Positions 1-26,770 of a stretch of DNA of 26,770 bases are shown one piece after another. The stretch comes from a virus (taxonomy: Duplodnaviria; Caudoviricetes): the IMG/VR virus record IMGVR_UViG_3300033516_000054, positions 1-26,770 of that record. The stretch is one strand, 5' to 3'. Position 1 is the stretch's first letter. Every line of letters starts with the position of its first letter. The notes beneath the pieces are model-generated. The model searched no databases. It was not told where the DNA came from and saw only the letters and a list, made by a program, of their open reading frames with translations. The translations under genes were made by a program, and so were the position numbers.

Positions 1-100
1 GGGTGGGTGGGACAACTGGGTTGACGGGGGTGGTGGTACCCTTAAGTCCCCCAGTTTTTGGAAATCCAATTTTTGAAATCTCTGTAACGTATGTTACGCA
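1..100. other. G-rich/T-tract non-coding region upstream of terminase genes; candidate packaging-initiation (pac/terminus) region
   Basis: GGGTGGGTGGGACAACTGGG (1-20), GGGGG (26-30), repeated TTTTTG(G)AAATC (55-66, 70-80) and near-palindrome GTAACGTATGTTAC (84-97). Lies directly before the putative terS. Function is inferred. Confidence 0.35.
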
Positions 101-110
101 CTAAAAAGAG

Positions 111-140
111 TTAGCATGTTTCACGTGAAACATCTATACT
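111..140 (+). promoter_or_regulatory. Putative sigma70-type promoter with parS in its spacer
   Basis: TTAGCA (111-116), 18-nt spacer, TATACT (135-140). Confidence 0.4.
117..132. promoter_or_regulatory. parS: parS centromere-like site (ParB/Spo0J binding), perfect consensus
   Basis: Exact 16-bp palindrome TGTTTCACGTGAAACA, the widely conserved chromosomal parS consensus; extends to 18 bp with A116/T133. Confidence 0.85.
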
Positions 141-162
141 GGCACCGCGTTCTCTCCTTTGA

Positions 163-191
163 ACCCCGCCTAATCCGTGGGGTCTTTTTTC
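163..191 (+). terminator. Intrinsic terminator-like hairpin immediately before terS
   Basis: ACCCCGC-CTAATCC-GTGGGGT followed by C and T7. Confidence 0.6.
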
Positions 192-192
192 A

Positions 193-591
193 ATGCAAGA
201 ACTTGACACCGCGCCGCAAACCGTAAAGCAACAGATCGCCGCTGCCGAAGCTGAGATACAGGAGATTCGCAGCCGACTGCGCTTACGACTCGCAAAAGAC
301 ATCCCTGAGGACATGAAAGAGTACCGTGATCTGGTAGACGGTACTGACGATCCTGACGACTTTAACAAGATGATCCGTCTGGAGATGGACTTACTTGGCT
401 GGGCCGCGAAGGACAAAGACAGCCAGCAGCAAACACTGCCGACATTCAACATCAACATTGACCTCTCCCGCACCGGAGGCAAAACGTTCATCGACGTGGA
501 CGCTGCCGAGGTGATTGCCACTGCAGGGATGCAGTTCACACCCAATCCAACGATAGTAGAGCTGCTCAACCTCGATATACCCGATGCTTGA
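193..591 (+). CDS. Putative terminase small subunit
   Basis: 132 aa directly upstream of and overlapping terL; helical N-part followed by a beta-strand-like FNINIDL segment. Called mainly by synteny. Confidence 0.6.
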   Translation: MQELDTAPQTVKQQIAAAEAEIQEIRSRLRLRLAKDIPEDMKEYRDLVDGTDDPDDFNKMIRLEMDLLGWAAKDKDSQQQTLPTFNINIDLSRTGGKTFIDVDAAEVIATAGMQFTPNPTIVELLNLDIPDA

Positions 592-2020
592 CTTCAAACC
601 ATCCCCGACGGCAGTGGAGTTCATGCTGTCAGAGAAGTACCTCAAACTGATCTGCGGCCCCGTTGGCGGAGGAAAGTCCACCGCTGCGCTCTTTGAGTGC
701 TTCCGACGCGCCAAGGCGCAGTCTCCGTTCAACGGGGTGCGCCGTACCAAGGTTGGAATCCTGCGAAATACGATGGCCCAGCTCAAGGCGACCGTCAAGC
801 CGCTCATAGACCAGTGGTTTGTGACTCTGGCCGGTGGACAGATGGGCCAGTGGCGTCTGACGGAGAATGTTTTTGAGATGAAGGGCATCTTGCCCGACGG
901 CACCACGCTGCACACCGAGTTCATGATGCTCGCCGCTGACTCCCCGGACGATGTGCGGCGGCTGCTCTCGCTTGAATTGAGCTTCGCGTGGGTGGAGGAG
1001 GCCCGGGAGGTGGACCCCGAGGTGTTCAGTGGACTTCAGGGTCGCGTGAACCGCTATCCGAGCCGCAAAATGGGCGGGGTTACGTGCCCCGGCGTCATCT
1101 GCTCGACCAACCCGCCGCCTCTGGGCGGGTTCTGGCATGAGTTCATGACCAATCCGACGGAGAAAACGGCTATTTTCATGCAGCCGTGTGCCCTGTTGGA
1201 CGACGGGCAGCTTAATCCTGATGCGGAGAATCTGGAGTACCTCGCCCCAGACTACTACGACAACCTCGTTTCGGGCAAAACAGAGGCTTGGATAGACGTT
1301 TACCTCAAGAACAAGTTTGGCCCGGGTGAATATGGCAACCCCGTCTACAAATCCAGCTTCAAAAGTAGCTTTCACGTAAGCAAGACGCCCCTCAAGGCGA
1401 TCATGCAGACCTTAAATCCGCTGATTATTGGCATGGATAACGGTCTGCAAGCTGCCGCAAGCATTGGGCAGCAGGATATGAGGGGTCGGGTGAACATATT
1501 GGGCGAGTGTTACGTGCCGTCTGACCAGACGATGGGGGTGGAAACGTACCTAGATAGGCTGTTAATACCGAAATTACGGGGTGATTTTGCTCAAATTCGG
1601 CCTGAAAACATCGTTTTTGTGGTCGATCCGGCGTGTTTTGTGCGCTCTCAGGTGGACGAAAAGACCATCGCACAGGCCATTTCTGCACGTGGTTTTAAGG
1701 TGATTCGGGCCACAACCAACGATCCAGAGCGTCGAATTGGGGCTGTGGAGGGGCTTTTGACCCGTCAAATCGACGGTGGCCCTGCGTTTTTGATTGATCC
1801 TAGCTGCACACACACCATAAACGGCTTTGAGTGGGGCTACCGGTTCAAGAAATCGACCGCTGCAACAGGGCCGACAGTGGCTGAGAAGAACCACTTCAGT
1901 CACTTGGCTGACGGGGTGCAGTACCTAGCGCTACACTACAACCTTGCACTGAACGGTGGCGGGTACAACCAGCGAAAAGCTGCGCAGCCCATAAGTCGAA
2001 CGAAGTATGTTTACGCGTAA
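584..2020 (+). CDS. terL: Terminase large subunit
   Basis: Walker A GPVGGGKST, Walker B FAWVEE, coupling motif STNP, RNase H-like nuclease acidic motifs (IGMDNG, VVDPA, HLADGVQY). Confidence 0.95.
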   Translation: MLDFKPSPTAVEFMLSEKYLKLICGPVGGGKSTAALFECFRRAKAQSPFNGVRRTKVGILRNTMAQLKATVKPLIDQWFVTLAGGQMGQWRLTENVFEMKGILPDGTTLHTEFMMLAADSPDDVRRLLSLELSFAWVEEAREVDPEVFSGLQGRVNRYPSRKMGGVTCPGVICSTNPPPLGGFWHEFMTNPTEKTAIFMQPCALLDDGQLNPDAENLEYLAPDYYDNLVSGKTEAWIDVYLKNKFGPGEYGNPVYKSSFKSSFHVSKTPLKAIMQTLNPLIIGMDNGLQAAASIGQQDMRGRVNILGECYVPSDQTMGVETYLDRLLIPKLRGDFAQIRPENIVFVVDPACFVRSQVDEKTIAQAISARGFKVIRATTNDPERRIGAVEGLLTRQIDGGPAFLIDPSCTHTINGFEWGYRFKKSTAATGPTVAEKNHFSHLADGVQYLALHYNLALNGGGYNQRKAAQPISRTKYVYA

Positions 2021-2023
2021 GCT
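2008..2023. promoter_or_regulatory. 16-bp palindromic motif copy 1 (TGTTTACGCGTAAGCT), contains terL stop
   Basis: Two mismatches to TGCTWACNNGTWAGCA. Confidence 0.6.
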
Positions 2024-2026
2024 TGT

Positions 2027-2239
2027 TTGGTGTACATTACGCAAATGACCATCACACGACTGTTCTTCCCAGCGATTCTTTTTCTGTTGGCGGTGCTAGT
2101 CTGGCCGATAGGTATTTCTGTACTGGCTGTTACGGTAGTGATGGACATCGGCCAGAAGCGAGACTGGCACCCCGTGGACATGATCGCGGCGGGCACTCTC
2201 GCAATGGCGTTTATTTTTTGGCTTGGAGTCGTACGTTGA
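2027..2239 (+). CDS. Small hydrophobic membrane protein, hypothetical (start uncertain; ATG at 2045 is an alternative)
   Basis: 70 aa with 2-3 hydrophobic segments; fills the gap after terL. Confidence 0.55.
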   Translation: MVYITQMTITRLFFPAILFLLAVLVWPIGISVLAVTVVMDIGQKRDWHPVDMIAAGTLAMAFIFWLGVVR

Positions 2240-2260
2240 CTCCCACACTAGGAGCTGTAA

Positions 2261-2509
2261 ATGGCTGATGTACCCGGTGGCGCTGGACGGCGCGTTCGAG
2301 TTGGAGCTGACGGAAGCAAGACTTACATGGGCTTCCACGATAAGACCGAAGCCGAGAGCGCTCCGTCATTGGCTCTACACCTTCTCGGCTTCGGTCAAGC
2401 CCGCGCAGCCGGTAAGGCGTTAGACCGCAAGCGCAATATTGACGATGGTACAGATGACCCGACTCGCGTAGAGTACGGCGGACATCGCGGCTCGTCCACA
2501 GGCCAGTAA
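2261..2509 (+). CDS. Hypothetical protein
   Basis: 82 aa with AGGAG Shine-Dalgarno upstream. Confidence 0.65.
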   Translation: MADVPGGAGRRVRVGADGSKTYMGFHDKTEAESAPSLALHLLGFGQARAAGKALDRKRNIDDGTDDPTRVEYGGHRGSSTGQ

Positions 2510-2525
2510 CACTTACACGTAAGCA
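2510..2525. promoter_or_regulatory. 16-bp palindromic motif copy 2 (CACTTACACGTAAGCA)
   Basis: Fills almost the whole gap between the stop at 2509 and the portal ATG at 2527. Confidence 0.65.
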
Positions 2526-2526
2526 C

Positions 2527-4695
2527 ATGCAGCCCTTCGGACTAACACCCCCCTCCGCAGGGAGTACGCCGCCTGCTGACCCGTTCCGCTTCAATACACC
2601 GTCCGGCAAAGCCCCACAATTAAATGTGGGTGGGTTTATGTCCATGAAGCCGCTCTCTACCCTGTTAGCCGAAGACGCTACGAAAGCGGCGGCAGAGCGG
2701 GCGCATGCTAACAGTCAGCAGCCGGTAGTGCAGGGTCTCGTTGAGCTTCTGCAAAAACACTGGAGCATGGCGAAACAGGCCAAGATGCAGGTTGAGCAGG
2801 AGATGCTGGAAGCCGTTCGCGCCAAGTCGGGGCGTTATTCCTCGGCTATGGAAGCCCAGCTCAAGCAGCAGGGCGGCTCTACCATCTACATGATGCTGTT
2901 CGCCACCAAGGCGCGGCAGGCTAAAGCGCTGCTAGGGGACATCATGGTGGGCTCCGGGTCCGAGAAGCCTTGGACCATATCCCCCAGCCCCAAGCCGGAA
3001 CTCCCGCCCGAGGAGATTGCCCAGATCATGCAGGGTGTTCAGTCCCTCGTGATGCAGGCCGAGATGGGCCCCACACCCATGCAGATTGACGAGATTCGCC
3101 AGTTGATGCGTGACGCCAAGGACCGCTTGGAAGACCAAGTTATGGTGCAGGCCCGGTTTGAGGCAGGACGGCTGGAAGACTCGTTGGAAGATACGCTGGT
3201 GGAGGGTAACTACCTTGAAGCCATGAACGACTTTATGGACGACATCACGACGTTCAAGACCGCGTTCATCAAGGGCCCCATCATCAGCAACAAGCCCAAG
3301 CTCAAGTGGGTACCCGGGCCGGATGGCAAGAGCACCGCGCAGGTGCAGACAGTTAAATGCCTCGACTGGGAGCGCGTTGACCCGTTCATGATGTACCCCG
3401 CTAGCTGGAGTAAGAACTGCGAAGACGGGTACCTGATCGAGCGCCACCGCCTGAGTCGCGGTTCCCTGAGCGCCATGATCGGCGTAGATGGTTACTCTGA
3501 GGATGCTATCCGCGCGGTACTCGATGCCCACGGTAACGGTGGCTTGACTGAGTGGCTGGCGATTGACTCCGCCAAAGAGAGCGCCGAGGGGCGCGACAGC
3601 GGAGCATCCCTGACAGGTAGCGAGCTGATCGACGCGTTGCAGTATTGGGGCTCGGTATCGGGCAAGATGCTGCGCGAGTGGGGCATGAAGGACATCACTG
3701 ACGACGCCAAAGAGTACCCCGTGGAGTGCTGGCTGATCGGTGAACACGTTATCAAGGCCATCATCAACCCCGACCCACTGGCCCGCCGTCCATACTATGC
3801 AGACGGTTACAACCGCATTCCCGGCGCGTTCTGGCACAACAGCCTGTACGACCTGATCCAAGACTGCGTGAACATGTGCAACGCCGCTGCGCGCGCACTG
3901 GCCAACAACCTCGGCATCTCGTCGGGCCCGCAGGTGGGGGTCAACATCGACCGCATCGCCCCGGGCGAGGACGTGTCAGAGCTGTTCCCTTGGAAAATCT
4001 GGCAGTTCAACAACGACCCGATGGGCAGTTCCGCTGCGCCTATATCGTTCTTCCAGCCGACAAGCAACGCTGCCGAGCTGATGGGCGTGTACGACAAGTT
4101 CAGCCTGATGGCCGACGAGTACAGCGGTATCCCGCGCTACATGACCGGAACCGAGGGCACACCGGGGGCGGGGCGCACAGCATCGGGCCTCTCCATGATG
4201 GTGGGTAACGCCAGCAAGGTCATCAAGTCGCTGGTATCCAGCCTTGACCTGCACATCACCACGCCCGTCCTGAACCGCCTGTTCGACTTCAAGATGCAGT
4301 ACGAGCCGGGGTTTGACTTCCGGGGTGACCTGAACATCGTAGCCCGTGGCGCGTTGAGCTTGCAGGTGAAAGAGGCGGCAACGCAGGCCCGCATGCAATT
4401 TTTACAGGCTACCGCAAACCCGATGGACATGCAGATTGTTGGCATCGAGGGCCGGGCGTCCGTCCTGCGCGAAGTTGCTCGCGGGCTCAACATGAACACC
4501 GACAGCGTTGTACCGAGCATCAGCGCATTCAAGCTCAAGCAGATGCAAGCCATGCAGGCCCAGATGCAACAAGCCGAGCTGCAGCAAGCACAAGGCCCGG
4601 CACCACAGAACGGCAACGGAGCAGGCCCGCAGTCAGGTCAAGTCCTGATGAACGGCGCGCCCCAGACCGATAACTTCAGCCCACAGCCAGCTTAG
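2527..4695 (+). CDS. Portal protein (podovirus type); start may be a later ATG (2638/2644)
   Basis: 722 aa after terL; ERVDPF, YLIERH and ADEYSGIPRY segments and a Gln-rich C-terminal coiled tail typical of podoviral portals. Confidence 0.9.
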   Translation: MQPFGLTPPSAGSTPPADPFRFNTPSGKAPQLNVGGFMSMKPLSTLLAEDATKAAAERAHANSQQPVVQGLVELLQKHWSMAKQAKMQVEQEMLEAVRAKSGRYSSAMEAQLKQQGGSTIYMMLFATKARQAKALLGDIMVGSGSEKPWTISPSPKPELPPEEIAQIMQGVQSLVMQAEMGPTPMQIDEIRQLMRDAKDRLEDQVMVQARFEAGRLEDSLEDTLVEGNYLEAMNDFMDDITTFKTAFIKGPIISNKPKLKWVPGPDGKSTAQVQTVKCLDWERVDPFMMYPASWSKNCEDGYLIERHRLSRGSLSAMIGVDGYSEDAIRAVLDAHGNGGLTEWLAIDSAKESAEGRDSGASLTGSELIDALQYWGSVSGKMLREWGMKDITDDAKEYPVECWLIGEHVIKAIINPDPLARRPYYADGYNRIPGAFWHNSLYDLIQDCVNMCNAAARALANNLGISSGPQVGVNIDRIAPGEDVSELFPWKIWQFNNDPMGSSAAPISFFQPTSNAAELMGVYDKFSLMADEYSGIPRYMTGTEGTPGAGRTASGLSMMVGNASKVIKSLVSSLDLHITTPVLNRLFDFKMQYEPGFDFRGDLNIVARGALSLQVKEAATQARMQFLQATANPMDMQIVGIEGRASVLREVARGLNMNTDSVVPSISAFKLKQMQAMQAQMQQAELQQAQGPAPQNGNGAGPQSGQVLMNGAPQTDNFSPQPA

Positions 4696-4703
4696 GAGTA
4701 ATC

Positions 4704-4847
4704 ATGGCAACAAAACCCGCGTTCTTGTTCAAGGGCAAAGAGTCCAAGAAGGAAGAAGCCGAGAAAAAAGCGTTCCCGGGCAAAGCCGCCTACAAAAAGG
4801 CCGAGGCTAAGTTTGAGAAAGAGACACCTAAGAAAGCCAAAAAATGA
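4704..4847 (+). CDS. 47-aa Lys/Glu/Ala-rich small protein (absent from the ORF track)
   Basis: AGGAG SD upstream; MATKPAFLFKGKESKKEEAEKKAFPGKAAYKKAEAKFEKETPKKAKK*; stop overlaps the next ATG (ATGA). Confidence 0.8.
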   Translation: MATKPAFLFKGKESKKEEAEKKAFPGKAAYKKAEAKFEKETPKKAKK

Positions 4848-5071
4848 CCCAAGAAGAAACATTCGTTAAAGAGGGTGCGTGGTTCCACTGCGCCCGCCTG
4901 ATCTACAAGAACCAAGATGTTGGCCTGCGTGGCGACGATGGTGTTGTGGTGCTTACCGACATTGGCAAGGAAATCTACGCCAAGCTGGCCGATATTACGG
5001 ATGTGGTTGTGAAGCCCGCCCGCAAGGCCAAAGCCACCGCTGAGATTTCTATTGAAGATATTCAGCCGTAA
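4844..5071 (+). CDS. Hypothetical protein
   Basis: 75 aa; ATGA-coupled to the upstream ORF; codon usage matches neighbours. Confidence 0.7.
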   Translation: MTQEETFVKEGAWFHCARLIYKNQDVGLRGDDGVVVLTDIGKEIYAKLADITDVVVKPARKAKATAEISIEDIQP

Positions 5072-5075
5072 CACT

Positions 5076-5091
5076 TGCTAACCCGTTAGCA
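5076..5091. promoter_or_regulatory. 16-bp palindromic motif copy 3 (TGCTAACCCGTTAGCA) overlapping a putative promoter
   Basis: Perfect 7-bp arms; TTGCTA (5075-5080), 17-nt spacer, TATATA (5098-5103) with extended -10 TG. Confidence 0.75.
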
Positions 5092-5110
5092 GTATGGTAT
5101 ATATCGCGTA

Positions 5111-5323
5111 ATGACAAAACCGGACGAGCTAGAACTGTTTGACTACCTCTCGCGCCAGCACAAGCTGAAGGAGTGGCTCAACTTCAAACTCTCCGGTGAC
5201 CTAAAAGTTTTGATGCAGTCCAACGACATTGACCAGTTGCGTAAGGCCCAAGGGCGAGCTGCGCTGCTGGAGTCGATGCTAAAGCTGATGGATGACGCGT
5301 CCACTGCCCTGAAAAAGCAGTAA
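5111..5323 (+). CDS. Small helical hypothetical protein between portal and scaffold
   Basis: 70 aa; ..LRKAQGRAALL..L pattern resembles small proteins found at this position in podovirus head modules. Confidence 0.75.
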   Translation: MTKPDELELFDYLSRQHKLKEWLNFKLSGDLKVLMQSNDIDQLRKAQGRAALLESMLKLMDDASTALKKQ

Positions 5324-5326
5324 AAC

Positions 5327-5360
5327 AAAAACCCCGAAGCGCGCCAACGCAACGGGGTCT
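5327..5360 (-). terminator. Hairpin with T-tract on the minus strand (possibly bidirectional terminator)
   Basis: AAAAACCCCG...GCGCCAACGC...CGGGGTCTT on the + strand. Confidence 0.45.
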
Positions 5361-5388
5361 TCTAATCAAAATCGTATGGAGGTACGAG

Positions 5389-5892
5389 ATGACTGAGCCA
5401 ATTTTAACCCCAGATGAGATACGTGAGTTGTTTAGCTACGACCCAGAGACGGGCTTGCTATCGTGGGCCAAGCAAGGCAGAGGCCGAGTAGTTGGAAAAC
5501 CACTAACCTGCCGCACGGTCGAAGGTTACGTGATCGTTAGGGTGCACGGTAGAGCGTACATGGCGCACAGACTTATATGGGCCCACGTCCACGGGGTATC
5601 GCCAACGCTGCAAATAGACCACATAAACCAGTGCAAGCACGACAACCGTAGTAGCAACTTACGTGAAGTTAGCGATAAGCAGAACCACGAGAATATAAGC
5701 CACAACCGCAACAACACATCCGGGCGGCGAGGTGTTTCGTGGAATACCGGAAGCGAGAAGTGGCAGGTTCACATCCGGCACCACCGAAAGAGCATAAATA
5801 TCGGGCTGTTTGACAATTTAGAGCAAGCCGCCGATGCGCGAGCCGCAGCCGAGCGAAAATATTTTTCACACAGACCACTTGCTAACGCGTAA
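5389..5892 (+). CDS. Free-standing HNH homing endonuclease with C-terminal AP2-like DNA-binding domain
   Basis: AHRLIW..IDHINQCKHDNRSSNLR HNH motif; NNTSGRRGVSW..KWQVHI..IGLF..AADAR AP2 motif; GGAGG SD. Confidence 0.92.
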   Translation: MTEPILTPDEIRELFSYDPETGLLSWAKQGRGRVVGKPLTCRTVEGYVIVRVHGRAYMAHRLIWAHVHGVSPTLQIDHINQCKHDNRSSNLREVSDKQNHENISHNRNNTSGRRGVSWNTGSEKWQVHIRHHRKSINIGLFDNLEQAADARAAAERKYFSHRPLANA

Positions 5893-5895
5893 GCA
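5880..5895. promoter_or_regulatory. 16-bp palindromic motif copy 4 (TGCTAACGCGTAAGCA), contains HNH stop
   Basis: Full consensus match; overlaps TTGCTA (5879-5884), 18-nt spacer, TATAAA (5903-5908) with extended -10 TG. Confidence 0.75.
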
Positions 5896-5951
5896 GATGT
5901 GCTATAAACCGATTTAACGGATAAGCCCTTAACTGGCCCCGATGTGTTTCC

Positions 5952-5970
5952 CCAGCGAAAGCTGGTTTTT
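5952..5970 (+). terminator. Short GNRA-loop hairpin with T5 in the scaffold leader
   Basis: CCAGC-GAAA-GCTGG-TTTTT. Confidence 0.5.
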
Positions 5971-6007
5971 AAACTGTCAAACCGCATAGCGGAACAGGAG
6001 TGTATTC

Positions 6008-6967
6008 ATGGGATTACCGACGCAAGTGCAAGCCGCACTGGACGCAGCAGACGCAACTTTAGCGGAGGCAAACGGGCAACCCCCGACCTCAACTGAGCAG
6101 GTGGAATCTGTACAAGACGGACCAGACCCTTTCACAGCGAGCAGTACCCCGGAACCGACCGCAGAAGTAGCCGCAAAGCCACCTGAGCCTACACCAGCAG
6201 ATGATGTATGGCGCGCTCGCTATAACTCGCTTCAGGGACTTTTTAACAAAGAAGTCCCGGCATTACAGCAGCAGGTAAAGAGTTTGCAGTCTGACCTGTC
6301 CGCAGCCGTAGATCGGCTCAACCGGGCATCAGAGCAAAGAGAGCAGCAGCCGCAGACGCCGGAGGTTTCAGCCAAAGATGTAGATAACTTTGGGGCGGAT
6401 TTAGTGGAAATGGTAAGCCGTGTTGCAAGCCAAGCGATTGGTAAAGCAGCACAAGCGTTTGACGCAAGGGCTAGACAGTTTGAGGGCCAGATTGCGCAGT
6501 TGCAAGACGCTCTGTATGGGACAACCCAGCAGGTCGCCATGACAGCCGAGCAGTCGTTCTTTGACCGTGTTAGCAAGTTAGTTCCTGAGTGGGAGAAGGT
6601 TAATACCGATCCGGCCTTTCTGGCTTGGTTGGCAGAGACAGACCCCGTGTATGGAATCAACCGTCAGGCAGCACTGAAGAAAGCACAGGACAGCCTTAAC
6701 GCTGACCACGCCGCCTCGGTGTTTATGGCCTACCTAGGACCGCGCAAACCCGCACCAAAAGGACCCGATCCTTTGGATAAACAAGTCAGCCCGAGAGGCG
6801 CTGCAACTGTTGCACCCGTTCAGGCGCAAGCCCAGACGATACGGCAGGCCGATATCACGAAGTTTTACGACGACATGCGTAGAGGCCAGTACCGGGGGAA
6901 CGAAGCAGAAGCAGCGCGGATTGAGCAAATTATCAACGCCGCCCTGAGCGAAGGTCGAGTAATGTAA
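6008..6967 (+). CDS. Capsid scaffolding protein (putative)
   Basis: 319 aa; acidic Pro-rich N-terminus, coiled coil (WRARYNSLQG...), C-terminal ..AALSEGRV; located upstream of the capsid gene. Confidence 0.8.
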   Translation: MGLPTQVQAALDAADATLAEANGQPPTSTEQVESVQDGPDPFTASSTPEPTAEVAAKPPEPTPADDVWRARYNSLQGLFNKEVPALQQQVKSLQSDLSAAVDRLNRASEQREQQPQTPEVSAKDVDNFGADLVEMVSRVASQAIGKAAQAFDARARQFEGQIAQLQDALYGTTQQVAMTAEQSFFDRVSKLVPEWEKVNTDPAFLAWLAETDPVYGINRQAALKKAQDSLNADHAASVFMAYLGPRKPAPKGPDPLDKQVSPRGAATVAPVQAQAQTIRQADITKFYDDMRRGQYRGNEAEAARIEQIINAALSEGRVM

Positions 6968-7006
6968 CTCACCAGACTAGGGGCGGTCAATTTGGAGTAA
7001 TTCAAA

Positions 7007-7375
7007 ATGGCAAACGTATCGTCCCTAGTCTCCGCCATCGGCGGACGCGAGACAGGTCTTACTGTCACGCAAACCACTGACACCCAAGCCGCTGCTATCG
7101 CAGGTTTCACCCTGCCCGGCATGGTCAACGTCATCACCACTATGGCTGCTAACAGCATGGGCGCTCTGCCTACGTTGCCTGCCGGCTCTATGGTTGTTGT
7201 CACTTCCACAGTGGCTACCCAGACCCTGAAGGTTTACCCCCCTGTTGGCGGAACTATCCAAGCTACCAACTCTGCCGGAACCGTGAACGCTGCCGTGACT
7301 ATGGCCGCTCAAGGTATGGCTGTGTTCTTGGCTACCGGTTCTACCAACGGTACCGACTACATCCGCATCGTCTAA
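7007..7375 (+). CDS. Putative capsid decoration/minor head protein
   Basis: 122 aa, Thr/Ala/Gly-rich beta protein (LKVYPPVGGTI); codon bias like the major capsid gene; GGAG SD. Confidence 0.55.
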   Translation: MANVSSLVSAIGGRETGLTVTQTTDTQAAAIAGFTLPGMVNVITTMAANSMGALPTLPAGSMVVVTSTVATQTLKVYPPVGGTIQATNSAGTVNAAVTMAAQGMAVFLATGSTNGTDYIRIV

Positions 7376-7401
7376 CCCCAACCACTTTTAGGAGCTAAAT
7401 C

Positions 7402-8433
7402 ATGGCAGTAACACGCAACAGTGCAGCTAACTTTCCAGTAAGCGCACCCTTTAACACCGCTACCCCAGCGTCCGGTAACTTCATCCCCTCAGTCTGGTCC
7501 GCCAAGCTGAACGCGAAGTTCTATGCCTCCACAGTGTTCGGCGAAATCGCTAACACCAACTGGCAAGGCGAGATTTCCGGCATGGGCGACAAGGTCATCA
7601 TCAACACTGCACCCACCATCACGGTCACCAACTACACAGTTGGCGGCGGCGGCTTGAACTACCAAGTTCCACAGCCTGACGTGCTGGAGATGAACATCGA
7701 CAAGGCCAAAGCTTTCGCCTTCCAGATCAACGACGTTCTGGACTATCAGGCCAAGCCTAACCTGCTGGACATGTTCTCTGCTGACGCAGCCGAGCAGATG
7801 AAGATCGCCATCGACTCCACCGTACTGTTCAACAGCATCACTTCCGCCACCGGACCTGCCGCTGCTAACATGGGTGCTACCGCTGGTGCCAAGTCTGGTG
7901 CTTACGATCTGGGTACTTCCGGTGCTCCGATCCAGATCAACGCTACCGCAGGTGACGCCTCCAACATCTTGACAAAGATTCTGCAGATGGCCTCCGTGCT
8001 GGACGAGCAAAACGTGCCTGAGTCTGATCGCTTCTTGCTGATCGACCCCGCCACCCGCGCTCTGTTGATGAACACCAACTTGGCCCAAGCCCAATTCATG
8101 GGTGATAGCCAGTCGATGGTTCGCAACGGCAAGATCGGCATGATCGACCGCTTCACTGTGTACGTGACTAACCAGTTGCCTTGGCAAGCTGCTAGCGTGT
8201 CCACATGGACATCCGCTGACGGCACCGAGACTGCTGCTTCCGGCGGTAACGTGGCATTCAAGCGCCGCGCTATCTTGGCTGGTCACAAGTCCGGTATCAC
8301 CTTCGCCAGCCAGATTACCAAGATGGAAACCATCCGTAATCCGTCAGACTTTGGGGACTATGTGAGAAGTTTGAACGTTTATGGGCATCGCGTAGTGAAG
8401 CAAGAGGCTCTGGCTCTGCTGATCGTACGTTAA
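7402..8433 (+). CDS. Major capsid protein (HK97 fold, P22 coat-like family)
   Basis: 343 aa; NFIPSVWSAKL..., GEI..GDKVII, LDEQNVP..DRFL, FGDYVRSLNVYG..V motifs; strong SD; highly biased codons. Confidence 0.92.
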   Translation: MAVTRNSAANFPVSAPFNTATPASGNFIPSVWSAKLNAKFYASTVFGEIANTNWQGEISGMGDKVIINTAPTITVTNYTVGGGGLNYQVPQPDVLEMNIDKAKAFAFQINDVLDYQAKPNLLDMFSADAAEQMKIAIDSTVLFNSITSATGPAAANMGATAGAKSGAYDLGTSGAPIQINATAGDASNILTKILQMASVLDEQNVPESDRFLLIDPATRALLMNTNLAQAQFMGDSQSMVRNGKIGMIDRFTVYVTNQLPWQAASVSTWTSADGTETAASGGNVAFKRRAILAGHKSGITFASQITKMETIRNPSDFGDYVRSLNVYGHRVVKQEALALLIVR

Positions 8434-8440
8434 ACGTAGC

Positions 8441-8456
8441 TGCTAACGTGTAAGCG
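8441..8456. promoter_or_regulatory. 16-bp palindromic motif copy 5 (TGCTAACGTGTAAGCG)
   Basis: One mismatch to consensus; followed after 3 nt by TAGAAT (8460-8465). Confidence 0.7.
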
Positions 8457-8466
8457 CGTTAGAATT

Positions 8467-8493
8467 AAGCCCGGCCTAACCGCCGGGCTTTTT
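8467..8493 (+). terminator. Rho-independent terminator after the major capsid gene
   Basis: AAGCCCGGC-CTAACC-GCCGGGCTT-TTT. Confidence 0.85.
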
Positions 8494-8513
8494 CATTACA
8501 CCTTTATACCAAC

Positions 8514-9176
8514 ATGACCAACGCAAGCGGCGTCTACGTAATCAAAAACGTACAAAACGAAAAGTGCTACGTTGGTAGCGCAGTCAACTTCAGGAAACGC
8601 TGGATTCTGCACAAGTGCACCCTCCGCAAAGGGAACCACCACTCACCACACTTGCAGAACGCTTGGAACAAGTACGGCGAGGACGCTTTCGTTTTTGAGG
8701 TTCTTGAGCTAACCGAACGGGAGCAGGCGGTAAGCGCCGAGCAGCGTTGGATGGACACACTTTCCCCGGATTACAACATGAGCCCTACCGCTGGTAGCGC
8801 CCTTGGTACGAAGCACACGCCGGAATCTAAAGCTAAGATAGCCGCAGCTCACGTCGGTAAAAAACACACGGAAGCAACAAAGTTAAAGGTTTCGCTGGCG
8901 AATAAGGGTCGGAAACATAGCCCGGAGATTTGCGAGAAGAACCGATTGGCGCAGACCGGCCTAAAAAAGCCACCGCTCACCGCCGCCCATAAAGCCCGTA
9001 TGTCCGAGATAGCATCCGCCCGCCGTAGGGGCCCACACTCCGAAGAAACCAAAGCAAAGATGTCCGCAACCCAGAAAGGCCGGGTATTTTCCGAAGAAAC
9101 TAGGCGGAAGATGTCAGAAGCCGCTATTCGACGCCGCGCTGCGAAAGTTACACAGCCTATTGTTGCTAACGCGTAA
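8514..9176 (+). CDS. Free-standing GIY-YIG homing endonuclease with NUMOD3 repeats
   Basis: SGVYVI..YVGSA..RW..H GIY-YIG core; repeated H(S/T)xE(T/S)KxK(M/I)S NUMOD3-type motifs. Confidence 0.93.
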   Translation: MTNASGVYVIKNVQNEKCYVGSAVNFRKRWILHKCTLRKGNHHSPHLQNAWNKYGEDAFVFEVLELTEREQAVSAEQRWMDTLSPDYNMSPTAGSALGTKHTPESKAKIAAAHVGKKHTEATKLKVSLANKGRKHSPEICEKNRLAQTGLKKPPLTAAHKARMSEIASARRRGPHSEETKAKMSATQKGRVFSEETRRKMSEAAIRRRAAKVTQPIVANA

Positions 9177-9179
9177 GCA
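9164..9179. promoter_or_regulatory. 16-bp palindromic motif copy 6 (TGCTAACGCGTAAGCA), contains GIY-YIG stop, within a sigma70-like promoter
   Basis: Identical to copy 4; TTGTTG (9160-9165), 17-nt spacer, TATAAT (9183-9188). Confidence 0.75.
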
Positions 9180-9192
9180 ACATATAATTCAG

Positions 9193-9218
9193 CCAGCCCG
9201 TAAAACGGCTGGGTTTTT
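9193..9218 (+). terminator. Intrinsic terminator-like hairpin
   Basis: CCAGCC(c)GT-AAA-ACGGCTGG followed by GTTTTT. Confidence 0.6.
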
Positions 9219-9230
9219 CACAAGGACCAC

Positions 9231-9854
9231 ATGAAAACGCTAGCTACATTTCTGCCAAGACTCATGCCGCTTGTGCCGGGTTGTCCCGAGCCGCTTGCGA
9301 AACAGGCTTTGCAGGATTCCGCCATTGCGTTTTGCGAAGATTCACTGGTACTGCGTGAGAAGCAGACCTTCCCAACCGTAGCCGCTACAGGCACGTACAC
9401 ACTAACAAGCCCGACCGACCAGCAGCCCGCACGGGTGATGAAGTTGTGGCTTGACGGAACCCTGTTGACCCCAAGCGCGACGGACACAGTCTCCGCCGTA
9501 ACGTCAACCCCATCGACCCCGACTACCTATTACGTGACCCGCGACAGCTCGGTCATGTTGCTGAACCTCTACCCCGTACCTGACGGCGTATTCACCATCG
9601 TTGCGGAAGTAGCCATGCGACCCGTGCGCGCCGCAGCGTCATTGCAGGATGACCTGTTTGACCTGTGGATGGAGCCCCTGATCGAAGGTGCGCTCTCCCG
9701 GCTGATGAGCATGCCCGGGCAGTCGTTCACAGACCAGAGCGGGGCCATGATGCTGCGGTCTTCCGCCCAGTCCAAGTCCCGCAAGGCGCGTAACGAAGGC
9801 GGAGTAGGGCGCGTACAAGCCAGCCGCCGCGTGAACCCTAACCCGATTGCGTAA
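9231..9854 (+). CDS. Putative head-tail adaptor (tail tubular protein A-like)
   Basis: 207 aa after the capsid gene; helical ends flanking a beta core (LNLYPVPD), ..GALSRLMSMP... Confidence 0.65.
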   Translation: MKTLATFLPRLMPLVPGCPEPLAKQALQDSAIAFCEDSLVLREKQTFPTVAATGTYTLTSPTDQQPARVMKLWLDGTLLTPSATDTVSAVTSTPSTPTTYYVTRDSSVMLLNLYPVPDGVFTIVAEVAMRPVRAAASLQDDLFDLWMEPLIEGALSRLMSMPGQSFTDQSGAMMLRSSAQSKSRKARNEGGVGRVQASRRVNPNPIA

Positions 9855-9856
9855 CC

Positions 9857-10564
9857 ATGACTACCGCAGCTAGCACCATCATTCAACGGGCGTCCCAGTC
9901 CTTGCAGGACACAACCGCGACCCGCTGGGATGCCTCAGAACTGGTGCGCTGGCTCAACGACGGGCAGCGCGAGATTGTTATGTTCCGCCCCGATGCAAAC
10001 ACACGCACGGTTACAGGCACGTTAGCTGCCGGAACACGGCAGAACTTGACCACCATCACTGAGACTGCAGCCGTCGGCCCCTACAAGCTTCTGGACATCA
10101 TCCGCAACATGGCGGCTACCAGCACCAAGTACGCAGTGCGCCAGACCAGCCGTGACCTGCTGGACGCCAATACGCCCGGGTGGCATGCAGAGACCCCTGC
10201 GGTGGACATATCGCACTTCACGTTCGACCCCCGCGATAACCAGTCGTTCTACGTCTACCCCCCGGCTACCACCGCTGCGCAGGTCGAGATTCTGTTGAGT
10301 GTTTACCCCACCGATGTGACCGTACCTGCCTCTGGGACCGCGTTCGGAGCCGTGGTTGGCAACATCAGCTTGAGCGACGTGTACGCCAACGCGCTGCTGG
10401 ACTACATCTTGTACCGCGCGTACCTCAAGGACAGTGAGTTCGTAGGCAGCTCACAGCGCGCGCAGCTCCACCTGCAGGTGTTTATGTCTGCCTTGGGCGT
10501 AGAGCGTAGCGGGACCGTCACGGCAGCGCCGACAGCGCCAAACAACGTAGCACCTACCGCATAG
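9857..10564 (+). CDS. Putative second adaptor/neck protein
   Basis: 235 aa; RW..SELVRWLNDG..., FYVYPP, ALLDYILYRAY.KD pattern typical of podovirus adaptor proteins. Confidence 0.65.
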   Translation: MTTAASTIIQRASQSLQDTTATRWDASELVRWLNDGQREIVMFRPDANTRTVTGTLAAGTRQNLTTITETAAVGPYKLLDIIRNMAATSTKYAVRQTSRDLLDANTPGWHAETPAVDISHFTFDPRDNQSFYVYPPATTAAQVEILLSVYPTDVTVPASGTAFGAVVGNISLSDVYANALLDYILYRAYLKDSEFVGSSQRAQLHLQVFMSALGVERSGTVTAAPTAPNNVAPTA

Positions 10565-10578
10565 CACAGGATTAGTAC

Positions 10579-11589
10579 ATGACCCAAGCACTTATCGCCA
10601 ACAACGCCGCCACGACACTGTCCGTGGCGATCACGACCGTAGGGCAGACCAGCGTTACCGTGGTAGACGCCAGCAAGTTCCCGGTGCCCACGGGCGGGGA
10701 TTACTTTTACTGCACCCTGCTCGACGCCGCCAACATCCCTGAGATTGTTAAGGTAACGTCCATAGCAGGAGCCGTGTTCACTGTTGTCCGGGCCCAAGAG
10801 AGCACCGCAGCCCGCACGTTCACCACTGGAGCATCCGTACGACTGGCGATAACCAAAGCCGTGATGGATGAGTTTGCACGGTTGGAGCTGAGTGTTCAGA
10901 AAGCTGGAGACACCTACACGGGTGTTCATAACCTGTCTGGAGCTACATCGGTAAGCCTGCCAGCGGCAACCACAATTGGCGCAGTAAGCACCGCACAAAT
11001 CCAAGCGCTGGCTGGTCCGAGCGCAGCGTCGATAGGCTTCATAGCCGGCCTAACGTCTGCAGTACAGCCACAGATCGACAGCAAAGCACCCATCGCGTCC
11101 CCAACGTTCACTGGCAACCCAACTGCACCAACCCCAGCACAGGGCGACAACGACACCTCGATAGCTACCACCGCTTTCGTGCGGACAGAGTTTTCCCCTA
11201 TCGCATCCCCGACATTCACTGGCACAGTGACCATCCCTGCGGGTGCTGCTATTACTGGATACGCCCCTATCGCAAGTCCCGTGTTTACGGGTAACCCGAC
11301 AGCGCCAACACCAAGCACCGTTGACAGCGATACGAGCATTGCCACGACCGGGTTTGTCCAGACCATCGTAGCTGGGGCAACGGCCTTGGGCATCCCAACG
11401 CCAGTGTGGGTTAGCGGAACAACGTACCTATTCGGTCAGGCCGTGTACAGCCCACTCAACGTGCAGAACTATCGACTGTCGGTAGCAAGCAAAGTAAGCA
11501 CGGTCGATCCTTCTCTCGACTCGCCGGACTGGGTTGCTCTTGGCGCGTCCGTCCCAGCGTTCCTTCTCATGTCCCAAGGAGTAATTTAA
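10579..11589 (+). CDS. Tail fibre protein
   Basis: N-terminal NNA.TTL..EIVKVT..TVVRAQE.T.A anchor-like domain; internal APIASP.FTG.PTAPTP..DTSIATT.FV fibre repeats. Confidence 0.8.
   Translation: MTQALIANNAATTLSVAITTVGQTSVTVVDASKFPVPTGGDYFYCTLLDAANIPEIVKVTSIAGAVFTVVRAQESTAARTFTTGASVRLAITKAVMDEFARLELSVQKAGDTYTGVHNLSGATSVSLPAATTIGAVSTAQIQALAGPSAASIGFIAGLTSAVQPQIDSKAPIASPTFTGNPTAPTPAQGDNDTSIATTAFVRTEFSPIASPTFTGTVTIPAGAAITGYAPIASPVFTGNPTAPTPSTVDSDTSIATTGFVQTIVAGATALGIPTPVWVSGTTYLFGQAVYSPLNVQNYRLSVASKVSTVDPSLDSPDWVALGASVPAFLLMSQGVI
11086..11358 (+). repeat. Intragenic tail-fibre peptide repeats (PIASPxFTG x3; PTAPTP...DTSIATT x2)
   Basis: Seen directly in the translation. Confidence 0.8.
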
Positions 11590-11988
11590 ATGTCAGTAAA
11601 TGCAAACTACGCAGCAACGCCGAAGACGGCGATTGTCGCAATCTCAACAGCTAACACAGCGCGTGACGGCAGCGGAACTATCGGCACAGTAATGACCTCT
11701 GGAGCTTCCGGCTCTCGCGTAGACGCCCTTGATATTCAAGCCACCGGTACAACCACGGCAGGGATGATTCGCTTGTTCGTACACAACGGCACAACGGCAT
11801 TCCTGTTGACAGAAGTTCCTGTTCTGGCGAACACCCCCGCAGCAGCAACACCTGCATGGTCGGCACAGTTGAACAGCAACAACAACGTGAACTTCCCACT
11901 GGTACTGGCAACAGGCTTTAGCTTACGCGCAAGCACCGAGAAGGCTGAGACGTTCAACCTGATCACCACACAAGCAGGAGACTTTTAA
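11590..11988 (+). CDS. Putative virion structural protein (fibre-associated)
   Basis: 132 aa beta-rich protein between the fibre and Gly-rich genes; AGGAG SD. Confidence 0.65.
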   Translation: MSVNANYAATPKTAIVAISTANTARDGSGTIGTVMTSGASGSRVDALDIQATGTTTAGMIRLFVHNGTTAFLLTEVPVLANTPAAATPAWSAQLNSNNNVNFPLVLATGFSLRASTEKAETFNLITTQAGDF

Positions 11989-11990
11989 TC

Positions 11991-13337
11991 ATGAATAAAG
12001 GTACCTACGGCTATCCGTTACCTCCTAACGCTCCTACTCGGGTTGCTCCTTCTACGTGGCTTAATGCCCGTGAGTTTTTAACTCCGGGGGCGTTCTCTTT
12101 CACCGTCCCGCAGAACGTCTACCAGATTTACTTTTTCGCAGGCGGTGGTGGTGGAGGCGGCGGAACTATTGGCACCGGACAGTCGATTGGGTCTCCCGGA
12201 GGCGGGGGTGGGGGCAGTGCGGAGGGCATCATTGACGTTACTCCCGGACAAGTTGTTGCGGGCATAGTTGGCGCGGCGGGCACCGCAGGCGGCGGAGCAG
12301 GTGGGACCACATCTATCGGTTCTTTGGTTTCTTGCACAGGTGGCAGTGGTGGACCCGCCGGTCTAGCAAACCTATCGACACTTAATCCCGGAGGTGCTGG
12401 CGGAACTGCCTCGGCGTCTGCCTCTTTGCGCGGACTAATTACCCGCACGGGAGGAGCAGGCGGTAGTACTAAACAGACCATAAATGGCAATGATGCTGGC
12501 GGCGGCGGCGGCGGGCTTAGTGGAGTCGGCGGCAGTACAGAATCTACGGGCAGTTCCAATAATGCTGGCGGCGGCGGCGGTGGTATGTTTGGCAACGGAG
12601 GGAGTAGCACCGCTGCAGTTGCAACTACGGGGGGTTGTGGTGGTGGTGGCATGTTTGGTAACGGGGGCAGCGTTGCTGGAGCAGGGGCTTCCAGCACTGG
12701 CGGCGGCGGTGGTGGTGGTTTTTACGGCAACGGAGGCAGTAGCGGTGCTGGGGGCCCTACAAGTACAGGTGGGGGAGGCGGAGGGGCTACTAGCAATGGC
12801 GGGCCTGCTATAACAGGAACTCCAACCGCTACTTCCTACACTGGGTCTGGTGGAGGCCCATTCGGCGGCAATGGAGGGACTACGACCGTACCCGCACAAA
12901 GCGGCGGGGGTGGCAACATGCCTCCCGCAGCAACGCAATCTTTACTTTACATCAACCGTGTAACTCCTAACGGCGGGGGTGGAGGTGGGTCATGTACTAG
13001 CATTGGCGCGGGTAGTGGCGGTTTTGGTGGCGGTGGCGGCGGTTCCTCCCCCTCTGTGTCCGCAGGGTCTGGTGGGTACGGTGGCGGTGGCGGTGGCGGC
13101 GGTGCGACAGGCGGGCAACTCGGCGGTAACGGCGGCTTTGGCGGTGGTGGCGGTGCTGGCGGTAGAGGTGGCTTTGGTGGTGGTGGTGGCGGCAGTTGCG
13201 GTTCCGCCACTGTGACTGCGAACAGCGGCGCTGGTGGTGCTGGCGGCGGAGGAGGTGGCGGTAGTTCAGGTGTGGGCGCAGGCCCCTCCGTTGGCGGCGC
13301 GGGCTTCGTAGTCTTTGCATGGACGGAAGGATACTAA
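11991..13337 (+). CDS. Glycine-rich tail adhesin-like protein (polyglycine repeats)
   Basis: 448 aa; F.TPGAFSFTVP..V....GGGGG N-terminus; many Gly runs and GG(M/F)(F/Y)GNGGS repeats; C-terminal G.GFVVFAW. Confidence 0.8.
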   Translation: MNKGTYGYPLPPNAPTRVAPSTWLNAREFLTPGAFSFTVPQNVYQIYFFAGGGGGGGGTIGTGQSIGSPGGGGGGSAEGIIDVTPGQVVAGIVGAAGTAGGGAGGTTSIGSLVSCTGGSGGPAGLANLSTLNPGGAGGTASASASLRGLITRTGGAGGSTKQTINGNDAGGGGGGLSGVGGSTESTGSSNNAGGGGGGMFGNGGSSTAAVATTGGCGGGGMFGNGGSVAGAGASSTGGGGGGGFYGNGGSSGAGGPTSTGGGGGGATSNGGPAITGTPTATSYTGSGGGPFGGNGGTTTVPAQSGGGGNMPPAATQSLLYINRVTPNGGGGGGSCTSIGAGSGGFGGGGGGSSPSVSAGSGGYGGGGGGGGATGGQLGGNGGFGGGGGAGGRGGFGGGGGGSCGSATVTANSGAGGAGGGGGGGSSGVGAGPSVGGAGFVVFAWTEGY

Positions 13338-13339
13338 TC

Positions 13340-13783
13340 ATGAAATACGCTTGGATTGAAAACAACCGCATCCGCGACATTGCCCCAGAGGGCGACCCTG
13401 CGGGGTTCTACCATCCAGATGTCGCGGTTCACTACGACACGCAAGTACCTGACGACGCGGAGAACGGCGATACTTTTATAGGTGGGGTGCTGACAAAGCG
13501 CCCTGTCCCACCTCCAGCACCAGCGCCCGAGCCGGTAGCTGTAAAACCCCCAAAGGTAAGCGTCATCGAATACAAGATGCTGTTCACCAGCGCGGAGCGC
13601 ATCGCTGTTAAAGCCAGCGCAGACCCGATCATTGTTGACTTGCAAGAGTTGATGAACGACCCACGCACTGTGAACGTCGATCTGTCCCTGCAATCTATCT
13701 CTGACGCGCTGGACTACATGACCTCCATCGGCTTGATCGCCGTGGGTCGCAAGGCGGAGATTCTTACTGGCGAAGTGAAGTGA
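13340..13783 (+). CDS. Putative tail-fibre assembly/chaperone-like protein
   Basis: Start reassigned to ATG 13340 (GGAAGG SD); KYAWIEN.. N-terminus, Pro-rich linker, C-terminal ..GRKAEIL; follows the Gly-rich gene. Confidence 0.55.
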   Translation: MKYAWIENNRIRDIAPEGDPAGFYHPDVAVHYDTQVPDDAENGDTFIGGVLTKRPVPPPAPAPEPVAVKPPKVSVIEYKMLFTSAERIAVKASADPIIVDLQELMNDPRTVNVDLSLQSISDALDYMTSIGLIAVGRKAEILTGEVK

Positions 13784-13995
13784 GCCTACTAACCACCCTC
13801 ATCGCCATCGACGTAGCAGTCATGCGCGTTCTGGGTGGCAAGCCCCAAGAAACCCTATCCGCAGCAGCGTGGAACGCGCACATCACAGGGCGGTTCTTCG
13901 GCTGGACGTACCACATCATTGACCTGCTTTTCTATCCGCTTGAGCGCAACCACTGTGAGCTTTCGTGGCTTGCAGTAAGAGAGATTTATGTATGA
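13780..13995 (+). CDS. Hypothetical phage protein
   Basis: 71 aa, GTGA-coupled; LIAID...GG.P.ETLSA..W...ID.LF...HC pattern. Confidence 0.75.
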   Translation: MSLLTTLIAIDVAVMRVLGGKPQETLSAAAWNAHITGRFFGWTYHIIDLLFYPLERNHCELSWLAVREIYV

Positions 13996-14429
13996 ACAAA
14001 ACCTTCGTCCCCGCCATGAGTAGAGCGCTGTTCGACAGCGACCTTGTTATTACCCGCCTGCTGCTGGGCTTCTCAGAGCTACTCTGGGCCATCCTGCTTG
14101 CGTGGCCCGGGCAAACATTTGATCGCCCGACATATCACTACATGAGCCACGTTATGTCTGAAGAAGCATGGGCGTTTACGTTCCTGTTTAGCGGCCTCAC
14201 GCAAATATTCATCGTCGGCACTGAGCGGTTCCACGGCATGTTCGCACGGTACTTTGCTGGCTGGAATGCAGCGCTGTGGGTGTTCACTGTGTCGGCAATG
14301 CTGGCCTCGGTTTACCCGCCCCCCGCAGCCATCTCAGGCGAGATCATCCTTGCCTTTGCTGCGGTATGGATTTGGATACGCCCCCACATCATCCTAATGG
14401 GAATCGAACATGCAAGAGCCAACCGATAG
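13992..14429 (+). CDS. Multi-pass (about 4 TM) membrane protein, hypothetical
   Basis: Start reassigned to ATG 13992 (ATGA overlap); four hydrophobic segments. Confidence 0.7.
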   Translation: MNKTFVPAMSRALFDSDLVITRLLLGFSELLWAILLAWPGQTFDRPTYHYMSHVMSEEAWAFTFLFSGLTQIFIVGTERFHGMFARYFAGWNAALWVFTVSAMLASVYPPPAAISGEIILAFAAVWIWIRPHIILMGIEHARANR

Positions 14430-14736
14430 GCCAAACCGCCGGTGGGCTGACCACGAGCAAGCCACCCCTGACAACATCTGGAAGATTCTGCAAGAGATTC
14501 GTGACGAGCAAATCCGGCAGGCGCAGTCTTATGTGAACGTGTCTGAGGCTTTCATCAAAGACGACTTGAGCAAGCCTGATTTTCATGGTCACCGCAAAGC
14601 GCATCTGGACATGGTGCGCGATGCGAAGGTGGTGGATACATACAAGCAAGACGCCACTAAAAAGATCATCGGCATCGTGGTTGTGTTCATCGTCGGCCTG
14701 TTGGCGGCTGGCTTTCTGGACGCGATAAGGAAATGA
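14410..14736 (+). CDS. Hypothetical protein with C-terminal TM helix (lysis-region membrane protein)
   Basis: 108 aa; IIGIVVVFIVGLLAAGFL segment. Confidence 0.7.
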   Translation: MQEPTDRPNRRWADHEQATPDNIWKILQEIRDEQIRQAQSYVNVSEAFIKDDLSKPDFHGHRKAHLDMVRDAKVVDTYKQDATKKIIGIVVVFIVGLLAAGFLDAIRK

Positions 14737-14927
14737 CACCCTACGAGGCCAACTTCAAACTCTGGTGGGCGCAGCACTACGCGACTCAGAGTTTGTTCAA
14801 TCACAACGTAGAAGTTGGTGAGGCTGTGTTTAAAGAGATTTGGGATATAGCAATTCAGGAGGCTGCTGCGGTAGCCGTAGATGTGAACCCGTTTGTAGCT
14901 GAGAAAGTGAGGACGTTATGCAACTAA
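14733..14927 (+). CDS. Hypothetical protein
   Basis: 64 aa; ATGA-coupled. Confidence 0.6.
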   Translation: MTPYEANFKLWWAQHYATQSLFNHNVEVGEAVFKEIWDIAIQEAAAVAVDVNPFVAEKVRTLCN

Positions 14928-15349
14928 GCGACAACTTCTCCCTTGAGGAAGCAACACACAGCCAAACCGCTTCAAGGCTCGGCATCATCAATCACCCTGC
15001 GCCTGCGGTGTTGGAGAACATGAAAGAAGCCGCCCGTAGGCTAGAGCAGGTTCGCACCATGTTGGACAACCAGCCCATCCTGATTTCGTCTTGGTTCCGC
15101 TCTCCAGATTTAAACGAAGCTGTACGCGGCTCTAAAACGTCTGCACACATGTTCGGCTGGGCCATCGACTTCACCGCCCCCAAGTTCGGCAGCGTCAACC
15201 AGATCATCGACCGTGTTCGCGCCAGTGGCTTGATGTACGACCAAATCATTAACGAATTTAATGGCTCATGGTGCCATATCAGCTTTGAGCCACGGGGCAG
15301 AAAACAGGCGCTCATCATCGACAAAGACGGCACTCGGGCGTACGCCTAA
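14918..15349 (+). CDS. Endolysin, peptidase M15 (D-Ala-D-Ala carboxypeptidase-like) family
   Basis: ISSWFRS..LN.AV.G..TSAH..G.AID and WCHIS Zn-binding motifs; GAGG SD. Confidence 0.9.
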   Translation: MQLSDNFSLEEATHSQTASRLGIINHPAPAVLENMKEAARRLEQVRTMLDNQPILISSWFRSPDLNEAVRGSKTSAHMFGWAIDFTAPKFGSVNQIIDRVRASGLMYDQIINEFNGSWCHISFEPRGRKQALIIDKDGTRAYA

Positions 15350-15360
15350 CAGGAGGATAT

Positions 15361-15882
15361 ATGGATGACTGGAAACAACTTCTTAAAACTGTGGCACCTG
15401 TCCTTGGGACTGCTCTTGGTGGCCCTCTTGGTGGTGCTGCTGCCTCTTTTATCGCTGGGAAGCTCGGCCTTGAAGCCAAGACTGTGGAGGCAGTCACTGA
15501 AGCCTTGAGCGGGAACAAGCTATCGCCAGAACAGATTAGCTCACTGAAGCTTGCTGAACTTGAGATGCAGAAGTTCCTTAAAGACCATGAAATTAAGCTG
15601 GAGCAGATTGCAGCCGCAGACCGTAGCGGGGCGCGGGAGATGCTGAAGGCGACCCGCAGCTATGTCCCTGCCACTCTCACATTCGGCATCACTATAGGCT
15701 ATTTCGTAGTTCTGTTGGGCATGATGACAAAGGCATTCACAGTCGCTGACTCCCAAGTGATGCTAATCATGCTGGGGCAACTTGGCACCGCTTGGGGTGT
15801 CACCATTGCTTTTTGGTTCGGCACTACCAGCGGCAGCAAGGACAAGACAGACATTCTTGCTAACTCGCAGCCAGCAAAATGA
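15361..15882 (+). CDS. Holin (3TM holin-like)
   Basis: Follows the endolysin; hydrophobic N-terminus APVLGTALGGPLGG, DR..AR motif, two C-terminal TM helices, FWFG..SGS..K. Confidence 0.7.
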   Translation: MDDWKQLLKTVAPVLGTALGGPLGGAAASFIAGKLGLEAKTVEAVTEALSGNKLSPEQISSLKLAELEMQKFLKDHEIKLEQIAAADRSGAREMLKATRSYVPATLTFGITIGYFVVLLGMMTKAFTVADSQVMLIMLGQLGTAWGVTIAFWFGTTSGSKDKTDILANSQPAK

Positions 15883-17663
15883 AACTCGACCTAAGCTCCT
15901 TCGCGGGCATTGCGCCCCGCCTAACCCCTGCGGCGTTACCCAACAACGCGGCCCAGATAGCATCGCAGGCTAGGCTTTACGCGGCGGCGCTGCAGCCCAT
16001 CAACTTCCCCAAGCTAGTGGCCGCGCAGGTGGTCACCGATGCGCTGAGTATTTACCAGCTCGGGCCCCAGTCAGGACAGAAGACCTTATCGTGGGCGACT
16101 GATGTGGATGTAGCGCCCAGCCCCGTGGGCGACAGCGAGTACAAGATTTACTACAGCGGCGACGGCCTGCCCAAGAAGACAAACTTGTCGATGGCGACTG
16201 GCGGCGGGACTATGCCCGCGAGCTGGTACTTCCTCTCTGTGGAGACCCCCGCCAACGCGCCCACACTGGCGGCGACAACCGGCTCGGTACCTACGGGTAC
16301 TTACGCTTACCTGTACACCTACGTGACCCAGTTCGGCGCTACGCTCACCGAAGAAAGCATGCCATCCGCAGCCGCCACGATTACGCTCGGTGCGCCGGGC
16401 GGGGTAACGATCACGAACCTGACAAACCCTCCGGGGACGACCAACCGGAACTACGTGTACAAGCGCATTTACCGGACTACAGGCTCGGCCTACCAGATGG
16501 TGGCGCAGATAAGCGCAGCGACTACAAGCTACACAGATACCCTGTCCGCCACGGCTATCGCCGGAGACTCCCTGATTACCGCCGGATGGCTCCCGCCGAA
16601 GGACGACCTCAAGGGCTTCATATCCATGCCCGGTGGGGTTATCGCGGCGTTCCGTAACAACGAGGTGTGGTTCTGCGAGCCGGGTTACCCCCATGCGTGG
16701 CCTCTGGCATATATGCAGACGGTGGATGCGCCTATCGTCGGGATCAAGGCAGTTACCAACATGCTGGTGGTTACCACCACAGGGGCGACCCACAGCGCGT
16801 CCGGTCTACACCCGTCCTCGTTCACGTTCAGTAAAGTCCCGGTGTGGGAGCCTTGCCTGAGCAAGCGGTCTATGGCTGCGGATGAGAGCGGGGTAACTTA
16901 CGCTGCACAGAACGGACTTGTCCGCATCGGCGGCTCCGGTATCGGGGTAGCTACCGCAGCGGTTCTTAGCCGACCAACATTCGCCCAGTACAACCCGTCT
17001 ACCATGCACGCGTGTATCTATGACGGCAGGTACTACGGGTTCTACACAACCAACGGGTACATCAGTGGGGCGCTGGTGTTTTCCCCGCAGGACGCAGACA
17101 AGCAGCTCAGTGTCGTCGGCACCACAGCCCGCTGCACCACCATAGACCAGTACACCGCCCGGATGCTGTACGTGGATGCTTCGGATAACTTTGTCTACGA
17201 ATATGACCCGCCGGACACCGCGCCGTACAGCTTTGAGTGGAAGTCCAAGAGGTTCCAGCTAGCGACAGCAGGGTCGTTTGGGTGTGTGCGGGTTACGTCA
17301 TCGGCTGTGTTTCTGGAGCCTAGCTACTTTGACGCAGTGCTTGCTAACACCAACGCACAGATAACGTCAGCGAATGCGTCTATCTTGGCGTCTGGCGCGG
17401 AGCAGGGCGCTGTGTCTGAGGATCAGGTCGGGCTGCTGGAGGTTAACGGCTCCACGCTCAAGTACCCGATATCGGGTGTGCTGCGTACCGTTGGTGTACG
17501 TGTGTGGGCTGATAACGTGCTGATTTACTCCGGTGCGGTCCCACCTAACGTCACGGCTCGCTTGCCGTCCGGGTTCCGTGCTAGGGACTGGGAGATCGCA
17601 GTTGGTGGTCAGATTGAGCTGACGCAGCTTGAAATGGCTACATCCCCGACGGAGCTTGCGTAA
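15879..17663 (+). CDS. Tail nozzle / tail tubular protein B-like (P22 gp10-like) protein
   Basis: 594 aa beta-rich; F.GIAPRL..LP.NAAQ.A N-terminus, VWFCEP..PHAWP, FEWKSK.F; precedes the internal virion genes. Confidence 0.75.
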   Translation: MKLDLSSFAGIAPRLTPAALPNNAAQIASQARLYAAALQPINFPKLVAAQVVTDALSIYQLGPQSGQKTLSWATDVDVAPSPVGDSEYKIYYSGDGLPKKTNLSMATGGGTMPASWYFLSVETPANAPTLAATTGSVPTGTYAYLYTYVTQFGATLTEESMPSAAATITLGAPGGVTITNLTNPPGTTNRNYVYKRIYRTTGSAYQMVAQISAATTSYTDTLSATAIAGDSLITAGWLPPKDDLKGFISMPGGVIAAFRNNEVWFCEPGYPHAWPLAYMQTVDAPIVGIKAVTNMLVVTTTGATHSASGLHPSSFTFSKVPVWEPCLSKRSMAADESGVTYAAQNGLVRIGGSGIGVATAAVLSRPTFAQYNPSTMHACIYDGRYYGFYTTNGYISGALVFSPQDADKQLSVVGTTARCTTIDQYTARMLYVDASDNFVYEYDPPDTAPYSFEWKSKRFQLATAGSFGCVRVTSSAVFLEPSYFDAVLANTNAQITSANASILASGAEQGAVSEDQVGLLEVNGSTLKYPISGVLRTVGVRVWADNVLIYSGAVPPNVTARLPSGFRARDWEIAVGGQIELTQLEMATSPTELA

Positions 17664-17848
17664 TGCCCCGCAAAGTCCCCAGTATCCCCCAAGGCAACGG
17701 CCCCGCTAGCGTGGACGCGATGGTGAAAGTCGTGCAGTACGTTACCGCGCAGGGGGCTCCGACTATCCAGCCACTGGCTACAACGGCCACAACGGCGCAG
17801 ATCATCGCCAAAATTAACGAGATTATTAACCGCCTTCAGTGCAGTTAG
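17663..17848 (+). CDS. Hypothetical virion-associated protein
   Basis: 61 aa; TAATG-coupled; ends ..AKINEIINRLQ. Confidence 0.65.
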   Translation: MPRKVPSIPQGNGPASVDAMVKVVQYVTAQGAPTIQPLATTATTAQIIAKINEIINRLQCS

Positions 17849-17857
17849 GAGATAATA

Positions 17858-17873
17858 TGCTAACACGTAAGCA
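17858..17873. promoter_or_regulatory. 16-bp palindromic motif copy 7 (TGCTAACACGTAAGCA)
   Basis: Full consensus match in the gap before the internal virion protein genes. Confidence 0.75.
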
Positions 17874-17882
17874 GGAGCTGTA

Positions 17883-18902
17883 ATGGCAACCCAGTCAACA
17901 CCAATGACAGCATATAGCTGGTTTCGCGCTAACCCTGACGCTAGTGATATTGCTATCCGCTCGGCGCAGAATCGGGGCGGTTGGTCTATGGACGACACAG
18001 CCAAAGCCATCGGCGAAGATGCCGCCCACTGGAGCGCCCGCTACCGCGCAGCCACTAGGTCTAACCTGTTCGGCAGCAAGATACACAATATTTTCGCGGG
18101 TGACGGCGTAGACGGTGACACGGTTGACGGGACCAGCATGCCACCCACAGCCACCGGTCTGGAGCCACCTAAAGCAGCGGCAGCACCTGCCGTTGACCCG
18201 TATGACCAGCAAAACTACCGTGGTGGCGGTGGCGGGCGGGACAGAGAAAGTACCGATAGGTACGGTTACACCCCCACTACTTCCCTTAGCGACCCGAGCG
18301 CTATTTCAATGCAAGGCAAGGTGTACGGTGCTCTTGACGGGTACGGGAACGCTTTAGGCGGATTGCTCCCGGGCGGCGTGGCTGCACGGTTTGTTTCCGA
18401 ACGCATGCTACCCTCCGCCACAGTAGCCGAAGCCGCAGCGGCACGTGATGAACTAGCAGCCCAGATTGCCAAGGACCCGACATTCGGTGGCGGCGGTTAC
18501 GACGGAGGTTACGGCCGTACATCCCCGACAGGCGCGGGCATTGCATCCAACCCTATGGGCCGTGACCCGGCGCAGTCCCAAGGACAAAGGTCGGACGGTA
18601 GCGATGGTCGAAGCGGCGGTGAAGGGGATAGTCCAAGCGGCGGTTCTGCGGAAGGTAAATCAGCGAGGGATGGCGGAGGCTTTGGCGGTACCGGCTCTGG
18701 TATGTACAAAGGCGGCGTCATCACTAAAAAGCACCAAGGTGGTCCAGACCCACGCGGACCAGACAACGGCTTCACAAAGACCCAACGTGGTGAGTACGTC
18801 ATCAAGAAATCCTCCGTAGGCGTGTTTGGCCGTGAGGTGCTGGACGCAATCAACGCTGGCGACAAGGCCAAGGTCTTGAAGCTTCTGGCTAAGAAAAGGT
18901 AG
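17883..18902 (+). CDS. Putative internal virion/ejection protein
   Basis: 339 aa Gly-rich; C-terminal KGGVI..GP.P.GPD....GEYVIKK..V..G..VLDAIN motif of the kind seen in ejection and tape-measure proteins. Confidence 0.6.
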   Translation: MATQSTPMTAYSWFRANPDASDIAIRSAQNRGGWSMDDTAKAIGEDAAHWSARYRAATRSNLFGSKIHNIFAGDGVDGDTVDGTSMPPTATGLEPPKAAAAPAVDPYDQQNYRGGGGGRDRESTDRYGYTPTTSLSDPSAISMQGKVYGALDGYGNALGGLLPGGVAARFVSERMLPSATVAEAAAARDELAAQIAKDPTFGGGGYDGGYGRTSPTGAGIASNPMGRDPAQSQGQRSDGSDGRSGGEGDSPSGGSAEGKSARDGGGFGGTGSGMYKGGVITKKHQGGPDPRGPDNGFTKTQRGEYVIKKSSVGVFGREVLDAINAGDKAKVLKLLAKKR

Positions 18903-18908
18903 AGCAGT

Positions 18909-20141
18909 ATGGCAACAACAGCAGAAATCAATGCCGCCTACCAGCGGGCTTTTGGGCGTGACGCCGATGCCGGTGGCGCAGCCTACTGGGGAGATAAGCT
19001 AGCGTCAGGTGCGCTGACAGCAGAGGGTTTAACAGCAGAACTCCGCAAAAACGCCGGAGCCGCCGACGCAGAAGCAGCAAAACAAACCGCCGCAGCCCGT
19101 GATGCCGCCGTTGCGGCTGGATACCGTACTGCTTTCGGGCGGGACGCTGAGAACACCGGCGCGGGCTATTGGGCCAACAAGCTGGACTCCGGCGCAGTAA
19201 ACACCTCAAATCTGAACGACACGCTGCGCAGCAACGCAGTTGGCTACGACATCACCGCCCGCGACGACGGAGCCCAGTACCCCACCGCATGGAGCATAGG
19301 GACCGACGCGAACAAGCCCTTGGTTTACGACGCGGAAAAAGATACTTGGAGCAACTTCGTAGCCAAGCTAGACCCCAATGCGTACGGAGAGGACGACCCT
19401 GCTACCCGTGCATGGTTACTCGGCAACGCCATCCGTAAAACCGATGCGGTCGGAGATGACTTTGTGAGTGTTGGGCGTGGTGGTATGGATGACTATGAGA
19501 AGTTGTTCCGCCCCGCGTATCAGAAAATGTCTGACTTGGTTGACAAGCTGGGCAGTGAGGACTACCGGGCGCAGCAGCGCTCGCAGGCTATGGAAGGCGC
19601 AGACGCCCAGTTCGGCATGCAGGATCAAGCCCTGCAGCGTAGGTTCCAAGGTATGGGCATCGGCTCCGGCGCACTGGCTGACGCTATGGCTGCACAGGCT
19701 TCGGCCCGGGCTATGGCTAAGGTGAACGCCGCGACGACCTCGGACAACAACCTGATGCAAGCCTACGGTAGTGGCCTGAACACCTTCGCCAACCTCGGAC
19801 TTAACGTGAACAAGACCGCAGGGGATAACCTGAACAGCGGTGTTAAAGCCTTCGGTCAGACGGTAGGTATGGCGAACGACTCTGCCAAGACGGAAGCCGG
19901 TGTACGGGCATCCGACGCCTCCGCAGCGGCTACTCTGGCTAACGCCAACACAGCAGACTACTCGGCCCGCCAGAACGCAGGCATTAGCTGGTTCAACGCT
20001 GACAGTAACCGCATCAACGCCAACAACGGGACGATCAGCGCCAACACAGGTGCCGCGCGACAAGCGGACGACTCAAACCCGATGAACACGATATTGGGTA
20101 TCGCTACAGCGGGCCTGAGTAAGAAGTTCCTAGGCTTTTAG
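18909..20141 (+). CDS. Putative internal virion/ejection protein with two N-terminal DUF4214-like repeats
   Basis: AYQRAFGRDADAGGAAYW and GYRTAFGRDAENTGAGYW; Ala/Gln/Asn-rich helical C-half ending in an amphipathic tail. Confidence 0.65.
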   Translation: MATTAEINAAYQRAFGRDADAGGAAYWGDKLASGALTAEGLTAELRKNAGAADAEAAKQTAAARDAAVAAGYRTAFGRDAENTGAGYWANKLDSGAVNTSNLNDTLRSNAVGYDITARDDGAQYPTAWSIGTDANKPLVYDAEKDTWSNFVAKLDPNAYGEDDPATRAWLLGNAIRKTDAVGDDFVSVGRGGMDDYEKLFRPAYQKMSDLVDKLGSEDYRAQQRSQAMEGADAQFGMQDQALQRRFQGMGIGSGALADAMAAQASARAMAKVNAATTSDNNLMQAYGSGLNTFANLGLNVNKTAGDNLNSGVKAFGQTVGMANDSAKTEAGVRASDASAAATLANANTADYSARQNAGISWFNADSNRINANNGTISANTGAARQADDSNPMNTILGIATAGLSKKFLGF

Positions 20142-20162
20142 CCACCGATAACGGAGACCACT

Positions 20163-21569
20163 ATGGGATTTAACGACGGATTTAACTCTGGCTTGCGCCT
20201 GATGGAGCAGATGGATGCTAGCGAGCAGCGCAAGATCGAGAACGCCCGCCAAGCCAAGCGGGACGCTGCTTGGGATACTGACAATGAGTACAAACTCCAG
20301 CAGCGCGGGGCCTTAGAAGGTTACCGTACGGAAGCTCAGAACGCGCAAGAGGCGGATGATTTTGAGTTTGGTGGCGTGCGCATCGCCATGCCCAAGGAAT
20401 ACGTTGAGGGTCGAGGGCTCCACCGCAAGCTGATAGGCGCGGCACCTGACCTGCAGACAATCAACAACGTCCAGCAGGGGCGTAGGAACCAGCAGTTTTT
20501 CCAAGAAGGCGCAGCGGTACGCAACTACCTGCTCAACGCTCCGCCGGAGGAATTCGACCGGCACGTCTCTGATTTAAGCGCGTCGGACAAAAACGGCTAC
20601 AAGTTCACCCGTGGTCGGGACGGTTCCGTGGTCGTTGAGCTTGACAAAGGTGCCCCGCTGTCTCTCACCCGTGACCAGATGGCCGACTGGGTATCGAGCC
20701 GCTACGTGTACAACAAGACCGGGGACAAGACCGCACTCGCGCGTATCGAGGCATTGGATGGTCGCTTGGCAGCTCTGAGTGAGCAGTCTTACAAACGCGC
20801 TACAGATGGCGCTAACCTTGACATTAAGAACCAAGAGCTTGGGATACGCCGGTCTGAGGCTGCGGCTAACTCCGATCTTCGCGGGGCGCAGGCCGACTAT
20901 TACAGAGGCGGCGGTAGGGGTGGGTCAGGTTCCTCATCGGGTTCCGGTTCAGTTACCGAGCGGCTTGATGCTAGAGAGCGGGAACAGGCGCTTGTTTTAG
21001 CAGCTAGGGAAGTTAGCGATGCTCGCAAGGAGCATTTGGAGTCTCTAAAAGACCCACAAAATACGGCGCTGGCTGCGTACACGACAAAGCGCATCAAAGA
21101 TGCTGAAACCCGAATGAAGGCAACTCAGTACCGAACTGGCAATATCCCACCGGATCAGGTGGTAGCGCAGGTGCTCAACTCATCGAAAACAAAAGAGGAG
21201 GTGTTCGCCGGGCTCAAAGACTTAGGTGCACTGGCTGGCAGCGACTACGCAGACGAAATAGCCAGCATGATTGGCAACCACGACGGATTCCGCGCCCTTC
21301 CACAAAGCTCTCGCGCACCAGCGGCGATGAGTCCAAAAACTAACCCGATCGCAGGGCGCGTTAACACTGCGGGCGGAGAAACAGAAACTCCGCAAGCGAC
21401 GGGACTCCGTACCCCATCCAACCAGCCTGTGTCCGGCGGGGCCGTCGGCAACGCAATACGCGCGGTTACTTCTCGCGGACTGGGCACAAAGTACATGTAC
21501 CGTGGGCAGGCGTACCCAACTAGGGAAGCCGCAGAATCCGCCAGAAACTCTATTAACGGAAAGAACTGA
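20163..21569 (+). CDS. Putative internal virion/ejection protein
   Basis: 468 aa helical; MGFNDGFNSG start; GGAG SD; synteny. Confidence 0.6.
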   Translation: MGFNDGFNSGLRLMEQMDASEQRKIENARQAKRDAAWDTDNEYKLQQRGALEGYRTEAQNAQEADDFEFGGVRIAMPKEYVEGRGLHRKLIGAAPDLQTINNVQQGRRNQQFFQEGAAVRNYLLNAPPEEFDRHVSDLSASDKNGYKFTRGRDGSVVVELDKGAPLSLTRDQMADWVSSRYVYNKTGDKTALARIEALDGRLAALSEQSYKRATDGANLDIKNQELGIRRSEAAANSDLRGAQADYYRGGGRGGSGSSSGSGSVTERLDAREREQALVLAAREVSDARKEHLESLKDPQNTALAAYTTKRIKDAETRMKATQYRTGNIPPDQVVAQVLNSSKTKEEVFAGLKDLGALAGSDYADEIASMIGNHDGFRALPQSSRAPAAMSPKTNPIAGRVNTAGGETETPQATGLRTPSNQPVSGGAVGNAIRAVTSRGLGTKYMYRGQAYPTREAAESARNSINGKN

Positions 21570-21570
21570 C

Positions 21571-24123
21571 ATGGGCTTTACTTCGCCGTTTGCCCGAAGT
21601 ATCGGTATCGCTGATGACGAGCCTGTAGCACCTCCCCTTGGAAAACGCGGGTGGATAGATGCGGCAGGTGATACCTTAGACGCTGCCGCCAGCGGAGTTG
21701 GTGGGCTAATTAAGTCCGGCGGCACGCTGTACGGACTCGCAACTGGCGACATGGATAACGCCGCCACCGAGCTTGGCGGCTCCGTGCAGGGTTACTGGCA
21801 AGACCGGTACAGCCCCCAGCTCAAGGCCAAGATCGCTGAACGTAGCGCAAAGATTGACGAGTCTGAGGGTATCCTAGGTAAAGCCGGAACGGCGTTGTGG
21901 GAGACAGTGCGTGACCCAGCCCTCCTCGGTGAAACCGCCGCGAGTAACGTAGCAACGTTATTGCCTGCGGGACTTGTTGGACGTGGTGCCGCTGCGGTAC
22001 GAACCGGCATGGGGATGCGCGCGGCAGGCGAAGCAGGGCTAGCCCCTGAAGCCGCGACAGCACTTGCAAGAAGCGCTGGCAAGTGGGGCACTGCGGCTGC
22101 GATAGGCACTGGTGGCGTACAACAGGGCGCGGAAGTCTCGCAATCTGCGTACGAAGGGGCAATGCAGCAGTCAGACGACGACTGGGCACAAAACCCCGAG
22201 TTCATTCAGACCCTGCGCCAGCGTGTAGCCCAAGGCGGTAATCTTGAATCGCTGATCCCCCAGACCAAGCACGAGTTTGCGCTGCAAGCTGCCCGGGCCA
22301 CGATGCCTGCGGCCACTGCAATATCCGTCGGCGCTAACCTGATACCCGGCGCTAACCTTCTGGAGAAGGCTTTGGTCGGAGCGCCAAGAGGGCTGGCTAA
22401 AGAAGGCGTCCGGTTCGGACTGGTCAGGTCCATTGGCAAAGGTATGGTTGGTGAGTCGGCCCAAGAGGCTATCGAGGAAGGTGGCGGTCAGTTTGCGGGC
22501 AACGTGGCTCGCATGGCCTACACCAACCCTAACCAAGACCTGAGTGAAGGCGTCGGTGAAAACGCCGGTATGGGTGCCGCCGGTGGCCTGTTATTTGGAG
22601 CGTTCGGCGGGGCAATGCAACGGGGTCGTCGCAGTGAGGCAAATAGCCAAGAGCAAGCTCCGACTATCGCCCCAGAGATCGAGCAAAACCAGACAGGCAA
22701 CTTGTTGGCCCCGCCCGCACCCAATAGTGACGGCTTTGACCATTCTCCGTACGAACCTCTGGTCGGCCCAAGAGCACCGGCACATCTCGGCTTGCAGATG
22801 CCGACGATGGGCACGAGCGACGAGAACTGGGTAAACACCGAGCAGCCCCGCGCACCAGACGCCTCGCTGAGCATGCAGTCGGTTCCCGGCACAGGCATTC
22901 AGCAAAACCTGTTCAACCAAGAGAACTCACCTGTAAGCCCAGCTCGGGAACAAGTGGACTTTGGTACCGCAGGCCCAAGCGTTGAGGCAATGCGGCAACC
23001 TCTCCCTCAAGGCGGGATGGGAAGCCAAGCTGTACGCGACGCCGTCACAGGGGATATGTTTGAGCAGAACCCCACCTCGATGGTGCGGACCATGTTCAAC
23101 CCAGAGGTGGAACCTTCCGACACGCAAGGTCGTAAAACACGCGGCGCTGTCGCTGGCGCAATCCGAAGCACCATCGCCCAGCAGATCGGAAAAGTTGACG
23201 CTTTCACAACAAAGTTGTCCTTGGATATTTCCGCTCTCCTCGGTGACACCGCTGCACTAAACAAGTATGTTGCGGACGAAAATGCCAAGCAGCAGAAGGA
23301 ACTTGAAAAGCTGGATCGCAAGGTCAGCATGGGTTCCGACATGCTTTCTCCAGAGGAGTACGCCACAAAACGTCAAGCCATTGAAGATCGCCAACTGGCA
23401 ATCATGGCGGCTGGCGAAGTCGTAGCTTCTCACAATCAGGCGATGACCAACGCGATGGCCCGCGAGGGCATCACCCGCGCCGCTCCGGGCCAGCAAGTTG
23501 CCAGCGCACAGCAGGGCAACGCCACTGAGCAGCAGATGCGCAGTGAGAACATGAACCGTCAAGCCGATGAGGTTTCAGGACGCTCAACTCCGAACGAGAT
23601 GGACCCCAATCTCGTGAAAGAGCGCGGCCCCGCTCCTCTACAACTGACCCGCTACACCCAAGCTGACTTGGATGAACGTGCGAACAAGCAGCGCTGGGCC
23701 AATGGACCTGCCGAGAAAGCCCAACCCGCCCAAGAAAAGAACCCTGCGCAGGGGGAGCTTTTCACAAAATCTGGCGCACCAGCCAGAAAGCGTTCAACAG
23801 GGACAACTAATGCTAACAAACAAGCCGCTGCTCCTACCGCTGCACCCGAAACCACAGCAAGTGCGCCCACCCAGCAAGCGGCCCCGGCTACCAAGAGCAA
23901 TGCGCCAGTGGGCGAGAAGCCAGCAAATGGGGCCACGGCGAGCAAGCCAGCTACTGCTCCTGCTAGAAGCGAGGCCAACAACGCTCCAGTAGCCGCCACA
24001 GCCACGCAACCAACTGAGGCAAAAGCCGAGCCATCACTGGAAGATGCCAAGAAGATCAAGAAGCTGACCGACGCAATTAAGCGCTACGAAAGTATTCTGG
24101 ACTGTTTGGCTATCAAACGCTAG
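21571..24123 (+). CDS. Large internal virion (DNA ejection) protein, putative
   Basis: Start reassigned to ATG 21571 just after the previous stop; Gly/Ala amphipathic N-half (ESAQEAIEEGGGQ..GAAGGLLFGAFGG), coiled coil, low-complexity Ala/Pro/Thr tail. Confidence 0.65.
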   Translation: MGFTSPFARSIGIADDEPVAPPLGKRGWIDAAGDTLDAAASGVGGLIKSGGTLYGLATGDMDNAATELGGSVQGYWQDRYSPQLKAKIAERSAKIDESEGILGKAGTALWETVRDPALLGETAASNVATLLPAGLVGRGAAAVRTGMGMRAAGEAGLAPEAATALARSAGKWGTAAAIGTGGVQQGAEVSQSAYEGAMQQSDDDWAQNPEFIQTLRQRVAQGGNLESLIPQTKHEFALQAARATMPAATAISVGANLIPGANLLEKALVGAPRGLAKEGVRFGLVRSIGKGMVGESAQEAIEEGGGQFAGNVARMAYTNPNQDLSEGVGENAGMGAAGGLLFGAFGGAMQRGRRSEANSQEQAPTIAPEIEQNQTGNLLAPPAPNSDGFDHSPYEPLVGPRAPAHLGLQMPTMGTSDENWVNTEQPRAPDASLSMQSVPGTGIQQNLFNQENSPVSPAREQVDFGTAGPSVEAMRQPLPQGGMGSQAVRDAVTGDMFEQNPTSMVRTMFNPEVEPSDTQGRKTRGAVAGAIRSTIAQQIGKVDAFTTKLSLDISALLGDTAALNKYVADENAKQQKELEKLDRKVSMGSDMLSPEEYATKRQAIEDRQLAIMAAGEVVASHNQAMTNAMAREGITRAAPGQQVASAQQGNATEQQMRSENMNRQADEVSGRSTPNEMDPNLVKERGPAPLQLTRYTQADLDERANKQRWANGPAEKAQPAQEKNPAQGELFTKSGAPARKRSTGTTNANKQAAAPTAAPETTASAPTQQAAPATKSNAPVGEKPANGATASKPATAPARSEANNAPVAATATQPTEAKAEPSLEDAKKIKKLTDAIKRYESILDCLAIKR

Positions 24124-24145
24124 AATGCCGTAAGCTCGTAAGACT

Positions 24146-24487
24146 ATGATCGACTATTCTGCACTCGCCAACGAACTAGACGACTTGCCCCAAGATGGGC
24201 CAACTGTCGGCGACATCGCCCGTGCGGATCAGACGACGGAGCTTATGCAAAAGCTGCTCGGCTCGATGGCATCCGCACCGCAGCCTGTAGCCGCCCAAGA
24301 CAACACCGCGCTCATCCAAGCCTTGCAGGACATGGTTAGCAAGATGCAGCCGCAGCAAGCTCCAGAGATCAACCTTCCCGCCCCGGTTGTAACTGTGCAG
24401 CCCGCACAGCGTGTCTTGGCGTGGACTTTTAACTTTGTCCGCAACCCGGACGGGACTATCAAAACCATCACGGCTACGGCCACTTAA
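24146..24487 (+). CDS. Hypothetical protein
   Basis: 113 aa; C-terminal WTFNFVRNPDGTIKTITA beta hairpin. Confidence 0.7.
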   Translation: MIDYSALANELDDLPQDGPTVGDIARADQTTELMQKLLGSMASAPQPVAAQDNTALIQALQDMVSKMQPQQAPEINLPAPVVTVQPAQRVLAWTFNFVRNPDGTIKTITATAT

Positions 24488-24817
24488 ATGACCGCATACA
24501 CGATCAATAGTGGGGCATTAACTTACTATGACGCACAAACTGCGCCAAGTGTTAATGCTACGTTGGACACCTATGCGATCAGCAACAACACCACATTTGT
24601 AGTCCGTACTGACACCTACGCTTGCGCGAACCATAGCATCGCTGGCGGCTCACTGGATACGATTAGCTGGTCTGGTACTGGCGGCACACTGCGCTTTGAC
24701 CCCACCTACGTGCGAGTGGTGGCCTACACAGGCGGCTCGGTCGTTGCTACAGCATTTGCCTTTTTGATGCTGCTGTCGTTCGGCATCGCATTGCTAATTC
24801 ACTTGGCTTTTGACTGA
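24488..24817 (+). pseudogene. Probable truncated or chimeric virion structural gene
   Basis: 84 aa Thr/Ser/Gly-rich beta sequence switches abruptly after YTGGS to a 25-aa hydrophobic tail. Confidence 0.45.
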
Positions 24818-24879
24818 TGGCAACCTACGCAAACATCAGCCTGACTTCCGCGCTTGAGCGCAACTACGCAAACACTTAA
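24817..24879 (+). CDS. 20-aa mini-ORF MATYANISLTSALERNYANT, possible gene remnant
   Basis: TGATG-coupled to the upstream ORF; ends at the SD of the next gene; contains the 11-bp direct repeat CTACGCAAACA. Confidence 0.35.
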   Translation: MATYANISLTSALERNYANT

Positions 24880-24890
24880 AGGAGTAAGCT

Positions 24891-26770
24891 ATGACCATTC
24901 GCGTAAAACACCCATTCAACTCCAGCAAAGCAGACGGCACGGACGCAACGCAAGTCCAGCCTAGCCACTGGAACGCAGACCACACCTTGCAAATGACCGG
25001 CCCTGCGCTGGTGGGCCGTGAGGCAGGCACACTGGGCGATGCCTCAGAAATAACGCTTGGCTCCGGTTTGACGCTGGCAGGCGGAGTGCTGTCTGCTACT
25101 GGCGGAGGAGGAGGTTCTGCTATTGAGGTCATGGAGGAAGGCACCAGCCTGACCGCAGCCCTGACGCGACTCAACTTTGTGGGCGCATCCGTCACAGCAT
25201 CAGCCGTATCTGGAGCGGTAACTGTTGATGTAACAGGCGGAGGCGGTGGTGCTACCAACCTTACGCAAAGCACTACCGCAACAAGCGTTACCGTGCTGTC
25301 CGATACAGGCACTGACGCAACTATTGGTGGGGCTACCGGCTCTGTTGCCGGTGTCATGGTCGCTGCTGATAAGACAAAGCTGGATGGCATCGCCACTGCC
25401 GCTACTGCCAACGCCACGGATGCAGCCTTGCGTGACCGTACAACGCATACAGGCTCTCAAGCCATTGCAACCGTCACAGGCCTGCAAACCGCGCTCGACG
25501 GCAAACAAACCGCCGGTACCTATGCCACTGGCACAGGCTCTGCGGAAGGCGTAAACACCGGAGACCAGACCAACATCACCGGCAACGCTGGCACAGCCAC
25601 GGCTCTCTCCGCTGGCGCTGACCGCACCAAACTGGACGGCATTGCCGCAGGAGCCACAGCAAACGCAGCAGACGCAACGCTGCTGAACCGCGCAAACCAC
25701 ACTGGTACGCAACTGGCTGCAACCATTGGCGACAGCACTACCGTGGGGCGCTCTTTGCTGACTGCGGCTGACGTTTACGCTGCTCAGTCCGCGCTGGGGG
25801 TGACTTCGCAGAACCTTGACCGCGACACCGGCTCCAACATCCTCAAGAACGCCGCTGCACTGGCAACTGATGCTGCCAACTGGACTACGGTAGGAACTCT
25901 GGCGGGCTGGGCGTTTGGCGCAGGCGGCATTGTCGGCACCGCAGGCACTCAGGCAGGGCAGAGTTTCAGCGAAAACATTTACCTGACCAGCCACAAGACA
26001 CTCTCTCATGCCTTCAAGGTATCGGCAAAGTGGACGATGCAATCAGCTACGGGTGTTGCCAACATCATGGGGCCGCGCATTGGTGTGTACTGCGCTGCCA
26101 ACCCATCGCGCAGCATGCAGGTCATGCTCAACTGCTCCAACGACTCCGGTTCTGGTCGTGTGCGCCTCTACAACAACGGCAACCCCTACGTTGATGAAGG
26201 CCGTGGCATGCTGCCCTGCACGGCAGGCGACTTGATGGAAACCGACCTGACAGTGGACGGCACCTTGCTGACTGCTGTTGTGCGTAATATCACGCGGAGT
26301 CTTGAGGTTTGGATTTCCTACCGCTTCGTCAACAACACCAACGCATCCAGCTTCCAGTTGAATGCAGTTGCCAGCCTGACGGTGGGCCAGCATGGTATTG
26401 GTAGCTTTACCGTGTCCGAGATCGCTTTCACATCGTTGGAGCAAAACCGCCCTGATGTGCTGGTTATGGGTGACTCCATTTCCACCGGCTCATTCGCTGG
26501 CTTGGCTGGAAACTCTTGGCCTGAAATCGTGGCACGCCGCTGGCCTGACCGCAAGTTCACACGGTTCTCTGGCCCCGGCTCCACCATGTTGGAGTTCAAC
26601 AACGCCAGCCAGCTTGCAGAATTGCAACGCCTGCGCCCTCGCGTGGCTCTGATGCTGATTGGATTCAATGACACGGCGGCAGGTATCGGTGCAATGCAGA
26701 CCCGCTATGCCACTCTGGTGACTGCGTTGAAATCTGTGGGCACCATCATCCTGCACTGCGGAGTCACACC
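24891..26770 (+). CDS. Tail fibre/tailspike with SGNH/GDSL hydrolase domain (3' partial; not in the ORF track)
   Basis: AAGGAG SD; open from ATG 24891 to the window end; MTIRVKHPF..QPSHWNADH, two D(K/R)TKLDGIA..ATAN..D..L..R..HTG.Q fibre repeats, beta-sandwich-like region, VLVMGDSIS (GDS at 26469-26477) and LIGFND (GFND from 26661). Confidence 0.88.
   Translation, partial: MTIRVKHPFNSSKADGTDATQVQPSHWNADHTLQMTGPALVGREAGTLGDASEITLGSGLTLAGGVLSATGGGGGSAIEVMEEGTSLTAALTRLNFVGASVTASAVSGAVTVDVTGGGGGATNLTQSTTATSVTVLSDTGTDATIGGATGSVAGVMVAADKTKLDGIATAATANATDAALRDRTTHTGSQAIATVTGLQTALDGKQTAGTYATGTGSAEGVNTGDQTNITGNAGTATALSAGADRTKLDGIAAGATANAADATLLNRANHTGTQLAATIGDSTTVGRSLLTAADVYAAQSALGVTSQNLDRDTGSNILKNAAALATDAANWTTVGTLAGWAFGAGGIVGTAGTQAGQSFSENIYLTSHKTLSHAFKVSAKWTMQSATGVANIMGPRIGVYCAANPSRSMQVMLNCSNDSGSGRVRLYNNGNPYVDEGRGMLPCTAGDLMETDLTVDGTLLTAVVRNITRSLEVWISYRFVNNTNASSFQLNAVASLTVGQHGIGSFTVSEIAFTSLEQNRPDVLVMGDSISTGSFAGLAGNSWPEIVARRWPDRKFTRFSGPGSTMLEFNNASQLAELQRLRPRVALMLIGFNDTAAGIGAMQTRYATLVTALKSVGTIILHCGVT

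Follow-up and report, generated by a model that had tools for sequence, protein, structure and literature searches.

Phage-plasmids such as P1 (ParABS) and N15 (SopABC) encode their own ParA and ParB together with their own centromere sequence. The Bacillus phages phi29 and Nf bear host-type parS sites that are read by the host protein Spo0J/ParB (PMC2731898; Meijer et al. 2005 as cited there and in PMC9437464). The phi29 precedent invoked for the present locus by an earlier, sequence-only reading is real, Spo0J segregating phi29 DNA through parS (PMC2731898), and in the phi29-like phages this use of host ParB serves spore entrapment. Within the open-access literature we found the use of host ParB by a phage described only for phi29-like Bacillus phages, and no survey of host parS sites in phages was found there. 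Phages are also known to co-opt host regulators, as in the "lytic deferment" governed by CtrA and in the use of Spo0A boxes (PMC9437464).

We analyzed a window of 26,770 nucleotides from an uncultured tailed phage, the whole of a linear IMG/VR record (G000) that is about 45% complete, which carries one chromosomal-type parS over the predicted first promoter of its late arm. As with the phage-plasmid cassettes, a centromere is found on a phage that is probably temperate, but no ParA or ParB was found in the window. Like phi29 and Nf, it has a chromosomal parS on its genome, no phage partition genes were found, and reliance on host ParB is presumed; unlike them, it has its site at a conserved junction, across a predicted late promoter, and possesses a terminase; genes for PolA and an integrase are present in its sister. 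Whereas phi29 has five parS sites, the window, the sister genome G001 and the distant genome G006 have one each. Spore entrapment would not apply here, since the host is probably a non-sporulating proteobacterium. The 16-mer is identical to that of chromosomal ParABS-SMC centromeres, and the variants in relatives are confined to a tolerated position (PMC5450999, PMC7022226), but the window site lies singly on phage DNA with no parAB operon or origin nearby. In common with parS3 and parS4 of Pseudomonas aeruginosa, it stands at a promoter that ParB could repress (PMC5521831); here, however, the site takes up the spacer predicted for a phage promoter, at which repression is, by analogy, a candidate function. 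That phage promoters contain the site of a DNA-binding protein of the host, acquired patchily across lineages, recalls the CtrA and Spo0A cases (PMC9437464), although ParB is a sliding clamp for segregation and not a classical transcription factor.

Results

Positions 117 to 132 of the window read TGTTTCACGTGAAACA, an exact 16/16 copy of the chromosomal-type parS and a predicted loading site for host ParB, to which no strand is assigned; the surrounding palindrome reaches 18 bp (116 to 133). The site matches the canonical chromosomal consensus (PMC5450999), in agreement with the earlier identification of the 16-mer as the ParB/Spo0J site, and a scan of the whole 26.8-kb window at up to three mismatches returned it as the sole match. 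Exact copies expected per 26.8 kb number 3e-6 from base composition and 4e-6 from an order-2 Markov model, so that chance is negligible, as had been claimed; the probability that any particular 400-bp stretch contains a site with no more than one mismatch is about 1e-5. The contig end lies 117 bp away on one side, and on the other 60 bp separate the end of parS from the ATG of the putative terS at 193.

The rest of the window is a packaging and virion arm with genes for TerL, a portal, the major head protein, a tail fibre, an endolysin and internal virion proteins; no tape-measure or tail-tube match was found in it. The putative small terminase (132 aa; 193 to 591, plus strand) has no PHROG match, a protein search finds only itself, and Atlas searches give weak leads to small-terminase clusters; the claim that parS stands about 60 bp upstream of terS holds for the distance, the gene being labeled by position and size only. 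The large terminase (584 to 2020, plus strand) matches phrog_2 (E 1e-17), and its closest cultured matches, in phages BcepC6B, RHph_TM and Rollin, are 34 to 38% identical. The portal or head-tail connector gene (2527 to 4695, plus strand) was used for the phylogenetic tree.

Bases 1 to 83 (plus strand) form a conserved G-rich junction of the pattern GGG..TGGGACAA..CTTA..CAATTTTT, which aligns with junctions in L211, L222, L216, L294 and L220; TGGGACAA is invariant in all six, the five relatives having been chosen because they contain the motif. A scan for the junction pattern returned 15 loci, among which the L211 contig was the sole relative. In L211 the junction (7420 to 7500) has the reverse-strand early arm on one side and the late arm on the other, and in the window it lies directly upstream of the late arm. 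Ten of the 53 loci, counted before dereplication, whose contigs end at most 4.9 kb upstream of terL do so 500 to 750 bp from it, and the contigs of L228, L201, L003, L191 and L221 were read by eye as beginning inside the junction. The junction is a candidate genome end, pac region or hard-to-sequence structure; the suggestion that parS masks a pac site is unsupported, no pac site having been located. To judge from the sequence comparisons, parS lies on phage DNA, because bases 1 to 83 align with the junction of five phage relatives, because the leader at 135 to 190 has counterparts in L241 and L216, and because the 45-kb contig of the sister has phage genes to the left and right of its parS. 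A chromosomal centromere would be expected near oriC and parAB; the flanks here are the phage junction and terminase genes, and no par genes were found in the window.

The distribution of the site was examined in 91 TerL-related loci, dereplicated to 54 relatives (at least 45% TerL identity, 350 bp upstream). Among the 53 relatives with at least 500 bp upstream, one carries, in the 3 kb upstream of terL, a parS that departs from the consensus at no more than one base, the best upstream site in the other 52 being no better than four mismatches; restricting the set to those with 2.4 kb or more of upstream sequence leaves 1 of 29. The sole carrier, L211, is the window's sister on the portal tree (SH-aLRT 98; portal about 80% identical), which has 46 rows and comes from a quick IQ-TREE search with no bootstrap. 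Its site (7687 to 7702), the only one in its 45-kb record, matches at 15/16 (A16T). It belongs to the promoter that comes first behind the shared junction and lies across the -35/spacer of a predicted extended -10 (TGnTAGTAT), from whose end to the initial ATG of the late arm there are 6 nt. A stretch of small genes, about 1.9 kb long, lies between this site and terS, and by blastn the parS flanks of the window and L211 give no alignment. L213 is 99% identical to L211, yet its contig starts downstream of the site. The site was found in one of five records; the relatives next in line, among them the complete genome G002 of the next clade, have none. No species-level relatives were found, the best TerL being 69% and the best portal about 80% identical; the portal search gave 22 loci, 18 of which were scanned for parS.

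In a distant pair that the portal search added, L305 and L308 (TerL 28%), a 15/16 parS follows a similar G-rich/T-rich junction and immediately precedes the first gene's ribosome-binding site; parS and ribosome-binding site form an identical 36-bp block from which the flanks diverge. All deviations from the consensus fall at position 16 (A16T in L211, A16G in L305 and L308), in two independent lineages only, and the ParB of Burkholderia chromosome 1 tolerates changes only at positions 1/16 and 5/12 (PMC5450999). The site is patchy and lineage-specific, yet kept where present. Family-wide conservation is rejected (1/53), and parS is not a family feature, since 52 of 53 relatives lack it upstream of terL; the positional conservation upstream of terS that the sequence-only reading proposed to check holds at the matching promoter of the nearest relative and fails in the other 52. 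Three two-mismatch sites far from terS (L196/L222, L226 and L269) were treated as chance.

The promoter proposed for the packaging genes, TTAGCA (111 to 116), an 18-nt spacer and TATACT (135 to 140, plus strand), is the sole sigma70-like call in positions 1 to 700, and taken alone the call is weak (9/12 matches; 0.2 +/- 0.5 expected in shuffles). parS takes up 16 of the 18 spacer bases and ends 2 nt upstream of the predicted -10. The elements of the proposed architecture are present, and TATACT, as the predicted -10 of the first late-arm promoter, is backed by L241 and L216, where a similar -10 and leader occur, but TTAGCA is doubtful as a -35 since it overlaps GTTAGC (110 to 115, plus strand), the right half-site of a palindrome, CTWAC-NN-GTWAG, that recurs in this phage family.

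This palindrome occurs 108 times in 646 kb (55 loci), versus once for a swapped control, and is present in 33 of the 55 loci. The window has six exact copies, all intergenic and without assigned strand (2512 to 2523, the others starting at 5078, 5882, 8443, 9166 and 17860); a one-mismatch copy lies at 2010, and L211 has copies at 7701, 14940, 15196 and 17688. In 28 of the 108 copies the palindrome stops 1 to 8 nt short of a -10-like hexamer, and 25 copies overlap such a hexamer, partly by construction; the palindrome is found 250 to 3,000 bp upstream of terL in 17 of the 45 loci having enough upstream DNA. Its position relative to the -10-like hexamers suggests a phage operator, and the copies are probably the operator network of a phage regulator, for which the HTH_3 gene at L287:11349-11609 is a candidate. 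In L241 the palindrome fills the slot before the -10 (TTGACA..motif-CA-TAGAAT); at the window's first promoter there is only the half-site at 110 to 115 and no intact copy, and parS, as read from the sequence, occupies the usual slot of the operator-like palindrome. By eye only about half of the defined positions of the two motifs agree, and derivation of parS from the palindrome was rejected. In L211 the two overlap by one base, which would account for the A16T change.

Downstream of the -10, positions 141 to 190 (plus strand) comprise an anti-Shine-Dalgarno-like tract (150 to 160), a GC hairpin (163 to 183; -11.3 kcal/mol) and a T run (185 to 190) whose six Ts stop 2 nt before the terS ATG, where a Shine-Dalgarno sequence is absent. 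This leader is a predicted attenuator or small RNA of about 45 nt; given the terminator-like hairpin and T run, the first promoter product would be the leader of about 45 nt, and expression of terS would need read-through. Its counterparts in L241 and L216 lie about 534 bp upstream of terL. A comparison with Rfam returned only RF02278 at 18 bits, far under its cut-off of 50, a weak, sub-threshold resemblance to a Betaproteobacteria toxic sRNA family. Elsewhere, the sequences suggest that late mRNAs are leaderless in this phage family; a -10-like hexamer was seen by eye 6 to 7 nt before the ATG in L211:7710-7722 and at the first late gene of L222, L216, L241, L254 and L239.

Searches for ParB_N, HTH_ParB and AAA_31 gave no match in any of five records (G000, G001, G002, G006 and G007), including the sister G001 (76% complete) and the complete but distant G006; the earlier observation that no parA or parB is visible in the window is borne out by domain searches, with the proviso that the record is about 45% complete. 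Nor does the locus resemble the ParABS cassette of a phage-plasmid: terS and terL lie downstream, and the sister's upstream early genes have no par family match. G006 itself carries one parS and no integrase match. Both G001 and G002 encode a tyrosine integrase, PolA, an SNF2 helicase and an HTH_3 protein, and G001 also encodes a ribbon-helix-helix-like protein; no attP was found when the sister's intergenic DNA was viewed. The window phage is probably temperate, to judge from the sister's integrase, and for the carrier state or pseudolysogeny that had been envisaged, an integrase in the nearest relatives makes true lysogeny an equally likely setting. Two TerL relatives (57% and 68%) are binned in Pigmentiphaga and Thiobacillus metagenome-assembled genomes (MAGs), the sole named bins for close relatives and both betaproteobacterial; in each of these genomes, other contigs bear clusters of sites that contain the 14-bp parS core. 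A non-sporulating proteobacterium is the probable host, the binning of phage contigs being weak evidence. Homologue searches with the integrase and endolysin yielded no organism names for host assignment.

Exact parS occurs in some 5,700 IMG/VR stretches, as estimated from two of 64 parts, compared with 39 and 21 for two control palindromes of the same composition; the site is about 150 to 270 times commoner in viral contigs than these controls, although some of its carriers may be host DNA. Among 49 of the 50 longest contigs behind 139 parS loci, 4 have a ParB_N match and 45 have none, and a terminase match (one of three families) is present in 23. parS lies at most 3 kb upstream of terL in 7 of these 23 (2.8 expected; p 0.012) and downstream in 2; p ranges from 0.012 to 0.08 over four window sizes, uncorrected, against a null of random circular shifts within each contig from which control-palindrome contigs were left out. 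Without one possibly phi29-like record, the count is 6 of 22 (p 0.024), and the bias toward positions upstream of terL is modest. Only 31 of 83 sites fall within ORFs of at least 100 aa, versus 64 for random positions, and 52 fall outside, versus about 19 expected. Sites are found at varied places in the carrier genomes. Strong -10 boxes occur 0 to 9 nt downstream of 158 random phage parS sites at 0.73% per position, barely above the background of 0.5 to 0.6%, and a general architecture among phages of parS within a promoter spacer is unsupported. A short blastn search with parS matched 299 cultured-phage records; the matches listed include the phi29 relatives Nf and B103 and phages of Gordonia, Microbacterium, Clostridium, Lactobacillus and Pseudomonas with parS-like matches. 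Also among the matches listed are the Microviridae phi-CA82, Dipodfec and bajarodino viruses, with several parS-like matches per record; such matches extend even to small single-stranded DNA phage genomes and to phages of non-sporulating Actinobacteria.

Discussion

Host ParB probably binds the window parS. For the consequence of binding, our preferred explanation, the phi29-like and most economical one, in which we place about even confidence, is that the site would load host ParB clamps onto the free phage genome and that the phage DNA would be positioned through host ParA/SMC. ParB would load at the phage parS and then spread from it in a CTP-dependent manner, and the clamps would tie the free genome to the host segregation machinery before replication or integration; the benefit would be placement of phage DNA near the origin region and its inheritance by daughter cells while lysis or integration is delayed. 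Any lowering of late-promoter activity by ParB would be a secondary effect, since parS occupies one of the rare "sequence-free" stretches that so compact a genome offers. Several lines of evidence point to ParB loading: the exact consensus, the sister's site at the matching promoter and the lack of par domains in all five records; the L305 and L308 sites after a similar junction and the confinement of deviations to position 16, which ParB tolerates; and the abundance of parS relative to controls, the 45 of 49 long carriers without ParB_N and the excess of sites outside long ORFs. The segregation of phi29 DNA by Spo0J through parS is a precedent (PMC2731898), and the varied positions of parS in carriers are what would be expected if loading anywhere is selected. 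Other observations count against this explanation. The family does without the site, since 52 of 53 relatives have none upstream of terL and the complete G002 has none at all; with an integrase, as in the sister, a phage has less need of a partition device, and the lysogen would end up with an ectopic parS in its chromosome; regulation fits equally well with the position of both sisters' parS over a promoter, in the slot of an operator-like motif; and the missing 55% of the window phage genome could encode a binder.

A role in regulation is a tentative alternative that we consider rather unlikely. Host ParB would serve as a borrowed repressor, or copy-number timer, of the first late promoter, which governs the leader RNA and terS-terL: bound over the -35/spacer, it would hold the promoter in an incoming or prophage genome until parS copies outnumber ParB coverage. 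The placing of parS 2 nt before the -10, in the slot that the family palindrome takes in L241, is as this proposal would have it, as are the 28 of 108 palindromes that end 1 to 8 nt before a -10-like hexamer, the lack of an intact palindrome at the window promoter and its one-base overlap with parS in L211; the two sisters, however, represent one evolutionary event, and -10 boxes downstream of the 158 phage sites barely exceed background. The 7 of 23 random carriers with parS at most 3 kb upstream of terL (2.8 expected) favor regulation as well, but the bias is modest and uncorrected for four window sizes, and 16 of the 23 sites are not close. ParB represses the P. aeruginosa promoters beside parS3 and parS4, but reporter repression was seen only upon ParB overproduction (PMC5521831), and loss of ParB changes transcription little in Vibrio cholerae and Streptococcus pneumoniae (PMC7022226).

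The two functions could also be joined. It is conceivable, if unlikely, that with parS in the operator slot, ParB both carries a quiet genome through division and represses the packaging genes in a DNA-counting manner; the packaging genes would be released once replication outruns the ParB pool. Were such a dual role true, the window would be one case of a widespread strategy, present on thousands of phage contigs and biased toward the terminase end, of which we found no description in the literature searched.

We regard as improbable a third proposal, that parS is a decoy with which hundreds of replicating genomes soak up ParB, so that host chromosome segregation and division stall and the phage-producing cell grows larger. 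A single site per genome would suffice, with no need of a phage protein, as is seen here, and ParB depletion blocks division in Caulobacter, but ParB is non-essential in Burkholderia (both PMC7022226), and the position at a promoter is left unexplained. Very improbable, in our judgment, is a phage-encoded reader, either an orphan ParB or an early-arm repressor, with the match to parS being incidental or the system self-contained. The window record is only 45% complete and lacks the early arm, the sister encodes HTH_3 and ribbon-helix-helix-like proteins, and 4 of 49 random carriers have a ParB_N match; on the other hand, the repeated motif of the family is a different 12-mer, a ParB domain was found neither in the sister (76% complete) nor in G006, which is complete, and the deviations in parS follow the tolerance of host ParB. 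That positions 1 to 190 come from the origin region of a host or from a chimeric end of the contig, an outcome that the sequence-only reading recognized as fatal to its case, or that the match arose by chance (about 4e-6), is exceedingly improbable: parS is only 117 bp from the contig end, but a host or chimeric origin is contradicted by the junction alignment with five phage relatives, the leader counterparts in L241 and L216 and the contig breaks of relatives, and the sister's parS is internal to a 45-kb contig and flanked by phage genes.

The presumed loading of host ParB onto phage DNA raises the general question of what phages gain from a host centromere clamp, be it partition, SMC loading, the timing of late genes or sabotage of segregation, and the abundance of parS, together with its cultured-phage carriers, makes the question testable in laboratory strains. 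A caution also follows for metagenomics, in that a parS on a contig does not mark host origin DNA.

Other features of these genomes lie apart from the parS locus. The head module of the window contains free-standing homing endonuclease genes of HNH/AP2 type and GIY-YIG type (5389 to 5892 and 8514 to 9176), both preceded by an operator-like palindrome region and a hairpin, and a very glycine-rich ORF of 448 aa (11991 to 13337) lies among the tail-fibre genes. In L242, upstream of the TerL match, terL seems to be split after its N-terminal motif by an insertion resembling an intein or an intron-borne endonuclease. In the internal virion region of G002, L288:432-4589 encodes a large polyvalent protein with LPD39 and a sub-threshold match to the ART-PolyVal ADP-ribosyltransferase.
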